64,000 nt of DNA from a bacterium (GTDB taxonomy: Bacteria; Patescibacteriota; Saccharimonadia; Saccharimonadales; Saccharimonadaceae): contig CAVFLV010000014.1 in the NCBI GenBank assembly GCA_963623485.1, positions 6,461 to 70,460 of the forward strand. Direction: 5' to 3'. Positions 1-64,000 of this stretch are shown here, one piece after another. Numbering within the stretch: the first letter of the stretch is position 1; each line of letters opens with the position of its first letter. The notes under the pieces were generated by a model. That model ran no database searches. It saw only the letters and a program-made list of their open reading frames with translations, and was not told the DNA's origin. Position numbers and translations under genes: made by a program.

Positions 1-113
1 TTTTTGGTCGCGACCACAATAATCGCCACAATCAAAATCAAAATTATCGCTATCGCAATCGTCGCCACCGCAATAATTTTCCGACGCTCCTTTTTATCCT
101 CTTGATAATACAT
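1..113 (-). CDS. hypothetical membrane protein, N-terminal fragment running off the left edge
   Basis: ATG at 113-111. Hand translation MYYQEDKKERRKIIAVATIAIAIILILIVAIIVVATK gives a basic patch plus one TM helix. Open to base 1. Confidence 0.4.
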   Translation of the reverse strand, partial: MYYQEDKKERRKIIAVATIAIAIILILIVAIIVVATK

Positions 114-186
114 AAAAACTCCTTATCTTCCCATTATAGCACACATTCGGAGTTTTGTCAATTTTTTAGGGGTATTATGGCGAAAA

Positions 187-2247
187 TCAGGCTCCGGCCA
201 CACAGCGCACGGAAAAACCGTATACTTTGGGGTAGCTAGAGAAGCCTGGACTGGTACTTGAGGTGCTGAGATACATAACGTACGCAGTGGACGAATAGAA
301 ATTTGTGTAGTATGCGGTAGACGACCAGTAGAGACCATATCTGTTCCGATATTCGCTTTTGCTAGAGTTCCACCGCCCAGCATAAAGGAAGTTATTCGGG
401 AATTGGCGGAGCCGTGCGGACATCGCCGTTCCGGTCGGGCTCGTATAAGAACCCATGTAAGAACTCAACCCGCCCATAGAGGTAGATAGTGTACCAAAAC
501 TGTAGTTCGTGGTAGAATTTCCACTCGGCAATCGCCAGTTGGTCGGGCATAACGAGGTAGCTACGCTATCCGAAGCCGTGGCGTCATCCATCGCGGTAGT
601 ATTCGCCTTAGCCGCCGCCCAAGTATAATAGTTCCCGTAGCCATACCACTGCACCGCGTTGCCGTCCGCGTTGTATGATGGAGTTAAGGCTGTACCAGAT
701 GCATTCGTGCCACCAATATTAGTGTTATTGTTATTAAACCGTGGCATAGTAAAACCACTTCCGGTATTATACAGACTGTTTGCTGTTGTACTATTCGCAA
801 AATTGGTATCCTCCGAGCTAGCCAGTTTCGTAAAATCTCCGCCCACCCCTTGCGAACCCGAGGCAATTTTTTCCGCCGAGGTCGAGTCATCTAGTCGTAA
901 GTTTTCTAGCATCCAACAGTTTCCATCCGTAAGCCTCGCCACGGCGTAGACGTTCCCGTCGCGACTGTCTTCAAGCGCGATAAACGAGTTTGCCGTCGCG
1001 GTAAAGACCGCGCTAGTAGAGTTATAAGTTACGGCCGTGAGTTTGGTAGAGCAAACGCTAGATGAGAAAGTTTGCATAGTGTATTCCGTGGATTTCGGGA
1101 GCCACACGGCGTAAAGATTTAGCCCTTCGCTAGCTAGCGCGCTAAAGGTGATGTCTTCCATCGGACCGTAAATCGTGTCAGTGCCGATTGTCGGGTTTGC
1201 TTTTGTGCTCCAACCGAGGAACGCATAGCCACTTCGCTTAAAGTTATATGCCTGAAGTGTTGCCGAAGTCGCAGAGGTGCCTACGCTTTGATTCGCCATG
1301 GCGCCTTCTGCCGCGCTCGCATTACTATTGTAGCAAATGTATCCCGCATCACAAGCGCTCACTACGCTCTCTGTCCATTGAGCGTAAAGTGTTAATGCGT
1401 TGCTTGTAGAAGTTTGGTCGAGGGCATAACTTCCGCCCGCGGCGTATTCCACTCCGTCCCCGCTTGCGGTGGTATTCCAGCCGGCAAAATCATAGCCACT
1501 TCGTGTCGGGGTATCGGAGCTAATAATCGCTGTTTCTGACGCTGAGCTAGCGCTAGCGTTGCTCGGCATACCAGAAACCGTGTCCGTTCCGGCGTTGGCG
1601 TTGTAGGTAATCGTGTACGGTGTCGGGTTGGCGGTTACGGTGAACACAAAGGTATTTGAATAACTACCTATTGCCGTGTTCATATCTGCCCGTGCGCCAA
1701 TAGAAACGGTGTAATCGTTGCTCGTTGCGCTCGTAGCCGAGTCTATGGTTTCGTCTTCTGTGTCGGGCCACGGCAGATAATTCGTGTTAGCTACGCTGTT
1801 TAATTTACTCGGTTTATAACCCCATTTACCATTGTAGGCGCTAGTATTGAATGTTTCTGCCGAAATTGCCGAGTCGATCGAGGTAAACCCGGTCGTGCCG
1901 GCAGCATTATTCAGCCCCGTCGCGCTACTGGCTTTAACTTTCAAGACATATCCTGCTGCATGGGTCGTAGAAACGCTAATGGTTTCGTCTCCAGAATCCG
2001 CAAATTTCCCTTCTACAGAGGGCGGTAAGTCAATCGAGGGGCTACCCGAAATCGTGAGCGTTAAAGACGACGTAGCGGCAAGGACTTTTTTGCCACCAAA
2101 AAGCGAGACGATCATTATGATTGCTAACGCAAGTACCGTCAAAACCATTAACGCCACTCGTTTCGTCGCGACCGTCAAGAAGCCTGCCCCCCCCCTAAAA
2201 GGACCGCTACTTAAAACTGGTAAAGCTAGATTTTTTATACTCCACAT
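187..2247 (-). CDS. large surface protein, paralog A (Listeria-Bacteroides-type repeats plus FISUMP-like C-terminal domain)
   Basis: Track ORF 187..2298. TM/signal anchor VALMVLTVLALAIIMIV. Two repeats of the type YTITYNANAGTD..GYDFAGWNT..LTLYAQW. C-terminal DSRDGNVYAVARLTDGNCWMLENLRL .. YGNYYTW .. CPTNWRLPS. Start moved to ATG 2247 because TTG 2298 lies upstream of the TGGTATAAT -10. Confidence 0.8.
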   Translation of the reverse strand: MWSIKNLALPVLSSGPFRGGAGFLTVATKRVALMVLTVLALAIIMIVSLFGGKKVLAATSSLTLTISGSPSIDLPPSVEGKFADSGDETISVSTTHAAGYVLKVKASSATGLNNAAGTTGFTSIDSAISAETFNTSAYNGKWGYKPSKLNSVANTNYLPWPDTEDETIDSATSATSNDYTVSIGARADMNTAIGSYSNTFVFTVTANPTPYTITYNANAGTDTVSGMPSNASASSASETAIISSDTPTRSGYDFAGWNTTASGDGVEYAAGGSYALDQTSTSNALTLYAQWTESVVSACDAGYICYNSNASAAEGAMANQSVGTSATSATLQAYNFKRSGYAFLGWSTKANPTIGTDTIYGPMEDITFSALASEGLNLYAVWLPKSTEYTMQTFSSSVCSTKLTAVTYNSTSAVFTATANSFIALEDSRDGNVYAVARLTDGNCWMLENLRLDDSTSAEKIASGSQGVGGDFTKLASSEDTNFANSTTANSLYNTGSGFTMPRFNNNNTNIGGTNASGTALTPSYNADGNAVQWYGYGNYYTWAAAKANTTAMDDATASDSVATSLCPTNWRLPSGNSTTNYSFGTLSTSMGGLSSYMGSYTSPTGTAMSARLRQFPNNFLYAGRWNSSKSEYRNRYGLYWSSTAYYTNFYSSTAYVMYLSTSSTSPGFSSYPKVYGFSVRCVAGA
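2187..2195 (-). repeat. homopolymer tract C9 on plus strand (G9 on coding strand) inside the N-terminal coding region of paralog A
   Basis: Plus strand reads ctg ccccccccc taaaa. It encodes ..PFRGGAG.. between ATG 2247 and the membrane anchor. Confidence 0.95.
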
Positions 2248-2268
2248 ACAATCCACGCTTATATCATA

Positions 2269-2298
2269 ATTATACCACTCGTGGTTATAGAAAAACAA
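2269..2298 (-). promoter_or_regulatory. putative sigma70-type promoter of paralog A
   Basis: Minus strand TTGTTT-N18-TATAAT with TGg extension. Homologous to the sequence upstream of paralog B. Confidence 0.45.
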
Positions 2299-2378
2299 GT
2301 TTTTTGGATGTTTAATTTAGTTTAATTTAATTTAATGGTCGGGAGATTTTAGTCAAAAATGGTGTAACGGCTTTAGAA

Positions 2379-4268
2379 TTATTCGCCGGCGAGGCAGCGG
2401 ACTGGTAGTCCGGCGCGTTTGTAATTGTTGTCGGATGTAGCTACTATAGATTCGACAATAGTAAAGGTTATTGCAAAATTAATATATTTTCCGTTCGACC
2501 AGCGTGTCCAGACCGATGAAGCTTTTGATTTGTTGTACGGTCCATAGTTGGTATATGTTCCAGAATATACAAAATTGTTTGGAAATTGACGAAGCCGAGC
2601 AGACATTACCGCTCCAGTCGGGGTTCCACTAGCATCAAATGTGTCGGTAGTATCGCCGCTCATTGAAGCAGTTAATTCACGGGTTTTGTATACTGAATCG
2701 CGGTAACTGCCCGGCAACTTCCAATTAGCCGGGCAGATATCGCCAGCTACTGAACTGGACGTACTATATTTTCCGTTCCCCGCCGTCGCCGAATACCAGT
2801 TATAGTAATTCCCATAAGCATACCAGTTTCCTTCGTAAGTTCCGTCCATTTTTAGGTTATCCGTGTTAAGCATGGATTGATCGATACATTCCGCAGTGTC
2901 CTCGCTGCACCACGAACTCGAACTCGCCGAAAGCACAAAACCTTCAGCCGGGTTGTGAGTATTTGCGCTCGTGATTGTCGCCGTGTTGTCTAGTCGCAAG
3001 TTCTCCAGCATCCAACAATTCCCGTCCGTTAGCCTCGCCACGGCGTAGACATCTCCGTCACGCTCGTCTTCTAGAGCGATGAGTGAATCCGCGGAGACTG
3101 TGAAGTTGGTAGAAGTAGTCACCGAGGTTGTGCCGGACAGGTTAGTAGTGGTAGTTGCGGTGCTACTGTAGACCGTTGCGGTAAGTTCAGCGGAACAAAC
3201 GCTGGCCGAGAAAGTCTGCATCGTGTACTCCGTAGATTTCGGCAGCCACACCGCGTAAAGTGTGATGCCATCATCAGAAAGATTGGAAAAAGTGATATCT
3301 TCCATCGGTCCATAAATCGTATCAGTCCCAATCACCGGGTTTTGTTTCGTGCTCCAGCCGATGAAAGCGTAGCCGCTGCGTTTAAAGTTATATGCCTGAA
3401 GCGTTGCCGAGGTCGCGTAGGTAATTTCCTGAGGTGCCATCGTCCCCTCCACCGTGTCCGTGCCGGCATTACTATTATAATAAATGTATTTTTTCTTTGT
3501 CCACTGCGCATAAAGCGTAAGCGTATTATCTGTAGAAGTTTGGTTGAGGGTAAACGTGCTACCTTTGGCATAACCCGTCCCGCTTCCGCTAGCGGTAGTA
3601 TTCCATCCGCTAAAATCATAACCGCTCCGCGTCGGGGAGTTGGAGCTAATCGTGACCGTTTCTGTCGCTGAGCTAGCGCTAACATTACTCGGCATCCCCG
3701 AAACCGTGTCCGTCCCCGCATTAGCATTATAGGTGATTTTATACGGCGTGGGGTTCGCGGTAACAGTAAAAACAAAAGTGTTAGAATAATCCCCAATCGC
3801 GGTATCAATATTCGCTCTTGCGCCGATCGAGACCGTATATTTATTATTGGTGGCACTAGAAACTGAATCCAAGGTACTACCACTAGTCGTCGGGGCGGGG
3901 AGATAATTTGTGTTCGCCGTGCTATTTAGCTTGCTTGGCTTGTAGCCCCACTTACCATTATACGCGCTGGTATCAAAAGTCTCCGCCGAAATCGCCGAGG
4001 AAATAGAGGTGAAACCCGTCGTGCCGGACGAGTTCTTGAGGTCCGTCGCGCTGCTAGCCTTGACTTTCAAAACATACCCCGCCGCATGAGTAGTAGAAAC
4101 ACTAATCGTCTCATCTCCCGAATCCGCAAACTTCCCCTCCGCCGACGGCGGCAGGTTAATCGTAGGATTACCCGAAACAGAAATCGTCAGCGACGACGCC
4201 GTGGCAAAAACTTTTCGCTCGCCAAAAATCATTGTTATTACCGGAACCAAAAATACCAGCGCGAGCAA
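2379..4268 (-). CDS. large surface protein, paralog B (same architecture as paralog A)
   Basis: 629-aa ORF from TTG 4268. The first ~240 aa are near-identical to paralog A (GKFADSGDETISVSTTHAAGYVLKVKASSAT..). Same repeat type. Divergent FISUMP-like C-terminus (DGNCWMLENLRL, CPANWKLPG). Confidence 0.8.
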   Translation of the reverse strand: MLALVFLVPVITMIFGERKVFATASSLTISVSGNPTINLPPSAEGKFADSGDETISVSTTHAAGYVLKVKASSATDLKNSSGTTGFTSISSAISAETFDTSAYNGKWGYKPSKLNSTANTNYLPAPTTSGSTLDSVSSATNNKYTVSIGARANIDTAIGDYSNTFVFTVTANPTPYKITYNANAGTDTVSGMPSNVSASSATETVTISSNSPTRSGYDFSGWNTTASGSGTGYAKGSTFTLNQTSTDNTLTLYAQWTKKKYIYYNSNAGTDTVEGTMAPQEITYATSATLQAYNFKRSGYAFIGWSTKQNPVIGTDTIYGPMEDITFSNLSDDGITLYAVWLPKSTEYTMQTFSASVCSAELTATVYSSTATTTTNLSGTTSVTTSTNFTVSADSLIALEDERDGDVYAVARLTDGNCWMLENLRLDNTATITSANTHNPAEGFVLSASSSSWCSEDTAECIDQSMLNTDNLKMDGTYEGNWYAYGNYYNWYSATAGNGKYSTSSSVAGDICPANWKLPGSYRDSVYKTRELTASMSGDTTDTFDASGTPTGAVMSARLRQFPNNFVYSGTYTNYGPYNKSKASSVWTRWSNGKYINFAITFTIVESIVATSDNNYKRAGLPVRCLAGE

Positions 4269-4296
4269 AATTAATATTTTTGCGTATTTTCTACGG

Positions 4297-4313
4297 CTCT
4301 CTCTCTCTCTCTC
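4297..4313 (-). repeat. dinucleotide repeat (CT)8.5 on plus strand, (GA)8.5 on coding strand, just upstream of the paralog B ORF
   Basis: ctctctctctctctctc read directly. It lies between an upstream ATG (4378) and the TTG-initiated ORF (4268). Confidence 0.95.
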
Positions 4314-4383
4314 GAGCGGAAATCACAAAAAACACAGGAAATTGGATTTCTAGTTTTTTGCGTACATGTCATATTCATATATT

Positions 4384-4412
4384 ATGATAGCATTTATGGT
4401 TATAAAAAACAA
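4384..4412 (-). promoter_or_regulatory. putative promoter of paralog B
   Basis: Minus strand TTGTTT-N17-TATCAT(AAT) preceded by TGC. Overlaps the tatD stop. Confidence 0.4.
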
Positions 4413-5323
4413 GCTTTCGCGTTTTTCGTCGTCTTTTGTGCAACTTCTGCTTTTGAGATTTCGAGCTTTAGCGCCAACCAATCGGCAATGTTGGAAATAA
4501 AGGCCGGCTCGTTCGTCCCGCCACGGTGTGGCACTGGCGCAAGAAATGGTGCGTCGGTTTCGAGCAAAATCCGCTCGAGCGGCGGCGTCGGCAAAGTCGA
4601 ATAAGTCGCGAGACCATTTACGCCAACATAAAAGTCCGTCTCCGTCAAAATGCGGCGCAAAACTTTTTTACTATCCGTAAACGAATGTACCACTCCGCGC
4701 ACCGTCGGAAAGTTCGCCACCACCGGAAAGAAATCATCAAACGCCTCCCGCACATGAAACGACACCGGCAAATCGTGGTCAGTCGCCAATTGTAGCATCT
4801 CCTCGAACAACCGAATTTGTTTTTTCCGGTCATAACCCTCATAATGATAATCCAACCCGACTTCACCGATAGCAATGGGTGAAGTGTTTATGTTCCGGCG
4901 CAGGGTATTCCGGAGCGCGGCAGCGCGAGGATTAGCGCGCTCTCCCCATGGCGATGGGCGAGAGCGACGCGACCCTGCGCGGAACATAAACGCTTCGTCG
5001 CCAGAACTTGCATTCTCCGGATGAATCCCGTAAGTCCAAAACACATTTTCGTGCCCTCGCGCAAACTCCCTCGCTGCCAAAGAATCCTCGTGCGATGTCC
5101 CGATGCAAATAATCTTTTTCACCCCAGCCCGAAAAGCCCGCTCAAGGCACATCTCTGCCTCTTCCTCTGAGAAAAACTCTCGATCATGGAGGTGACAATG
5201 GGCGTCCACCAGGAACGAAGAGCCTCTTTCGAGGACCGTAGGCTTGGCCGAACGGCCTTGAGTGTGTCCGAGAAAGACGGTTCTTCGTTCCTTGTTAGCA
5301 GAGCTTTTATCCACGATTTTCAC
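4400..5323 (-). CDS. tatD: TatD-family metal-dependent hydrolase/DNase
   Basis: VDAHCHLHD, GIHPE, GEVGLDYHY, HSF and ETDAPF motifs. Contains an Arg-rich insert of ~35 aa. Confidence 0.85.
   Translation of the reverse strand: MKIVDKSSANKERRTVFLGHTQGRSAKPTVLERGSSFLVDAHCHLHDREFFSEEEAEMCLERAFRAGVKKIICIGTSHEDSLAAREFARGHENVFWTYGIHPENASSGDEAFMFRAGSRRSRPSPWGERANPRAAALRNTLRRNINTSPIAIGEVGLDYHYEGYDRKKQIRLFEEMLQLATDHDLPVSFHVREAFDDFFPVVANFPTVRGVVHSFTDSKKVLRRILTETDFYVGVNGLATYSTLPTPPLERILLETDAPFLAPVPHRGGTNEPAFISNIADWLALKLEISKAEVAQKTTKNAKACFL
4886..4991. repeat. GC-rich palindromic element (~106 nt) embedded in frame in tatD
   Basis: Terminal inverted repeats gtttatgttccggcgcagggt (4886-4906) and accctgcgcggaacataaac (4972-4991), matching 20/21. 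Further internal palindromes include cccatggcgatggg. Confidence 0.6.
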
Positions 5324-7121
5324 GTTTCCGTTTAATCGGGTCGAGCTGACGCTTACGTAGCCGGAGCGACTTTGGCGTCACCTCGAGCAGTTCGTCATCA
5401 AGCAAAAAGTCCAAACATTGCTCGAGCGACAACTGCGTATACGGCGTCAGCTGAATCGCCCCGTCCGAAGCGTGTGTCCGCATATTCGTCAGTTGTTTTT
5501 CACGACAAACATTAATATCCAGGTCATCTTTTTTGTTCGACAGCCCCACAATCATCCCTTGATACACCGGCACCTGCGGCGGAATATACAAAATCCCCCG
5601 CGCCTGTGCATTGTCCAACGCGTAAGCTGTCGAAGTTCCACTCTCCGACGCAATCAGCGCACCATTGCGTTCCGGCTTATACTTCCCCTCGACCGGACGA
5701 TATCCACTTGGCAAGCTTGACATCAACACCGTGCCTTTGGTCGCAGTCAACAAGTTATTCCTTAACCCAATCAGTGCCGCTGTCGAAATTTCATACACAA
5801 ATCGCGTCGCTCCGCTCGTGGTCAGCTCCTGTGATTTTAATTCCGCTTTGCGAATCCCGAGTTCCTGCGACACTGCCCCCACAAACTCCGACTCCACTTC
5901 AATCGTCAAATTCTCAATCGGCTCCTGCTTTACGCCGTCGATTTCTTTATACACCACTTCCGGCCGCCCCGCCTCGAGTTCATAACCTTCGCGCCGCATT
6001 GTCTCGATTAATACCGAAAGATGTAGCTCGCCCCGTCCCGACACCTTGTAGCCCAGTCCGTCCGGCGTGATTTTCAGCGCAATATTCGTTTCCAGCTCTT
6101 TTTCGAGCCGTTCCGCAATCTGCCGCGAAGTCGTAAACTCGCCTTCACGCCCCTTTAGCGGCGAAGTATTTGGCCCGATATAAATCGACAGCGTCGGCGC
6201 CTCGAGCTCGATCGTCGGCAAAGCCTCTGGATTGTCACCCGTCGCAATCGTATCACCAATATTCGCCTCCGCCACCCCCGTCAGCGCCACAATGTCCCCC
6301 GCAATCGCCTCGGAAACTTCCTCTTTCCCGAGACCCTTATAAACGAAAACTTTGTCAATCTTGCCAGGGTGCGTAGAAGAACTACTTAAAATTTTTACAC
6401 TCTGACCTTTTTTAAGTTTACCTCTAAAAATCTTGCCAATACAATATTTTCCAAGATAATTATCCGACGCCAGCGCCGCAACCAAAAGTTGCGCCGACTC
6501 GGCGGTTTCGTCCACCGACGGCGCCGGAATATCGTTGATAATCGACTCGAAAATCACATGCAAATCATTGTCCAGCTTGGTCGTTTTCCCCGCTCTGCCC
6601 TCGCGCGCAATTGCATAATAAACCGGATAAAACAGTTGCGACTCGTCCGTCGCGAGCTCCAAAAACAGACTCTCGATCTCACTTTTCACCTCTTCAATTC
6701 GCGCCGCCGGCTTGTCGATTTTATTAATTATCACCACTGGCTTCAAATTCAGCTCCAATGCCTTTTGCAATACAAACTTCGTTTGTGGCATTGGCCCTTC
6801 TTGCGCATCTACAATCAAAAACACCCCGTCCGCCATATTCAGCGTCCGCTCGACCTCCCCCGAAAAGTCCGCGTGCCCCGGCGTATCGATAATATTAATC
6901 TTATACCCGTCATAATACACACAAGTCTGCTTTGCCGTAATCGTAATCCCGCGCTCATGCTCCTGATCCATCGAATCCATAATCAAGGTCTGCGACATCT
7001 CGGCCTGATTGTCGCGAAAAGTGTGCGACTGCTTTAACAGCCCGTCCACTAATGTAGTTTTGCCATGGTCAACGTGCGCAATAATCGCCACGTTGCGAAT
7101 TTTATCTTTATTCAAAGTCAT
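5307..7121 (-). CDS. typA: translational GTPase TypA/BipA
   Basis: AIIAHVDHGKTTLVD, DTPGHADF and NKIDK GTPase motifs. 604 aa. Confidence 0.95.
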   Translation of the reverse strand: MTLNKDKIRNVAIIAHVDHGKTTLVDGLLKQSHTFRDNQAEMSQTLIMDSMDQEHERGITITAKQTCVYYDGYKINIIDTPGHADFSGEVERTLNMADGVFLIVDAQEGPMPQTKFVLQKALELNLKPVVIINKIDKPAARIEEVKSEIESLFLELATDESQLFYPVYYAIAREGRAGKTTKLDNDLHVIFESIINDIPAPSVDETAESAQLLVAALASDNYLGKYCIGKIFRGKLKKGQSVKILSSSSTHPGKIDKVFVYKGLGKEEVSEAIAGDIVALTGVAEANIGDTIATGDNPEALPTIELEAPTLSIYIGPNTSPLKGREGEFTTSRQIAERLEKELETNIALKITPDGLGYKVSGRGELHLSVLIETMRREGYELEAGRPEVVYKEIDGVKQEPIENLTIEVESEFVGAVSQELGIRKAELKSQELTTSGATRFVYEISTAALIGLRNNLLTATKGTVLMSSLPSGYRPVEGKYKPERNGALIASESGTSTAYALDNAQARGILYIPPQVPVYQGMIVGLSNKKDDLDINVCREKQLTNMRTHASDGAIQLTPYTQLSLEQCLDFLLDDELLEVTPKSLRLRKRQLDPIKRKRENRG

Positions 7122-7166
7122 AACGATAATTTTATCACATTTTATTGCATTAGTCCAGAGTAAAAC

Positions 7167-7195
7167 TTGACTTTTTGTGCAATCTGTGCTATAAT
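7167..7195 (+). promoter_or_regulatory. promoter upstream of the dCMP deaminase gene
   Basis: TTGACT-N17-TATAAT with TGC extension. Confidence 0.55.
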
Positions 7196-7268
7196 CAAAA
7201 GATATCGCTACTACCTAGCCAAAATCTTGTAAATCCATGCTATAATTTAATAAAATTGGAGATTTTTT

Positions 7269-7835
7269 ATGGAGCAGAGTAGTCAAACAGACCAAAAACA
7301 GCGCGCGTGGGACGAATATTTTATGGAAATTGCCAAAGTCGTGGCAACCAAATCCAAGGACCCGTCGTCCAAAATGGGCTGCGTGATTGTCGACCCGAAA
7401 AAACGCGTGGTTTCGATGGGCTATAACGGTATGCTCCAAGGCGCGGACGAATCCAAAATGACCCTCCTTGAACGTCCGATGAAATATTATTTCGCCATTC
7501 ACTCCGAGATGAACGCCCTGATTTTTGCTCGCCAAGATTTAACCGGTTGCACCGTTTATAATCGCGTGGCGACGTGCGAAAATTGTCTTAAATACTGTCT
7601 GCAGGCGGGGATTAAGCGGTTCGTTTATAACGAACTGCGCGTCAAATCTCACTCCGTGGACCCCAAAAAATCCATGACCAACGTCGAAACCGACGAGGCG
7701 GTAATTCGGCTCCTCACTTCCATGCCCGACGTCGAGACTTTGAATCTCACAAATGGCAAAACCTACATTGAAGATATCCTTGACTCTTACGCCAAGGATT
7801 CTCCAGAATATGCTCGTCTAATTAAATGGTGCTAA
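7269..7835 (+). CDS. deoxycytidylate (dCMP) deaminase, ComEB-like
   Basis: HSEMNAL and TCENC zinc-binding deaminase motifs. Confidence 0.8.
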   Translation: MEQSSQTDQKQRAWDEYFMEIAKVVATKSKDPSSKMGCVIVDPKKRVVSMGYNGMLQGADESKMTLLERPMKYYFAIHSEMNALIFARQDLTGCTVYNRVATCENCLKYCLQAGIKRFVYNELRVKSHSVDPKKSMTNVETDEAVIRLLTSMPDVETLNLTNGKTYIEDILDSYAKDSPEYARLIKWC

Positions 7836-8107
7836 TGTTTACATTTGCATCCAAATCTCCAAATCATGATGCAAATCGCAATCGCCGAGATGATTACGCT
7901 TCCGGCCACGACGCCCGCCGCCGACATTGGCACTAGCCATTCGTTTTCGGAAGTCGTACTAGTCAGCGACATTTCTTCCGGCCGCTCCCCGCCCATCGGA
8001 CCGCCGCTCATCTCCGTCTCGTCCCCTTCCTCCGGTTTTTCCGGCGGAGTGTTTGTGAGCGTCTCCGTCGTATCCGTAGTGTCGGTAGTTTTAGTGGTGT
8101 CTTCCAT
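7832..8107 (-). CDS. hypothetical small acidic protein with C-terminal TM helix
   Basis: 91-aa ORF with a TTDTTDTTE / Pro-Glu-rich N-terminus and TM helix AGVVAGSVIISAIAICIMIW. No recognisable homology. Confidence 0.35.
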   Translation of the reverse strand: MEDTTKTTDTTDTTETLTNTPPEKPEEGDETEMSGGPMGGERPEEMSLTSTTSENEWLVPMSAAGVVAGSVIISAIAICIMIWRFGCKCKH

Positions 8108-8165
8108 AATTCTCCTTTGTTATTATAATTCTATTATATATTATTATGCTTAAAACGGGCTTAAT

Positions 8166-8813
8166 TCACCACTCAATTTCCGTAAGTTGTACTTTTCTTA
8201 AAAACTCGTTGCATTTCGAAAACGGGCGACTACCAAAAAATCCGTGATACGCCGAAAGTGGCGACGGGTGTGCCGACTCAACCACCAAGTGTTTACTCTC
8301 ATCAATTAGCGCTTTTTTCTTGCGCGCGTCCTGTCCCCACAAAATAAACACCACGTGCTCGCGATTTTCATTCAAATACTTTAGCACTTCCGTCGTAAAA
8401 ATCTCCCAGCCTTTGCCCGCATGCGATTTCGGCTGATGCGCCTCGACGGTCAGCACAGTATTCAAAAGTAGCACTCCTTGGCTTTGCCAATGCCTCAAAC
8501 TCCCACTTTTATCGCGGCACCGCCCTATGTCTCTCTCGATTTCTTTGTAGATATTTTTTAGAGACGGCGGCACCGGCTGTCCACTCGGCACCGAAAACGC
8601 CAACCCCTCCGCCGCTCCGGGCGTATGATACGGGTCTTGTCCTAAAATCACGACCTTAATCTCGTTCAAATCCGTCGTAAATGCCGAAAATACTAGTTGT
8701 TTTGGCGGAAAAATCGTCTTCGTAGCATAAGCTTGACACAAAAACTCCGCTAATTCTCTAAAATAGGGCTTTTCAAACTCGGAATTTAAAAACGGTCGCC
8801 AACTCTCATGCAT
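8166..8813 (-). CDS. ung: uracil-DNA glycosylase
   Basis: GQDPYH, LLLNTVLTV and HPSPLSA motifs. Confidence 0.95.
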   Translation of the reverse strand: MHESWRPFLNSEFEKPYFRELAEFLCQAYATKTIFPPKQLVFSAFTTDLNEIKVVILGQDPYHTPGAAEGLAFSVPSGQPVPPSLKNIYKEIERDIGRCRDKSGSLRHWQSQGVLLLNTVLTVEAHQPKSHAGKGWEIFTTEVLKYLNENREHVVFILWGQDARKKKALIDESKHLVVESAHPSPLSAYHGFFGSRPFSKCNEFLRKVQLTEIEW

Positions 8814-8847
8814 GATATAATAATTATAACACTTATTGGAGAATCAT

Positions 8848-9507
8848 ATGTATATCGTCATCGAAGGCCAAGACGGCACCGGCAAATCTACGCAGGCAAA
8901 ACTACTCAAAGAGCATTTTGAAACTGCGGGGCGCGAAGTTGTCATGCTCGAAGAACCCGACGGCGACCTGCCCCAGGCCCACGATTTACACGACATGATT
9001 TTAACTCGTGGCTACCAACTCGAGCCTTTGACTAACGTTTTATTATTCACCGCCGCCCGCGTGGAACTTTGGAAAAAGTTGGCCGAGCCGGTCTTAAAAC
9101 GTGGCGGCATTGTGATTTCTGCCCGCAATTATTGGTCGACTCTGGCTTACCAGGCCTACGGCGAGGGCGTTTCGAAGCACAAAATCATTCGTTTGACTAA
9201 AGACCTACTCCCCGAAAAATATTTCACGCCGGATTTTGGTTTTATTTTAGTGGTTTCGGACGAGGAACGCCTAAAACGTCAAACCGGTCGGGGCAAAGCC
9301 ACCGAAACTTTTGAAGCCAAAAACAACGATTTTCAAAATCGCGTCAATGCCGCCTACCCCAAAATCGCGAAAGACTTTCAACTCAAACTTATCGACGCCT
9401 CGCGGAGCATCGATGAAATCTTCGCCGAAATTTATTCCGTAGTATCCGCAAACTGCGAATTATGTAGTTCGGCAAAGAATCCGTCTAGCTTGAGTAGCTC
9501 GTCATAA
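8848..9507 (+). CDS. tmk: thymidylate kinase
   Basis: MYIVIEGQDGTGKST P-loop. GGAGAA SD precedes ATG 8848 (track ORF starts at 8836). Confidence 0.9.
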   Translation: MYIVIEGQDGTGKSTQAKLLKEHFETAGREVVMLEEPDGDLPQAHDLHDMILTRGYQLEPLTNVLLFTAARVELWKKLAEPVLKRGGIVISARNYWSTLAYQAYGEGVSKHKIIRLTKDLLPEKYFTPDFGFILVVSDEERLKRQTGRGKATETFEAKNNDFQNRVNAAYPKIAKDFQLKLIDASRSIDEIFAEIYSVVSANCELCSSAKNPSSLSSSS

Positions 9508-11228
9508 GTTCCCTGCTCGACAATATTCCCGTCGCGCATCACCAAAATCAAATCCGAATTGCGGATAGTCGACAGCCGGTGAGCAATCACAAACGACGTC
9601 CGTCCGGCGGTCAATTTTTCAAACGAATCTTGGATTAATTGTTCGGTTCGAGTGTCCACGTTCGAGGTCGCCTCGTCTAAAATCATCATCGGCGGATTTT
9701 TAATCATCGCCCGTGCAATCGTAATCAACTGTTTTTCGCCTGCCGACACGTTGTCCGAGTCCTCGCTAATCACGGTCTTATAACCTTTCGGCAGCGCCTC
9801 GATAATATGATGCACATTGCTCGCCTTCGCGGCCTTTTTGATTTCGTCTAGGCTCGCGTCCTGCCGACCGTAGCGCAGATTATCTTCAATCGTTCCGCTA
9901 AACAGCCAAGTGTCCTGCAAAACCATACCAAACATCCCGCGCACCTCGCTCCGTTTCATTTCGGTAGTCGGCACACCGTCAATCGTGATATATCCGGCAG
10001 TCGGGTCGTAAAAACGCATCAACAAATTAATCAAAGTAGTTTTTCCGGCGCCAGTCGGCCCAACAATCGCCACTTTCATCCCCAGCTTCACCTCGACCGA
10101 AAAGTCGCGAATCACCGGCGTTTCTGGGTTGTAGCCAAAGTTAACTTCATGAAATTCAACCTGCCCGCGCACTTTTTTGATTTTTTCCGCCAAATTTTTG
10201 TCCGAACTTTCTTCCGGCTCGTTCAAAAAATCAAAAATCCGCTCGCTCGCCGCCAGTAGCGATTGAATGGTCGAAGTCGTAGATGCAATTTCTGTAATCG
10301 GGCGGTGGAATCGCGACACATATTGCAAGAAAGCCTGAATGTTCCCGATATTGATTTTGCCTTCAATCACAAACAGCCCGCCGAGAATACACACCGCAAC
10401 ATAGCCGAGGTTAGTAAAAATCCCCGTCACCGGATACGACAGCGACGAAAAGATTTGTGCCTTCGCCGTCGCGGTGGTTAACTTTTTGTTGGTCTGCTCA
10501 AAATCTTCAATCGACGCTTCCTCGTGCGAGTTGGATTTTATAATCACTTGCCCCGCATAATTTTCCTCAATTTTACCGTTCAAAATCCCAAGCAGCGTGC
10601 GCTGTTCACGGAAATATTTTTGCGCAAACTTCATAATAATCCCCACCACCACAATCGATAGTGGCACCACCACAAACGACACAATCGATAGCGGAACACT
10701 AATCAGTAACATCATCACCATTACGCCAATCAGAGTCGTAAGGCTCAGCGACACGTCCGCAATTTCTTGCGACATGGAAGTCGCCAGCACGTCCACGTCG
10801 TTCGTCATTCGTGACAAAGTGTCGCCGTGTTTGTGCTTATCGAAATACGCAATCGGCAAGCGCGAAATTTTGTCGATAATTTTGAGCCGTAAATCTTGGG
10901 TGTATTTCGCCGTCGTCACCGCAAGAATATAAGCCTGCGCGTAATTCAGCCCCGACGAAATCAGAAACAGCGCCACCGCCAGCCCAGCTTTCTGACCGAT
11001 CGCTCCAAAATCAATTTCCGGATAAGTGTCCACCGCAATATTGGTCATATCGCCCAAAATTTTCGGCACAAACAGTCCAATCACCGCCGAGCCAATCGCG
11101 AGCAAAATCGAAATGACAATCTTCAGCCGATATTTTTTAATCGAACCGAAAAAATTATTCAACGCTTTTTTGCTATCCTTGGCTTTTTCTCCGCCGCCAC
11201 TATGCTCCATGTTTTCCTTCCTCCGCAA
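9432..11228 (-). CDS. ABC exporter, fused permease/ATPase
   Basis: Six-TM N-terminal domain. GPTGAGKTT Walker A, VSAGEKQ signature, MMILDEATS Walker B. Confidence 0.9.
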   Translation of the reverse strand: MRRKENMEHSGGGEKAKDSKKALNNFFGSIKKYRLKIVISILLAIGSAVIGLFVPKILGDMTNIAVDTYPEIDFGAIGQKAGLAVALFLISSGLNYAQAYILAVTTAKYTQDLRLKIIDKISRLPIAYFDKHKHGDTLSRMTNDVDVLATSMSQEIADVSLSLTTLIGVMVMMLLISVPLSIVSFVVVPLSIVVVGIIMKFAQKYFREQRTLLGILNGKIEENYAGQVIIKSNSHEEASIEDFEQTNKKLTTATAKAQIFSSLSYPVTGIFTNLGYVAVCILGGLFVIEGKINIGNIQAFLQYVSRFHRPITEIASTTSTIQSLLAASERIFDFLNEPEESSDKNLAEKIKKVRGQVEFHEVNFGYNPETPVIRDFSVEVKLGMKVAIVGPTGAGKTTLINLLMRFYDPTAGYITIDGVPTTEMKRSEVRGMFGMVLQDTWLFSGTIEDNLRYGRQDASLDEIKKAAKASNVHHIIEALPKGYKTVISEDSDNVSAGEKQLITIARAMIKNPPMMILDEATSNVDTRTEQLIQDSFEKLTAGRTSFVIAHRLSTIRNSDLILVMRDGNIVEQGTYDELLKLDGFFAELHNSQFADTTE

Positions 11229-12966
11229 GTTTTAACTCATTTTTAAATTCTTTTTCGGACATTTGCGACTTTACAATCGCACGATAAATCGGGCAATCGC
11301 GCACCAGTTCCAAATGTTTCCCTCGCCCCACTACTTTACCCTTGTCTAGCACTACAATTTGGTCCGCACTTCGAATCGTGCTAATCCTTTGCGCCACGAT
11401 TAAAATCACCGCGTCCTGCACTACGTCTTTCAAAGCTTCGCGTAGTTTTGCGTCAGTTTTCATGTCTAGCGCCGAGAACGCATCGTCAAACACATAAATA
11501 TCTGGTTTTTTACAAATCGCCCGCGCAATCGAAAGCCGCTGTTTTTGTCCACCCGAAACGTTCGTTCCGCCTTGCGAAATTTTGGTTTGATATCCGTTCG
11601 GGAACTTGGTGATAAACGAATCGGCTTGCGCGATTTTCGCTGCTTTTTGAATTTCTTTTTCGGTAGCGTCCGGCGCGCCGAATTTGATATTCGAAGCAAT
11701 CGTCCCCGCAAACAAAATTCCTTTTTGTGGCACCAGCCCAATCCGCTTCATCAAATCTTCTTTGTTATAATCTTTAATCGGCAATTCGTCAATCAAAATT
11801 TCGCCACTAGTCGCCTCATAAAATCTCGGCACCAAATTCACCAAAGTCGACTTACCCGAACCGGTCGAACCAATAAATGCGATTGTCTCGCCCGCTTCCG
11901 CCCGGAACGAAATATTCGACAACACTTTTTCCGCCGCACCCGGATAACTAAAGTCCACGTTTTTAAATTCCACCACCGCATGTTTGCTTGGCGTGCCTTT
12001 GGTCTTTTTGGACCAATGGATTTTTTCCGGCGTTTTCAAAACTTGGTTAATGCGCTCCGCCGACACGCTTGCTCGTGGCAACATAATAAATAGTATCGAC
12101 ATCATCAAAAACGACATCATCACGTGCGACACGTATTGCGCGAACGCCGACATGTTCCCAAGATACGCAAAATCTTTAGTGAGGAGCGAAATCCCAAACC
12201 ACGTACACAGCAAGGTTGTGCCGTTAAAAATTACGTTCACCAGCGGGTTTTCTAGCTCCATCAACTTGTCCACGAAAATAATCAACCGCGTCATCTCGTC
12301 GTTGGCTCGCGCAAATTTTTTGCGTTCCAACTTCTCATTATTGAACGCACGAATTACCCGTAGCCCCGTCAAATTTTCCCGGGTCAGCAAGGTGATTTTA
12401 TCAATCAACTTTTGGAACAACTTAAACTTCGGCATCACGGCGGACAAAATCACCACCATCGACAATATGATCGCCCCCACCCCCACCGCGATAATCCAAG
12501 TCATATCCGGCGCAGTTTGAAACGCCATCACGAGGCCAATAATACAAAATAGTGGCGCCCTTAACATCATCGATAGTATCATCGTCGCCGCTTGTTGCAC
12601 CTGCGAAATATCGTTCGTCGTGCGCGTAATCAAACTCGCCGTCGAAAAATCTTTCATGTCAATCAAATTAAAACTCAGAACTTTTTGAAACACCGACGAG
12701 CGTAAATCTCGCGAAAAATAGGCTCCGACTTTCGCCGAAAAATAACTCGACAAAAATGCCGCCACCGCCGAAAGCGCCGTTAGCCCCACCATGCGCCCGC
12801 CAGTCTGCCAAATGAAATCGATATTCCCTGGCACGATTCCGTCGTTAATAATTTCCGCCATCAAAAGAGGCAATTGCAAAGTTGTGTAAACTTGCAGTCC
12901 AGTCGCCGCGAGCAAAAGTAAAATTTGCCACCAATACGGCTTTAAAAATTTAGTTAGTTTAAGCAT
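11200..12966 (-). CDS. ABC exporter, fused permease/ATPase (probable heterodimer partner)
   Basis: GSTGSGKST, VSGGQKQR, IYVFDDAFSALD. Overlaps the downstream ABC gene. Confidence 0.9.
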   Translation of the reverse strand: MLKLTKFLKPYWWQILLLLAATGLQVYTTLQLPLLMAEIINDGIVPGNIDFIWQTGGRMVGLTALSAVAAFLSSYFSAKVGAYFSRDLRSSVFQKVLSFNLIDMKDFSTASLITRTTNDISQVQQAATMILSMMLRAPLFCIIGLVMAFQTAPDMTWIIAVGVGAIILSMVVILSAVMPKFKLFQKLIDKITLLTRENLTGLRVIRAFNNEKLERKKFARANDEMTRLIIFVDKLMELENPLVNVIFNGTTLLCTWFGISLLTKDFAYLGNMSAFAQYVSHVMMSFLMMSILFIMLPRASVSAERINQVLKTPEKIHWSKKTKGTPSKHAVVEFKNVDFSYPGAAEKVLSNISFRAEAGETIAFIGSTGSGKSTLVNLVPRFYEATSGEILIDELPIKDYNKEDLMKRIGLVPQKGILFAGTIASNIKFGAPDATEKEIQKAAKIAQADSFITKFPNGYQTKISQGGTNVSGGQKQRLSIARAICKKPDIYVFDDAFSALDMKTDAKLREALKDVVQDAVILIVAQRISTIRSADQIVVLDKGKVVGRGKHLELVRDCPIYRAIVKSQMSEKEFKNELKLAEEGKHGA

Positions 12967-12994
12967 AAAATGTTATATTATTGTAGCACCTTTT

Positions 12995-14074
12995 TTATTT
13001 TTTGACTAGTCTTTTTTCGTGATGCATTTTCAGATAAATTGCCGGCCCCATTATAATATATATATAATACGAGAAGAACCGCCACAACAGCATCGCCCAA
13101 AACACATAACCGCTAGACAACCCCGAAAACACTAGGAAAAATGTTCCCTCCGCAGCGCCGGAATTGCCGGGCGTCGGCACAAAATACACTGCCGCCGTCA
13201 CCGCCACCGTCGTGGCAAGGCACACCATAAAGTCCACTTCCCCGCCAAACGCCGCTAGCACAAAAAACGGAATTACCGCCGTCAGTAAATTAAAAATCAC
13301 CGACAGTAGAATCGTCGCGAGTAGCAGCCCTTTAGTTTTTAAAATCGTTTTCATACATCCGGCATATTCGTTTACGCCTTTTTTCACTTTGGCGATAGTC
13401 GCAGTTTTATTTTTGACGAGATGTAGTCTCGCAAACAATCTTACACCGAGCGAAATTAGTTCCGAAGTGGTTTTTGGCAAAAACGTCGCAATCAGCACCG
13501 CCACCGGCCAAAAAGCATAAAAGAGTAGCCCGAGACACGCCGTCGCGGTCAAAGTCGAATTGTTAATCAAGAATCCGCCGCCAAAAATCGCAATTACGGC
13601 AATGATTAAAAACCCGAGCTGATTCGAAATCATCCCCACAATCGGAATCGTCGTCGCCATGCCGGCCGACAACTTGCCATTTTTGTGCATATAATAAATC
13701 TGAAATGGTTGCCCGCCAATCGCCGCCGGCGTAATATTGTCATAATATTTGCCGAGTAGCACCGTTCGCCTCGCAATTTTCCAGTCTTTCCGATTTTTGC
13801 GCGTCCCGCTGGTGTGGCGCATCATCAGTACATATTTATAAATCTCCGCCACAATACCAACCAAAAAACACAACGCCGCTGGAATGAGCAGCCAAAAATT
13901 AATTTTCACTTTCCCTAGTTCTGTCGCCGAATTCGAACCACCAAATTCCGACGCCGCCGTCGCTGCAATCACCGCAATATTAATCAAAACAAACAGAAAT
14001 ACAAGTAGTGGCTTGCGCTTAGATTTTTTGGGCGCAAAACTGTCAGGCGTAATTTCGGGAGTCGGCTTACTCAT
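12995..14074 (-). CDS. polytopic membrane protein, lysylphosphatidylglycerol-synthase-TM / flippase-like family
   Basis: About 8 TM helices. PTPGNSGAAEG motif typical of the UPF0104/LPG_synthase_TM family. Confidence 0.5.
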   Translation of the reverse strand: MSKPTPEITPDSFAPKKSKRKPLLVFLFVLINIAVIAATAASEFGGSNSATELGKVKINFWLLIPAALCFLVGIVAEIYKYVLMMRHTSGTRKNRKDWKIARRTVLLGKYYDNITPAAIGGQPFQIYYMHKNGKLSAGMATTIPIVGMISNQLGFLIIAVIAIFGGGFLINNSTLTATACLGLLFYAFWPVAVLIATFLPKTTSELISLGVRLFARLHLVKNKTATIAKVKKGVNEYAGCMKTILKTKGLLLATILLSVIFNLLTAVIPFFVLAAFGGEVDFMVCLATTVAVTAAVYFVPTPGNSGAAEGTFFLVFSGLSSGYVFWAMLLWRFFSYYIYIIMGPAIYLKMHHEKRLVKK

Positions 14075-14086
14075 TTTGCCCTGCGC

Positions 14087-15193
14087 TTACTCCTGCGCCG
14101 CCCTTAAATTCGGGTATTCATCTAGTAACACCCTGATACAGCCCGCAATCGGAATCGCAATAATCGCCCCCGCAAGCCCCAGCATATAAGTTCCAATCAC
14201 GATCGCCACCAAAATCACCACAGCCTTTAAATTCAGCGCATCGCCTTGGATTTTTGGCGAAATCAAATTATTTTCAATTTGCGCATAGATAATATAAATC
14301 ACCGCAAACGCCGCCGCCGCTACCGGATTAGAGAAAAACAGCAAAATCGTCACCGACGTCCCTCCGATAAACTGCCCAAACATCGGAATCATATAGAAGA
14401 TCATCGTAATCATCCCCATCGGCAAGGCTAGACTCGGCGAAAAGTTAAGCACTAGTGCTAGTACAAACACGATAATCGTCGTCGCCAGCCCGTCTAGCAT
14501 CGCGACTAACATCTGCCGAGACACGTAGGTCGAAATCACACCCGCCATTCGGCTCAGCGTCCGGCGCACGACCTTAATCGTTTTATGATTTCCGCGCTTG
14601 TCATCCAGTCGCTCCCACATATTATTGATCATCTCCGGTCCTTCCAGTAAGAACAACAGCGTCAAAACTAACACCATCACAATTTTCATCGTTACGTCTG
14701 CAATATTGCTTACGCTCGTCACCAAATTATTTCCTAATACGCCGAGCAGACTATCCGAAACATTACTGACGGCTTTAGAAACTTCGCCTTGTAAATCCGC
14801 AATCCCTAGCGTCTGCCCAAAATTATTAACCCCGCTCCATCCCCCGAATGTCGTTTCGAAAGTCTCCGGGAAATTTTGCACAAATCGCGCCGTCTCGTTC
14901 ACGATCACCGGCCCGACGACAATTAAAATCGCCCCAATCACCGCCACAACAATCAAATACGCAAAAATCGCCGACACATTGCGGTGTTTTTTGTCTTCGC
15001 CAAACATTTTAGCAAACAGTCCGTCAACTTTTCGCACCAAAGGCCGAAGTGCCAAGGCCAAGAAAATCGACGCCCCAACAATAATCAACCCCGTCAGCGC
15101 TTTAAACAACAAAAATCCGACCACTACCACCCCAATCGGCACCAACCAAAACTTAATAAATGTCATTAAATCCGTCTCGATCCGCTTTGACAT
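14087..15193 (-). CDS. AI-2E family (PerM-like) transporter
   Basis: Polytopic membrane protein with a ..MIPMFGQFIGG.. region. Start set at ATG 15193, preceded by AAGGAGG. The track start 15223 would include the TGGTATAAT -10. Confidence 0.6.
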   Translation of the reverse strand: MSKRIETDLMTFIKFWLVPIGVVVVGFLLFKALTGLIIVGASIFLALALRPLVRKVDGLFAKMFGEDKKHRNVSAIFAYLIVVAVIGAILIVVGPVIVNETARFVQNFPETFETTFGGWSGVNNFGQTLGIADLQGEVSKAVSNVSDSLLGVLGNNLVTSVSNIADVTMKIVMVLVLTLLFLLEGPEMINNMWERLDDKRGNHKTIKVVRRTLSRMAGVISTYVSRQMLVAMLDGLATTIIVFVLALVLNFSPSLALPMGMITMIFYMIPMFGQFIGGTSVTILLFFSNPVAAAAFAVIYIIYAQIENNLISPKIQGDALNLKAVVILVAIVIGTYMLGLAGAIIAIPIAGCIRVLLDEYPNLRAAQE

Positions 15194-15222
15194 AAACCTC
15201 CTTATGGTTTGATTATACCACA

Positions 15223-17305
<2,083 letters not shown>

Positions 17306-17312
<7 letters not shown>

Positions 17313-17863
17313 CTTCCCGAATCCCTTTCAATTTGTTTTTGGTAGCGTTCTTCTTCCGAAAAAATACATCCACAATACTTTTGCATATATAGTCCCGCCT
17401 CGCGCGCTTTTTGTTGTCCTTCGCGAAACCCCACTCGAAAATCCCGATATAAAAACTCCACACCATATTCCTCCGCCAACATTTCCGCCACTCGTTTTAA
17501 TTCCTCGTGTTTTTGATACGGCGAAACCAGCAAAGTCGTTGTAAAAGCATCAAATCCATGCTCGGCGGCATATCGCGCAGTTTTCGCCAGCCGTTTTGGA
17601 TAGCAATAATTCACACACCGATTTTTAATATCACCCACCACGTTTTTACAAAACTCATCCAACCCATATTCTTCCACAAAAATCGCCTCCGCGTCCACCG
17701 TTTTAGCATACTCTTTCAAACAATCTCGCCGAGTTTTATACTCAATATACGGATGAATATTCGGATTATACCAAAAAATCGTCGGCTCGATATTTTCCGC
17801 GCGCAAACTTTCAATACAATAAACACTACACGGCGCACAACAAGTATGCATCAACAACTTCAT
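17306..17863 (-). CDS. queH: epoxyqueuosine reductase QueH (DUF208)
   Basis: LLMHTCCAPCS N-terminal Cys motif and C-terminal CGC. 185 aa. Confidence 0.8.
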
Positions 17864-17891
17864 TACTATATTATATCATAAAGTTGACAAA

Positions 17892-19304
17892 CTAAGCCAA
17901 ATATTCCCAAACCGAACCGTTCGGCGTGTCCTTGACGCCAATTCCCCGCTCGGTAAGTAATCCGCGCAGCCGGTCGGCTTCCGCCCAATCTTTGCGCGCG
18001 CGAGCAGTTTCTCGTTCAAAAATGATACGTCGAGCGCCGTCGTCGATATCAGGTGTGTCCGCGATTAAGTTTAACCCAAAAAGTTCATCGACTTTTTGCC
18101 AATCCGAAAATGTTAGCTTGGACTCGTCAATTACCGCAAACGCTTCCGGCGAATTTAAATTATTATTCACCGTCTCGAGGATTTTTGCAAACGCACTACT
18201 AGTCGCCACAACATCTTCTTTTCCGCAAGTCATCTCGTCAGCCTTGCAAACTCTAGTTCTTTCGCTCTGAAAATCATCACCCCGTTGATAACACTCCGCA
18301 ATCCGATTCCGCCAATGTAGCCTCCGCGCTTTTGCTGCCGCGAGCGATTCGAACGTGAAATTCCGTTCGCCGCGAAAATGTCCCGACAAAACCCACATCT
18401 TGAAATCGAGTGGCGAAAATCCGCGCTCGCCTAAATCGTCCAAAGTGTAAATATTCCCGAGCGATTTCGAAACTTTTTCCCCGTCAATGGTAATAAAATT
18501 ACAATGCAACCAATACCGCGACAATTCCCGCCCAGTCATGGCAAAAGTTTGTGCGATTTCATTAGTGTGATGCACTGGGATATGGTCAATACCGCCCGTA
18601 TGAATATCGATCGGCTCGCCGAGCTCTTCGTGAATAATGGTCGAACACTCGAGGTGCCACCCTGGATACCCCGGCCGCCCGTGATAATCCCACCGCATAG
18701 CATGTTTTTCGCCCGGCTGAATAAGCTTCCACACCGCAAAATCCGAGGCATTTCGCTTTTCGTTCGAAAATCCGACTCGCGCCCCCGCTTGTAGCCCCGC
18801 TAAATCCAATTTTGCAAATTTCGCATAATCTTTAAACTTTGCCGTATCAAAATAAACTCCGTCCGTCGTTTCGTAGGTAAAACCGTTCGCCGTCATCGCG
18901 TCTACCGCCCGCATATCCTCCTCAACATAATCTGTCGCGTGCGCCAAAACATCCGGCTCGGTCAGGCGCAGATTTCGAAAATTCCGCAAAAAATCATCAC
19001 CATAAAATTTCGCAATATCGTAAACACTTTTCCCCTCGCGTTCCGCACCTTTTTCTAGCTTATCTTCCCCTTCGTCACCGTCTGAAGTTAAATGCCCCAC
19101 ATCAGTAAAATTCAACACTCGGCGGACTTTCAAACCGTCCGTTTTCAAAGTCCGAATTAATAAATCCCAATAAATATACGCCGCAAAATTCCCGATATGC
19201 GGAAAACTATAAACCGTCGGCCCACAAGTATAAATCTTCACCACGTCCCCGAGTGGCGTAAACGGCTCGATTTTGCGACTAGCGGTATTATAAAGTTTAA
19301 GCAT
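17892..19304 (-). CDS. cysS: cysteine--tRNA ligase
   Basis: MLKLYNT.. start, PHIGN (HIGH) and KVSKS (KMSKS) motifs. ATG 19304 overlaps the end of the upstream gene by 8 nt. Confidence 0.93.
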   Translation of the reverse strand: MLKLYNTASRKIEPFTPLGDVVKIYTCGPTVYSFPHIGNFAAYIYWDLLIRTLKTDGLKVRRVLNFTDVGHLTSDGDEGEDKLEKGAEREGKSVYDIAKFYGDDFLRNFRNLRLTEPDVLAHATDYVEEDMRAVDAMTANGFTYETTDGVYFDTAKFKDYAKFAKLDLAGLQAGARVGFSNEKRNASDFAVWKLIQPGEKHAMRWDYHGRPGYPGWHLECSTIIHEELGEPIDIHTGGIDHIPVHHTNEIAQTFAMTGRELSRYWLHCNFITIDGEKVSKSLGNIYTLDDLGERGFSPLDFKMWVLSGHFRGERNFTFESLAAAKARRLHWRNRIAECYQRGDDFQSERTRVCKADEMTCGKEDVVATSSAFAKILETVNNNLNSPEAFAVIDESKLTFSDWQKVDELFGLNLIADTPDIDDGARRIIFERETARARKDWAEADRLRGLLTERGIGVKDTPNGSVWEYLA

Positions 19305-20013
19305 GCAAAATTTTCTCCAAGGTTTTTTCAATTTCAACATATTTGTCGCGGGTTACGCCGTGTCGACCATGAGTTTTAATGGCGTTAATCAGCGGATTTT
19401 TGGTCAAAAGTTCCGGAATATTGTACGAAGCAATAATTTGGTCCTCGTTGCCATAAATCAAAGTGGTCGGTATTTTAGTTCCAACCAGCGTATTATAATT
19501 ATCTTTATCTAGCACAATTTTTGCCATCGAATTTTGGAACGCTTTTTCAGTCAGAATTGCAGGATTGGTCGCGCTCAAAATTTTCTCAAAAGTCTTGACC
19601 CCGATTTCAAAAGCCGGATTTTTAAAATCCTCCGCAGTGTAAATCGGCGGCGAAACCAAAATCAAATTCGCCACTTCCGGATAATATTTTTTCGCATATC
19701 GCGTCACGATTAAAGTCCCCATCGAATGTCCAACCATTACCACCGGCGTGGTTAAATTTAGATCAGCTAAAGCCTCATGCAGGGCGGTAAGTTGGTCGTT
19801 ATAATCATAGTTTAGCTCGTCGCTGGTATAAGATTTTCCCGAGCCGAGTAAATCAAAAGTAATAAATCTTACATCTTTCATTTTTTCGGACTCGCCGAGG
19901 TATTTCAAGGCATGGTCAAACGACGACGACTCCGCCGCGATGCCGTGAATCAATATCGCCGTCAGTTTTGGCGTTTTACTTTTGCAAAAATCATTAGTTT
20001 TCGTGAGTTTCAT
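19297..20013 (-). CDS. alpha/beta-fold hydrolase
   Basis: GHSMG nucleophile elbow. HG oxyanion region ILIHG. Confidence 0.7.
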   Translation of the reverse strand: MKLTKTNDFCKSKTPKLTAILIHGIAAESSSFDHALKYLGESEKMKDVRFITFDLLGSGKSYTSDELNYDYNDQLTALHEALADLNLTTPVVMVGHSMGTLIVTRYAKKYYPEVANLILVSPPIYTAEDFKNPAFEIGVKTFEKILSATNPAILTEKAFQNSMAKIVLDKDNYNTLVGTKIPTTLIYGNEDQIIASYNIPELLTKNPLINAIKTHGRHGVTRDKYVEIEKTLEKILHA

Positions 20014-20983
20014 CTAAAATCTCCGGTAAAATTTTAATTAAATCATTGACCACTTCTTCGTAGTTCGTGTCGTAGGTCCGAAAACCCGCCGCCATCGGAT
20101 GCCCACCGCCGCCAAAATACCCGGCTACTTTATCTGCTACCGGCGCGTCGGTACTACAACGAATTTTGCCCGTCACCTTGCCGTCCGGATAAGTTTTAAT
20201 CGCCACCGCGACCCGCACACCCTCAACCAATCTCAATTCTTCCAAAATCAACACGTTCGGATTGTATTCATCAGAATATTCACGAATATCCGCCCACGGA
20301 ATATGTACGGTCGCGAGTGCGCCATCAAGAGCATATTCCACGCGGTGAATTAAGTCGGCTTTGTAGTCCAAAATCCGAGGCGACTTTTTCATGAATTCGC
20401 GTCGTTTTTCTTCCAAATCCGCCATTATCGCTCCGAGCCGAGCTAGTTCCGCCGCAGTTTCAAAAGTTTCAGCCGTCACGCTAGCGCTAGTCAGCCCCAA
20501 AGTGTCCGACAGTAGTCCTTGCATCATCGCTTCCGCTGCCGGTTTGGGGATTTCTATTTTGTTCGCCTTGGCAGCCTTAAAAATCACTTCTGTACAGGAC
20601 GGCCGGGTTTCGATAATCGCCTCGTGCGGAAAGTCCAAATTGTCCGGCGTCTCGTGATGGTCGATCACTAGTACCGGCGCTGTGTACAACCGATTTTTAA
20701 TCGCCGCGTCGTCCAATAATTTCGACAGCAGCACAGTCGCCGCCGTATCTACAATAATATAGCCATCCGCCCTAAAATCAAATTCGTTCGAAACCCTAGC
20801 CCAATCGTCAAAATAATGCAGATATTTAGGAATATCCACTGGGCAATATAACGCAACCTCTTTGTCGGCGAGTAAATAGTCTAACGCCACGGCGCTGCCG
20901 AGCGAATCGCCGTCCGGATTCTCCGCCTGAATAATCGTGATTTTTTGCTTCCCAGCTAAAAATTGGCTTAAAATTTCGTACAT
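19994..20983 (-). CDS. nrnA: DHH-family phosphoesterase (NrnA-like oligoribonuclease/pAp phosphatase)
   Basis: DGDSLGS, DHH and GGGH motifs. Confidence 0.8.
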   Translation of the reverse strand: MYEILSQFLAGKQKITIIQAENPDGDSLGSAVALDYLLADKEVALYCPVDIPKYLHYFDDWARVSNEFDFRADGYIIVDTAATVLLSKLLDDAAIKNRLYTAPVLVIDHHETPDNLDFPHEAIIETRPSCTEVIFKAAKANKIEIPKPAAEAMMQGLLSDTLGLTSASVTAETFETAAELARLGAIMADLEEKRREFMKKSPRILDYKADLIHRVEYALDGALATVHIPWADIREYSDEYNPNVLILEELRLVEGVRVAVAIKTYPDGKVTGKIRCSTDAPVADKVAGYFGGGGHPMAAGFRTYDTNYEEVVNDLIKILPEILDETHEN

Positions 20984-21022
20984 ATATTATATTATACCAC
21001 AGGCATATGTTATAATAAATGC

Positions 21023-21454
21023 ATGAACTTTTTTCGAGCAGATAAGAAATTTGAGCGTTTTGAAGACGTAAAACCAGAATTTTTACAACAAAATCACGTT
21101 AAGTTGTTGTTATGCGACCTCGACAACACGCTTCGGCTTCATTCTGAAAAAGAGCCGACCGACGAATTGGTCGAGTGGATTAAGGCTTGTAAACAAGCTG
21201 GCATTAAAATCGTCATTATTTCCAATAATGGTCGCAAAAAAATGATGCAAAAGTTTTGCGAACCAATCAAAATCGATTGCGTTTGGTGGGCTAAAAAGCC
21301 ACTCAGCACTAAACTCACCGAGGCGATGAAAAACTACAATGTCGCCCCTAAATACACCGTGATGCTTGGCGACAGGTGGTCTACGGACGTGCTTGCGGCG
21401 CGGTTCGCCGGTGTACGAGCTTGGCAAGTCCGGCCCAGAAAGCGAGTTGCATGA
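21023..21454 (+). CDS. YqeG-family HAD-IIIA phosphatase
   Basis: CDLDNTL motif I and SNN motif. TATAAT lies 6 nt upstream of the ATG, so the gene is probably leaderless. Confidence 0.7.
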   Translation: MNFFRADKKFERFEDVKPEFLQQNHVKLLLCDLDNTLRLHSEKEPTDELVEWIKACKQAGIKIVIISNNGRKKMMQKFCEPIKIDCVWWAKKPLSTKLTEAMKNYNVAPKYTVMLGDRWSTDVLAARFAGVRAWQVRPRKRVA

Positions 21455-22050
21455 CCGCTTCAGCCAAAAAAGCACATTCCGCCTCGGTTCAAAACCGTTT
21501 GACCGGCTCGTCTCTAACCGGCCCGACTTACCTCACTATCGCACGCATGATTTTAGCGGTATTATTCATGCTCTTCGCCCTCCTTCCCGACACTTGGTGT
21601 AAGGTCCTAGCTTTTATTATTTTTATTATCGCGTCCTTAACTGACCTAATCGACGGCAAGTGGGCCCGCCAGAAAAAAATCGTCACCGACCTTGGCGCTT
21701 TTCTCGATCCGCTCGCGGACAAAATGCTGACCGGCCTCGCCTTTTTGGTCCTGGTGTATCTAGGCATCGTCCCGATTTGGGTTTTTGCAATTATTCTGGT
21801 GCGTGACTTTGCGGTAGACGGCATGCGCATGATGGCGGCCAGAAACGGCAGAACTATCGCCGCCTCGATTTATGGCAAATGGAAAACCACTTTCCAAATG
21901 ATCGCTTTGTCGATTATTCTACTCAACCTCACCACAAACCTCGTCCTATTTACCATTCTCGGCAACTTTTTCCTCTATCTTTCGCTAATGCTCACGATTT
22001 TCTCCGGCGTCGACTATTTGATCAAAGGCTACCGCGAAGTTATTAAATAA
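21451..22050 (+). CDS. pgsA: CDP-diacylglycerol--glycerol-3-phosphate 3-phosphatidyltransferase
   Basis: DLIDGKWARQ..G..LDPLADK CDP-alcohol transferase motif. ATGA overlap with the upstream stop. Confidence 0.85.
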   Translation: MTASAKKAHSASVQNRLTGSSLTGPTYLTIARMILAVLFMLFALLPDTWCKVLAFIIFIIASLTDLIDGKWARQKKIVTDLGAFLDPLADKMLTGLAFLVLVYLGIVPIWVFAIILVRDFAVDGMRMMAARNGRTIAASIYGKWKTTFQMIALSIILLNLTTNLVLFTILGNFFLYLSLMLTIFSGVDYLIKGYREVIK

Positions 22051-22729
22051 ACAGCATTATCACAGACAGCACCGAAGTCGTAAACGCGGTCGAGTCAATC
22101 CGGTCGAGGAAGCCGCCATGCCCTTCCGAGCCCCCGACCAGCATTTCTAATTTCTCAAACACCGGGTCTTTGATTAAAATCTCGTTCGAATCTTTGACCT
22201 TGAACTTGCGTTTCAAAAAACTTTCAAACAAATCCCCCGCCAGTGCCAACGGACCACAGAGCAAAAACATCCAATCCGTCGCAAAACTTCCGCGCGACGC
22301 CATCAAAATTGCGACCAGCCCCATCGCAATAATCAGCCCCAAAATCGTTCCCTCCCAAGTTTTATTTTTGGAAACTTTCGGAAACGGCCGCGACTTTTTG
22401 AAAATTTTTCCGCCACACAACTTGCCCGACAAATACGCAAAAATATCATACCCTGGCACACCGAGCAAAACATACCAAAACTGCGCTACTTCGACCTGCG
22501 CCACAAAAATCGTGCTATAAACCAAAAATGCGAGTTCTAAAATCGCCAAAATGATATTTTCAAATTCTTTTTTGCGCCGGAAGAAACTAAACAGTTCTAC
22601 CGCTGCCACCAACGCGAAAATCCCGTAGATAATCTTAAACGGCACGCCGCCAAAAGTTAATAATGACACGAGCGCTATAATGAACATCCCCGCCCCGACG
22701 GTCACCCTAACCTGAAAGTTTTTGTCCAT
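22043..22729 (-). CDS. cdsA: phosphatidate cytidylyltransferase
   Basis: SFLKRKFKVKD ... GHGGFLDRIDS signature, with about 15 extra residues inside it. Confidence 0.8.
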   Translation of the reverse strand: MDKNFQVRVTVGAGMFIIALVSLLTFGGVPFKIIYGIFALVAAVELFSFFRRKKEFENIILAILELAFLVYSTIFVAQVEVAQFWYVLLGVPGYDIFAYLSGKLCGGKIFKKSRPFPKVSKNKTWEGTILGLIIAMGLVAILMASRGSFATDWMFLLCGPLALAGDLFESFLKRKFKVKDSNEILIKDPVFEKLEMLVGGSEGHGGFLDRIDSTAFTTSVLSVIMLFI

Positions 22730-22764
22730 GTTTTAATTATATCATATTATGGTAAAATAATAAT

Positions 22765-24498
22765 ATGCCTTTAGAATTCATTTACCACAAGATTAAAAAC
22801 ACTTTGCGCAAAATCGACATCAAGCTCGAGGGCGCAAAATACAAATATATTGAAAAAATGCCAAAAGATATCGAATATTTTGACGGCGGGCTTTATGATG
22901 CGATTTATGAAGCGAGCTGTAAATATCCGCTCAACACGGCAATCAAATATTTTGACACCGAAATATCTTATCGGGATATGGTCAAAAAAATCAACAAAGT
23001 CGCGGCGGCCTTAAAAGCCATTGGCGCAGAAAAAGGCGAAAAAATCACCGTCTGTATGCCAAACACCCCCGAAGCGGTCTATATGTTCTACGCAATCAAT
23101 GAAATCGGCGCCGTGGCGAACATGGTCCACCCGCTTTCAAGCGAAAAAGAAATCGAGAATTATTTGAACAAGGCGCATTCTAAAATCATGCTCTGTATCG
23201 ACATTTCCTATCCGAAAGTCGAGGCGATTATCAAAAACACCGACCTCGAACAGGTCATTGTGGTTTCGCCGTCGCGTTCGATGGATATGATTGTGCGTGC
23301 AATCTATAAACTCACCAAGGGACGCAAAAACCACATCAAAAAATCTCAGCACGTCATCACTTGGGACCGGTTCTTGATGCGCGCTAGCCGGTTCGTTGGT
23401 AATCCCCATGCCCGGGTCAACTCTACCGACGACGCCGTGATTATGTATTCCGGCGGCACCACCGGTCGCCCGAAAGGAATTATCCTTTCGAATTTAAACT
23501 TCAACGCCCAGGCACTCGGCGCCAAATATCTTGTGCCGGAATTATTCAAAACCGACTATTCGTTTATGTCCTTCTTGCCGAACTTTCACGCTTTCGGATT
23601 GGGCTGTTGTATTCATATGCCCCTTTATTTCGGCGCAACCATCGTATTAATTCCGCAGTTTTCCGCTAAAAAGTTCAAAAGTTATATCAAAAAGTATAAA
23701 CTTAACGTATTAGTGGGCGTGCCGACCGTGTTTGAATACATGACCAAAATCAAATTTGGCAAAACCGACTTAAGACACGTTAAATACGTAGTTTCCGGCG
23801 GCGACACGGTCAGCATGACTAGCAAAGAAAACATCAACGAATTTTTAAAGGCACACGGTTCGAAGGCCGTTATCGAAAATGGCTACGGATTGACCGAGGC
23901 TTCGGGCGGTTTCATTTTCTCTCCGCGCTCTATCGCCGAGGAACCCGATTCTATCGGCTATCCAATTCCCGATAACGAAGTTTTGATTTTGGATTTAAAA
24001 ACCGGCCAACCAGTTCCGCTTGGTAAAGACGGCGAAATTGTGGTGCGCGGGCTTTCAGTTATGAAAGGCTATCTCGGCAACCCCGAGGACACCGCCGCGG
24101 CATTCACTAAAGTCGGCACCAAAAAATATCTCCGTACCGGCGATATCGGTTACCTCGACGAGCGAGGCGTGGTTCATTTCCGCTCGCGCCTAAAACGCAT
24201 GATCGTCTCAAACGGCTACAACATTTACCCCGCCAACATCGAAGATATCACTTTGAAATGTAAATTAGTGGCGAGTTGTGCCGTGGTCGGACACGAAGAT
24301 AAACTACGTGGCGAAAAGGTGGTAGTATTCGTGGTTGCCAAACCCGACGCGTCCGAACGCGCTATCCGCAAAGAGTTAGCTAGTATCTATCGCAAAAACT
24401 TAGCCAAATACGAAATCCCGCGCGAAATCAAATTCATCGCCGAACTCCCCAAAACCAAAATGGCCAAAGTCGACTTCCGCGCTTTGGAAAAAATGTAG
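22765..24498 (+). CDS. AMP-dependent synthetase/ligase (long-chain acyl-CoA ligase-like)
   Basis: YSGGTTGRPKG AMP-binding motif and GYGLTE. 577 aa. TAAAAT lies 6 nt before the ATG. Confidence 0.85.
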   Translation: MPLEFIYHKIKNTLRKIDIKLEGAKYKYIEKMPKDIEYFDGGLYDAIYEASCKYPLNTAIKYFDTEISYRDMVKKINKVAAALKAIGAEKGEKITVCMPNTPEAVYMFYAINEIGAVANMVHPLSSEKEIENYLNKAHSKIMLCIDISYPKVEAIIKNTDLEQVIVVSPSRSMDMIVRAIYKLTKGRKNHIKKSQHVITWDRFLMRASRFVGNPHARVNSTDDAVIMYSGGTTGRPKGIILSNLNFNAQALGAKYLVPELFKTDYSFMSFLPNFHAFGLGCCIHMPLYFGATIVLIPQFSAKKFKSYIKKYKLNVLVGVPTVFEYMTKIKFGKTDLRHVKYVVSGGDTVSMTSKENINEFLKAHGSKAVIENGYGLTEASGGFIFSPRSIAEEPDSIGYPIPDNEVLILDLKTGQPVPLGKDGEIVVRGLSVMKGYLGNPEDTAAAFTKVGTKKYLRTGDIGYLDERGVVHFRSRLKRMIVSNGYNIYPANIEDITLKCKLVASCAVVGHEDKLRGEKVVVFVVAKPDASERAIRKELASIYRKNLAKYEIPREIKFIAELPKTKMAKVDFRALEKM

Positions 24499-24518
24499 GT
24501 TTCATACAGTATGAGATA

Positions 24519-25051
24519 TTAAAAATAGACCGTAGCGATATCGTCGTATTCGAACGCCGCCAATTCTCTAGCCGCCTCAGCAATCAGTTTTTTCACTCCA
24601 CTTATTTGTAAAATCTGATGATAATGCAAATGCCCAGGCTCGTCATCCCAAATTCTCATTTTTGAACACTTCTCAACTTTCAGCGATGTGCTATTAAACA
24701 TTTTTCTAAGTGCTTTTTCGGTATAAGTACTATGCGCAAATGCATCAGAACAATCAAACGTGTGAACAAAAAACTTGCCGCCATTTTTTAAATTTTTTTC
24801 TATGGTCTCAATAAGTTTCTCGGGGGTTTTAACTTCTGAATTACATAATTAGAGTAAACAAAATCGTAGGGACCGCTATTAGAAATATACAATTTATTTA
24901 AGTCTACACCATAAAGAATATCTACACCATCACATCTACACCCGAGATCTTCTAGGCCTTTAATATCAACCCTGCTTCCACATCCTAAATCTAGGGCCTT
25001 TCCGGGCTTCTCGAACTCTTGCATGATATATTCTTTTAGTTCTGGATTCAT
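24519..25051 (-). pseudogene. class I SAM-dependent methyltransferase, interrupted by a frameshift in a C5 run
   Basis: The 83-aa fragment has motif I LDLGCGS and ends ..QKLKPPRNLLRP*. Shifting frame at the ccccc run (plus-strand ggggg at 24822-24826) continues PEKLIETIEKNLKNGGKFFVHTF.. into the 60-aa ORF 24519..24701. A C6 run would restore one ORF of ~175 aa. Confidence 0.7.
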
Positions 25052-25065
25052 GTATTCATTGTATC

Positions 25066-25097
25066 ATAAAAAGACCCCGAATTTTGAATTCGGGGTC
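25066..25097 (-). terminator. intrinsic terminator after the radical SAM gene
   Basis: Perfect 11-bp stem gaccccgaatt/aattcggggtc with a 3-nt loop, followed on the minus strand by TTTTT. Confidence 0.8.
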
Positions 25098-25104
25098 GTG
25101 TTTA

Positions 25105-26190
25105 TCATATCCAACATTCCGGATCTTCGCCCATAATGTCGCCACTAAACGCAAGTGCTCTCGCGCGACAACCGCAACACGAATATTTTTTCGAACAATC
25201 AGAACACTTACCATGAAGACTCATATCGAGGAACATCTTCGTTATCTTATTTTGCCGATATCTATCCGCGATTTCTTCGATTGTGAGATCGAAAACGTTC
25301 ATCATTGGGACTTCAAGAAGCGAACATGGAGTCATAACGCCATCGGAATTCACGTTAAAAGAGACAGTGCCGGCATGACAACCGTCCATGACAATTTCCG
25401 ACTCAGACGTCGGCTCATCACTCGCTCCTCTCACCAAACATTTTAATGGGTCGTTTGTAGTGACATTTATGTGTGGATACTTTTTCTTGAGATAATAAAT
25501 ATTTTCTAAAAATTGCTTTTTTTGACTACTCGTCATCCACATGTGATTATTATCTTTTGCTTTTCCGGAATAAATTACGGATGTGAAACTTATTCTTTTA
25601 CATTCTAATTCATCAGCTAAAGCAACACGTTCTACCATTTCGTCTATCACATCCGGCATAACGACGGTTTTCATAGAAGGAACGAGTTTTTCGCTCTTCC
25701 TGTTTGCAATCATCGTTAATGCAGAGGTTGCCTTATCAAAAGCTCCTTTATATCCACGAAAAGCATCGTGTGCTGCCGAATTCACAGAGTCAATACTAAC
25801 CGACAGCATGAGTCTTTCGAATGCCAATGATTCGAAAAAATCAAGCAGACCCTCTGTTATTAGTGAGCCATTCGTGGTTATAGTCAAGTAATCAGCGCCG
25901 TTGCTTCTGAGAATTTTTACGACTTCGCGAAAATTTTCATGCAACAACGGCTCTCCACCAGAAATGGTCACTTCTTTATAATCTGGACTATATTTTCTCG
26001 CAAACTTCATAATTTTCAAGATTTCGCTTAATGGCATGTCTTTTCTTGGCATGTTACTTGCCCTACAATGCGCACAGCTCATATTACAACGCCCCGTAAT
26101 TTCTATCTGTATAGGCCCAAGCTCGATATCATATATAGCTGACTCAGTTTCCACTTCAAGATATTTATAACTCTCATTACAGCAATGCAT
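25105..26190 (-). CDS. radical SAM enzyme with C-terminal SPASM domain (peptide-maturase-like)
   Basis: GRCNMSCAHC (CX3CX2C) at residues 34-43. GGEPLL. C-terminal GCHAGTVSFNVNSDGVMTPC and KCSDCSKKYSCCGC ... DPEC Cys array. AGGAGGG SD before the ATG. Confidence 0.85.
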   Translation of the reverse strand: MHCCNESYKYLEVETESAIYDIELGPIQIEITGRCNMSCAHCRASNMPRKDMPLSEILKIMKFARKYSPDYKEVTISGGEPLLHENFREVVKILRSNGADYLTITTNGSLITEGLLDFFESLAFERLMLSVSIDSVNSAAHDAFRGYKGAFDKATSALTMIANRKSEKLVPSMKTVVMPDVIDEMVERVALADELECKRISFTSVIYSGKAKDNNHMWMTSSQKKQFLENIYYLKKKYPHINVTTNDPLKCLVRGASDEPTSESEIVMDGCHAGTVSFNVNSDGVMTPCSLLEVPMMNVFDLTIEEIADRYRQNKITKMFLDMSLHGKCSDCSKKYSCCGCRARALAFSGDIMGEDPECWI

Positions 26191-26211
26191 ATTCGTCCCT
26201 CCTTTAAAAGT

Positions 26212-26242
26212 GATGGGGCGGTGTAAAAAACATCACCCCATC
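26212..26242 (-). promoter_or_regulatory. hairpin (putative attenuator/leaky terminator) between the mini-ORF and the radical SAM gene
   Basis: 12-position stem gatggggcggtg/catcaccccatc with 1 mismatch and 1 wobble. Loop is U-rich. Followed on the minus strand by CUUUUAAAGGAGGG. Confidence 0.55.
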
Positions 26243-26259
26243 TGGTTGTCTATTGATTT

Positions 26260-26319
26260 TTATTCACAACGACAACAGCTACCTTTTCCGATCCTTACAC
26301 GAAAACGACGTTTCTTCAT
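26260..26319 (-). CDS. 19-aa Cys-rich basic peptide MKKRRFRVRIGKGSCCRCE (candidate radical-SAM substrate/precursor); not in the supplied ORF track
   Basis: Hand translation of the minus strand: atg aag aaa cgt cgt ttt cgt gta agg atc gga aaa ggt agc tgt tgt cgt tgt gaa taa. Preceded by AGGAGGTG and 6 nt. 69 nt upstream of the rSAM start on the same strand. Confidence 0.6.
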   Translation of the reverse strand: MKKRRFRVRIGKGSCCRCE

Positions 26320-26381
26320 ATTTATCACCTCCTTTCTTCTTAAAGTACTGACCCGTCTGCTATATAAACGAACCTATTTTT

Positions 26382-26410
26382 ATGATAGCATACTTTTGCT
26401 ATTTTTGCAA
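26382..26410 (-). promoter_or_regulatory. putative promoter of the mini-ORF/radical SAM operon
   Basis: Minus strand TTGCAA-N17-TATCAT, about 60 nt upstream of the mini-ORF. Confidence 0.5.
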
Positions 26411-26575
26411 ATATTCCGTATTATCTCACAACCTTTGCAATATAAAATGACAACCTCTTGCCATCAAAATAGGTGGGCCCTATACTTATATCAATATCAC
26501 CTAATAAAAGGAGGACCTGTCTATGTTATATCGAAAATGTTAACTATAAAAAAGCGGTTATGAGAGTTGTATGAG

Positions 26576-27181
26576 CTATAACTGCGTCCGATTTTCGAGC
26601 GCCGCGCTCAAAGTAATTTGGTCAGCATAGGACAAATCCACCCCGAGCGGCAATCCTCGCGCTAGCCGAGTTAGCTTTAAATTCGGATTTTGCTCGTGGA
26701 GCATTTTTTCGAGTAATAAGGCCGTCGATTCCCCCTCTACCGACGGGTTTGTTGCGATAATCACTTCTTTCACGTTGTCGTTATTGACGCGCTTAATCAG
26801 CTCGCCAATATGCAGTTGCTCCGGCGTGATGCCGTCAATCGGCGACACCGCCCCACCTAGCACATGATAAGTTCCTTTAAAATTATGCGTCTGCTCTATC
26901 GCGTAAATATCTAACGGCTCCTCCACGACCAGCACCGTCGACTTGTCGCGCGTCGGGTCGGCATAAAACGGCGATACCTCGTCCTCCGCGTCAATCAACG
27001 CGAAAGTTACTGGGCAAGATTTTAGCCCTGCGTGTAGCCCCGAAATCGCCTCCGCGATATTCTCCGCGATTTTCGGATTAGAGCGAAACAAAAAGTAGGC
27101 ATACCGTTCCGCCGTTTTCGGACCTACTCCAGGTAGCCGCCCCAGCGCCTCAATTACCTCCGCCAACGCTTGTGGTAACAT
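26576..27181 (-). CDS. recR: recombination protein RecR
   Basis: LGRLPGVGPKTAERYAYFL HhH motif and Toprim region VIIATNPSVEGE. The usual C4 zinc finger is absent. Confidence 0.9.
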   Translation of the reverse strand: MLPQALAEVIEALGRLPGVGPKTAERYAYFLFRSNPKIAENIAEAISGLHAGLKSCPVTFALIDAEDEVSPFYADPTRDKSTVLVVEEPLDIYAIEQTHNFKGTYHVLGGAVSPIDGITPEQLHIGELIKRVNNDNVKEVIIATNPSVEGESTALLLEKMLHEQNPNLKLTRLARGLPLGVDLSYADQITLSAALENRTQL

Positions 27182-27183
27182 AA

Positions 27184-27492
27184 CTACATTCCGGCGCCAA
27201 ATCCGCCGAGCCCAAGTCCGCCCATTAGTGGCTTCATCTTATCTGTTGCGATTTCCTGCGCTTTTGCAAAACCGTCACGCATACAATTTTCGATCCAGCG
27301 CTCTAGTTCGTGAATATCATCCAAATCAACTTTTTCCGGGTCGATTTTAACTTTTTTGACTTTTAATTCCCCATTAATTTGCACCACCACCGCGCCGTCG
27401 CCCGCCTCGACTTCTACGATTTCGTTTTTCAGCTCTTTTTGTGCTTTACGTAGTTGGTTAACTAACTTCATTTGGTCCATTGCTTGGCCCAT
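27184..27492 (-). CDS. ybaB: YbaB/EbfC nucleoid-associated protein
   Basis: Typical ..QLRKAQKELKNEIVEVEAGDGAVVVQINGELKV.. sequence. Start at ATG 27492 after AAGGAGAG. Confidence 0.85.
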   Translation of the reverse strand: MGQAMDQMKLVNQLRKAQKELKNEIVEVEAGDGAVVVQINGELKVKKVKIDPEKVDLDDIHELERWIENCMRDGFAKAQEIATDKMKPLMGGLGLGGFGAGM

Positions 27493-27493
27493 C

Positions 27494-28939
27494 TTACTCT
27501 CCTTCTTTCTCTGCAAGTTGATATATGTATATTATATCAGAATTTTCACGCATCGGCGAGGTGATAATTTGTTTTAGCGCGTAATTTTTGGACACCGTAT
27601 CGGGCTTATTCAAAAACGCTAGCTCACTCACACTTTCGTCCGCCTGATTTACCACCATAATGTCGGTCGAAGCCTCCAAAATTTTATAAAAATCATAATT
27701 TTTATTCACTACCAAGGTCCCGCTGTCTAGATTTTTTTGAATCACCTCGAGCTCATAACTAAACTCGTCGGTAATGTTTGGATTATAATGATAACCGTAA
27801 ATATATTGCAAAAGCCCTGGGATTAAAATAATCGCAAACAGCAATCCTAACGGAAAAATCGCCGAAATTCGCGCATAAGGATTTTCCGGAAACAGCCCGT
27901 ACCACTTTTCGAGTAAATATTTTAGCCCGTGCGCCACTAAAATCGACAGCGGCAGAACGAAAAATATCACCGCTTTTTGGTCAAAACCCGTAATCGCAAG
28001 ACAAAACACAAGTAAAATCGTAGCAATCGAATTGCGCGAAGCAAAAAAGCCCTTAGTCGTCGAACATAGCCCAATTAGTGACAGTGCAAAAATCGGCAAA
28101 CTAATCAGCGGCGACAAAAACACGCTTTCTACGGTATTGTGCCACGAGAAAACTGGCGCCAGTCCCGCCGTAATGTTGCTGAAAAACTCGCCATTTTTAA
28201 AACTATCCCCCAAAAACAGCTCTTTGATTGTTTCTGGATGATTACAAACGCTGATTCCGAGCAGCACAAATCCCGCGATAATAAACGCACCAATCGCCAC
28301 CAGAATCAGTTTTGGCAAATTTTTGATAATAAAACGCAAATGTGGCTGACATAATACAAAAATGACGCAAAAAATCGTAAAATAAATCATGAACGGCGTG
28401 AATACAGACAGCAGCATGATAATTGCAAACAAAAAACTATACACCGGCTTGGGGCGTTTTACGCCCTGGATTTTAGAGCCGAGCCAGAGCATTAGCGTCG
28501 GCCAAAACACCAACATAATGAGTGGCGTGCCTGAGCCGGCGAGAAACAAAAACGGCGTCGAAAGAATAATTAAACACGACGCGAGCAGGGAGACGTTATT
28601 TTTAAACCACCGACCGAGTAACAGTACTAACAGTAGCCCCAAAAACAACCCCACAATAATACTCGGCAGCTTGATCGCATACGGAGTTAGCCCGAACGCC
28701 ATAATTGAAACTTTTTGCAGTAATCGGTATGGCAAATCCACTAAATCGCCGTGTAAAATCCGTTCCATATTTAGATAATATGACCCAGTCGCCGAGTTAA
28801 TTTCGGCTTCCGACAGCCCGGTTTGGGCTACCGCCGGCATCAAAAATAGCAGCGTTACAAAAGCCAGAGTTAAAAGGGTATAACCAATCGCAAAACGATG
28901 CTTATATAAAAAAAGTTTAGAAATAATAATTTTCTTCAC
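27494..28939 (-). CDS. polytopic membrane protein, possible GT-C (family 39-like) glycosyltransferase
   Basis: 481 aa with about 11-12 TM helices plus a C-terminal soluble domain. Resemblance to the ArnT/PMT layout is by topology only. Confidence 0.4.
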   Translation of the reverse strand: MKKIIISKLFLYKHRFAIGYTLLTLAFVTLLFLMPAVAQTGLSEAEINSATGSYYLNMERILHGDLVDLPYRLLQKVSIMAFGLTPYAIKLPSIIVGLFLGLLLVLLLGRWFKNNVSLLASCLIILSTPFLFLAGSGTPLIMLVFWPTLMLWLGSKIQGVKRPKPVYSFLFAIIMLLSVFTPFMIYFTIFCVIFVLCQPHLRFIIKNLPKLILVAIGAFIIAGFVLLGISVCNHPETIKELFLGDSFKNGEFFSNITAGLAPVFSWHNTVESVFLSPLISLPIFALSLIGLCSTTKGFFASRNSIATILLVFCLAITGFDQKAVIFFVLPLSILVAHGLKYLLEKWYGLFPENPYARISAIFPLGLLFAIILIPGLLQYIYGYHYNPNITDEFSYELEVIQKNLDSGTLVVNKNYDFYKILEASTDIMVVNQADESVSELAFLNKPDTVSKNYALKQIITSPMRENSDIIYIYQLAEKEGE

Positions 28940-28954
28940 TATTTAATTATACAT

Positions 28955-30307
28955 TTATTCATGAGTTTTATCAAGCGACATAAATCGCGACTTCTCGCCA
29001 TCGAAGAATAGTTCAATCACGCCAATCGCGCCGTGCCGGTGTTTGCGAATCAAAAGTTCAGTTATGTTGGTGGGCTCTTCTTCCGGTTTTTTGTAATAAT
29101 CCGGACGGTGTAAAAACATGACAAGGTCCGCGTCCTGTTCGATGGACCCCGATTCCCTCAAATCCGATAGCACCGGTCGTGGGTCGTCCCGCCCAGTCAC
29201 GTTACGTGATAGCTGCGCCAAAGCCACTACTGGAATTTCGAGTTCTCGCGCCAGAACTTTTAGCCCACGCGAAATCTCCGTCACTTCCTGCACCCGGTTG
29301 CCCGCATATCGGTCCGAGCCCGCCATCAACTGCAAATAGTCCACAATCACCACGCCAATACCGTGGTCGTGCATCGCCCGGCGCGCCTTGTTACGCAGTT
29401 CCGCAATTGTCATCGAGCTAGTATCATCAATATAAATCGGCAGTTCATCAATGTCACCCAGCGCATCGCCAATTCGCGAAAACTCCTCGTCCGATAAATT
29501 CCCCGTCCGCATTCGCCAGTTATCCACGTCGGCAATATCCGAAATCATCCGGTCCACGATTTCGTTTGCCGCCATCTCCATCGAGAAAAACAACACGCCT
29601 TTTTTATTAATATTGGCAATGTTATACGCCAAATTTTGCGCAAAAGTTGTTTTACCCATGGCCGGGCGCGCACCAATAATCACTAAATCGCCTTTCTGCA
29701 GCCCCGCGGTCTTTTTATCTAAGTCCGTAAAACCGGTCTTTAAGCCTCTCAGCACGCCCTTATTACGTTGAAGTTCTGCAATCCGCTCGAGCGCATCCGC
29801 AAGCAGCTGATCCATCGCCACATAATCACTTTTGACGATTTTATCAGAAACCGCAAATAACTCTTTCTCGGCCTCGCCGACCAAATCATTCACGTTGACG
29901 TCTTCGGCGTAGGCTTTGTCTGCGATATTATTTCCGGCTTTTATTAGTCGTCGCCTAGTCGAAGCCTTTTCGATAATCTCGGCATAAGCCTTCGCATGAG
30001 AAGCTGCCGGCACGAAATTCGATAGTTCGGTCAAATACGGCGCCCCGCCAACATCTTTTAACTTTTTTTGCGTTTTAAGTTCTGCGGTTACGGTCAGTAG
30101 GTCAATCGGTTTATGCTGATCATAAAGCTCGGACATCGCTTTGAAAATAATTTGATGCCGGAGCTCATAAAAATCGTCCGGGCGCAAAATCGTCAAAATC
30201 TCCGCCATCGCGCCATCCGCGAGCATCATCGCGCCGAGTAATGATTTTTCCGCCTCAGTATCTTGCGGCGGAATTCTCCCGGCTTCAGAATGGGTCGTTT
30301 CCTCCAT
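28955..30307 (-). CDS. dnaB: replicative DNA helicase
   Basis: PPQDTEAEKSLLGAMM N-terminus, GARPAMGKTT Walker A, IVDYLQLM. Confidence 0.95.
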   Translation of the reverse strand: MEETTHSEAGRIPPQDTEAEKSLLGAMMLADGAMAEILTILRPDDFYELRHQIIFKAMSELYDQHKPIDLLTVTAELKTQKKLKDVGGAPYLTELSNFVPAASHAKAYAEIIEKASTRRRLIKAGNNIADKAYAEDVNVNDLVGEAEKELFAVSDKIVKSDYVAMDQLLADALERIAELQRNKGVLRGLKTGFTDLDKKTAGLQKGDLVIIGARPAMGKTTFAQNLAYNIANINKKGVLFFSMEMAANEIVDRMISDIADVDNWRMRTGNLSDEEFSRIGDALGDIDELPIYIDDTSSMTIAELRNKARRAMHDHGIGVVIVDYLQLMAGSDRYAGNRVQEVTEISRGLKVLARELEIPVVALAQLSRNVTGRDDPRPVLSDLRESGSIEQDADLVMFLHRPDYYKKPEEEPTNITELLIRKHRHGAIGVIELFFDGEKSRFMSLDKTHE

Positions 30308-31820
30308 TGTCGTTTATTACCTCTCCTCCCATTATATCAGAAATTTTCTCAATCATCGCGTCTTTTTTTGCCGAAGCTGGATGCTCACCCTCGTTGTGAA
30401 TTTCGATTTTTAATCCCGCCCCGATTTCAGCCAAAACATTTTTATTGTTTTTACTAGATAAAATACTTTTGTTAATTTTGGTGCGCGGATAAATATTTAG
30501 TGTCGTACCATTTTTTTCGTATTCGCACCGCTCGAGTTGCGCCCCTACTGCTTCGTTTCTTTGACGTACCTGTTCTTTAAATGCGTTCCAATCAAAATTC
30601 AAATCAATATTAGGGCTAATTTCTGCAGCTGGCTTAGGTTTGGCGGTGGGATTGGCAATATCTTCGGTAATATTTTCGGTAATAGGTTTGGCGATATCTT
30701 CAGCAATAGTCTTGGTAGCATTTTCAGATTTTTTAACCACGCTCGCCGGCGAAGCCACTTCTTTTTTCTGCTCGGCTACCACTTCCTTTTTCTGTCCAGC
30801 GATTGTTTCCTTTTTCTGTCCAGCTACCACTTCCTTTTTCTGCCCAACAACTCCTTCACTTTTTTGTTCAGCTACCACTTCTTTCATCACGGTTTTAGCC
30901 CCACTAGCCAAAGCAACTAACAGTTTCGCTTCCGCAAACGGCTCTTTAACCGCCGGTAATTTTTCGAGCAGCGACAGTAGCTCCGCTCGAGGCTGCTCCA
31001 AAATCGCCTCAATCATTTCCTCAGCCAAAGTTTCGGGTTTTATCCCACTCGAAAGCAGTTCCTTTAATACTTCTGCCGTCTTCGCAATATCTCCAGCTAA
31101 ATATTTTTCCAGTAATTGAGCAATCTTCTCATCTTCCGGTAGCCCCATTGCCGAAACCAGTAGTTCCTTAGTAATTTTCTGCTCGGACAAAGTCGAAACC
31201 TGGTCTAATAAACTCAGCGAATCCCGAAACGACCCACCGCCTTTTTTCACAATAATCTCGAGTGCCGCATCATCAATTTTAATTTTTTCCTTGTCGCAAA
31301 CACTCCGCAAAAACTCCAGCATGGTTTTCTTATCGGCGAGTTTAAAAGTATAGGCTTGCGCCCGCGAAGTAATCGTTACTGGCACTTTGTACGCATCGGT
31401 CGTTGCCATGATGAAAATCGCGTGCTCCGGTGGCTCTTCCAAAGTTTTTAGCAGCGCATTAAACGCCTCCCGAGTCAGCATATGTACCTCGTCAATAATA
31501 TAAACTTTATACTTGCCTTTTGTCGGTGCGATCAGTACTTTCTCGCGCAGCTCCCGAATGTTGTCGATCCCGCGGTTACTCGCGCCATCGATTTCGATAA
31601 TATCTACATAATCATCCTCGAGTTTATACTCAAAACCATTTACCGCGTGCGCCAAAATTCGCGCCACGCTGGTTTTACCGCATCCGCGCGGGCCAATAAA
31701 AAGATATGCGTGCGAAACCTTGCCCTGCACAAGCGCCGTCGATAGCGCTTGGGTCACCTGTTCCTGCCCGACCACTTCCTCCAATTTTAACGGCCGATAT
31801 CGTCTATACAGATTCAACAT
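30285..31820 (-). CDS. dnaX: DNA polymerase III subunit gamma/tau
   Basis: YRPLKLEEVVGQ, GPRGCGKTS, DEVHML, TTD..KV..TI.SR. Contains an internal 8-aa tandem repeat. Confidence 0.93.
   Translation of the reverse strand: MLNLYRRYRPLKLEEVVGQEQVTQALSTALVQGKVSHAYLFIGPRGCGKTSVARILAHAVNGFEYKLEDDYVDIIEIDGASNRGIDNIRELREKVLIAPTKGKYKVYIIDEVHMLTREAFNALLKTLEEPPEHAIFIMATTDAYKVPVTITSRAQAYTFKLADKKTMLEFLRSVCDKEKIKIDDAALEIIVKKGGGSFRDSLSLLDQVSTLSEQKITKELLVSAMGLPEDEKIAQLLEKYLAGDIAKTAEVLKELLSSGIKPETLAEEMIEAILEQPRAELLSLLEKLPAVKEPFAEAKLLVALASGAKTVMKEVVAEQKSEGVVGQKKEVVAGQKKETIAGQKKEVVAEQKKEVASPASVVKKSENATKTIAEDIAKPITENITEDIANPTAKPKPAAEISPNIDLNFDWNAFKEQVRQRNEAVGAQLERCEYEKNGTTLNIYPRTKINKSILSSKNNKNVLAEIGAGLKIEIHNEGEHPASAKKDAMIEKISDIMGGEVINDNGGNDPF
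30755..30874. repeat. 5 x 24-nt tandem repeat inside dnaX (encodes (V/I)(V/A)(A/G)(E/G)QKKE units)
   Basis: Units ccacttcttttttctgctcggcta, ccacttcctttttctgtccagcga, ttgtttcctttttctgtccagcta, ccacttcctttttctgcccaacaa and ctccttcacttttttgttcagcta. Confidence 0.85.
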
Positions 31821-31821
31821 T

Positions 31822-32343
31822 TTATAGCGCCGCTTTTACCGCCGCCCAAGTCGCGTCCGGGTTATCCGCCGGAATTGCCACCGAAACCTGCGTCCCCTCG
31901 CGCAAATGGAAATAAGTCACCGAAGCATACAAAATCTGATACTCGCGCCCCGCCACCTCGACAAAATATTTATCGTCGTGATGGGTTAAAGTCCCAATCA
32001 TGTCTTTACGTTCCACCGGCCCGATTTGTTTATACAAAAACTTGCCGTCTTCGGTAATCGTCAGCTTCATAATGTCGCCTTCGACCAATTTTGATTTCGA
32101 CGCATAGTTCGCCGGCACCGGGTAGTTTTTGCCGTCCGGTCCAATCATAATTTGACCGTCAAAAACGCCCTCGATAATTTTACCTTCTGGCCCAGTCACT
32201 ACCGCGTCGCGTGGCGCAGTAATAGCTTCGCCATCGCCCAAAATGGAAATCAGCATTTCCTTTGCTGCTGCAACGCTCGTTTCTGCCTCCGAAAGAAGGC
32301 TTCTGAGTCTTTTTATTTGTTTTTCTGGTATTTCAGACATCAC
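31822..32343 (-). CDS. hypothetical protein
   Basis: 173-aa ORF directly upstream of dnaX on the same strand, with an SD-like GAGGTG. No family recognised. Confidence 0.5.
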   Translation of the reverse strand: MMSEIPEKQIKRLRSLLSEAETSVAAAKEMLISILGDGEAITAPRDAVVTGPEGKIIEGVFDGQIMIGPDGKNYPVPANYASKSKLVEGDIMKLTITEDGKFLYKQIGPVERKDMIGTLTHHDDKYFVEVAGREYQILYASVTYFHLREGTQVSVAIPADNPDATWAAVKAAL

Positions 32344-32465
32344 CTCGCATCCTGTCTAAACATAGTATTATTATTATAATATACCCTCACGTCCTTAAAG
32401 TCAAGTAGAAAACTTACGAGTTTTCCACCATAAAAACAGTAGTTAGGCACAAAATGTTGTAATTT

Positions 32466-33590
32466 TTACATTTTCCATAAACCCGTATGACGCGCTCCGT
32501 CATAAATCATGGTCGGAATCCCCTTGACCTTAATCTGATTCTCGACAATTTCCCGATTTTTCTGCATTTTGGCGGTTATTTCTTCCGATATCGCCGTCTC
32601 TCCGATTTTCTCTCGCTCCGCCGAATGAACTCCCGCCTCTCGTAGCCACTCATTCACCGCCTGGACCGCCTCCTCGCGCGAAAAATCTTCGTTCATCAAA
32701 TCCTGGTAAGCAATCCCGTCTTCGTTTTTGTCGTAAAACACATGTTCCAAAATGATAATACCTAGCCCCTGGCGATATTCCTCCGCCGCCAAAATATAGC
32801 GCACCAAAATCTCCGAATTCTTAAACTTATACGTGTCGTCCGCCCCCTGAATCGCAAACGGTACAATCCTTAAAGTATAATTTTTAGCAAATCCGGCAGT
32901 TTTTTGCGCTTTGTAAGATTTTGCGCAAACAATACACCCTGGGTCCAAAATCTCCACCGCTATCGGCCCATCAGCATCGTCGTCAGTTTTTTCACTACCG
33001 CCGCTGCCATTATTACCGTCCTCATTGCTACCCCCATCGCTATCACTAGTATCGTCACTATCCTCTCCAACAATATAACTAAAATCATAATCCTCACCTC
33101 GGTATTCACGGAATTTATCCGGAATCGCCTCGAAAATCTCTCCCCATTCTGTAAACCAACGCCCAATCCCCTCGAAAAACCCGTCTGGCTCGCTCTCATC
33201 AATCGAACACACCTCCGCTCCCAACGCACAAGATTCCGCCTTGGTTACGTTGCAAGTCCCCAGCACCGCCAGCGCGAGTAAAGATTTAATCGCCGTCACG
33301 ACCGCCCACACAAACACCACCACTATCACCACTGCCAGCACTTCGATCGCTACCGACAACGGTTTTAGCCATTTCGGATGCTGAATTACCACCCGCGACA
33401 ATAATGTATTTTTTACGTCATCTTTAAATCCGGTTTCACATTTTTGCAACCGCACTTTTTTGCCGAGACACCCAGCCGACTTTTTAAGCAGTTTTAAATA
33501 CGCCTTGCCGACCCTGGGTCGAAAAATCGAAATCGCCGCCACAAACACCCCAATAATCGCCAAAATAATAAACGCCGCAATACACACCAT
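32466..33590 (-). CDS. membrane-anchored thioredoxin-fold (DsbA-like) thiol-disulfide oxidoreductase
   Basis: Two N-terminal TM helices, an acidic low-complexity linker, CIVC (CxxC) and a cis-Pro loop VKGIPTMIYDG. Confidence 0.55.
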   Translation of the reverse strand: MVCIAAFIILAIIGVFVAAISIFRPRVGKAYLKLLKKSAGCLGKKVRLQKCETGFKDDVKNTLLSRVVIQHPKWLKPLSVAIEVLAVVIVVVFVWAVVTAIKSLLALAVLGTCNVTKAESCALGAEVCSIDESEPDGFFEGIGRWFTEWGEIFEAIPDKFREYRGEDYDFSYIVGEDSDDTSDSDGGSNEDGNNGSGGSEKTDDDADGPIAVEILDPGCIVCAKSYKAQKTAGFAKNYTLRIVPFAIQGADDTYKFKNSEILVRYILAAEEYRQGLGIIILEHVFYDKNEDGIAYQDLMNEDFSREEAVQAVNEWLREAGVHSAEREKIGETAISEEITAKMQKNREIVENQIKVKGIPTMIYDGARHTGLWKM

Positions 33591-33627
33591 AATATAAATA
33601 TTTTACCACAAGCGGTGCAAAAAACAA

Positions 33628-34818
33628 CTATTTTAACAATTTGCTTAACGTTTTTTCGACTTTTTCGATATCTTCCGACCGATTATGTAGCCCTAGCGAA
33701 AAACGTACTAGTGGCGGCAATCCCAAAACGTGGTCCAAATAATAATGTGCACAAAAATACCCCGTCCGCGCCATAATATTTTCTCGCGACAATGCCGTGC
33801 CGAGCAGATGCGAATCCACCCCCTCAACATAAAACGACATTGTCGGATTCGGCTCGACATTCACTAAATGCACCTTGTCGGAACTATTCAAAAAGTTAAA
33901 CAATTCCGTATAATTCTTTTCAAATTCTCGCCAAGCCGATTTCGGCACTTTCTCGAGCCACTTTAAGCCCGCCTCGAACCCCACAATCTCGCCCCACGCC
34001 TGCAGCCCAGCCTCAAATCGTGTATAACGATGCTCTTTGTTATCTGCCGACAACTGAAAATCATCGGCAAATACATCGTCCACCATCCCCCCACCCAGCC
34101 ACTGCGGTTCGAGATGTGCCAATAAATCGTCTCGCCACACCAGCACCCCGAGCGACGGTCCATACATTTTGTGCGCCGAAGTCGCAATCGCGTCCGCCTC
34201 CACTCCTCGCACCACTTCCACCGAATGAGCTAGCGTCTGCGCCGCATCAATAATCACGATCCCGCCCGCCTGATGCACTTTTCGTACCAATTCCTTCGCG
34301 TTCAACAGTTTTCGCCCATCAAAATTCGACGCGCTATTTACTACCACCACCGCTTTTTCAAAATCGTATTTTTCTAGCGGAATCGTCCCGTCTGTATTCC
34401 GCTCCATCACTTCTCGTGGGAGCTGATGCTTTCTTTGAAACGCAATTGACGCAAGAAACGGCGAATTATGCTCAATCTCGCTAGTCATGATTTTCTTAAA
34501 TTCCCCGCACTTAATTTGCGCCAGTACTAGGTTAATCCCATAAGTCGTGTTTAAAGTAAACGAAGTGTTATATTTTTTCTTCGGCAGTTTCAGATATTTT
34601 AACATTTCATCGCGTGCCGCCTCGACTTTTTCGTCCGTCTCGATTCCCCACTTATACTTCACCCGCTCCCCGCAAGAGTTGTGCGTCGTATAATAATTAT
34701 TCACCGCTTCAATCACCGCCCGCGGCCGCAAACTCTGGCACGCCGAGTCCAAATAAACTTCCCCCGCTCCCAAATAATCAAAATCATCCATAGACTTATT
34801 ATACACCAAAAACTTCAA
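33628..34818 (-). CDS. class V aminotransferase / cysteine desulfurase-like PLP enzyme
   Basis: YLDSACQS and SAHKMYGP (PLP lysine) motifs. 396 aa. Confidence 0.75.
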   Translation of the reverse strand: MKFLVYNKSMDDFDYLGAGEVYLDSACQSLRPRAVIEAVNNYYTTHNSCGERVKYKWGIETDEKVEAARDEMLKYLKLPKKKYNTSFTLNTTYGINLVLAQIKCGEFKKIMTSEIEHNSPFLASIAFQRKHQLPREVMERNTDGTIPLEKYDFEKAVVVVNSASNFDGRKLLNAKELVRKVHQAGGIVIIDAAQTLAHSVEVVRGVEADAIATSAHKMYGPSLGVLVWRDDLLAHLEPQWLGGGMVDDVFADDFQLSADNKEHRYTRFEAGLQAWGEIVGFEAGLKWLEKVPKSAWREFEKNYTELFNFLNSSDKVHLVNVEPNPTMSFYVEGVDSHLLGTALSRENIMARTGYFCAHYYLDHVLGLPPLVRFSLGLHNRSEDIEKVEKTLSKLLK

Positions 34819-34963
34819 AAACTTTTTAAAGCCAAGGTTATCACTACTAAAACCCCAAAAACAAAAAACCGTGCAACCAAAAACCCTTTCGTGCCGAGCC
34901 TGAGGAAAATCTTAGACTCGCCCGAAAGGGTTTGGTTTAAACTAGCTAACCTATCATTGTGTC

Positions 34964-35335
34964 TTACGCGAGTTCGACCGTCGCACCAGCTTCTTCGAGC
35001 GCTTTCTTCATCGCTTCGGCTTCGTCTTTTGCGACTTTCTCTTTCACTGTTGCCGGCGCACCGTCGACAATTGCTTTGGCTTCGCCAAGACCCAGTCCAG
35101 TCGCTTCCTTCACAGCTTTGATCACTGCAATCTTCTGCGCACCAGCGTCTTTCAAGACGACATCATATTCGCTCTTGCCTTCATCTCCCCCAGCTTCACC
35201 CCCTGCCGCTACTGCAGCTACCGCCACAGCTGGCTCAATTCCATACTCATCTTTGAGCAAGGTTTTCAATTCGTTTACCTCGAGCACGGTCATATTGACC
35301 AACTCTTCGGCTAACTTTTTAATATCAGTTGCCAT
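34964..35335 (-). CDS. rplL: 50S ribosomal protein L7/L12
   Basis: ..[43 protein letters not shown]. Confidence 0.97.
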
Positions 35336-35353
35336 ATTTTCTCCTTAATTTAA

Positions 35354-35851
35354 TTATTGGTTGCTTTCGGCATGTTTTTCCAAACCAGAAACAATGCCAT
35401 TGACGCCAGAAAGTAGCGTATCGACGACCTGAGCGATAAGTTCGTTCTTGGTCGGCAAATTACCGAGAGTGTTGACTTCTTCGCCCGAAAGATTTTCGCC
35501 TTCGCCGTTAAAGCCACCAATCAGCTCCATTTTAGTGTGCGTTTTTGCAAACTTCGCCAAAACTTTCGCTGCATCAAAGTCCTCGTCCGTACCCATTGCA
35601 TATAGCAATTGTCCGGCTAAATCGCCAGTTTCGGTGTTTTTGAAAGTTGCGATTTCTTTCATCGCCACCTTCACCAAGCGGTTCTTGACGACCTTGATTT
35701 TAATATTCGCCTCTCGCGCCAACTTTCGCAGCTCTTGCAATTCCGCCACGGTCAAGCCTTCGTATTTGGCATACACGACCATTTTGGAATCGTCGAGCAG
35801 TTCAGTTAATTCAGCAACCAACGTGTTCTTTTTATCCTTTGAAATTGCCAT
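35354..35851 (-). CDS. rplJ: 50S ribosomal protein L10
   Basis: Typical L10 N-terminus and position upstream of rplL. Confidence 0.93.
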   Translation of the reverse strand: MAISKDKKNTLVAELTELLDDSKMVVYAKYEGLTVAELQELRKLAREANIKIKVVKNRLVKVAMKEIATFKNTETGDLAGQLLYAMGTDEDFDAAKVLAKFAKTHTKMELIGGFNGEGENLSGEEVNTLGNLPTKNELIAQVVDTLLSGVNGIVSGLEKHAESNQ

Positions 35852-35985
35852 AAAAAGTTCCTTTGGTTTTAGTTAATATTGGGTTAGCTAGTTGTTAAAT
35901 AGCGTCACCAAATATCTAAGAATTTCCTCGGTGGCATAATTAAGAATAAGCTCCGCCACTGTCTTTGGTAACTCTTTCCATTATA
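35852..35985 (-). promoter_or_regulatory. rplJL promoter (TGTGATATAAT) plus ~120-nt leader (possible L10 autoregulatory leader)
   Basis: Extended -10 at 35980-35985 on the minus strand. Long untranslated leader with GTGGCGG/GCCACCG pairing potential. Confidence 0.4.
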
Positions 35986-36004
35986 TCACAGATTGTCTAA
36001 AAAA

Positions 36005-36568
36005 TCAAGACTCGTGTTTAGTGGTCAAAAATTGAAAAATTGCCCCGACCGCGGTAATGCCGATTAGTAGTGGCCAATAATAGGTCTGAAAAGCCAGTTC
36101 GGTCGCCAGCCCCAAAATCGCAACCGTCATCGCGTACCCGCCCGCGCCAGCCGTAACGAGAATGGTCGCCGGCTTCATCAGCATTACCGCCGCCCCAGCA
36201 ATTACCACCCCAACTATTGCCGCAATAGCAATGGTCGACATCTCGGTCCCAAACGCCTGCACCGCGACCAAAATCGTCAGCGCAAAGCAAATTCCACCCA
36301 CACACAATTTTTCAATCGAAAATCCAAGCAAAGCCAGTAACAACCCGCCCGCAACCGGAATTAAAAATTGATACAATTCCGTCGCCATGATTTCCGGCCA
36401 CATTTGATTTAAGGTCGGCATCAAATATTGCATCCCATGATACCCCAGTAAAAACCAAATCACAAAAAAGGCAATTTTTTTCAGCCGGTAGCCAAACAAC
36501 ACAACCGCGAGACCTATCCCCAGCGTAATAATAAGCTCCGGCACGTCAAAACTTTGAATAATATCCAT
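36005..36568 (-). CDS. hypothetical polytopic membrane protein
   Basis: About 6 TM helices. ATG 36568 lies 6 nt downstream of TGTGTTATAAT, so the gene is probably leaderless. Confidence 0.6.
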   Translation of the reverse strand: MDIIQSFDVPELIITLGIGLAVVLFGYRLKKIAFFVIWFLLGYHGMQYLMPTLNQMWPEIMATELYQFLIPVAGGLLLALLGFSIEKLCVGGICFALTILVAVQAFGTEMSTIAIAAIVGVVIAGAAVMLMKPATILVTAGAGGYAMTVAILGLATELAFQTYYWPLLIGITAVGAIFQFLTTKHES

Positions 36569-36667
36569 AACCCTATTATAACACAAAAACCTCCGCCCCA
36601 GCTTTTTCTAAAATCTGCCAGAGCGGACGTTTGTTTGGTCTATCAAAACCTTAGTTTGGGTCAGCGA

Positions 36668-37618
36668 CTAGTTATAAAGATTTTCGATTTGAATCGACGG
36701 CCCCATCGTAGTAGTAATGAACACCGACTTGACGTACGAACCTTTCAAGGTGTTTGGCTTTTGCGCCTTCAACGAGTCAAAGAACGCGTTGGCGTTTTCG
36801 GTCAATTTCTCGACGCCAAACGAGGTTTTGCCTACGCCGATATGTACAATTGCTTGCTTATCGACTCGATATTCAACCTTCCCTGCCTTGGCTTCTTTCA
36901 CGGCCTTCTCGACATCCATGGTCACCGTCCCAGCTTTCGGGTTTGGCATCAAACCTTTTGGCCCGAGCAACCGCGCAAATTTACCAAGTTTTGGCATATA
37001 TTGCGGAGTCGCAATCAAAACGTCAAAGTTAATCGTGCCTTTTTCGAGCTGTTTCAAAAATTCTTCATCCTCGGCGATATCCGCTCCGGCAGCTTTCGCA
37101 GCCTTGCAAACATCGAGCGGCGCAAACACGGCCACGCGCACGGTTTTACCGTTTCCATTTGGCAGCACCAAAGTCGTGCGGATGTTTTGGTCGGCTTGGC
37201 GTGGATCCACCCCGAGCTTAGCGTGGATTTCAACCGACGCGTCGAACTTCACCGGGCTGGTCTTGAGCGCCAACTCAAGCGCCTCGCTAAGAGTATAAAC
37301 TTTGTTTTTCTCTACGAGCTTAGCCGCTTCTTGATATTTTTTGCCTCGGCGTTCAATGCGCGGACGAGTCACCGGCGTAGCCCCCTTTGGCTTGACCGCC
37401 GCCTCTTCGGCCTTGCGCTCTTCTTTGCGAGCCTGGCGTTCTTCCTCGGCTTTCACCTCTTCGATATGTTTTTTAGATTTTTTGCCAGATTTCGCAAAAG
37501 TTTCAGCCTCAGCGTTTGTTTCAGCAGCAGCCTCAACCTTCGCATCAGCCACGACTTCCGTCGTGTTCTCTGCGACCGCCTCGGTAGTTTCTAGTTTTTT
37601 AGCCTCATCTTCGGCCAT
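36668..37618 (-). CDS. rplA: 50S ribosomal protein L1 with an N-terminal Glu/Lys/Ala-rich extension of ~90 aa
   Basis: KFDASVEIHAKLGVDPRQADQNIR..LPNGNGK core. Start at ATG 37618 after GAAAGGAG. Confidence 0.93.
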   Translation of the reverse strand: MAEDEAKKLETTEAVAENTTEVVADAKVEAAAETNAEAETFAKSGKKSKKHIEEVKAEEERQARKEERKAEEAAVKPKGATPVTRPRIERRGKKYQEAAKLVEKNKVYTLSEALELALKTSPVKFDASVEIHAKLGVDPRQADQNIRTTLVLPNGNGKTVRVAVFAPLDVCKAAKAAGADIAEDEEFLKQLEKGTINFDVLIATPQYMPKLGKFARLLGPKGLMPNPKAGTVTMDVEKAVKEAKAGKVEYRVDKQAIVHIGVGKTSFGVEKLTENANAFFDSLKAQKPNTLKGSYVKSVFITTTMGPSIQIENLYN

Positions 37619-37694
37619 AATTCTCCTTTCGTGGTCCAAACGATAACATCTCCCACGTTAATTAATAACTCCTTCTATTATATCACAAATCTCA

Positions 37695-37728
37695 AGAAAA
37701 GAAAAGGCGGGACCGTCATTAGTCCCGC
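37695..37728 (-). terminator. intrinsic terminator of the orphan 143-aa gene
   Basis: Stem GCGGGAC/GTCCCGC followed on the minus strand by CTTTTCTTTTCTT. Confidence 0.7.
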
Positions 37729-37747
37729 TAAAAGTAAGGTGCCAACG

Positions 37748-38179
37748 CTAATCATCATACATTCCGTATCTGACAGGACCACAGTAGCTACTGTGGCGAC
37801 AGTCCGGATTGACCGACAGCGTTGTCTTTGGGCAATAAAAGCGACGAATTTCATATTTAAAATCAGTAATTCGTGCCTTCATTGTTTTGTAGATATAACT
37901 ATGTCTAAACGTAGTTATATCTATTATTAATTCCTCCAGCTCCTCGCCAGTTAAATCGACGAGGTAGTCTTCCACTTCCTCTTCGGACGTCATATCCAAC
38001 AGAGGAATAGTGGGCCATTCCTCCAACATGCTTTGCCGTATGGCGTGCACTGGTCGGAGTCCGAGTGAGCGTTTTTCTATTAATAGACACTCGTACTCTA
38101 CCGGAAGTTGCTGGTAGTCATTATGGGTTTTTGCCCACAGCGACATAACTGAATCGATGAGTTCATACGCTTGTCTCAT
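37748..38179 (-). CDS. hypothetical protein (orphan cassette inserted between rplK and rplA)
   Basis: 143-aa ORF with its own consensus promoter, an AAAGGGGGA SD and its own terminator. No family recognised. Confidence 0.6.
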   Translation of the reverse strand: MRQAYELIDSVMSLWAKTHNDYQQLPVEYECLLIEKRSLGLRPVHAIRQSMLEEWPTIPLLDMTSEEEVEDYLVDLTGEELEELIIDITTFRHSYIYKTMKARITDFKYEIRRFYCPKTTLSVNPDCRHSSYCGPVRYGMYDD

Positions 38180-38226
38180 CTTTTTTGTCCCCCTTTCGTC
38201 GTGTATAGGATAATTCCTATGCCCTC

Positions 38227-38255
38227 ATTATAGCACAAAAACTTTAAAATGTCAA
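38227..38255 (-). promoter_or_regulatory. consensus promoter of the orphan 143-aa gene
   Basis: Minus strand TTGACA-N17-TATAAT with TGC extension. Confidence 0.7.
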
Positions 38256-38297
38256 TGCTTTTATGCTTTTTTGACCTGAAGCCCACCCAAAAAATAC

Positions 38298-38371
38298 CCA
38301 CAAAATATCCCCCAAATGCCCCCCTAGGGGTATCAAGAAACATCCACAAAATAGCCCCAAATGCCCCCCCC
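38298..38371. repeat. two ~28-nt direct repeats (ccacaaaata(t/g)cccc(c)aaatgcccccc), period ~45 nt
   Basis: Copies at 38298-38325 and 38343-38371, upstream of the orphan-gene promoter. Confidence 0.8.
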
Positions 38372-38432
38372 GAAACTACTAGCAACCAAAAAAAGAACGC
38401 CAGTTCTCTGTCGTCCTTTTTTGCCTTAGCGA

Positions 38433-38858
38433 CTATTCAGTCACTTCTACGCCCATCGAGCGCGCCGTGCCGGCCACAATTTTAATCGCGCCTTCGATAT
38501 CGACCGCGTTAAGCTGGTCCATCTTCTTCTCGGCGATTTCTTGTAGCTGAGCCTTCGTAATCGTCCCGACTTTCTCGGTGTTTGGCTTACCCGAACCTTT
38601 TTGGATTTTAATCGCTTCGCGGATTAAGTCATCCACTGGTTGCCCGAGACATTTCCAGTCAAAAGTCCGATCATCGAACACCCTGAGGTGCACAATCACG
38701 TTCTTCCCCATAAATTCTTTGGTTGCTTCGTTAAATGGATTGATAAAATCCATCATATTTAGCCCCCACTGACCCAACGTCGAGCCAACTGGAGGTCCAG
38801 CCGTAGCTTTACCGCCTGGAATTCGGAGTTTCAAATTCCCGATAACTTTCTTTGCCAT
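38433..38858 (-). CDS. rplK: 50S ribosomal protein L11
   Basis: MAKKVIGNLKLRIPGGKATAGPPVGSTLGQWGLNMMDF. Confidence 0.97.
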   Translation of the reverse strand: MAKKVIGNLKLRIPGGKATAGPPVGSTLGQWGLNMMDFINPFNEATKEFMGKNVIVHLRVFDDRTFDWKCLGQPVDDLIREAIKIQKGSGKPNTEKVGTITKAQLQEIAEKKMDQLNAVDIEGAIKIVAGTARSMGVEVTE

Positions 38859-38922
38859 AAAAATACCTTTCTAGTGCGTAACTCCCCCAATTATATCATA
38901 AATCCTAAACGCAGTAAATAGT

Positions 38923-39468
38923 TTAAATTTGCTTGACTTGCAGAGCGTCAAGTTCGACCGGTGTTTCGCGCCCAAACATCGACACCATCACCTTAATCTT
39001 ACCCTTCGCCGCGTCGATTTCTGAAATCGCCCCGTCAAAGCCCTTGAACGGTCCGTCCGTGATCGATACCACTTCGCCGACTTCGTATTTCACCGAGAAC
39101 TTCGGGTCTTCCACGCCCATTCGCTTCTTGATTTTGGTGATTTCTTTTTCCGAGACCGGCGTCGGCTGGGTTCCCGTCCCAACAAATCCCGTCACCCCTG
39201 GGGTGTTGCGGATAATATACCACGTCTCATCCGATAATTTCATATCCACCAGTACGTAATTTTGCAAAATTTTTCGGTCCACAATTTTGCGCTTGCCGTT
39301 TCGGATTTCGATTTGTTTTTCCTTCGGCACAATCGCCTCAAAGATTTTCCCCGACATTTCAATCGAACCCACACGTTGGTTAATCGAATCCGCCACCTTG
39401 TCCTCGTATCCGCTATAGGTCGAAATCGCGTACCACGCTCGCGCCCCGTCGTATCTGTTTACTGCCAT
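38923..39468 (-). CDS. nusG: transcription termination/antitermination factor NusG
   Basis: WYAISTYSGYE NGN domain and KOW motif GEVVSITDGPFKGFDG. Confidence 0.95.
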   Translation of the reverse strand: MAVNRYDGARAWYAISTYSGYEDKVADSINQRVGSIEMSGKIFEAIVPKEKQIEIRNGKRKIVDRKILQNYVLVDMKLSDETWYIIRNTPGVTGFVGTGTQPTPVSEKEITKIKKRMGVEDPKFSVKYEVGEVVSITDGPFKGFDGAISEIDAAKGKIKVMVSMFGRETPVELDALQVKQI

Positions 39469-39479
39469 AAAACTCCTTT

Positions 39480-39878
39480 CTAATTATTTCCTAATATTAA
39501 ACTAAACAGCCACGTGAATAATAAATCCAGCAAAGTGATCAAAATCATGAAAAATGCTGAATAAATCACGATAGCTAGCACCATTTTCCAGGTCGCTTTG
39601 CGATTGGGCCAGCGCACCTGCCGTAGTTCTAACCACGAATCTCGCACATATCGCCAGAGATACACGAACGGTCGGAACAAAACAAACGGCTTTTTCCCTG
39701 ATTTTTGTTTTTTCTCATCACTCGCCAGCTGTTTTTTAGCTATTTTTTTCTCTGCACGCTTGGCTTTTTCGGTTTTTTTGTCTTTCACGACAACTTTTTT
39801 ACGAGTAATCGTCGGCGCGTCCGACTCAGCCTCTTTTTTAGGGCTATCCGACGCTTTAATCTTAGTGACTTTTGCCAT
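39480..39878 (-). CDS. secE: preprotein translocase subunit SecE with a Lys-rich N-terminal extension
   Basis: VRWPNRKATWKMVLAIVIYSAFFMILI C-terminal TM. Position upstream of nusG. Confidence 0.85.
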   Translation of the reverse strand: MAKVTKIKASDSPKKEAESDAPTITRKKVVVKDKKTEKAKRAEKKIAKKQLASDEKKQKSGKKPFVLFRPFVYLWRYVRDSWLELRQVRWPNRKATWKMVLAIVIYSAFFMILITLLDLLFTWLFSLILGNN

Positions 39879-39932
39879 CTTACTCCTTTTTTAGTATCAA
39901 AAAAGTCTGATACCAGACTTGTCAATAGTATA

Positions 39933-41678
39933 CTACACCGGGAACAAATAGTCAAGATAATCCTGCATCATTCGCGCGCCGGAAATTGTCGGCAAAAACT
40001 CCGCCAGTTCGGTTTTAATCTCAAACTCCAAATCAAAATCATTTTCCCAAATTGCCGCCGCTTCACTCATCCGTTGATATAGCGCATCCAGCTCTTCGTC
40101 TTCGTTTAAACCCGAGACATTAAGATACGCCTTGCTCGAGCCGTCCGCCACCCCGCCGTCATGTGTCGAAATCAGCAAATTTAAATTCGCAATGTCTTTC
40201 ATCCACGACGTCCCGCACGCCTCTAGCCCGACAATCGGAATATTAATCGCCGCGTTACAACCACAAGACAATCCAAAAGCCAATTTTTCGTCATAATCCG
40301 CAATATAATGCACATGCTCGCGCAGATAATCGTCCCCCGCCACCGCTTCGAGCAAGTTTTTTAGTTTTTCCGACATATTTTCATCGCCCGCATGTACTCG
40401 TCCAGCCAAAATATAATGCGCTCCTGCCGGTTCCAAAACTTTGCGCAATTTCTTTGGGTCGCGAAACGGCATTTCTGGCCGCTTATAATCAACAAACCTC
40501 CGTCGAAAACCGAAAATAAAGTCGTTATCTTCAAGATGCAGGATTTTTCCGTTTTGATCCGGGCGGTTTTCCAAGGCTTGGTTGAGCACTTCACGCCCCT
40601 TTTTCTTAAAATCTCGAATTTCCGATGCTGTGATTGTGTCAATTTTTTCAATAAAGTTTTCAGTCGGTCGCCCCACAGGGTCAATAATCTCACTTTTTTC
40701 ATAAAAATCTCGAATTTCCGGCAGCACCCACTTGTCCAGGTCAATTCCGTTCGTAATCGCCTTAAATTTCACTTTATTTCCCGCCACGTCGTGATAATTC
40801 GCTACCCGCGCGTGCAATTTCGACACTCCGCTTCTTAGTTCGGCGATTTCAATCGTCACGCTCGAGAGTTTAATCCGCCCATTTTCAAACTTATCCGCCA
40901 GCCATTTTTTCACTGCCAGCGATTTTAGATTCGGAAACACAAACCGCTCGAATTGTTCAAACGAAAAATCCGCCTCGGCCGCCTGGACTAAAGTATGGTT
41001 CGTGTATAAAGTATGCTTCCTGGTGTAAACCACCGCCTCGTAAAAATCCATGCCATTACGCACCAGTTCGTCCAGCCGCGCAAGCGCCGCAAAAAAGGTC
41101 GCCACTTCGTTTAACTGCATAATCGCCGGCTTTAGCCCAAGTAATTTTAGCGCCGCATAACCACCAAAACCGAGCGACACTTCTTGGTAAAGTCGGTGGT
41201 CCGAACCGCTCATGCCCGAATATAATTCGCCAAAATTCGGCTCGGTGATCGAAATAATCCGCGTGTTTTTGAACGCTTTTTCGATTACATCTAAACCGCA
41301 CAGCATTCCGCAACATTTAATATGCACTTTGTCGATAAATCGAAATCCGAACTTTTTGTAATCCACCGGTTTATGCTCGTCTATTATTCGCCCGTCGACT
41401 AACTTTTGCTCGACCTCGTAGGGATAAAACGGCGTAATTAGCGCCAGCGGCACCCCCATTTTTTCCGCCACTCGGCGCGTATCGGCGGCCAAAATCCCGA
41501 GTCCGCCCCCGCCACGAATCCCGTTTTCTTGGTCATAAAGCTCAATCGTCCAATAAGTATACGGTCGCTCCTTCGACACCGCCTTGGTTAGCCGTCCGCG
41601 CTCGACCGCCTCGTAAAAAATATCCACGTCTTCAATATTTTCTAGTGGATGAAAAGCATACTGCCCATCGTCGTTCAT
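39933..41678 (-). CDS. glgP: alpha-glucan (glycogen/maltodextrin) phosphorylase, short GT35 type
   Basis: GGGGLGILAADT, YTNHTLV, EACGTSWMK (PLP lysine region). Confidence 0.8.
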   Translation of the reverse strand: MNDDGQYAFHPLENIEDVDIFYEAVERGRLTKAVSKERPYTYWTIELYDQENGIRGGGGLGILAADTRRVAEKMGVPLALITPFYPYEVEQKLVDGRIIDEHKPVDYKKFGFRFIDKVHIKCCGMLCGLDVIEKAFKNTRIISITEPNFGELYSGMSGSDHRLYQEVSLGFGGYAALKLLGLKPAIMQLNEVATFFAALARLDELVRNGMDFYEAVVYTRKHTLYTNHTLVQAAEADFSFEQFERFVFPNLKSLAVKKWLADKFENGRIKLSSVTIEIAELRSGVSKLHARVANYHDVAGNKVKFKAITNGIDLDKWVLPEIRDFYEKSEIIDPVGRPTENFIEKIDTITASEIRDFKKKGREVLNQALENRPDQNGKILHLEDNDFIFGFRRRFVDYKRPEMPFRDPKKLRKVLEPAGAHYILAGRVHAGDENMSEKLKNLLEAVAGDDYLREHVHYIADYDEKLAFGLSCGCNAAINIPIVGLEACGTSWMKDIANLNLLISTHDGGVADGSSKAYLNVSGLNEDEELDALYQRMSEAAAIWENDFDLEFEIKTELAEFLPTISGARMMQDYLDYLFPV

Positions 41679-41771
41679 GCTTATGATTATATCATAAAAT
41701 TAGCCGAAATATAATCGTTTTGCAAAAAACCGCTAGTCGTCAAAATTGGTATTTAAATCAAGCTAGCGACT

Positions 41772-42731
41772 TTAGTACCAAAACTTTTTCGGCAGCTCAT
41801 CCGCAATCCGTTGATGAAATTCACGGTCAAACCCCTCGAGCCGTTTCGGATTTTTAGTTTTGAAATATTTTTCACGAATATATTTTGCGGTCATAATTTT
41901 GCCCGGAATTAACCGATATTTTTTATAGAAATTCAGCCCCGATTTATAATCTTCCGGCGGCAGCACTGCCATCGGCAGAAAATCACAGTTCACTTCTGGG
42001 TCGGAAAGCAATTTTATCGCGAGTAGCGCCATGGTCGGAATAATTTCCTCCGTGCCTTTATAGGCTTCCTCGGACTTAAACACGGTCGCCTGGCGAGTTG
42101 CCGACGGCGCCACAAAAATCACACCACCTTTTTTCACGGCTTCGTGCGACAAATTCGTATAAATATCGCGAAATTCACGCTTCAGCCGGTTTGCCACTTC
42201 GTATTTTTTTGTGCCTTCGTTAAGCCCCATTTTTTGCCATGTCGACGGCGTAATCGTCGGGGTAATGATAATCCCGAGCCGGCGAATGCGGTCAAAATTC
42301 GGCGCGAGCGCCTCGTACCACGGCAAATTCACCGGAAAATACATCGGTTTTTCGCCCATAATATCAATTTTCATTGTCAAGATTCGCGCGATTTCGCCTA
42401 GGCTCGGATGATTGTAGCCGATCACCAGCCCGTTTTTCGTGTCTTTTGGCATTCCGCGATAACTCCCCGGCGTAATTTTTGACAAAACTTTCACCAGTTT
42501 GCGCCGCGCAGCCTGATTATGTTTCTCGACATCATATTTCGGCCCGGTCGTGCGGAAAAAATAGTTAATCGCCGTATTGCAGGCCTTCCCCACTGGTACC
42601 ATTTCTTTACGCAAATCTTCCGACCCTAGCGTCGTCAGCAGAGAATAATTTTCGTATTTAATTTTTTCAATCACCTCTTCCGCTGTCATATTTTCCAGCT
42701 CAGAGATCGTAAAAGTTTTCTTTTTTGCCAT
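41772..42731 (-). CDS. hypothetical protein, possible acyltransferase (H-x4-E)
   Basis: GYNHPSLGE resembles the HX4D/E acyltransferase motif and FVAPSATR resembles the FPEGTR block. Weak call. Confidence 0.35.
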   Translation of the reverse strand: MAKKKTFTISELENMTAEEVIEKIKYENYSLLTTLGSEDLRKEMVPVGKACNTAINYFFRTTGPKYDVEKHNQAARRKLVKVLSKITPGSYRGMPKDTKNGLVIGYNHPSLGEIARILTMKIDIMGEKPMYFPVNLPWYEALAPNFDRIRRLGIIITPTITPSTWQKMGLNEGTKKYEVANRLKREFRDIYTNLSHEAVKKGGVIFVAPSATRQATVFKSEEAYKGTEEIIPTMALLAIKLLSDPEVNCDFLPMAVLPPEDYKSGLNFYKKYRLIPGKIMTAKYIREKYFKTKNPKRLEGFDREFHQRIADELPKKFWY

Positions 42732-42779
42732 AAACTAATTATAGCATTTTTCCGCAAAATATGATAAAATATAAACCAT

Positions 42780-42854
42780 TGGAGCGTCGCCAAGTGGTAA
42801 GGCAGCGGGTTCTGGTCCCGCCATTCGGGGGTTCGAGTCCCTCCGCTCCAGCCA
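42780..42854 (+). tRNA. tRNA-Gln (anticodon CTG)
   Basis: Hand-folded cloverleaf. Acceptor TGGAGCG/CGCTCCA (U1-A72), anticodon loop TTCTGGT, T arm GGGGG TTCGAGT CCCTC, encoded GCCA end. Confidence 0.88.
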
Positions 42855-42855
42855 T

Positions 42856-42888
42856 AAAAATTCCAGAGCATTTGCTCTGGAATTTTTA
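42856..42888 (+). terminator. intrinsic terminator after tRNA-Gln
   Basis: aaaaattccagagca / tgctctggaattttt stem followed by a T-run. Confidence 0.8.
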
Positions 42889-42898
42889 TGATTAGAAC

Positions 42899-43021
42899 AG
42901 GAGGGACGAGAACCCGTAGGGTTCGGACGCCGTAGGAGCCGAGCAAAAAGAAAACTTGTTTTCTTTTTAGAGGCGACGCCCGGCGTCTCATTTTTGCGTA
43001 GCAAAAATGAGTGTCCCTCCG
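42899..43021. other. structured intergenic element (multi-hairpin closed by an 8-bp helix); candidate ncRNA or compound terminator
   Basis: GGAGGGAC (42900-07) pairs with GTCCCTCC (43013-20). It encloses the hairpins gaaccc-gta-gggttc, aaaaagaaaa/ttttcttttt and tcatttttgc-gta-gcaaaaatga, plus gacgcc/ggcgtc. Confidence 0.3.
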
Positions 43022-43057
43022 CTTCGATCACTAGAAAAACTCGTTTTTCTAGATTTC

Positions 43058-43921
43058 CTAAAGTACTAACTTGGATTTCTTTTTCTTGTGCTTCGCGATA
43101 ACACCAATGATTCCAGCCACTATTGCCCCAAAAGTCGCAAATATTAAAATCAAAAACCAAATCGGGCAAATTAATACATTTACCGCCTCGACCGACGACA
43201 GCCCCAGGTAATACACGGTTTGCTCGATATGTACCATCCCAAACAGCGGCAAATTGTCCACCTCGCGCGAAATATACCGCTCTGAATTCGGCATCACGAC
43301 CTCGGTGTAGCGCCCCGCGTTATCCTCGGTCGGCAAAATCGTCTCGCCGGTAAACATATTCGTTGCTTTGATCGTAATCGTCGCCTCTTCGTGCACATTA
43401 CCCTCGTTCGAGAGTCTCGCCGTTACCTTGACCGGCGCCGTCGCTGAAAATGCCGGCACGGTGTTTTCAGCGATTGTCCCAACGTGATTAATCTCGCCGT
43501 CCACCGAGGCGTAAATAATGCTCGCCATCTCAAACACGTTTTCGATCGCCACGCTCCCGTCCGTGGTCGGCACGCTATTCGACCCCACCGTAATCGTCGC
43601 ATATTGCCCACCACCGGCCGCGTCCTCCGGCACAGTAATTTTAAAGTTCACCTTTGCCGAAGAGTTCGGCGCCAGCGTCCCTGTCGGGTTCTCGATCGTA
43701 ATCCAGTCCACAATCGCCGACATATTCGACCGCGTCGCAAGGTCCGCCGCATATTCCTCACCAATCACACTATACGGCGTCACCGACACCTTATACGAAA
43801 AATCCGTTTTCGCGTCCGCCGGATTAACTACCGTAATCGAACCCTCGTATTCCTCCCCCGGCGTTAGGTAAAACTTCTGATTCATCGGCATCACCGTGAA
43901 CATATTCCCAAAATCTTCCAT
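43058..43921 (-). CDS. hypothetical cell-surface protein with C-terminal TM anchor (DUF916/DUF3324-like layout)
   Basis: Beta-rich ectodomain (..FYLTPGEEYEGSITVVNPADA..). C-terminal TM followed by the KHKKKKSK stop-transfer. Confidence 0.4.
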   Translation of the reverse strand: MEDFGNMFTVMPMNQKFYLTPGEEYEGSITVVNPADAKTDFSYKVSVTPYSVIGEEYAADLATRSNMSAIVDWITIENPTGTLAPNSSAKVNFKITVPEDAAGGGQYATITVGSNSVPTTDGSVAIENVFEMASIIYASVDGEINHVGTIAENTVPAFSATAPVKVTARLSNEGNVHEEATITIKATNMFTGETILPTEDNAGRYTEVVMPNSERYISREVDNLPLFGMVHIEQTVYYLGLSSVEAVNVLICPIWFLILIFATFGAIVAGIIGVIAKHKKKKSKLVL

Positions 43922-44023
43922 AGTCCTCCACTTTACTTAACTTTATTATACCACACTTGTTTTTAGTTTACCTTTTGGCTTTTGTGCTGACTTAAGCCGC
44001 GCCCCCGCCCGTGGGGCGGGCCG

Positions 44024-45217
44024 TCAAACCTCGCCGATCAGCTTAACCGACTCGCCTTCCGGTAGCTCCTCCACGTCTTTTAGTTTTCGCTCTATCTGGC
44101 GCGAAGTGGTTTTGGCACTCTCTATCTTATTTGCGGATTCTTGGAGCTTTTTCTGTACCCCGTCCAGCAAGTCGCCAAATTTCCCAAACTGCGTTTTAAT
44201 CGCCCCGAGAGTTTGCCAGACTTCCGCCGAGCGTTTTTCGATCGCCACCGTGCGAAAGCCCATTAAAAGCCCCGAGAGCATCACCGGCAAAGTCGACGGC
44301 GAGGCGATGGTAATGTTAAATTTCTGCCGAATTTCATCCGACAGCCCTGGAATCCGAATAATTTCCGCATACAAACTTTCCGTCGGCACAAACATAATCC
44401 CAAAATCCGTAGTTTTCGGCGGATCGATATATTTCGTCGAAATCTTTTTTGCCTGCTCCTTTACGTCCGCGCCGAGCGCCTTCTGATAAAGCGCAATTTC
44501 CGCCTTGTCACCGTTATCATACGCCGCAATCAAGCGTGAATAATTCTCAACCGGAAACTTCGAGTCAATCGGCAGATAAACGTCCGTCTCCTTCCCTGGC
44601 ATTTTCACCGCAAATTCCACCCGATCGCTCGACCCCTGTTTCGTAATCACATTTTCCTCGTATTGCGACTTGTTTAGGCTATCTTCAATAATCGCGCCGA
44701 GTTGCACCTCACCATAAATCCCCCGCGTCTTCACCCCCTCCATCACTTTTTTCAAGTCTCCCACCCCTGTCGCCAAAGTTTTCATCTCGCCAAGCCCCTG
44801 ATAAACCTGCGTCAACTGGTTCGAAATCGCCTTAAAACTCTCATTAAACCGTTTTTCGACCGATGCCCGCAGTTTTTCGTCCACCGTTTCGCGCATTTCC
44901 TCGAGTTTTTTCTCGTTGCCAGCGCGGAGCTCCTCGATGCTTTTGGCGTTGCTACTCTGCATCCGTTCGATACTTTTGGCACTACTATTTTGCATCCGCT
45001 CCAGGCTTTCCGCAATTTCCTTCCGATTTTCCCGAAAATTTCGGTCAATTGCCGGACTAATCTTCGAAATTTCCCCGTCAATCCGGATTAATTTCTCCTC
45101 CAATTGCTTTAATTCTGCCTTTTCGGCATTATTTTCCGTCCCCGGCTTCTTAAAAATCGCCACTAAGAGAAGCCCAATAATCACCACCCCCATCACACCT
45201 AAAACTATACTATCCAT
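44024..45217 (-). CDS. rmuC: DNA recombination protein RmuC
   Basis: N-terminal TM, coiled coil and a conserved C-terminal RmuC region (..FGIMFVPTESLYAE.. AIEKRSAEVWQTLGAIK..). ATG 45217 lies 6 nt after TGGTATAAT. Confidence 0.8.
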   Translation of the reverse strand: MDSIVLGVMGVVIIGLLLVAIFKKPGTENNAEKAELKQLEEKLIRIDGEISKISPAIDRNFRENRKEIAESLERMQNSSAKSIERMQSSNAKSIEELRAGNEKKLEEMRETVDEKLRASVEKRFNESFKAISNQLTQVYQGLGEMKTLATGVGDLKKVMEGVKTRGIYGEVQLGAIIEDSLNKSQYEENVITKQGSSDRVEFAVKMPGKETDVYLPIDSKFPVENYSRLIAAYDNGDKAEIALYQKALGADVKEQAKKISTKYIDPPKTTDFGIMFVPTESLYAEIIRIPGLSDEIRQKFNITIASPSTLPVMLSGLLMGFRTVAIEKRSAEVWQTLGAIKTQFGKFGDLLDGVQKKLQESANKIESAKTTSRQIERKLKDVEELPEGESVKLIGEV

Positions 45218-45254
45218 AACCTCATTATACCACAAAAGACGATACTACAAAAAA

Positions 45255-45339
45255 TGGAGCCGTTTACGAAGTTCCGGTCTCCATTTTTTACGCAGTAAAA
45301 ATTTTTGGAGCCGTTTACGAAGTTCCGGTCTCCATTTTT
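45255..45339 (-). repeat. two copies of a 34-nt hairpin/terminator module (period 51 nt) downstream of tRNA-Thr
   Basis: tggagccgtttacgaagttccggtctccattttt at 45255-45288 and 45306-45339. The first 8 nt (tggagccg) are identical to the plus-strand image of the tRNA-Thr 3' end. Confidence 0.85.
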
Positions 45340-45351
45340 ATGAAATAAAAA

Positions 45352-45427
45352 TGGAGCCGACTGTCGGGATCGAACCGACGACCTACGGTTTACAAAACCG
45401 TTGCTCTGCCAGCTGAGCTAAGTCGGC
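45352..45427 (-). tRNA. tRNA-Thr (anticodon TGT)
   Basis: Reverse complement GCCGACTTAGCTCAGCTGGCAGAGCAACGGTTTTGTAAACCGTAGGTCGTCGGTTCGATCCCGACAGTCGGCTCCA folds as a cloverleaf. Confidence 0.93.
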
Positions 45428-45451
45428 AACCACTTTTATTATACCACAATT

Positions 45452-45991
45452 TTAATAATTGCTAGCCTTAATTTCGAAATACGCCTGCGGATGCGCGCAC
45501 ACCGGACAAATTTCCGGCGCATCCTTGCCGACCACAATATGCCCACAATTTCGGCACACCCAAATCGCCTCACCGTCGCGCGAAAAAACCTTTTTCGTCT
45601 CGACGTTCTCTAGCAACTTCAAAAACCGCTCTTCGTGCGACTTTTCAATCGCTGCCACCCCTTCAAACTTTTCCGCAAGCTCATTAAAGCCTTCTTCGCG
45701 CGCAGTCTCGGCAAAACCCTTGTACATATCGGTATATTCGTAATTTTCGCCCGCCGCTGCCGACTTTAAGTTTTCCGCCGTCCCGGCGATTTCTCCGCCA
45801 CAAAGTTCCTTAAACCACATTTTGGCGTGCTCTTTTTCGTTGTTTGCCGTCTCCTCAAACAGCGCTGCAATCTGCTCAAACCCCTCTTTTTTCGCCTTTG
45901 ACGCAAAATATGAGTATTTATTACGCGCTTCGCTCTCCCCAGCAAACGCCTTTTTCAAATTTTCATAGGTTTTTGAACCTTCTAATTTCAT
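45452..45991 (-). CDS. rbr: rubrerythrin
   Basis: Ferritin-like diiron EE..H motifs plus a C-terminal rubredoxin CRNCGH..CPVC. Confidence 0.92.
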
Positions 45992-46074
45992 ATTTCCTCC
46001 TTGCTTTCATTATATTATAATCTATGGCAAATTCCAACCGAAATACACCGAAATTGTGCTAAAATGAGGGTAAC

Positions 46075-46803
46075 ATGACGAAAAAATCATCAAAACGCCA
46101 GTTTGTATCCCAAAAATCTAATCCGACCGGGCCTTCAAAAACCGTTCCGGCCGTTCGTAGCCGCACGGTGGTCTATTCTGGTGCATTGTTTATTGCCGTA
46201 AATTTTTTGCTCGCGATATTTAACTTCTTTGCTGGAATTTTGTCGAACTCTCTCGCGATTATCTCTGACGCGGCGCACAGCCTGATCGACTCCGCCTCTG
46301 GTTTTATCATCATCATTAGCGAAAAACTCGCCAACTCTACTAAATTCAGCCCTCATCGCGCCAAAATCGAGCGCATCGCCACCATTTTTGTAGCTTTAAT
46401 TATTGTTGCCGTTGGCGCGCATCTTGTCATCGAGGCTGTCGAGAAGATTTTTACCCCCGAGCCGGTCGATTACCCTCCGCTCACGCTCGCGATTTTGGTG
46501 GTCGGGCTAATTATGAAATATGCCCTCGCGATATATCTAAAACGCACCGGGCAGAAACTCAATTCCAGCGTTCTCACTGCCTCTGGCGCCGAGACGATGA
46601 ACGACGCCTGGATTTCGGTCGCTGTGCTGGCTTCGGCACTAATTTATCTGATTTTCAATATCGACCTCGAGGCTTACCTTACCCTTGCGATTGCTGTTGT
46701 AATTATCAAAATCGGCGCCGAATTCATTTTTCCGCATCTTTCCGCCCATCACCACCATCCCTTCGAGTCCAATCCCGACCACGACCATTGTGAAAAACCC
46801 TAA
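46075..46803 (+). CDS. cation diffusion facilitator (CDF) family transporter, short form with His-rich tail
   Basis: AIISDAAHSLIDS motif in TM2, six TM helices, C-terminal SAHHHHPFESNPDHDHC. Confidence 0.75.
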   Translation: MTKKSSKRQFVSQKSNPTGPSKTVPAVRSRTVVYSGALFIAVNFLLAIFNFFAGILSNSLAIISDAAHSLIDSASGFIIIISEKLANSTKFSPHRAKIERIATIFVALIIVAVGAHLVIEAVEKIFTPEPVDYPPLTLAILVVGLIMKYALAIYLKRTGQKLNSSVLTASGAETMNDAWISVAVLASALIYLIFNIDLEAYLTLAIAVVIIKIGAEFIFPHLSAHHHHPFESNPDHDHCEKP

Positions 46804-46857
46804 ATTTTAACAAAATCCTTGGCAGCAAACATAATTTTTGATATAATAAACCTAGTT

Positions 46858-46943
46858 GCTGGAGTCGTCTAGTGGCAATGACAAGAGACTGTAAATCTCT
46901 CGCGCTTCGCGCTTCGTAGGTTCGAGTCCTACCTCCAGCACCA
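46858..46943 (+). tRNA. tRNA-Tyr (anticodon GTA), long variable arm
   Basis: Acceptor GCTGGAG/CTCCAGC, anticodon loop CTGTAAA, variable arm CGCGCTTCGCGC, T arm GTAGG TTCGAGT CCTAC, encoded ACCA. Confidence 0.93.
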
Positions 46944-46998
46944 CGTCCTATCGGACGCACATCAAAAATCAGGACGTCGGATTTCGCTTCGCTCAATG

Positions 46999-47019
46999 CG
47001 AGTCCTACCTCCAGCACCA
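46999..47019 (+). repeat. perfect 21-nt duplicate of the tRNA-Tyr 3' end (att-like scar)
   Basis: cgagtcctacctccagcacca occurs at 46923-46943 (inside the tRNA) and again at 46999-47019. The preceding ~20 nt resemble a degenerate variable arm. Confidence 0.9.
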
Positions 47020-47087
47020 CATTTTAAAAAACTACAACTCCTTCAGGGGTCTTTTTTATTTTTACCAGATATGCTACAATAAAAGCC

Positions 47088-47483
47088 ATGAAAATTGGAA
47101 AAATCATACCAAACGGGGTAAGTTTAGAAAAACACGAGAATGAAACGATAGTATTTTTCACTAACCTTGGGCGTAATATTGAGCTAATCCCACCTTCGAA
47201 TATTCCAAAGACTAAAACTCCCGATTTTACAATGGATGGCAAGTCCTGGGAGATGAAAAGCCCACAAGGCAAAAGCCGCGTCACCGTAGAACATGCTTCT
47301 AAACGCGCGGCGAAATAATCCGAGAACATCGTAATAGACCTAAGGCGCACTCAAATCCCCACAATCCAAGCAAGCCTTTCTTTAGAAAAATTATTTAAAG
47401 CCTCGCGTCGTGTGCGCCGTCTCAAGATTATCACTAGAGAACAGGAATTACTTGACTTTAAAAAAATGAGCATGCTACAATAA
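47088..47483 (+). pseudogene. small PD-(D/E)xK nuclease-like (toxin-domain-like) gene interrupted by an in-frame TAA
   Basis: TPDFTMDGKSWEMKSP gives PD..ExK. The 76-aa ORF stops at TAA 47316-18. The same frame then continues SENIVIDLRRTQ...LLDFKKMSMLQ* to 47483. TGCTACAAT lies 7 nt before the ATG. Confidence 0.6.
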
Positions 47484-47489
47484 AAATAC

Positions 47490-47537
47490 TGAGGGCGACC
47501 TTTTGTCGAAGAGCAAAAGGCCAAGCCCTCATTTTTT
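47490..47537 (+). terminator. intrinsic terminator
   Basis: tgagggc..ccttttg...caaaagg..gccctca followed by tttttt. Confidence 0.75.
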
Positions 47538-47615
47538 GGCGGCAAGCAAAACTACAAAACTGTTTATTTTTTTATCTTTTCTACAAAAATATGTGATATA
47601 ATAGGAAAAGAACAC

Positions 47616-47691
47616 GCCGCGATAGCTCAGTTGGTAGAGCGCATCCATGGTAAGGATGAGGTCACCGGTTCAAACCCGGTTCGCGGCTCCA
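47616..47691 (+). tRNA. tRNA-Thr (anticodon GGT)
   Basis: Acceptor GCCGCGA/TCGCGGC, anticodon stem-loop CATCC ATGGTAA GGATG, T arm ACCGG TTCAAAC CCGGT, encoded TCCA. Confidence 0.93.
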
Positions 47692-47708
47692 GGATACGTC
47701 CCACCTCA

Positions 47709-47739
47709 AGCTCATGAGCCAAAAGTTCATGAGCTTTTT
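47709..47739 (+). terminator. intrinsic terminator after tRNA-Thr
   Basis: agctcatga / tcatgagct stem followed by tttt. Confidence 0.75.
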
Positions 47740-47826
47740 GTCATATCATAGTTCACATAAAAATCCACCGACATCGTCGGGGGCACAGGAGTTCTTTTAA
47801 TCAATGTCAATAGTTTTTACATAATC

Positions 47827-47855
47827 TTGACTATTCAGAGAAAATGTGCTACAAT
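47827..47855 (+). promoter_or_regulatory. consensus promoter of the 61-aa/16-aa micro-operon
   Basis: TTGACT-N17-TACAAT with TGC extension. Confidence 0.65.
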
Positions 47856-47917
47856 GAAAGCATATTTCTGTGGGCAAAATAGCACGTTCCAAAAAATCTC
47901 ATATAGGAGGGGAAGAT

Positions 47918-48103
47918 ATGCAAGTAGATTTTAATGGCAACCTGATTAATTTTGAACTCAGCCGAGCTAACTTTGCCAAAAAATATGGCACAGACAGCCT
48001 CGTCTGGTTCAGCACCAGAGAGACAGACAAAGTCACCGTCGATGAGCAGGCTAGCGATTTATACGCTAAATATGCCTCGATCCATGGCTCACAAGATACT
48101 TAA
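47918..48103 (+). CDS. hypothetical 61-aa protein
   Basis: ATG 47918 preceded by TAGGAGGGG (track ORF starts at GTG 47870). Sequence MQVDFNGNLINFELSRANFAKKYG... Confidence 0.5.
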   Translation: MQVDFNGNLINFELSRANFAKKYGTDSLVWFSTRETDKVTVDEQASDLYAKYASIHGSQDT

Positions 48104-48127
48104 ATCATATGAAAGGGGGTGATGATT

Positions 48128-48178
48128 ATGGTGAGAGATGAAGCTCTAGGCAAGACAAGAGTCTTTTTTTTGCCATAG
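48128..48178 (+). CDS. possible 16-aa mini-ORF MVRDEALGKTRVFFLP
   Basis: AAAGGGGG SD 8 nt upstream. Lies between the 61-aa gene and the terminator. Not in the ORF track. Confidence 0.2.
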   Translation: MVRDEALGKTRVFFLP

Positions 48179-48182
48179 CCGA

Positions 48183-48211
48183 AACCGCCCCTGCCTGGGG
48201 CGGTTATTTTT
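48183..48211 (+). terminator. intrinsic terminator
   Basis: aaccgcccc / ggggcggtt stem followed by attttt. Confidence 0.8.
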
Positions 48212-48291
48212 ATACGGATTCGTTCCATCAAGTAAACTAGACACACCAAAGGGCATCCACCCAGGAGCGTTTTTAGCAAGGGTTAATCCTA

Positions 48292-48320
48292 TTGACTTTT
48301 TGCGCCATTTATGCTACAAT
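48292..48320 (+). promoter_or_regulatory. consensus promoter of the 251-aa orphan gene
   Basis: TTGACT-N17-TACAAT with TGC extension. Confidence 0.65.
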
Positions 48321-48400
48321 AATATCAATGAGGTTGCCACAATCTATTGTCGCCCCTCAAATATAGAGCCGGCGGGCCTAAAACGTAGGAGATATAAACC

Positions 48401-49156
48401 GTGAGTTTATACAGAAATTTTACACTAAAAGAATGGTTATCTATCAACTGCAATACGAAAGATGTCAACGAGCTCTTCAGTAAAGCCCTGAGGGACAACG
48501 ATGAACCCATGGCGGTGCTTGCGCTCGCTGAGCTCATCAAGCGTGGTGATATCGATCTTGTCACATGCGCCATTCAGGAAGCCACAGATGCTGGGTGTTT
48601 CGCGCTCGGTTCGCACTTCTCAGTCGTTTTTGCAAACGCTTTGACACAGTGTGGCAACCGCGATCCAATCCTAAGGCGTATCGGCAAAAATGTCCGCAAA
48701 AAAGGCTTTTGGCCTAAAACGGCGACGGAGTTGCTCGATGGCGCCGATTCGGCGAGTTCTGGATGCCCTGCGGCGCAAGCCAACGTACGAAACCTCGATA
48801 ATCGACTCGGTCGATTTCTGGAGAGTTTCGCACAGGCCGGATGGTTCTCTATAGAATTCGGATTCTTCGTGCCAGGCACCGAGTGGGACCAGCATTGCAA
48901 AGAGTATGTCTCTGTCAACGTTGGTGAGCATTACGGTCTTGTGGTTAAGAACGGATTCGTCCTCAATCGAGAAGAGATTCCGAACGTCTTAGGCATCCTT
49001 GACGCAGCAGGCATCACGGAGACTCTTCCGGCGTTCAAGGAGGAACATCTCGGTGGAAGCATGGGCATGTACACTCTCAATGGTGATAACTGGGTTAGCG
49101 CCGAAGAAACAGAGAAAGACGGTTTCTTCTATATGACTTGTTACTCCATTGAATAA
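48401..49156 (+). CDS. hypothetical protein (251 aa)
   Basis: GTG start preceded by TAGGAGA. Own promoter and terminator. No family recognised. Confidence 0.6.
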   Translation: MSLYRNFTLKEWLSINCNTKDVNELFSKALRDNDEPMAVLALAELIKRGDIDLVTCAIQEATDAGCFALGSHFSVVFANALTQCGNRDPILRRIGKNVRKKGFWPKTATELLDGADSASSGCPAAQANVRNLDNRLGRFLESFAQAGWFSIEFGFFVPGTEWDQHCKEYVSVNVGEHYGLVVKNGFVLNREEIPNVLGILDAAGITETLPAFKEEHLGGSMGMYTLNGDNWVSAEETEKDGFFYMTCYSIE

Positions 49157-49192
49157 TAACCATCTCTAAAGGTGTCGCACCTTGCAAAATGT

Positions 49193-49219
49193 CCCCGGCA
49201 AACCAGTCGGGGCTTTTTT
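49193..49219 (+). terminator. intrinsic terminator
   Basis: ccccg..cgggg stem followed by cttttttg. Confidence 0.7.
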
Positions 49220-49266
49220 GTGTAATAAATAGCAGACAATAAATCCGCAAAAATTCAAGCAAAATC

Positions 49267-49295
49267 TTGACAAATTAAAGCACTTGTGCTATAAT
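49267..49295 (+). promoter_or_regulatory. consensus promoter of the sigma4/alphaCTD gene
   Basis: TTGACA-N17-TATAAT with TGC extension. Confidence 0.7.
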
Positions 49296-49302
49296 GTAGT
49301 TA

Positions 49303-49319
49303 TTGAGCAATTTGCTCAA
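49303..49319. promoter_or_regulatory. 17-bp perfect palindrome (putative operator) just downstream of the -10
   Basis: TTGAGCAA-T-TTGCTCAA, starting 8 nt after TATAAT. Confidence 0.5.
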
Positions 49320-49531
49320 GCTTAGCACCAAGGAGGTGAGTACATTGAAAATTTTAAGAAAGGAGATTTTTCTATTCACGGGCTTCTGCCCATTATTCCC
49401 TATCTCGTTTTAGGTTTTACCTAAAATTTTATATATAGACACAGTGAACATAGATCATGGAGGACGAACACTTGAAAAATACGAACGACGAAAGAAATAG
49501 CATACACGACACTACTACGGAGGTAGAAATT

Positions 49532-50494
49532 ATGGTAAGAAAAGCAGAAACCCTAAAATCTCTTGACGAGCTTAATCTCTCAGCTAGAACCAAAGCTTAT
49601 TTGAACAATAACTTTGATTCTCTCGAAGAGATCATCATAGAAGGCAGAATAGATGCCTATATACATTCTCTGGACGCTCGAAAAAGTTCAATGCCTAAGT
49701 GGAAAACGGAATTAATTTCCGCGCTTACGGATGCTGGTTTTATCCGCCCTGTGAGCCATTTTCGCATGACTTTTTCCGTCAACGCGCTCTATAGTATCGT
49801 CTATTTGGAGTGGAAAGATTGTTTTTACACCAGCATTGGACAGCTTTCTAACGAGCAGTACGAAGAGTTCGAAAGCTTATCTAGCGAAGTTATAGAGGAA
49901 GTAAAGGACTCACTACGGAATAGACTGACCGAAAGAGAATATGAAATATTTTGTCTTAGGTTCGGTCTGGATCGTACCGGCACACTCAAGGACCTTGAAA
50001 CCGTGGGCAAGTATTTTGGCATTACGAGAGAGCGAGTTCGCCAACACGAGGCGAAAGCTCTGAAGAAGTTAAGACACCACATAACTACGCTTCCAGCAAT
50101 TTTCGATGCCCCAAGCAATTTGGAAGAAACCGCTGAAACTCTGCATGCTGAGCTTGAGGAACTTTACGAGAATCCGGCATTCAAGAGAGCAAACGAGATC
50201 ACGCGGGAGTTAGAACACATGAAAAAGTCGCCGTTCAAGTATGATTGCAAATGCCTCAAGACAGAAGCGTTAGACGATCCTTTTATCGACGATTTGAATC
50301 TGAGTGTTCGTGCGTTTTGCTGCTTAAAGCGCGCCGGAATCAACACCGTATCCGATATTATCGAGCTACCGAAAGATGATTGGTTTAAGATTAGAAATCT
50401 TGGCCGCAAGACCCTGAAAGAGGTGGTAGAAAAAATGCACGCTGCGGGATACAATGAGTTTTATGTCGATATTCCGCCTTTTATGCCACGTTAA
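49532..50494 (+). CDS. composite DNA-binding protein: alphaCTD-like, sigma-70 region 4, alphaCTD-like
   Basis: N-terminal LDELNLSARTKAYL. Middle LTEREYEIFCLRFGL..TLKDLETVGKYFGITRERVRQHEAKALKKLR (sigma region 4 HTH). C-terminal IDDLNLSVRAFCCLKRAGINTVSDII..IRNLGRKTLKEVVEKM (RpoA alphaCTD-like HhH). ATG 49532 follows GGAGG. The track ORF starts at 49457. Confidence 0.65.
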   Translation: MVRKAETLKSLDELNLSARTKAYLNNNFDSLEEIIIEGRIDAYIHSLDARKSSMPKWKTELISALTDAGFIRPVSHFRMTFSVNALYSIVYLEWKDCFYTSIGQLSNEQYEEFESLSSEVIEEVKDSLRNRLTEREYEIFCLRFGLDRTGTLKDLETVGKYFGITRERVRQHEAKALKKLRHHITTLPAIFDAPSNLEETAETLHAELEELYENPAFKRANEITRELEHMKKSPFKYDCKCLKTEALDDPFIDDLNLSVRAFCCLKRAGINTVSDIIELPKDDWFKIRNLGRKTLKEVVEKMHAAGYNEFYVDIPPFMPR

Positions 50495-50537
50495 TTCCTT
50501 TCTTAAAATAATCGCTCTTATTTTAAGAGCAAGAAGT

Positions 50538-50563
50538 CCTCGACAAACCAGTCGGGGCTTTTT
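50538..50563 (+). terminator. intrinsic terminator
   Basis: cctcgac / gtcgggg stem followed by cttttt. Confidence 0.7.
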
Positions 50564-50649
50564 GCTTTTTGTTGACAGCTACTAAAACAAAAAGAGCATT
50601 AAGTATTTATGACCAATAAAAAAGGCCCACTTTTCAAGCGAGCCTTAAG

Positions 50650-51396
50650 TTATTCCGCTGTGTCCCATTCACCGATTTCATCGGCGTCATCGTCGGCATA
50701 TTCGTCGGCGTCGTCCTCGAGGTCTAAATCGAAGAACTCGCTTGAGCTTTCCAAGCCTTCTGAGCCGTCAGATTCATCGAAATCTTTCGAATCGTCGAAA
50801 TCCTCAGGTTCATCCATTCCCATTGCTGGTTTTTCGCGGACCGTCACGAGCGGAACGAGCTCTGGCGTATCCATAGGAGAACACCAGCCGATCTCGCGCG
50901 ACATGTAACGAGGCTTGATAACCTTCATTTCCGGCCCCTCGATTTCCTCTTCGGGATAGACGTAATATCCATCCTCTACCCTGAGAACTTCGAGAGCCCT
51001 AAGCAAGTCAAGGACATCGCCCAGTCGTCCGCCGAATCCTCCGTTTCTGCCGAACATTGATTCATGTAGAATAAATCTTCTATTCGGGAAGCCGTCCTCT
51101 ACATCTTCTTCGATGTAGTAATCACGGCATCCTGAGACGCCATCATGGTAGCAGAGACGATAATAATGTCGCCTCTCAACAACTGACATCTTCTCGCCGG
51201 TTTCTTTCTCATATTCGATCAGGAATCGACCGAGCGCCGCGTATAACTCGTACATAGTCATATCCCGACCGCCTTTCTTTTTGACGGTAAGTCTATCGTC
51301 AAATTCGTCGTAGTCTACGACGAAGCGTGTTATTGTAGCATCACTCCAATCTGCTACGTCTCCGTCTACTACAAATAATCTTCTAAAATCTTTCAT
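50650..51396 (-). CDS. hypothetical protein with strongly acidic C-terminal tail
   Basis: ATG 51396 preceded by GGAAAGGGG (track start 51432). The last ~55 aa are about 50 % Asp/Glu (DEPEDFDDSKDFDESDGSEG..DDADEYADDDADE). Confidence 0.6.
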   Translation of the reverse strand: MKDFRRLFVVDGDVADWSDATITRFVVDYDEFDDRLTVKKKGGRDMTMYELYAALGRFLIEYEKETGEKMSVVERRHYYRLCYHDGVSGCRDYYIEEDVEDGFPNRRFILHESMFGRNGGFGGRLGDVLDLLRALEVLRVEDGYYVYPEEEIEGPEMKVIKPRYMSREIGWCSPMDTPELVPLVTVREKPAMGMDEPEDFDDSKDFDESDGSEGLESSSEFFDLDLEDDADEYADDDADEIGEWDTAE

Positions 51397-51465
51397 GGTT
51401 ACCCCTTTCCGCGCCCCCCTTGGGCACAACAAAATTAAACTACTATGTTTTTAACATCTTTTTCC

Positions 51466-51494
51466 ATTATAACACGAACAGTCCAAAAAGTCAA
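51466..51494 (-). promoter_or_regulatory. consensus promoter of the acidic-tail gene
   Basis: Minus strand TTGACT-N17-TATAAT with TGT extension. Confidence 0.65.
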
Positions 51495-51544
51495 TAGTTC
51501 CTCTGAATTTGGTTGAGCTATTTTCGCGAAAATAAATAATCCAA

Positions 51545-51572
51545 TTAAAATGCCCGAACTTTTCGTTCGGGC
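51545..51572 (-). terminator. intrinsic terminator of the 125-aa gene
   Basis: GCCCGAAC / GTTCGGGC stem followed on the minus strand by ATTTTAATT. Confidence 0.7.
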
Positions 51573-51591
51573 AAGATGAAAAATGGATTGG

Positions 51592-51969
51592 TTATTCCCC
51601 AGGGAATAACATGATTTCGCCCGTACGGCGCTTAGTGTCGTAAAACGCCCTAAACCTGTACAGGTGAAATACTTTCGACGAGCTATTGTCGAAAGCGTTT
51701 AGGTCTGCGCGGCAATAACCATGCAGGTTGAATTTATTTCCAGAGCCGTCCTCATATTCGAGGCCGGTTATCCTGACATCATCAACCGGCAGTGGTATGT
51801 ATCCGCTACACAGTCGGTCTTGCGGATATGTATATCCAGCTGCGACGTTGAAGTCGACCCGGATATCACAATTGTCACTATACGCGTATTTACACGCGTC
51901 AAACAACAAGTCCTTGCTAGGCCCAAGGACTATCCGATAAACCTTCTGCTCTCCATTTTTGGTATTCAT
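51592..51969 (-). CDS. hypothetical protein (125 aa)
   Basis: AAAGGAGG SD. Own promoter and terminator. No family recognised. Confidence 0.6.
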   Translation of the reverse strand: MNTKNGEQKVYRIVLGPSKDLLFDACKYAYSDNCDIRVDFNVAAGYTYPQDRLCSGYIPLPVDDVRITGLEYEDGSGNKFNLHGYCRADLNAFDNSSSKVFHLYRFRAFYDTKRRTGEIMLFPGE

Positions 51970-52054
51970 ACGAATACCTCCTTTCTAATGTGCTACCAGC
52001 CACATACATGGTCTGGCAAAAAGATTTTAGCCCTAAGCGCAGGCTAATACTTCC

Positions 52055-52083
52055 ATTGTATCACATTTTGTCCAAAATGTCAA
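52055..52083 (-). promoter_or_regulatory. consensus promoter of the 125-aa gene
   Basis: Minus strand TTGACA-N17-TACAAT with TGA extension. Confidence 0.65.
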
Positions 52084-52173
52084 TATATTATATGTTTCCC
52101 ATAGTGCAATCAACTATTTTAACGAATCCCTCTCCTCGACGCAATAGCTGATGATTCCAGAGGCGGATTTGAC

Positions 52174-52938
52174 CTAAATTCGCTTCCTGCCAGCATGGGA
52201 TTTGACGACTTTTGGAGTGGTGGACTTGTGCTCTGCTGGTGTTCGTGTGGCTGCCCGAGCCTTGACTTTTGCTTGCGCCCGCGCCCTCGCCTGCTCTCTA
52301 GCCCGCTGATGCTTAGCCTCGGTTTCTTTTACGATTCTCGCCTCAATTCGCGCCGCCGTCGCCGTCGCTGCCTCGGTGTCGCCCGCATTCTCGTAAATCG
52401 CCAAAATCTGGCGCAGAGTCGAGACTTTCGGGTCTAATTCGTAGGCATTTTCGAGCGCCTCGATGGCTTTTTTGTTGCTTCCGAGCTGTTCCTCGGCCTT
52501 GGCCAGGGCAATATATCGCGCCGGCACGTCGCCCTCGAGCTTAATCGCCTGCAAAAACGCCATTTCCGCCTTTTCGTACGCCCCCGTTTCGAGATAAATC
52601 AGCCCCACGTTATGAATCGACGCCGGATTATTATCGAGCGACTGCGCAATTTCAAAACATTCCACCGCCTCGTCAAACTTCTGTTCCTTGGCATACAAAA
52701 TCCCCAACCGGTTATACGCCGCTGCATTTTTTTCGTCAAACTTCAAAATCGTGAGCAATGCCTTTTCCGCCCGAAACGGCTTGCGCTCCTTCATCGAAAC
52801 CTGCGCAATTTGCCATAATTTTTTCATCTGCGCCGTGTATTTTGGCGACTTTTCCTCGACTTTTTTCTGACGCGGTTCCAGCGGAAAGAAAAACGCCAAA
52901 TAAATCACAAAAATCAGTATTATAAAGACCGCAACCAT
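52174..52938 (-). CDS. membrane-anchored TPR-repeat protein with basic C-terminal tail
   Basis: N-terminal TM and about 4 TPR-like repeats (AAYNRLGILYAKEQKFDEAVECFEIAQ..). Confidence 0.7.
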   Translation of the reverse strand: MVAVFIILIFVIYLAFFFPLEPRQKKVEEKSPKYTAQMKKLWQIAQVSMKERKPFRAEKALLTILKFDEKNAAAYNRLGILYAKEQKFDEAVECFEIAQSLDNNPASIHNVGLIYLETGAYEKAEMAFLQAIKLEGDVPARYIALAKAEEQLGSNKKAIEALENAYELDPKVSTLRQILAIYENAGDTEAATATAARIEARIVKETEAKHQRAREQARARAQAKVKARAATRTPAEHKSTTPKVVKSHAGRKRI

Positions 52939-52947
52939 ACTCTTATT

Positions 52948-53616
52948 TTAGCATAAATCCGCCACAATATGCAATTTTATATGACCATTTTGTGTGATAT
53001 TCTCGTATGCCGTCAAAAATTTCGGCAATTTCTCGATAAATATCGGCTTGCCGGTGATAAAATACGACTTATACAACATTTCAATCGCAAGCGCCAGAGT
53101 CTTTAGCGCTTCTTCCCTCTGTAATTGCGTTGTTTTTTTCTTTTTAAAACTCTCGCCAATCTCCGCAAGGTCCGCTGGTTTCGCCGCAATTAAACGCTTG
53201 GCGAGCTGTTTTTGTTGTTCGTCGGCCTGAATTTCTAGACTAAAACCAGTTTTCGGTTTCAAAAAATAAATTCGCGCCCGCGACAAAATTGTCGAGAGAA
53301 GTTGCGACGGACTAGCAGTAATCAGCACGAAATGCACTTTTTCGCCCGGTTCCTCGAGGTTTTTTAGCAGCGCGTTCGCCGCCTCTAGACCCAGTTTTTC
53401 CGCCGGCCGAAAAACGATAAACTGGTCGGTAAACTGTTTTCGACCCAAAATCCCTAGCGTTTCGCGCACCTGTTCAATCGTAATTGTGGTTTTTTCCTCT
53501 GGTTTTAGGACGATTGCCTGCGGAATTTCCACTTTTTCCTCGTCCGGCACCACAAAAATCGTCGTTCCGCTCTTTTTTGCAATTTCCGGGATTTGTTTTG
53601 TATCATCAAACCACAT
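52948..53616 (-). CDS. holB: DNA polymerase III delta-prime-like subunit (short form)
   Basis: ANALLKNLEEPGEKVHFVLIT..LLSTILSRA clamp-loader sensor region. No P-loop. Confidence 0.6.
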   Translation of the reverse strand: MWFDDTKQIPEIAKKSGTTIFVVPDEEKVEIPQAIVLKPEEKTTITIEQVRETLGILGRKQFTDQFIVFRPAEKLGLEAANALLKNLEEPGEKVHFVLITASPSQLLSTILSRARIYFLKPKTGFSLEIQADEQQKQLAKRLIAAKPADLAEIGESFKKKKTTQLQREEALKTLALAIEMLYKSYFITGKPIFIEKLPKFLTAYENITQNGHIKLHIVADLC

Positions 53617-53666
53617 TGCATACCCCTACCGCTTCCATAAACCGCACTCCGCACCCCATCAAAATC

Positions 53667-54545
53667 CTAAACCACATCGTCAAATTCCCGCGGGATTTCC
53701 GACCGAAACACGCGCCTCTCGCCCCCAGGCAGCGTAATCTCAAGTTCCTTGGCGTGCAAATACAACCGTTTCCCTGGCGCGCCCTCGTACACCGGGTCGC
53801 CCACAATCGGATGTCCCAGATATTTCATATGTACCCGCAGTTGGTGCGTTCGCCCCGACGTCGGCTTCAGCTCCACTAGCGAAAATCCCTCGTTTTCGCG
53901 CAAAACTTGGTAGAAAGTCTCGGCCTCCTTGCCGTTCGGGTCGACCCGAAACGTCGTCGGGCGATTTTTGTCGCGCATCATTGGCAAATCAATCCGCGCC
54001 GCCGGCAGTTTCAAATGCCCGCTCACCACCGCCACATAAGTTTTATGCACTTTGCGGTCTTGGAACTGTTTTTTGAGAAATTTTTGCGTTTCCTCGTTTT
54101 TCGCCAGAATCATCACCCCGCTTGTATCGCGGTCCAGCCGATGACAAATCAGCCCAAAATCCGCCAACGTCCGCTCTGGGCAATATTCGCCCTTTGCCTC
54201 GGACAACAGCCCCGCCGGTTTCTCGACTACCAGCACATTTTCGTCTTCATACAGCGTTTTTGGCACCAAATCGGCATTTTTCAGCTTTTCCGGCACATTT
54301 AATTCGATTTTTACCCCTTCCGGGAACTTTTGGTTCGGTTTTTTGACCACTTCGCCGTCCACTTTCACAAACCCATCCTCGATAAATTTCTGCAGGGTCG
54401 AACGGTTATAACTCTTAAAAATCCCCACCATCAAGTGGTCCAAACGTATTTTTTCCTCTTTTTCGGGCGCCTCCGTCAAAATCCGGTCGCCGTTCACTAC
54501 ACGCGACATCTCTGGCTTGCTAAACTTTTTTCCCGTTCGGATCAT
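53667..54545 (-). CDS. rluD: RluA-family 23S rRNA pseudouridine synthase (RluD-like)
   Basis: S4-like N-terminus, HRLDRDTSGVMILAK, GRTHQLRVH. Confidence 0.9.
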   Translation of the reverse strand: MIRTGKKFSKPEMSRVVNGDRILTEAPEKEEKIRLDHLMVGIFKSYNRSTLQKFIEDGFVKVDGEVVKKPNQKFPEGVKIELNVPEKLKNADLVPKTLYEDENVLVVEKPAGLLSEAKGEYCPERTLADFGLICHRLDRDTSGVMILAKNEETQKFLKKQFQDRKVHKTYVAVVSGHLKLPAARIDLPMMRDKNRPTTFRVDPNGKEAETFYQVLRENEGFSLVELKPTSGRTHQLRVHMKYLGHPIVGDPVYEGAPGKRLYLHAKELEITLPGGERRVFRSEIPREFDDVV

Positions 54546-55558
54546 CTCAGTCCAACCGCTTTCTGAACCTCTAATAATTTCGCTTTCGCGATATCATTAG
54601 CATATTTTTCGCCTCTAGAAAGCAAATCCAATACTTCCGCATCCGAAACTTTCGCAAGCTTCGCCTGAAAATCGGTCAGCATCGCCGATACGCTTCCCGC
54701 CACCTGCTTTTTTAACTCCCCATAGCGAGTTTCTCCCGCCCAAGCCGTGATTACTTCCTGCAAAAGCACCCCCGTGGTCAGTGACTCAATCGTCAGTAAA
54801 TTCGAAATCCCCGGCTGGCTCCACATATCAAACTTCACCTTACCGAGTGAATCCGTCGTCGCCGACATAATCTTTTTCGCGGCCTTTTCTGGCGTGTCGT
54901 CGAGCATAATTTTCGAATTCTCCGCCTTGTTGGATTTACTCATTTTCTTCTCTGGGTTTAGCAAATCCCGAATCCGCACCCCGTCATCCGTCCCCATAAA
55001 CTTCACCTGCTCGGCAGTTTTGACCGGCACGGTAAAAATTTCGCCAAATTTGTGATTAAAACGCATCGCCAGGTTGCGCGTCAGCTCAATATGTTGGAAT
55101 TGGTCCTCGCCAATCGGCACATAATCCGCCGAATACAGCAAAATATCCGCCGCCATCAAAATCGGATAGTCAAAAATCGCTACATTACACGACTCTCTAC
55201 CCTCAGATTTTTCCTTATATTGCGTCATCCGCGAAGTTTCGCCCATCGTCGCTACACAATTCAAAATCCAACACAGCTCCGAATGTGCCGGCACGTGGCT
55301 TTGACGATAAATATGCACATTTTCGTTAATTTTTAGCCCCGCCGCAAGGTAATATTTCAGCGACCTTAGGGTGTTTTCTTGTAAATTGCCATCTACCTCA
55401 GAAATAATCGAATGCAAATCCGGCACAAAAATATTCACCTGAAATTCGCCCGTCTCCGAATATTTATTCGCTAGGCGCACCATCGGCAGCAGCGCCCCGA
55501 GGTAATTCCCAAGCGTCGGCACCGAATTTACTCTAATTCCCGTCAAAATCGTTTTCAT
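54542..55558 (-). CDS. trpS: tryptophan--tRNA ligase
   Basis: Class I fold with KMSKS. N-terminal GIRVNSVPTLGNYLG sits in place of the HIGH motif. Confidence 0.88.
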   Translation of the reverse strand: MKTILTGIRVNSVPTLGNYLGALLPMVRLANKYSETGEFQVNIFVPDLHSIISEVDGNLQENTLRSLKYYLAAGLKINENVHIYRQSHVPAHSELCWILNCVATMGETSRMTQYKEKSEGRESCNVAIFDYPILMAADILLYSADYVPIGEDQFQHIELTRNLAMRFNHKFGEIFTVPVKTAEQVKFMGTDDGVRIRDLLNPEKKMSKSNKAENSKIMLDDTPEKAAKKIMSATTDSLGKVKFDMWSQPGISNLLTIESLTTGVLLQEVITAWAGETRYGELKKQVAGSVSAMLTDFQAKLAKVSDAEVLDLLSRGEKYANDIAKAKLLEVQKAVGLR

Positions 55559-55662
55559 ACTTCTATTTTAGCACATTTTGTGTTAGAATAAAATACGAGG
55601 GAAGGCTCCCTTTCTGCCCGCCCTCACCCAGTGTCATTATATTCGCACATATGACAAAGTTT

Positions 55663-55738
55663 GGGGTGTTAGCTCATCCGGTAGAGCGCAGCTATGGCAT
55701 AGCTGAGGTGGCGAGTTCGAGCCTCGCACACTCCACCA
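55663..55738 (+). tRNA. tRNA-Ala (anticodon GGC)
   Basis: Acceptor GGGGTGT/ACACTCC with G3:U70, anticodon loop ATGGCAT, encoded ACCA. Confidence 0.9.
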
Positions 55739-55771
55739 TTTTTCAAAAACCGCCTCTCGGCGAGTTTTTTT

Positions 55772-57070
55772 CTACACCACCCTCACCGGCAAAACCCACC
55801 CCTTGCCATAAGTTTTCTCCATAAAGCGATACCGCGCCCCGACCCAATTTAACAGATACTCCACTTCTTCGTCAAAATCACGCCTGCCCCACTTTTCGCC
55901 GTCTTTTATCGCCGCCTCACGAATTAAGTTCGCCGTCTCGCCAATCGAATATACCAGCTCTGCCCAGCGCCCCGACATCCGCTCCCGCCACACCCGCTCG
56001 ACCTCTGCCCTAAACTCCGGAATATCCACTAACAGATATAGTAGTTTCGAAATATGACTCCCGTTTTCCGACCAAGCCCTCTCTCGCTGCGCTTGGTCCA
56101 CCTCTGGACTATGAAAATTCACCAAACCGTCCGTCCACCACCAATCCAAATTCCCCAGCGCAAAATCAAAATCCCACGCCGGCCCGGCATGAATTTTATC
56201 CTCCGCGCCGTCCTTATAGAAATAAAAACTCGACGCAAACGCATCTGGGTTGTTCGTAAACTCCGAAATCAAAAAATATTGCGCCAACGACTCCACGTCC
56301 GCCACTTTCGCTACGCTCGCAAAATCACCCGCCTCCGCCGCCTGTTCCAAAAGGTCAAAATTCGCCATAAACGCTTCCATCGCCGCCACCTCTGTTTCCT
56401 CGTCCTCCACTACCGCCTCCACTAACTTCATGCAACTTCCCAAATAACTAAAATAACACCCCCCTTCAGCCTGATGCAAACTATCCAGCTCCACCAGCAC
56501 CCCAAGTTCATCTCTTAAATCCACTCGCTCCTTGCCGATTTCGATTTTATCCATCAAATAATACAGCCCCTCGTAGTCGCCGTCCAGATACAGCTCCACA
56601 AACTTACCCCTGTTTGTATATTTTTCGCCGAGCATCTCCGCAATCGTCATCGCCGTGTCGTCCCTTAAATAACTCATATCCAGCGAATTACTCCTTAACA
56701 CCCACTTTTTAGCCTCGCCCAGCCCAAAAACATCTATTTTTTTCGCAAATTTCAGCTGAAATGGCTTTTTCTCTTGCAAAAACGTCGAATTCCCGCGCAG
56801 TTTAATCTCCAGATTTTGCGCCACGGTGATTTTGCCTTGCTCATCCGTCAAAATCCCCACATTATTACTAAATTTTTCCGTTTTGTCCGCCATTTTCAGC
56901 TCGTCCGCCGTGATATTCAAAAGCTCAATCTCAATTTTCGCAATTTTTGGCGTTTTTCCAGCTTCCACCGCTGTTTTTTGATACCAAAAAATCCCCAAAA
57001 CCGCCAACAACACTACCAATGCGCCGCCCAAAATCAGCCCAATTTTGCGCAAAAGCCTGTGTTTTTCCAT
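55772..57070 (-). CDS. CotH-family protein (atypical kinase fold), membrane-anchored
   Basis: N-terminal TM. ..GKFVELYLDGDYEGLYYLMDKIE.. and ..NPDAFASSFYFYKD..PAWDFDFALG.. match CotH blocks. Confidence 0.65.
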   Translation of the reverse strand: MEKHRLLRKIGLILGGALVVLLAVLGIFWYQKTAVEAGKTPKIAKIEIELLNITADELKMADKTEKFSNNVGILTDEQGKITVAQNLEIKLRGNSTFLQEKKPFQLKFAKKIDVFGLGEAKKWVLRSNSLDMSYLRDDTAMTIAEMLGEKYTNRGKFVELYLDGDYEGLYYLMDKIEIGKERVDLRDELGVLVELDSLHQAEGGCYFSYLGSCMKLVEAVVEDEETEVAAMEAFMANFDLLEQAAEAGDFASVAKVADVESLAQYFLISEFTNNPDAFASSFYFYKDGAEDKIHAGPAWDFDFALGNLDWWWTDGLVNFHSPEVDQAQRERAWSENGSHISKLLYLLVDIPEFRAEVERVWRERMSGRWAELVYSIGETANLIREAAIKDGEKWGRRDFDEEVEYLLNWVGARYRFMEKTYGKGWVLPVRVV

Positions 57071-57088
57071 TTTTTTATTATAACAGAC

Positions 57089-57748
57089 TTACACCGCGTC
57101 CGCAAACACCACCAGCCGGTGCGACGCCCCGCCCTTGCCGTCCGGCGTTCCCGCGCAGGTCATCAGCGCCACGTCATGCCCGAGCGCCGTCCGTGCAATT
57201 TTATTCATCAACATTGGCGTGCCGTTCAGTCGCCCGTCCGCCGTCTTTTCGTATAATTGAACGTCTGCCACGCGGTAAGTTTTAGCCACGCCTGCCTCTG
57301 TTATAGTGATTGTCTCACCCACATATCGCGCGCTCAAATTCCCGAGCAACCTCGCCGAGTTATGCCCATAAACCAATTTTTGGTACCGATAAATATCACT
57401 ATAACTCAAATTGCTCGCGAGCGCCACGTATTCGTCCTGCGAATTCACAATTTTCGTAATCGTATAATTCACCTGCGCCGGAGTCGTTGCGGTCGTGGTC
57501 GCGGGCTGACTAGCCGCCCCAGTCGATACACCAGTTCCAGCCGCAGGCGCCTCGGAAGAGTTCTCGCCCTCCCCATTCAAAACCACGCACACCCTATCAT
57601 CACCAGATTTCAGCCCGTTCGTACACGTCTCCACTCCTTGAAAATCCACCGCCGACACCATGAAAGTATCCGCTTGTGCCAAAGTTTCAGGTACAAAAGT
57701 AATCCCTAAAATCGCCGAAAATAGCATTAAAAAAAGGCGCTTCGCCAT
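57089..57748 (-). CDS. sortase-family transpeptidase (class E/F-like)
   Basis: Signal peptide, VYGHNS (His), ALMTCAG (catalytic Cys), HRLVVFA (Arg). Confidence 0.65.
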   Translation of the reverse strand: MAKRLFLMLFSAILGITFVPETLAQADTFMVSAVDFQGVETCTNGLKSGDDRVCVVLNGEGENSSEAPAAGTGVSTGAASQPATTTATTPAQVNYTITKIVNSQDEYVALASNLSYSDIYRYQKLVYGHNSARLLGNLSARYVGETITITEAGVAKTYRVADVQLYEKTADGRLNGTPMLMNKIARTALGHDVALMTCAGTPDGKGGASHRLVVFADAV

Positions 57749-57906
57749 GTTAACTCCTCTATGACCAATTTATCCTTCTATTATAGCACACTTTGCCAAA
57801 AAAGTCAACCGGCACGCTGATGCATATTATCGCAGAATAATAACAACTCAACCCCCGTCTTGTAAAAAGACCCAACCAGTGCTAAAATTAAGAAAAAGGA
57901 GGTTTT

Positions 57907-58872
57907 GTGAGCCGTTTTGATGACCAATACATTGATTTATGTCGCCGAATTTTGTCTTCGGGCGAGAAAATCACCAATTACGCGGGGCAGGACCACCGTT
58001 CGGCCGGCTCGGCTTTTGCCATCCCCGACCACACCTCTCAGCGCAGTTCCGGCGCTAAGACTCTCCGCCTTCCGCACGAAATCCTCAAATTCGACCTCTC
58101 TGAAGAATTTCCGATTTTAGTTTCGAAAAAAGTCGGCTTCAAATCCGCAGTTTTAGAGCTCCTTTGGATTTATCAAGCCGCCTCGAACGATGTTCGCTGG
58201 CTGACCGAGCGCGGAGTTCATATCTGGGACGAATGGGAAGTTTCCGCCACCGGTGAATATCAGGGGCGGAATTTAAACGCGATCTTCGCTTCGCGCCACC
58301 CCGACCTGCTGCCCGAAGATTTTGCGCACACTATCGGCACGGCCTATGGCTGGATCGTAAATAAATATCATCTAATTGACAATCTTATCGAAACATTGCG
58401 TAGCAACCCGGGCAACCGCCGAATGGTGCTTTCTCTCTGGCAAAACGAGTGGCTCGAAACCGCCGCTCTGCCGTCTTGCGTCTGGAATTCGCAGTGGAAC
58501 TTGATCGACGGGCGCCTTAACGTCCTCGTCACTTCCCGCTCCACCGATGTTCCGCTAGGTCTCCCCTTTAATATTGTTCAATATGCCGTATTGTGCCATC
58601 TTATCGCCCAAGTTGTCGGCGCTCAGCCGGGGCAATTCACTTTTATCACGAACGACGCGCATATCTACGAAAACCAAATTCCAGGGATAAAAGAGCAAAT
58701 CGAGCGTTATGACAAGGCGGTGAAAACCGGCACGCTCCCGCCCGCCCCTGTTCTCAAACTAAATCCCGAAATTACCGAATTTGCCGATTTTGATAATTCC
58801 CGTGAGCTAAAAGACATAAAATTGGAGGGTTACGAGCATCTTGGCGTCATCAAAATGCCCGTAACAGAGTAA
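57907..58872 (+). CDS. thyA: thymidylate synthase (ThyA type)
   Basis: RRMVLSLWQ, LPSC, SRSTDVPLGLPFNI, DAHIYENQ. GTG start after AAGGAGG. Confidence 0.92.
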   Translation: MSRFDDQYIDLCRRILSSGEKITNYAGQDHRSAGSAFAIPDHTSQRSSGAKTLRLPHEILKFDLSEEFPILVSKKVGFKSAVLELLWIYQAASNDVRWLTERGVHIWDEWEVSATGEYQGRNLNAIFASRHPDLLPEDFAHTIGTAYGWIVNKYHLIDNLIETLRSNPGNRRMVLSLWQNEWLETAALPSCVWNSQWNLIDGRLNVLVTSRSTDVPLGLPFNIVQYAVLCHLIAQVVGAQPGQFTFITNDAHIYENQIPGIKEQIERYDKAVKTGTLPPAPVLKLNPEITEFADFDNSRELKDIKLEGYEHLGVIKMPVTE

Positions 58873-58873
58873 A

Positions 58874-59350
58874 ATGTTTAGTTTAATCGCTTGTATCGGC
58901 AAAAATCGCGAAATCGGCCATAGGGGTCAGCTGATTTTCCATATCAAAGACGATATGCGCTTTTTCCGCGAAACCACCTCTGGGCACCCGATTTTGATGG
59001 GGCGAAAAACTTGGGAAAGTTTGCCCGGAAAATTACCGGAACGCGAAAATATCGTGGTTTCGAGCGAGACTGTCTCCGGCGCCGACCGCACAATTTCAGA
59101 TTTATCGGCTTTTATCTCTGAAAATGCCGACTCCGACCCAGAAATTTTCGTCATCGGCGGCGGTATGATTTACAAAAAATTGCTGCCCTTCGCAAAAACC
59201 CTCTATTTAACCGAAGTCGAGGCTTCCGCCCCTGATGCCGATACCTTTTTTCCTGATTTTAATCCCGAAAATTATACCAAAACTTTAATCAAGAAAGGCA
59301 TCGAAAATGATTTAGCGTTTTCTATCTACCGATACGATATCAAAGGGTAA
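58874..59350 (+). CDS. folA: dihydrofolate reductase
   Basis: IGKNREIG..MRFFRETTSGHPILMGRKTWESLP, VIGGG. Confidence 0.92.
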   Translation: MFSLIACIGKNREIGHRGQLIFHIKDDMRFFRETTSGHPILMGRKTWESLPGKLPERENIVVSSETVSGADRTISDLSAFISENADSDPEIFVIGGGMIYKKLLPFAKTLYLTEVEASAPDADTFFPDFNPENYTKTLIKKGIENDLAFSIYRYDIKG

Positions 59351-59364
59351 AATAAGGAGTAAAA

Positions 59365-60729
59365 ATGAAAGATTTAGTATTCAATTTGATAGAAAACGAA
59401 AAAACTCGCCAAAGCGAGGGGCTAGAGCTCATTCCGAGCGAAAATTACGTCTCGGGCGCGGTTCTTGAGGCTATGGGGTCAGTCTTGACCAATAAATATT
59501 CCGAGGGCTACCCCTGTTTTGACGGCACCGGTGTCGAGGACAGCTTGGCGGAAGAAAAAATCGCCGATGAAATCCTGCCCAATTTCCGCTATTACGGGGG
59601 TCAGGACAATGTCGACCGTATCGAGCGCCTCTGTATCAACCGCGCCTGTCGTCTGTTCCATGCAGATCACGCCAATGTTCAGCCTCACTCTGGCGCCAAC
59701 GCCAACGAAGCGGTCTATTTCGCTTGGTGTGACCCAGGGGACAAAATCCTCGCCATGTCTCTGCCTGCCGGCGGGCATCTAACCCACGGCTCCCCTGTTA
59801 CCCGCTCGGCCAAGATTTACAACTTTATCAGCTACGGCGTCACCGCTGACGGCGATATCGACTACGACGAATTAGAGAAAAAAGCCCTAGCCGAACAGCC
59901 CAAAATCGTGCTTGTCGGCTACTCCGCGTTCATGAAAATCCCCGATTTCGCACGTATTGCCGCCTTGCAGGCGCAGTTACCCCAAACCTTGTTCATGGCC
60001 GATATGGCGCACGTCGCAGGCCTTATCGCCGGCGGAGCGCATCCGAACCCCTTGGACTTCGGTTTTCACGTCATGACCACAACTACGCACAAAACTCTGC
60101 GCGGACCACGCGGCGGACTGATTTTATCCAAGGGTAATGTCGACACCCCCTTAAGAAAACCCGAAAAAACGCTTGAAAACATCCCGATTTTAATCGATCG
60201 CGCAGTTTTCCCTGGCACTCAGGGCGGGCCCCTAGAGCACGTCATCGCGGCCAAAGCCGTCGCCTTCGGCGAAGCCTTGAAACCAGAATTTAAAGATTAC
60301 GCTGTCAAAATCGTCGAAAATGCCAAGATTTTAGCGACGGAACTTAAAAACCATGGGTTTATTTTACAGGGAGACGGCACCGAAAATCACCTGATTTTGA
60401 TCAATATTAAAGACAGTTTCGGCATCGACGGCAAAACTTACGAAAAAGCCCTCGATATGGTCGGCTTAAATCTAAATGCCAACGCCCTACCTTCGGACAA
60501 GGGTGGCGCTTTTCGCCCCTCGGGCGTACGCCTCGGCACTCCGGCGATTACCACCCGTGGTCTTGGCGCGGCAGAAATGAAACTTCTGGCCGGCTGGATG
60601 AAACAGGTTGCCGACATCTGTAAAAAAGCCGAAACCGACGAAAATCTCGCAAATTTCGCCTCGGAACTCAGCAATATCCGCGCTGGGGTTCGCGAAACTG
60701 CGCTGAAATTCCCCGTGCCAGGCATTTAA
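59365..60729 (+). CDS. glyA: serine hydroxymethyltransferase
   Basis: LELIPSENY, TTTTHKTLRGPRGG (PLP Lys). About 20 aa inserted before RYYGG. Confidence 0.95.
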   Translation: MKDLVFNLIENEKTRQSEGLELIPSENYVSGAVLEAMGSVLTNKYSEGYPCFDGTGVEDSLAEEKIADEILPNFRYYGGQDNVDRIERLCINRACRLFHADHANVQPHSGANANEAVYFAWCDPGDKILAMSLPAGGHLTHGSPVTRSAKIYNFISYGVTADGDIDYDELEKKALAEQPKIVLVGYSAFMKIPDFARIAALQAQLPQTLFMADMAHVAGLIAGGAHPNPLDFGFHVMTTTTHKTLRGPRGGLILSKGNVDTPLRKPEKTLENIPILIDRAVFPGTQGGPLEHVIAAKAVAFGEALKPEFKDYAVKIVENAKILATELKNHGFILQGDGTENHLILINIKDSFGIDGKTYEKALDMVGLNLNANALPSDKGGAFRPSGVRLGTPAITTRGLGAAEMKLLAGWMKQVADICKKAETDENLANFASELSNIRAGVRETALKFPVPGI

Positions 60730-60874
60730 AGTTAAAAATCGGCATTCTAAACCATGCCAAATCTTCTCGTTCATTTCCGCCACCCTCGGGCAAAGGCAGG
60801 ATTTTCCTGGCATTTCAGTTCGCGCCAATTTTTGCCTATGCTAAACGGCAAAAGTGTGCTATAATATAAGTAGT

Positions 60875-60950
60875 GGGGCGTTAGCTCAGCTGATAGAGCG
60901 CTGCATTCGCATTGCAGAGGTCAGGAGTTTGAATCTCCTACGCTCCACCA
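60875..60950 (+). tRNA. tRNA-Ala (anticodon CGC)
   Basis: Acceptor GGGGCGT/ACGCTCC with G3:U70, anticodon loop TTCGCAT, encoded ACCA. TGTGCTATAAT promoter 10 nt upstream. Confidence 0.9.
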
Positions 60951-60956
60951 CTTTTT

Positions 60957-60976
60957 AGCTCTAACAGAGCTTTTTT
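60957..60976 (+). terminator. intrinsic terminator after tRNA-Ala
   Basis: agctct / agagct stem followed by tttttt. Confidence 0.65.
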
Positions 60977-60994
60977 GATGACAAAATTTCCGTT

Positions 60995-61356
60995 CCGGCC
61001 GTGGAACAACCGATAGGATTTTCTTCATTTTGGCTGTGGGACAACCGCTTTTGCTCGCAAACAGACATCTGTTATCTGAATGCTAAAGTTTTCGCTTTTC
61101 GAAGCATGTAAAATTTCCCAGAGAAAAAATCCAACTCCCCGGACTGAGAACTGGATAGTCCCAGTTCGAAGTCCGACGGGAGTTGGATTTTTGAACTTGG
61201 CGAAATTTTATCGCTGAGAAAAGCAAAACTTTAACATTTTCTCTAACTTTCGTCGCGCCGGCCGTGGAACAACCATAAAAACCTTCCTACTTTCCGTTTC
61301 TGCTGTGGGAGAACCGCAAAAACCTTTCCACTTTTCGAACCGGCTGTGGGAGAACC
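60995..61356 (+). repeat. five dispersed copies of a 15-17-nt motif GGC(C/T)GTGG(A/G)A(C/G)AACC in a non-coding region
   Basis: Copies: ccggccgtggaacaacc at 60995-61011 and, identically, at 61258-61274. tggctgtgggacaacc at 61031-46. tgctgtgggagaacc at 61301-15. cggctgtgggagaacc at 61341-56. The last three sit in ~41-nt tandem units. Confidence 0.8.
61125..61192. other. 28-bp imperfect hairpin flanked by A-run and T-run (candidate small RNA or bidirectional terminator)
   Basis: aaaaatccaactccc/gggagttggattttt (15 bp), cggact/agtccg (6 bp) and gaactgg/ccagttc (7 bp) with a 6-nt loop. TGTAAAAT extended -10 at 61107-14. Confidence 0.3.
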
Positions 61357-61360
61357 AAAA

Positions 61361-61385
61361 AAATAAACCCCATAGGGGTTTATTT
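61361..61385. terminator. bidirectional terminator downstream of rpsI
   Basis: aaataaacccc-ata-ggggtttattt, an 11-bp perfect stem with T-runs on both strands. Confidence 0.8.
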
Positions 61386-61403
61386 TCTGAGAAAAGCGAG
61401 AAT

Positions 61404-61805
61404 TTAACGCTTCGAGAACTGCTCGCGTCGTCGTGCTGAGCGCAAACCGTATTTTTTGCGTTCCTTTTCGCGAGGATCGCGCTTCATCATGCCTGCCTTC
61501 TTGAGCACAGGGCGAAGATCCGGCGCTTCCACGGTTAGAGCCTTCGAAATCGCGAGTTTAATCGCATCGACTTGTCCAGCTAAACCGCCGCCTTTTACCA
61601 CGACAGTAATATCATACTCTTTTTGCTTTTCAGCTAGAGCTAGCGGATCGGTGATTTCCGCGAGATAAGTTTTGTTTCCCGACAGATAATCTAACGCCGG
61701 CTTACCGTTGATGGTTAGCTCGCCCTTACCGCTGTAAAGTCGCGCCGTCGCCGTCGCGCTCTTGCGTCGACCAAGGCCATAGGTGTATTTCTTCGTCGCA
61801 ACCAT
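61404..61805 (-). CDS. rpsI: 30S ribosomal protein S9
   Basis: Ends ..RREQFSKR. GGG..GQ motif. Confidence 0.97.
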   Translation of the reverse strand: MVATKKYTYGLGRRKSATATARLYSGKGELTINGKPALDYLSGNKTYLAEITDPLALAEKQKEYDITVVVKGGGLAGQVDAIKLAISKALTVEAPDLRPVLKKAGMMKRDPREKERKKYGLRSARRREQFSKR

Positions 61806-62230
61806 TATTTAATCTCCTTTGGGCATTGCGCCATGTGCGTGTGCTCCGCGCCGTCAAACACGCGTAGCCGCTTCAGGCGTTCCGCCGCCAATTTATTTTT
61901 CGGAAGCATACCCTTGACCGCTGCTTCAATCGCGCACTCCGGATATTTTTCAATCATTTCCTCGAGCTTTAACTCTTTCAAACCACCCGGGAAACCGCTA
62001 TGTCGATAGTATTTTTTCTGAACCATCTTGTCGCCGGTCACCGTGATTTGCTTGGCATTAATCACGACCACGTAATCACCGTTGTCGATATGTGGGGTGT
62101 AGGTCACTTTCGACTTCCCCATCAACTTGTCGGCAATCACTACCGCGAGCTTACCAAGAGGCATGCTCGAAGCGTCGACAATCCACCATTCGCGATTAAT
62201 TTCGCTTGCTTTTTGAGAATAAGTTTTCAT
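61805..62230 (-). CDS. rplM: 50S ribosomal protein L13
   Basis: REWWIVDA.., YYRHSGFPGG. Confidence 0.97.
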   Translation of the reverse strand: MKTYSQKASEINREWWIVDASSMPLGKLAVVIADKLMGKSKVTYTPHIDNGDYVVVINAKQITVTGDKMVQKKYYRHSGFPGGLKELKLEEMIEKYPECAIEAAVKGMLPKNKLAAERLKRLRVFDGAEHTHMAQCPKEIK

Positions 62231-62712
62231 TACTTGTCCTCCTTCTCAACTTTTTGCGCGGACGCAGGAGCTTTTTCGGTAGCTTTTTCAACGACCTTTT
62301 TGGCAACTTTTTTGTCAGTTTTGACTTCTTTTGCTGGTTTTTCAACCGTCAAATCGATGTCATCAACAAAACTAATCGTTCCCATCTCCGCGTTGTCGCC
62401 TCGGCGGAAACCCGCGTGTTCGATTCGTAAATATCCACTGTCGTGTTTAACTTGCGGAGCAATTACGTCGAACAACAGCCCTGCAATTTCTACGCTGCCA
62501 AGCCGAGCGATCGCCAGCCGGCGGTTATGTAAGCCACCTTTTTTCGCCAGCGTAATCATCTTCTCAGTTTCGCGTCGAATTTCTTTGCACCGAGCCAAAG
62601 TTGTAGTTATCATTTGATATTCAATGAGTGAGCACATCAACCCTTGTCGGAGTGCCCGCCTCTGATCTGTTTCGCGGCCGAATTTTCGACCTCTGTATCC
62701 ATGACGATGCAT
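62230..62712 (-). CDS. rplQ: 50S ribosomal protein L17 with Lys/Glu/Ala-rich C-terminal extension
   Basis: MHRHGYRGRKFGRETDQRRAL.. N-terminus. About 40 extra C-terminal residues. Confidence 0.95.
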   Translation of the reverse strand: MHRHGYRGRKFGRETDQRRALRQGLMCSLIEYQMITTTLARCKEIRRETEKMITLAKKGGLHNRRLAIARLGSVEIAGLLFDVIAPQVKHDSGYLRIEHAGFRRGDNAEMGTISFVDDIDLTVEKPAKEVKTDKKVAKKVVEKATEKAPASAQKVEKEDK

Positions 62713-62713
62713 T

Positions 62714-63664
62714 TTAAATATTTAACTCCGTTAACTTTTCTTTTACTTCATCCAGGGCTTTCTGACCAAAACCTTTCAAATCCTTCAAATCGGTCTCTGA
62801 TAAGGTTACGAGGTCGCGAATTGTGCGAATGTCGTTATTGAGAAGTGCATTGGCGGTACGTGCCGACAAATCCAATTCCTCAATTGGCAACATCAAGCCA
62901 GAATCATCTTCCGCTTCATTCGCCCCAGGGGTTGGCGCCGATTCGACCTTCGTCCCACCGGCCAGCGCCGTATATTGATTGACCAAAATCGCCGCCGCTT
63001 CTTCGAAAGCATCTTTTGGCGTGATGGTTCCATCGGTGTCGATAGTTAGAGTCAGTTGTTGCAAGTTAGTATCTTGCCCGACCCGCGTGTTCTCTACTTT
63101 GTAGCGCACGCGCAAAACCGGTGTAAATACTGCGTCAATCGCAATCATATCCGAATGAACGCGGTCTTCGCTCGCTTGGTCAATCGTTAAGTAGCCTCGC
63201 CCACTTTCTACCACAAAATGCATCTTTAGTACAGTTTTCGGGTCGTCAATATGACAAATCACTTGGTTTGGATTCGCAATTTCGACTTCTGCCGGCAATT
63301 TAATATCACCAGCAATCACCCGCTTGTCACCGTCTTTTTCGGATTGCTTGTCGCCCTTCATCTCGAGAGAAAGTTCAACTGGCGCATCCGTGTGCATTTT
63401 AAAGCGAATGTTTTTGAGGTTCAACATGATATCCATCATATCTTCCCGTACCCCAGGAATTGTGGTGAATTCATGAGTTACGCCCTCAACCGAAAAGGCC
63501 GTAATCGCTGCACCCTTCACGCTCGAAAGGAGCACCCGACGTAGAGAGTTGCCCAAAGTATTGCCATAGCCATAATAAAGTGGCTTAATCACAAACTCTG
63601 CGCTAGTCTCGCTCAGTTCCTTAACGCTGTCGAGCTTTGCTTCGTGAATATTTTTTGTAGTCAT
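62714..63664 (-). CDS. rpoA: DNA-directed RNA polymerase subunit alpha
   Basis: GYGNTLGNSLRRVLLSS NTD. CTD ELDLSARTANALLNNDIRTIRDLV..LKGFGQKALDEVKEKL. Confidence 0.97.
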   Translation of the reverse strand: MTTKNIHEAKLDSVKELSETSAEFVIKPLYYGYGNTLGNSLRRVLLSSVKGAAITAFSVEGVTHEFTTIPGVREDMMDIMLNLKNIRFKMHTDAPVELSLEMKGDKQSEKDGDKRVIAGDIKLPAEVEIANPNQVICHIDDPKTVLKMHFVVESGRGYLTIDQASEDRVHSDMIAIDAVFTPVLRVRYKVENTRVGQDTNLQQLTLTIDTDGTITPKDAFEEAAAILVNQYTALAGGTKVESAPTPGANEAEDDSGLMLPIEELDLSARTANALLNNDIRTIRDLVTLSETDLKDLKGFGQKALDEVKEKLTELNI

Positions 63665-63676
63665 ACCCTTTTCTCC

Positions 63677-64000
63677 TTAACGTGAGTAATACTCAACAAT
63701 TAATTGTTCGTTAATGCCCGGTTCTGCCTCTTCACGTTTTGGCAAGCCCGTAATTTCAATTTTCATTTTCTTCGCATCGACCTTCATCCACGACAACGTC
63801 ACTGGGTTCGCTGCCCCGATTACATTCGGAAGATTCTTGAAATATTCAGTTTTTCCAGAGTGCGCTCTAACTTCTAATACGTCGCCAGGTTTCAACCGGA
63901 TGGACGGCACATCAATTTTGCGTCCATTCAAGGTGAAATGTCCGTGCGAAACCAGTTGGCGTGCTTGGCGCCTGGTCAATGCAAATCCCGCGCGATATAC
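63677..64000 (-). CDS. rpsD: 30S ribosomal protein S4, C-terminal part (runs off the right edge)
   Basis: ARQLVSHGHFTLNGRKIDVPS S4 domain. Frame open to base 64000. Confidence 0.93.
   Translation of the reverse strand, partial: VYRAGFALTRRQARQLVSHGHFTLNGRKIDVPSIRLKPGDVLEVRAHSGKTEYFKNLPNVIGAANPVTLSWMKVDAKKMKIEITGLPKREEAEPGINEQLIVEYYSR

Follow-up and report, generated by a model that had tools for sequence, protein, structure and literature searches.

The question posed by this locus is whether a row of separately transcribed genes beside two tRNA genes, described in the initial annotation as a hotspot collecting mobile single-gene cassettes, is a collection of that kind. The genes lie at positions 47020-52100 of the window (the whole 64,000-nucleotide stretch of DNA that was analysed), in a 690-kb genome of Candidatus Nanosyncoccus (Saccharibacteria) from the gut. 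This 5-kb stretch comprises six predicted transcription units, those of a nuclease pseudogene, p61, p251, a sigma4/alphaCTD protein, an acidic-tail protein and p125. Its left anchor is tRNA-Tyr (gta; 46858..46943, plus strand; detected by ARAGORN and by the Rfam tRNA model with 57.6 bits), and its right anchor is a TPR gene (52174..52938, minus strand), the first gene of a TPR-holB-rluD-trpS block conserved in 21 congeners. A tRNA-Thr (ggt) gene (47616-47691, plus strand; ARAGORN, Rfam) forms, with its terminator hairpin at 47708-47736, a further unit at 47616..47736. We consider it fairly probable that the locus represents a flexible islet of accessory genes, placed where synteny breaks between the tRNA-Tyr/tRNA-Thr pair and the TPR-holB-rluD-trpS block. 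As a hotspot, the locus is an ordinary kind of feature.

The placement of the ORFs and tRNAs was confirmed by the ORF list and ARAGORN, and none of the products was found to be a housekeeping protein, as had been claimed. The predicted signals show every gene in the islet as an insulated unit with a strong promoter of the host type and an intrinsic terminator, in keeping with the proposed design of one gene, one promoter and one terminator. Five exact TTGAC[AT]-N14-TGNTA[CT]AAT sites were located, three of them on the plus strand (47827, 48292 and 49267) and two on the minus strand (51494 and 52083). Only 41 such sites occur genome-wide, giving an expectation of 0.31 in 5.15 kb versus the 5 seen (Poisson, ~2e-5). 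This type, a −35 box with an extended −10, is the genome's own strong promoter; the initial annotation had listed four near-consensus promoters, one too few. A sixth promoter-like site, with an 18-nt spacer, is at 47452, and the only promoter element of the nuclease pseudogene is TGCTACAAT at 47072, which agrees with the extended −10 first assigned to it. Terminators were predicted 3' of all six units, including the nuclease pseudogene (47490-47531, −22.2 kcal/mol) and the acidic-tail gene, which had been thought to lack a clear one (50646-50622, −14.3 kcal/mol plus a U-run, z −3.9). The terminators of the p251 and sigma4/alphaCTD genes have 35 nt in common, a sequence unique in the genome. 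The orientations are mixed as described, three or four plus-strand units being followed by two on the minus strand. The heterogeneous base composition suspected earlier was weak: codon adaptation was the sole measure that was consistently low across the genes of the stretch (z −0.9 to −1.8), gene GC and GC3 were within 1.6 sd of the genome, and a foreign base composition found no support.

Evidence for an islet came from the comparison with related species. The TPR gene was present in 21 of the 21 congeners compared and was followed by holB-rluD wherever the contig reached that far. The 7 kb beyond the TPR gene held 96 ORF families over 22 species (G000 included), 84 of them confined to a single species, and the G006 site was empty, with only the two tRNAs in ~310 bp. 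The 7 kb is almost wholly different in each species, and the predicted hypervariability between the tRNAs and the TPR gene was borne out. Conserved flanks enclosing different content are what defines a chromosomal accessory-gene hotspot. In the comparative genomics of horizontal transfer, such hotspots are known as flexible islets flanked by conserved core genes, and many lie next to tRNA genes.

The sister species G390 has the p125, acidic-tail and sigma4/alphaCTD genes in common with the islet, and carries two further genes among them; one of these has a 12/12 promoter and a terminator to itself. The dN/dS values of the three common genes against G390 were 0.03, 0.07 and 0.17, ratios that show them to be evolving under purifying selection. 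Their dS of 0.31-0.43, compared to 0.33-0.48 for the flanking core genes, indicates that they are inherited vertically with the core since the G390 split. The stability of these three genes implies that turnover is not fast on that timescale.

The tRNA att scar reported beside the stretch is real. The 3' end of tRNA-Tyr is duplicated at 46999..47020 on the plus strand, with 22 nt exact and ~40 nt recognisable; the copies (46923-46944 and 46999-47020) are 76 nt apart and are the only two in the genome, no third copy with up to two mismatches being found genome-wide. The duplicated segment is also kept in G004, G017, G012 and G001. Judged from this distribution, the duplication is an old integration-type scar, common to several species and not tied to the present content. 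A profile search of the genome (PF00589 and PF00665) found no integrase or recombinase on contig C14; the two PF00589 tyrosine recombinases are on C2 and C5, and one PF00665 rve gene is on C22. The link between scar and present cassettes was therefore not upheld. An active integrative island was likewise ruled out by these data, since neither direct repeats at both ends of an insert nor an integrase or recombinase inside it was found, as would be required of a tRNA-targeting island. An integron array, a series of promoterless genes in one orientation with attC sites next to intI, was excluded because the genes have their own promoters and both orientations, intI and an attC family are absent, and only two terminators are alike.

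The arrangement of one gene, one promoter and one terminator is the classic layout of a prophage moron, and the predicted signals of the islet match it, although the units are not located inside a prophage genome. A prophage found no support: PHROGs detected no structural or replication genes in the islet, three scans of IMG/VR found no relatives of p251, p125 or the sigma4 protein, each match in a phage collection was confined to a single domain, the one such record inspected proved to be a bacterial rpsD-rpoA-rplQ contig wrongly filed as phage, and the flanks are core genes. The related proposal is that the 3' end of tRNA-Tyr was the entry point of a mobile element, either a prophage or an integrative island, which then decayed and left moron-like cargo as its survivors. 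The duplication 76 nt downstream of the tRNA-Tyr 3' end, the moron-like layout, the match of the sigma4/alphaCTD protein to PHROG 351 and the frequency of its architecture in Uroviricota-labelled ESM Atlas clusters are consistent with such an origin. This was nevertheless deemed unlikely because there is no integrase or transposase on this side of the contig (the recombinases being on other contigs), no third repeat at the far end and no viral relative in IMG/VR, the phage-collection matches are limited as described, the scar persists in species with other content, the promoters are of the host type, and dS equals that of the core genes.

The distribution of the gene families was also informative. 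In 4 of 8 species the gene directly after p251 belongs to the sigma4 family, p125 and sigma4-family genes are no more than 3.5 kb apart in at least nine genomes, and three linked genomes contain arrays of five or six sigma4 paralogs with two p125 copies, counts which come from related rather than independent species and amount to about four distinct arrangement classes. Homologues of p251 adjoin different tRNAs (Thr, Leu-caa, Leu-gag, Gly and Val/Lys/Phe), and one adjoins an rve transposase. Among 150 congeners the spread is patchy, with p251 (full-length or truncated) in 2, the acidic-tail protein in 4 and p125 in 65. We infer that the four intact genes, rather than being unrelated cassettes, belong to genus-restricted families travelling together, and for that reason probably make up an accessory set with loose linkage. 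Of the original proposal, the hotspot stands, given the variable site and the unit inserted in G390. The independence of the cassettes does not, as the p251, sigma4/alphaCTD and p125 families recur as neighbours and three of the genes are vertical, and two of the supposed cassettes, the nuclease pseudogene and p61, are gene remnants.

These data also bear on another alternative, that ordinary lineage-specific genes have descended vertically at a chance break in gene order, without any hotspot, the promoters reflecting normal monocistronic transcription. The synteny with G390 of the three genes common to both, their dS in the range of the core, the unremarkable GC and GC3 and the promoters of the genome's own type all agree with this. 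It was judged distinctly unlikely in view of the 84 single-species families among 96 in 22 species, the empty site, the patchy distribution, the inserted unit in G390, and the occurrence of the same families in other species at tRNA-adjacent loci different from this one.

The sigma4/alphaCTD unit (49267..50557, plus strand) has a 12/12 promoter at 49267-49295, an ORF at 49457-50494 and a terminator at 50538-50557. The leader is conserved and includes a 22-codon sORF (49346-49414), and a start at 49534, which is backed by a Shine-Dalgarno sequence, appears more likely than that at 49457. The only domain matches of this three-module, 345-residue form were to Sigma70_r4 (residues 156-207) and RNA_pol_A_CTD (residues 271-328). 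It is not a sigma-70 factor, as region 4 is not accompanied by region 2, and all NCBIfam sigma and rpoA models scored far below their cut-offs. Both the sigma4 part and the C-terminal alphaCTD scored best against Firmicutes RNA polymerase. The alphaCTD is 60% identical to one Clostridia-like RpoA CTD, and a tblastn comparison with the rpoA of this genome gave no match to it; identity between the sigma4 part and the sigma genes of this genome is 44-45%. The accessory set would be centred on a DNA-binding protein built from the promoter-reading domains of RNA polymerase, and this protein would act as a regulator by binding −35/UP-like DNA.

The p251 unit (48292..49212, plus strand) consists of a promoter at 48292-48320, an ORF at 48401-49156 and a terminator at 49193-49212. 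Its product combines an N-domain of helical repeats with a C-domain of the alpha/beta type; the length of the protein is kept across ~55 homologue clusters, and in the family a conserved N-domain is joined to varied C-termini. The N-domain resembles part of the large membrane protein of type IV secretion. In a cultivated Saccharibacterium, virB6 of the type IV secretion apparatus is essential for growth (10.1101/2025.01.22.634366). A large gene beside a sigma4-family gene in G441, considered as a possible secretion protein, was rejected as it proved to be rpoB. The p251 fold model (pLDDT 80.5) gave generic helical-repeat matches in VIA-align for residues 1-110 only (Z up to 7.2) and no match in Foldseek. 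The p125 unit (51551..52083, minus strand; promoter 52083-52055, ORF 51969-51592, terminator 51573-51551) yielded a fold model of pLDDT 85.5 whose best match was CBF-beta (Z 5.7). Structure prediction and remote-homology searching, the route first suggested for the orphans, therefore gave no convincing PDB match for p251 or p125. The acidic-tail unit (50622..51494, minus strand) comprises a promoter at 51494-51466, an ORF at 51396-50650 and a terminator at 50646-50622. No usable match to the acidic-tail protein was found in the ESM Atlas; an exhaustive HMMER search with its N-domain returned 41 representatives, and the larger homologues contained no informative Pfam domain.

The two units nearest the tRNAs show, by their sequences, the marks of decay. 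The CdiA_C-type (PF18451) nuclease pseudogene (47088..47482, plus strand) is interrupted by an in-frame TAA at 47316-47318, where both nuclease paralogs have Gln. PF18451 has three copies in the genome, and the intact paralogs, on C8 and C15, reach 58.3 and 50.9 bits (cut-off 26.6) over profile positions 1-80 of 81, exceeding the gathering score across essentially the whole CdiA_C domain; the copy in the window scores 25.1 bits, lowered by the stop codon. No CdiI-type immunity model (Pfam, NCBIfam, PADLOC) was matched among the nuclease neighbours. A promoter-like TTGACT-18-TACAAT with TG leads into a two-tier hairpin and U-run (47452..47537, plus strand), a candidate small RNA of ~55 nt. A conserved, covarying hairpin of this small RNA-like type occurs 3' of each nuclease paralog, and the one at 47452..47537 is proposed as a candidate small RNA coupled to the nuclease gene. 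The p61 unit (47827..48205, plus strand; promoter 47827-47855, ORF 47918-48103, terminator 48183-48205) encodes the N-terminal ~45% of a ~130-residue CxxC family and is deduced to be a truncated remnant.

The presence of a toxin domain raises the alternative of a conflict island, with the nuclease as toxin and the small orphans as immunity, anti-defence or effector genes collected in the manner of orphan toxin/immunity arrays; the initial annotation had suggested immunity, anti-defence or host-interaction genes. PF18451 is a true toxin-domain family with three copies, the orphans are small, fast-evolving and patchy, the p251 family has a polymorphic design and an N-domain resembling part of a secretion protein, and acidic tails recall DNA-mimic proteins. 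The searches of PADLOC, Pfam and NCBIfam gave no usable defence, immunity or anti-defence match for the orphans; PADLOC paired sigma region 4 with MzaA over a single domain (E 1e-12) and otherwise gave weak partial matches, which do not make an anti-phage defence system. In addition, the nuclease in the window is inactivated, a tRNA gene lies between it and the orphans, its paralogs lack these orphan families alongside, and the nuclease travels with an RNA hairpin rather than a protein gene, so that the conflict island was considered quite improbable. About equally slim is the prospect of a joint reading, in which a Nanosyncoccus-specific host-interaction set, with a secretion-associated p251 and a sigma4/alphaCTD protein acting on foreign promoters, sits beside a separate nuclease/RNA module. 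Having an N-domain in common with a secretion membrane protein together with varied C-termini, p251 and its relatives could be secretion-associated polymorphic proteins, either substrates or modulators. The sigma4/alphaCTD protein, with domains nearer Firmicutes RNA polymerase, could have foreign promoters, those of a host or a phage, as its targets instead of the cell's own, and the CdiA_C nuclease could make up, together with its invariant-handle hairpin RNA, a new kind of module that pairs a protein toxin with an RNA partner.

For the preferred reading, the flexible accessory-gene islet, turnover would proceed by recombination at the conserved flanks and by the gain or loss of complete promoter-gene-terminator units, presumably without site-specific integration. 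Natural competence is documented for Saccharibacteria (PMC10633639) and would permit such recombination, while the self-sufficient design of the units would make their shuffling tolerable. Saccharibacteria live attached to other bacteria with ~700 genes, most strain-specific genes being unnamed. The locus delimits a small set of families (p251, p125, the acidic-tail protein and the RNA polymerase-derived sigma4/alphaCTD protein) that evolve under selection, repeatedly occur together and relocate among tRNA-adjacent sites, and it shows that accessory genes in such genomes are kept as self-contained units of promoter, gene and terminator. It also exposes a domain common with the type IV secretion apparatus and a genus-wide pairing of a nuclease with a structured RNA absent from Rfam.

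Among known systems, chromosomal hotspots resemble the islet in their conserved flanks, tRNA neighbours, content that differs by species, mostly small genes without an assigned role and lack of internal mobility genes. The islet differs in that its host has only 690 kb, all genes are separately promoted and terminated, and a few genus-restricted families recur together. Integron cassette arrays are likewise rows of short units of one gene each, and in the islet two units end in similar hairpin-forming sequences, whereas the islet genes have their own promoters and two orientations, with no IntI-type integrase nearby and no attC family. Prophage morons are also promoter-gene-terminator units expressed whatever their surroundings, and an extra such unit is inserted in G390, but the islet has no surrounding prophage, no viral relatives were found, and its promoters are of the host type. 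Stand-alone or orphan CdiA-CT toxin modules are known from polymorphic toxin systems (PMC3482391) and similarly place a PF18451 toxin-type nuclease domain in a short free-standing gene in several copies; the Nanosyncoccus nuclease differs in having no CdiB/CdiA delivery protein or recognisable CdiI, in its constant companion, an RNA hairpin, and in the nonsense codon of the copy in the window. Lastly, the Sigma70_r4 plus RNA_pol_A_CTD fusions of CPR bacteria, DPANN archaea and phages in ESM Atlas clusters likewise combine sigma region 4 with helix-hairpin-helix domains of the alpha-CTD type, without sigma region 2 or the alpha N-terminal domain, while the islet protein is distinguished by its three modules in 345 residues and by domains nearer to Firmicutes RNA polymerase than to the subunits of its own genome.

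The TPR gene (52174-52938, minus strand) occurs in each of the 21 congeners used for comparison; wherever the contig reaches that far, it is followed by holB-rluD, in most cases together with trpS. In the 7 kb beyond its 3' end, 96 ORF families were counted over 22 species. Since this flank is conserved while 84 of the 96 families are single-species, the site is nearly empty in G006 (about 310 bp with only tRNA-Tyr and tRNA-Thr between the TPR gene and a cation-efflux gene), and the tRNA pair varies among species in both order and orientation, the genes are not shared in identical order by all relatives. The proposal of the initial annotation that 47020-52100 lies in a hotspot of variable content was thereby supported. 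Over 45352-47691 and the corresponding loci (L002-L010), tRNA-Tyr (46858-46943) and tRNA-Thr(ggt) (47616-47691) adjoin in most congeners and differ in position relative to the cation-efflux gene. Given this variation in orientation and position, the sequences point to repeated small inversions around the tRNA pair.

The 22-nt duplication of the tRNA-Tyr 3' end at 46999-47020 had been read as an att scar marking the present cassettes. It is kept in four congeners of different content (G004, G017, G012 and G001), no third copy was found in the host genome, and the recombinases of that genome lie on contigs other than the one studied. The duplication was therefore deduced to be an old scar rather than the boundary of the present content.

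The sister species G390 (92-99% identity to the host in core proteins) carries at the same site the order TPR-p125-acidic-tail-...-sigma4/alphaCTD. The dS values for these last three genes (0.31-0.43) matched those of core genes (0.33-0.48), and their dN/dS values were 0.03, 0.07 and 0.17. From core-like dS and low dN/dS it was concluded that all three are functional genes, passed down with the chromosome ever since the host and G390 separated. In G390, a frameshift ahead of the tail has removed the tail of the acidic-tail protein, and two extra genes lie between acidic-tail and sigma4/alphaCTD (contig C16, 13019-14817): one of the MYG1 family (PF03690) and one encoding 127 aa, with a PHROG 20678 match and its own 12/12 promoter and terminator.

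The host genome comprises 690 kb in 28 contigs, the window being part of contig C14. Close homologues came from Candidatus Nanosyncoccus sp. or Candidatus Saccharibacteria bacterium in ruminant and other gut samples, and more than 150 species representatives of this large genus were open to search. ORF and tRNA positions were the same on re-checking. The standard promoter of the genome is TTGAC(A/T)-14 nt-TGNTA(T/C)AAT, with 41 exact matches genome-wide; five fall within the 5.15 kb under study, against about 0.3 expected, and serve the p61, p251, sigma4/alphaCTD, acidic-tail and p125 genes. The 3' end of the nuclease pseudogene contains a sixth site, whose spacer is 18 nt long. These promoters are of the host's own type, down to the run of T or A that follows the -35 box, and so have no imported look. 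A terminator hairpin closes every unit, including the nuclease pseudogene (-22.2 kcal/mol) and the acidic-tail gene (-14.3 kcal/mol, z -3.9), for which the initial annotation had seen no clear terminator. The observation of individual promoters and terminators is sound and statistically clear. The heterogeneous composition also claimed was not borne out: in GC and GC3 the genes deviate by no more than 1.6 sd from the genome's long ORFs, which does not indicate foreign DNA, and codon adaptation was the sole composition measure that was uniformly low across the islet genes.

The nuclease gene (47088-47482, plus strand) was assigned as a recent pseudogene because an in-frame TAA replaces the Gln found in both paralogs (contigs C8 and C15), themselves clear PF18451 CdiA_C proteins (58 and 51 bits). 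In all three copies a promoter-like site over the last codons is followed by a two-tier hairpin and U-run (47452-47537; C8:11595-11650; C15:23664-23720) with invariant handles GGGCGACC ... GGCCAAGCCC. The strict pattern gave 29 copies, spread over 23 of 151 Nanosyncoccus species, and none in a reversed control; 19 of these copies follow a CdiA_C-like ORF on the same strand, at a distance of about 26 nt. Compensatory changes were observed at 8 of 14 base pairs, in the inner stem, the outer stem and internal loop being without variation. The element has no Rfam entry, and a sample of 150 genomes drawn from across the order, almost all of them outside the genus, yielded no copy. As a strong promoter fires directly into the terminator and the handles are invariant in sequence, an RNA product of about 55 nt is suggested, a candidate small RNA; a specialised terminator is a possible alternative.

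The p61 gene (47918-48103, plus strand) was deduced to be a truncated remnant, since its product matches ~130-aa CxxC proteins of three congeners over their first ~56 residues and ends where those continue. For the acidic-tail protein (50650-51396, minus strand), a word-indexed search returned 3 matches and an exhaustive HMMER search with the N-domain 41 representatives. The p125 protein (51592-51969, minus strand) has 26 homologue clusters and is predicted to be a small alpha+beta sheet protein (pLDDT 85.5). Neither the p125 nor the p251 model had a convincing counterpart among solved structures, and no PADLOC, NCBIfam or Pfam model named the orphan proteins.

The sigma4/alphaCTD protein (49457-50494, plus strand) contains Sigma70_r4 at residues 156-207 and RNA_pol_A_CTD at 271-328, with an N-terminal helix-hairpin-helix stretch resembling the RpoA CTD of congener G015, a CTD that is 76% identical to the host's own RpoA. 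The best PDB scores of the sigma4 and C-terminal alphaCTD parts were to Firmicutes sigma-A and RpoA. The C-terminal alphaCTD is 60% identical (manual count) to a Clostridia-like RpoA CTD and gave no tblastn match to the host's own rpoA, and identity between the sigma4 part and the host's sigma genes is no higher than 44-45%. RNA-polymerase-domain matches to records such as MT835508.1 ('Bacteriophage sp.') provide no evidence for phage origin, as the stretch examined there is rpsD-rpoA-rplQ of a Clostridia-like bacterium. No ribosome-binding site precedes the annotated ATG at 49457, while the ATG at 49534 has GGAGGT upstream. The leader (49302-49533) is better conserved, at 92% identity to that of G390 over 307 aligned columns, than the sigma4/alphaCTD region as a whole (88%), and holds a 22-codon ORF (49346-49414), open in G390 too, with a strong AAGGAGGTG site ahead. 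In one species (G441), the gene immediately upstream of rpoB encodes a 192-aa HhH+sigma4 protein (contig C7, 6021-10521).

The p251 protein (48401-49156, plus strand) has about 55 homologue clusters (50-91% identity, all ~248 aa). In its predicted structure (pLDDT 80.5), a disordered linker joins a helical-repeat N-domain (residues 9-112) to an alpha/beta C-domain. Residues 8-100 (48422-48700) are homologous to residues ~660-750 of a polytopic membrane protein of about 1130-1150 aa (C15:12058-15441), encoded in a type IV secretion cluster alongside a PrgI-family gene, a VirB4/TraG P-loop ATPase and T4SS pilins. This protein (BLASTP 1e-7; profile E 3e-5) was the only significant non-self match of the N-domain profile in the host genome. 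The domain also matches ~1000-1200-aa ORFs in about three dozen congeners, and smaller proteins with different C-termini in about a dozen species, one of them directly past tRNA-Thr(ggt) in G015.

Seven other species proved to carry full-length p251 homologues; counting the host, 4 of the 8 genomes have a sigma4-family gene directly after p251. In the host, a stretch of 35 nt is common to the terminators of p251 and sigma4 (89% identity) and does not recur elsewhere in the genome. Of 150 congeners, 65 have the p125 family, and in at least 9 genomes it lies no more than 3.5 kb from a gene of the sigma4 family. Arrays in three of them (G344:C5, G399:C5 and G409:C6) interleave 5-6 sigma4/HhH paralogs with two p125 copies, among genes without a Pfam or PHROG name and with an ADP-ribosylglycohydrolase gene at one edge. 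Homologues of p251 adjoin different tRNAs in different species, and one adjoins an rve transposase. The picture drawn from these sequences is of a small set of apparently co-travelling, genus-restricted families at tRNA-adjacent variable sites. The original reading, of an att site gathering mobile single-gene cassettes, is correct only in part: the variable locus and self-contained units stand; the units are not independent, and the intact genes make up a set that recurs and is maintained vertically. As a working model, it is most reasonable to suppose that sigma4/alphaCTD would act as a regulator, with partner proteins that take part in the interactions of the epibiont. Type IV secretion is widespread in Patescibacteria, its substrates being unknown (10.1101/2025.01.22.634366). 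The site itself is genuinely a variable accessory locus, of a general kind that is already known.

Follow-up and report, generated by a model that had tools for sequence, protein, structure and literature searches.

A predicted stand-alone promoter-DNA-binding protein built from sigma region 4 and alpha-CTD modules in a rumen Saccharibacterium

Locus and genomic neighborhood

The 64-kb stretch of DNA analyzed here (hereafter the window) belongs to an uncultured rumen Nanosyncoccus-like Saccharibacterium. It contains an open reading frame, 49457..50494 (+), with a 345-aa reading, located in a hypervariable, tRNA-flanked hotspot. The usual order in 80 related genomes is holB-TPR-tRNA-Tyr-tRNA-Thr-CDF. 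In the window, about 4.5 kb are inserted into that holB-TPR-tRNA-CDF order and the gene is missing from the closest genomes, which agrees with the accessory island proposed in an earlier sequence-only reading of this DNA. The hotspot holds CdiA_C toxin fragments, and a truncated CdiA_C-like ORF and a duplication of a tRNA 3'-end adjoin the gene.

No neighboring gene is conserved. The contexts of the gene all differ, the neighbors are mutually unrelated with a set that changes between loci, and they have no matches in Pfam, PHROG or PADLOC. There is no recognizable prophage around the family members, as the window gene and its full-length homologs are found in chromosomal contexts without phage genes. 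A tblastn search with E. coli region 2 detected no sigma region 2 encoded in the window or in the other loci compared.

A promoter-to-terminator cassette

The gene and its flanking elements are organized as follows:

49184..49218 (+), a 35-nt direct repeat (upstream copy) that is the intrinsic terminator for g251, the gene before it
49267..49295 (+), promoter TTGACA-17-TATAAT with a TGn extended -10 (12/12 consensus)
49303..49321 (+), 5'-terminal transcript stem-loop TTGAGCA-ATT-TGCTCAA, its stem kept in 12/13 leaders
49322..49366 (+), leader block TAGCACCAAGGAGGTGAGTAC ATTGAAAATTTTAAGAAAGGAG with nearly invariant nucleotides and a small CACC/GGTG hairpin
49367..49531 (+), remaining 5' leader with hairpins GGGC-TTCT-GCCC and TTTTAGG..CCTAAAA and the Shine-Dalgarno sequence GGAGGT
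49532..50494 (+), coding sequence, 320 aa plus stop
50495..50563 (+), conserved 3' trailer with TTCCTTTCTTAAAATAA (the leader complement), hairpin GCTCTTA-TTT-TAAGAGC and then the intrinsic terminator CCTCGACAAACCAGTCGGGG-TTTTT

The second copy of the 35-nt repeat lies at 50529-50563 (89% identical, spacing 1345), and its 20-nt core has only these two occurrences in 64 kb, with zero expected. Homologous cassettes share the promoter, including the spacer AATTAAAGCACTTGTGC. The palindrome at the promoter had been taken for a DNA operator in the sequence-only reading. We rejected this, since G.U wobbles and compensatory changes maintain the pairing in 12 of the 13 leaders while the sequence drifts, pointing to an RNA stem-loop at the 5' end of the transcript. 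Leader positions 49351-49364 and trailer positions 50496-50509 are 100% complementary over 14 nt. The remaining leader (49367..49531) is shortened or missing in distant homologs; the trailer is 97% identical to that of locus L001, and the flanks past it are unrelated. A 22-codon uORF (TTG at 49346) was discarded as a conserved peptide, its start codon being gone in L085, L093, and L094 and its frame shifted in L082; it is the nucleotides that are conserved. Rfam gave no match at the gathering threshold in the window and no meaningful match at E ≤ 1 in 49250-50620.

An unrelated ORF family turned out, surprisingly, to be enclosed by the same conserved promoter, leader, and complementary trailer. 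Because that family uses them too, promoter and leader are not specific to the regulator and cannot be read as the specific operator of this protein. The gene is monocistronic, with its own strong promoter, Shine-Dalgarno sequence, and terminator, and moves among hypervariable loci of ruminant Saccharibacteria as a complete cassette running from promoter to terminator. In a search for transcript evidence, parts of the sequence were found in three runs only, as contigs. The shared leader and trailer suggest a modular device for gene swapping or co-regulation in such loci.

Coding sequence and selection

We place the start at ATG 49532 as more likely than at 49457, the position used earlier, which is 75 nt too far 5' and would turn probable leader into coding sequence. 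This choice follows from the Shine-Dalgarno sequence at 49519-49524 (8 nt 5' of the ATG), from the 13 of 32 homologs that start exactly at the equivalent position, and from the conserved ‘KEVExM’ of longer gene calls, which is the Shine-Dalgarno sequence translated. Another in-frame codon, TTG at 49472, has a GGAGGA of its own and could conceivably serve as an alternative start. The gene is real and under purifying selection, with a dN/dS of 0.14 against its L001 orthologue and 0.09-0.20 in each of five segments. The product has a pI of 5.75 overall, being basic only in the sigma4 segment, and its AF2 model reaches a pLDDT of 88.6 and a pTM of 0.71.

Domain organization

The five segments of the protein are:

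49532..49756 (+), N domain (aa 1-75), helical and resembling a diverged alpha-CTD, with the first helix-hairpin-helix alone clearly recognizable
49757..49885 (+), M region (aa 76-118), family-specific helices packed with the N domain in the AF2 model
49886..50089 (+), sigma-70 region 4 (4.1 and 4.2 HTH), assigned by Pfam, PDB match, Foldseek, and residue comparison
50090..50266 (+), K linker (aa 187-245), a two-helix hairpin with a conserved LPAIF motif that connects sigma4 to the alpha-CTD
50267..50467 (+), canonical RNA polymerase alpha C-terminal domain, assigned by Pfam, PDB, Foldseek, hhalign, and residue comparison

Both domains named in the sequence-only reading were found with Pfam. 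Sigma70_r4 matches residues 156-207 of the 345-aa reading (E 6.3e-14, 51.7 bits against a cut-off of 24.1) and RNA_pol_A_CTD matches two stretches, the best being 271-328 (E 5.4e-22, 77.7 bits against a cut-off of 23.8). Sigma70_r2, r3, and r1, RNA_pol_L, and RNA_pol_A_bac are absent from the Pfam matches of the product even at E ≤ 10. Likewise, NCBIfam sigma models match in their region 4 only and rpoA models in their CTD only, every score being far under its cut-off: TIGR02937 scores 37.1 bits (cut-off 42.9) over profile positions 95-164 only, corresponding to region 4, the RpoD models score 55-63 bits (cut-offs 350-570), and the rpoA equivalog models 50-68 bits (cut-offs 228-523; TIGR02027, 67.8 against 227.8). 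The claim that sigma region 2 is missing is thus confirmed by Pfam and by the blank tblastn search of the window, and with region 2 absent a normal sigma factor is excluded, as had been stated.

The central module matches S. aureus sigmaA region 4 in the PDB (4g6d, E 3e-14), adopts the corresponding fold (Foldseek TMt 0.81 with 4g6d and 0.88 with 1rio) and is 59% identical to region 4 of E. coli sigma70 across 51 residues. It retains the equivalents of E. coli R554, R562, T583, R584, E585, R586, R588, and Q589, among them the residues that read the -35 element, in agreement with the region 4 proposed in the sequence-only reading. The C-terminal module matches the RpoA CTDs of C. difficile and B. 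subtilis (8i23, 1z3e; E 2e-15 to 2e-13) with TMt values of 0.80 (1z3e) and 0.85 (9dvt). It keeps the equivalents of R265, C269, N294, G296, and K298, with Cys at the N268 position and altered E261 and V287 equivalents. A family-specific LPKDDW motif with invariant Pro and Trp is found on its ‘287’ surface. The C-terminus had been likened to the CTD of the RpoA encoded in the window. The alpha-CTD type holds, but the closest likeness lies elsewhere: the last 60 residues share 56% identity with generic, Firmicutes-type RpoA CTDs (hhalign 99.85%) and the domain only 32-35% with the RpoA of its own genome.

DNA-contact residues are therefore kept in both modules. Among 114 family members, R588 is retained in 72%, E585 in 68%, R265 in 77%, and C269 in 71%, and Gly is the most frequent residue at the D581 position (42/114). 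The recognition helix is altered in subfamilies (e.g., TTKEYIRK, LPRERILH) in a way that may be compared to diversifying transcription factors.

The N domain was proposed to be a weaker alpha-CTD copy, a likeness that profile comparison recovers and that Pfam, a PDB profile search, and Foldseek do not. With hhalign, the whole domain aligns to the family's own C-terminal domain (94.7%, E 6e-8) and to unrelated RpoA CTDs (83%, E 9e-6), and BLASTP against the window's RpoA gives an E-value of 4e-4 over 26 aa. The fragment alone has no Pfam match and a profile search of the PDB gave no alpha-CTD match. We also sought structural confirmation from a separate AF2 model of aa 1-118 (pLDDT 92.3, pTM 0.85), for which Foldseek returned nothing under E 5 in the PDB, leaving the M region without a known fold match. 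The N-M domain is probably a degenerate second alpha-CTD.

A recurrent family with phage relatives

The family comprises about 260 clusters at 50% identity, none of them named, and more than 100 full-length homologs have the same five-segment architecture; 36 S4-C clusters are among the matches. A scan with the narrower A2 motif found three GTDB species only, a lower bound because this motif is narrower and alignment A1 is too divergent for a genome-wide pattern scan. We found no description of this architecture in the literature. It is recurrent, with no characterized member found, so that the survey does not turn the fusion into an already characterized common family.

The sigma4-linker-alphaCTD core is common to phages and ultra-small epibiotic bacteria. 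Relatives on phage contigs, such as P0065 (203 aa) and P0059 (366 aa), align over all three parts (BLASTP E 1e-25 and 4e-26, 36% identity, 154-203 alignment columns) and carry no annotation beyond ‘Sigma70_r4 domain containing protein’ or ‘RNA polymerase, alpha subunit, C-terminal’. Like the window protein, they have sigma4, helical linker, and alpha-CTD in the same order and no sigma region 2; unlike it, they have no N-M domain and belong to an early-gene setting, lying within runs of small co-directional early genes beside methylases, a primase, and AAA_24. Among the terminal early genes of a Herelleviridae phage is one for an alpha-CTD protein. Related proteins carry arrays of 8-11 sigma4 domains, of 8 alpha-CTD domains, or of 3 Spo0A_C domains with sigma4 and 5 alpha-CTDs, and in P0098 an alpha-CTD and sigma4 are fused to a TnsA-like nuclease. 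Relatives in cultured phages were also sought: tblastn against INPHARED yielded mostly host rpoD/rpoA-like fragments, the fusion being present only on unannotated gut phage contigs, and a scan of IMG/VR with close patterns found no relative.

The phage relatives reveal no function, as none is characterized. Their early-gene position makes promoter-like DNA binding, not sigma function, the probable role of the window protein.

Proposed function and alternatives

Most activators, anti-sigma factors, and phage hijackers act through two RNAP surfaces, sigma region 4 and the alpha-CTD, and a conserved free-standing protein consisting of nothing else would offer a novel means of controlling or subverting promoter recognition. 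Without sigma regions 2 and 3 and without the alpha N-terminal domain, the protein cannot enter RNAP as sigma or alpha and cannot melt a promoter. Either module, sigma4 or alpha-CTD, binds DNA when isolated. Our preferred reading, held tentatively and at slightly less than even confidence, is that of a stand-alone promoter-DNA-binding regulator or competitor that is not a sigma factor. The product itself would be a cytoplasmic, free-standing DNA-binding transcription regulator, a prediction we hold just as tentatively. In this protein, the N-M domain would precede a sigma4 module that reads the -35 hexamer, and the helical linker would join it to an alpha-CTD that reads the A/T-rich minor groove or UP element. 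The protein would then bind -35-like hexamers flanked by A/T tracts and compete with or modulate sigmaA-RNAP at some promoters. Its own perfect-consensus promoter, with A/T tracts on either side of the -35, may be one target. Besides the kept DNA-contact residues, this reading draws on the purifying selection, the lack of a conserved partner gene, and the strong expression signals; the overall pI of 5.75, with the sigma4 segment alone being basic, counts against it. Since indiscriminate binding to TTGACA would make the protein globally toxic, the N-M domain has to be assumed to add specificity. Transcription factors are very scarce in Saccharibacteria, so that an accessory one that moves horizontally bears on the adaptation of these episymbionts.

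The best surviving alternative is an RNAP hijacker or appropriator, in which sigma4 takes the place of sigmaA region 4 on the beta-flap tip of core or holoenzyme and promoter choice is redirected or blocked by the alpha-CTD module(s), a role that would be inherited from phage early proteins. The primary-sigma recognition helix is almost perfectly kept, which would suit just as well a protein that mimics sigmaA for partners such as the beta-flap, activators or anti-sigma-like phage proteins. The phage relatives in early-gene regions, with a core aligning contiguously at 36% identity over 155-200 aa, suggest RNAP hijack over ordinary regulation, as does the Herelleviridae protein. These relatives fit a hijack-type ancestry, in line with the hijacking idea of the sequence-only reading. 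The primary-sigma-like character of region 4 extends to its hydrophobic core and flap-pocket positions, yet the flap-pocket residues double as fold-core residues, so that their conservation does not discriminate. In E. coli, D581G strengthens flap binding, and Gly is the commonest residue at this position in the family. However, the Saccharibacterial family is chromosomal and under purifying selection with no recognizable prophage, and its modules are nearer to the Firmicutes type than to the resident RpoA, which makes the fit to the resident RNAP uncertain. We regard hijacking as unlikely, at roughly a one-in-five level of belief.

Less probable still is a decoy or sponge that displays RNAP surfaces attacked by phage or competitor proteins and titrates either these attackers, in defense, or host activators and anti-sigma-like factors. 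A hotspot of the conflict type, holding CdiA_C toxin fragments, would fit as a location, and the related multi-domain arrays look more like sponges than transcription factors, while P0098 has a sensor-effector-like layout. The invariant Pro and Trp of LPKDDW lie on a protein-contact surface of the alpha-CTD. There are also weak PADLOC matches to PglW and to MzaA, the sigma factor of the MZA anti-phage system, but these are domain-level only: the MzaA model NF041931 reaches 60.7 bits where its cut-off is 800, covering region 4 only, like the PADLOC MzaA match. An effector domain and a conserved partner gene are both missing, and a pure protein decoy would not require the DNA-contact residues, which are kept.

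A split sigma factor of the SigO-RsoA type, acting with a separate region-2 protein, is very improbable. It would explain a region 4 without region 2 and has a precedent in Bacillus, but gives the alpha-CTD modules no role. Neither the search with E. coli region 2 nor the comparison of neighbors, which differ between loci and have no family matches, provided a partner, and the gene, flanked by a promoter and a terminator of its own, is monocistronic; a distant, unlinked region-2 partner could still exist. Finally, a non-functional chimera or decaying fragment from hotspot recombination, suggested by the hypervariable region with its truncated CdiA_C-like ORF and tRNA 3'-end duplication, is effectively refuted by the >100 five-segment homologs and the dN/dS of 0.14, alongside the intact 320-codon ORF, the confident AF2 model, and the strong expression signals.

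A broader reading, which we consider speculative and rather unlikely, joins the Saccharibacterial N-M-sigma4-linker-alphaCTD and the phage sigma4-alphaCTD proteins into an unrecognized class of ‘upstream-promoter-reader mimics’. These would be free -35/UP reading heads for genetic conflict that plug sigmaA promoters or decoy factors targeting sigma4 or the alpha-CTD, and the Saccharibacterial members would be delivered as one of a set of exchangeable ORFs in a portable promoter-leader...trailer-terminator cassette whose UTRs are able to pair.

Comparison with known systems

The sigma module resembles RpoD/SigA region 4 in identity (59%), in its retained -35 residues, and in fold (TM 0.8-0.88), but the protein has no regions 1.1, 1.2, 2, 3, or 3.2. 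Judged from this composition, it cannot bind core through region 2, nor recognize or melt the -10. Its C-terminus is a canonical alpha-CTD with the 265-determinant residues of RpoA, whereas the alpha N-terminal dimerization and assembly domain (RNA_pol_L, RNA_pol_A_bac) is missing.

Conceptual precedents are provided by SigO-RsoA, T4 AsiA/MotA, and gp33. In SigO-RsoA, a region-4-only polypeptide takes part in initiation, and MacLellan et al. reportedly described split sigma factors in Bacillus in 2009. AsiA/MotA and gp33 are phage factors that act at the sigma4/beta-flap/-35 interface. In contrast to the window protein, none of these has an alpha-CTD; no region-2 partner was found for the window protein, and no sequence or fold relation to AsiA, MotA or gp33 was detected.

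PglW of type 2 BREX/Pgl systems likewise contains an alpha-CTD-like helical domain and HTH modules outside RNAP. The PADLOC PglW profile matches residues 233-302 of the window protein weakly (profile positions 788-857, E 2e-4) and the alphaCTD and sigma4 of P0098 (positions 795-954). PglW differs in being a 1400-1600-aa kinase/nuclease in a multi-gene defense system, and at the window gene the Ser/Thr kinase, the NERD nuclease, and nearby BREX genes are absent; the match is at the domain level. The central segment of PglW has been read as nucleic-acid binding (PMC12839542), a precedent that would, by analogy, support DNA binding by the window protein.

Domain organization of the fusion protein

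The ORF at 49457..50494(+) encodes a protein to which Pfam assigns Sigma70_r4 (E 6.3e-14) and RNA_pol_A_CTD (E 5.4e-22), at residues 156-207 and, as the best stretch, 271-328 of the 345-aa reading; up to E 10 it lists no further domain of sigma or alpha. The NCBIfam RpoD and RpoA models match its region-4 or CTD parts only, far under their cut-offs. The top PDB sequence matches are domain 4 of S. aureus sigmaA (4g6d) for the sigma part and the RpoA CTDs of C. difficile and B. subtilis (8i23, 1z3e) for the alpha part. An AlphaFold2 model with 32 homologues as input is all-helical and confident (pLDDT 88.6, pTM 0.71), and Foldseek aligned it with sigma4 (1rio, TMt 0.88; 4g6d, 0.81) and alpha-CTD (1z3e, 0.80; 9dvt, 0.85) structures and found none like the whole protein. 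Since Pfam, PDB sequence and Foldseek matches all recover both modules, the fusion is real, far beyond chance. The region 4 HTH and C-terminal alpha-CTD proposed by the sequence-only reading thus stand, as does the proposed absence of sigma region 2, which is encoded nowhere in the 64-kb window.

We take the product as 320 aa, starting at ATG 49532, because GGAGGT lies upstream at correct spacing, 13 of 32 homologues start exactly at MV(R/K)KAE, the motif ‘T(K/T)EVExM’ that longer gene calls seem to share is a translation of the Shine-Dalgarno sequence, and distant homologues with short leaders have the counterpart of this ATG as their sole start. The in-frame TTG 49472 upstream may be an alternative start.

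A weaker alpha-CTD copy had also been suspected at the N-terminus, which profile comparisons and BLASTP favor and other searches do not. Family residues 1-75 match the family's own C-terminal domain over its full length (94.7% probability, E 6e-8) and an independent alignment of ordinary RpoA CTDs (83%, E 9e-6) in profile-profile comparison, and BLASTP aligns 26 residues with the window's own RpoA at E 4e-4. However, Pfam on the N-terminal fragment alone gave no match, a PDB profile search returned no RpoA, and when residues 1-118 were modelled separately, with very high confidence (pLDDT 92.3, pTM 0.85), Foldseek found nothing below E 5. We read this domain as a putative, strongly diverged alpha-CTD derivative with the first helix-hairpin-helix retained and the second remodelled.

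Family distribution and origin of the modules

Searched exhaustively by profile, 1.84 billion representatives yielded 262 clusters at E<=1e-30, with no named protein among the hits. The strict N-terminal motif occurs in 3 of 185,579 GTDB species, all Saccharibacteria, which is a lower bound.

Architectures assigned by segment HMMs to 264 retrieved proteins (N, residues 1-75; M; S4, sigma region 4; K, helical linker; C, alpha-CTD); multi-copy arrays are also present
N-M-S4-K-C (the fusion protein's own): 74 clusters
S4-C: 36 clusters
N-M-S4: 23 clusters
N-M-S4-C: 21 clusters

Two S4-C proteins, P0065 and P0059, are encoded within runs of small co-directional genes amid methylase, AAA_24, DUF669, D5 primase and T4 endonuclease V-like genes, surroundings that mark phage early regions. 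The window protein aligns with them contiguously over sigma4, linker and alpha-CTD at 36% identity, so it joins a Saccharibacteria-specific N-M part to a sigma4-linker-alphaCTD core that also occurs in phages. Its C-terminal domain was thought to parallel the window RpoA closely; it is instead Firmicutes-like (56% identity, against 32-35% to the resident RpoA), which fits a foreign origin.

The resident RpoA alpha-CTD (62732-62905) departs from the usual bacterial form (e.g., ANAL for ANCL, GFGQKA for NLGKKS). Other metagenomic arrays of RNAP-derived modules (P0145, P0204, P0218, P0232, P0167, P0098; loci L175-L177) comprise 7-11 tandem sigma-4, eight tandem alpha-CTDs, three Spo0A_C with sigma4 and five alpha-CTDs, or alpha-CTD with sigma4 and a TnsA-like nuclease; P0145 is encoded on a bacterial contig of 990 kb, adjoining a transposase and a restriction-modification gene. 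The cultured Bacillus phage vB_BmeM-Goe8 (Herelleviridae; L091 1959-2591) encodes, in its terminal early-gene region, a 210-aa protein annotated ‘RNA polymerase subunit alpha’, whose sole domain is an alpha-CTD (Pfam E 4e-22) after 140 N-terminal aa without assignment. Directly 3' of the fusion-gene homologue in L082 lies a 206-aa gene (9226-9846) with a ISELGLKPETEALLEDARFDTVEQLL HhH-like motif and a C-terminal HTH-like segment; by eye it looks like a distant paralogue, and BLASTP detected no similarity between the two.

Genomic location

The window RpoA is 86-99% identical to that of Candidatus Saccharibacteria/Nanosyncoccus MAGs from ruminant guts. The usual order in 80 related genomes is g338-g292-holB-TPR-tRNA-Tyr-tRNA-Thr-CDF-rubrerythrin, often with a TPR-to-tRNA gap of <100 bp. 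The window carries ~4.5 kb extra between TPR and tRNA-Thr, with g125, g260, the fusion gene, g251 and g77 as cargo, and 0.7 kb with a CdiA_C-like fragment between the two tRNAs. The fusion gene is absent from the three closest genomes (L096, L097, L159), and an orthologue is present in L095 only. Distant relatives occupy the same hotspot in two other species (L147, L172), and homologues elsewhere are scattered over unrelated chromosomal sites (after rpsI; near prfA, H+-PPase or tyrS). The gene is thus accessory and mobile at species scale, in agreement with the accessory island recognized earlier.

Across 80 Nanosyncoccus genomes the interval from TPR to tRNA-Tyr/tRNA-Thr is a hypervariable hotspot of <100 bp to >6 kb with varying cargo (window 46000-52200 versus L095-L174). 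Each small cargo gene of the window has a promoter of its own, TTGACT-17-TGCTACAAT (repeat families D1, D3, D6). An exact second copy of the 22-nt 3' end of tRNA-Tyr (46923-46944) stands 55 nt beyond the tRNA (46999-47020) and looks like an att-site scar left by an integrative element at the hotspot edge. A 76-aa ORF (47088-47318) matches the CdiA_C toxin domain below threshold (Pfam E 2e-5; 25.1 bits, cut-off 26.6) and has a PHROG hit; the fusion-gene homologue in L085 likewise has CdiA_C genes as neighbors.

A portable cassette around the gene

49267-49295, perfect promoter, upstream of the palindrome
49303-49321, palindrome (5' stem-loop), downstream of the promoter
49184-49218 and 50529-50563, one intrinsic terminator in two copies (89% identical) that form a 35-nt direct repeat

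The palindrome had been regarded as operator-like. Its stem is retained in 12 of 13 independent leaders via G.U wobbles and double changes (GAGCA/TGCTC, GAGCG/CGCTC, GGGCA/TGCTC, GGGTA/TGCCC, GAGG/CCTC, GAGT/ACTC), and this RNA-type conservation points to a predicted 5' stem-loop of the mRNA and not to an operator. The following 45-nt block is nearly invariant in nucleotides, even where the proteins are only 33-45% identical. Within the window, leader and trailer have no Rfam match. A 22-codon TTG-initiated uORF (49346-49414; MKILRKEIFLFTGFCPLFPISF) lies behind a near-perfect Shine-Dalgarno sequence (AAGGAGGTGA); this sequence and the first codons are conserved as nucleotides, while start codon and frame are not, so the uORF probably encodes no conserved peptide.

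Directly 3' of the stop codon lies TTCCTTTCTTAAAAT, perfectly complementary over 14 nt to leader ATTTTAAGAAAGGA (49351-49364, against trailer TCCTTTCTTAAAAT at 50496-50509; complementary pair I22). A hairpin and the terminator come next. Homology with the orthologous locus runs from promoter to terminator and no further, with 97% identity in the trailer and unrelated flanks. Scanning metagenomes for the leader gave eight loci. In three, a fusion-gene homologue lies behind it; in the other five, an unrelated acidic ORF of 345-348 aa (MTNAELQV...; no Pfam hit), with the same trailer and terminator after it. On one contig both gene types occur, in convergent orientation. Because the same leader, trailer and terminator flank this unrelated ORF, the fusion gene is one cargo of a portable cassette, whose parts are promoter, stem-loop and invariant leader block at the 5' side and trailer, hairpin and terminator at the 3' side (window 49267-49531 and 50495-50563; L179, L181, L182, L183, L185; also L001, L082, L178, L180). 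The 35-nt repeat brackets the unit because the upstream gene g251 ends with the same terminator; its 20-nt core occurs only twice in 64 kb, and it may mediate gain or loss of the cassette by recombination. The cassette may serve in co-regulation, in RNA pairing between its 5' and 3' parts or in exchange of cassettes by recombination.

Proposed function and comparison with known systems

The window protein retains all -35-reading residues of E. coli sigma70 (R584, E585, R586, R588, Q589), its backbone-contact residues R554 and R562, and the alpha-CTD 265 determinant (R265, C269, N294, G296, K298). The sigma4/alpha-CTD contact positions are mostly retained among 114 family members, and the recognition helix is rewritten in some subfamilies. 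On its own, sigma4 binds -35 DNA and the alpha-CTD binds the minor groove of A/T-rich DNA; neither is known to join core RNAP without region 2 or the alpha N-terminal domain. We tentatively favor, as the most economical mechanism, a stand-alone promoter-DNA binder: the protein would occupy -35/UP-type sites and thereby compete with, or modulate, sigmaA-RNAP. Hijacking of RNAP via the beta-flap is an unlikely alternative. A decoy or sponge seems less probable still. That the protein is half of a split sigma factor is very improbable: the compared loci share no conserved neighbor gene of the homologues. Debris can practically be dismissed, dN/dS against the orthologue being 0.14 overall and 0.09-0.20 per segment.

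PHROG and PADLOC gave no family match beyond domain-level hits, and we found no paper on the sigma4-alphaCTD architecture itself. By the tests that define these systems, the fusion protein is no sigma factor, lacking region 2, no RpoA, lacking the alpha N-terminal domain, and neither a PglW nor an MzaA. PglW does resemble it in having an alpha-CTD-like domain adjoining HTH modules, noted as a DNA-binding unit (PMC12839542), although the PADLOC match is at domain level only. The unnamed phage sigma4-alphaCTD proteins are homologous to it, but the fusion protein itself is not phage-borne. We rate it as a regulator built from known modules in a recurrent but uncharacterized arrangement.
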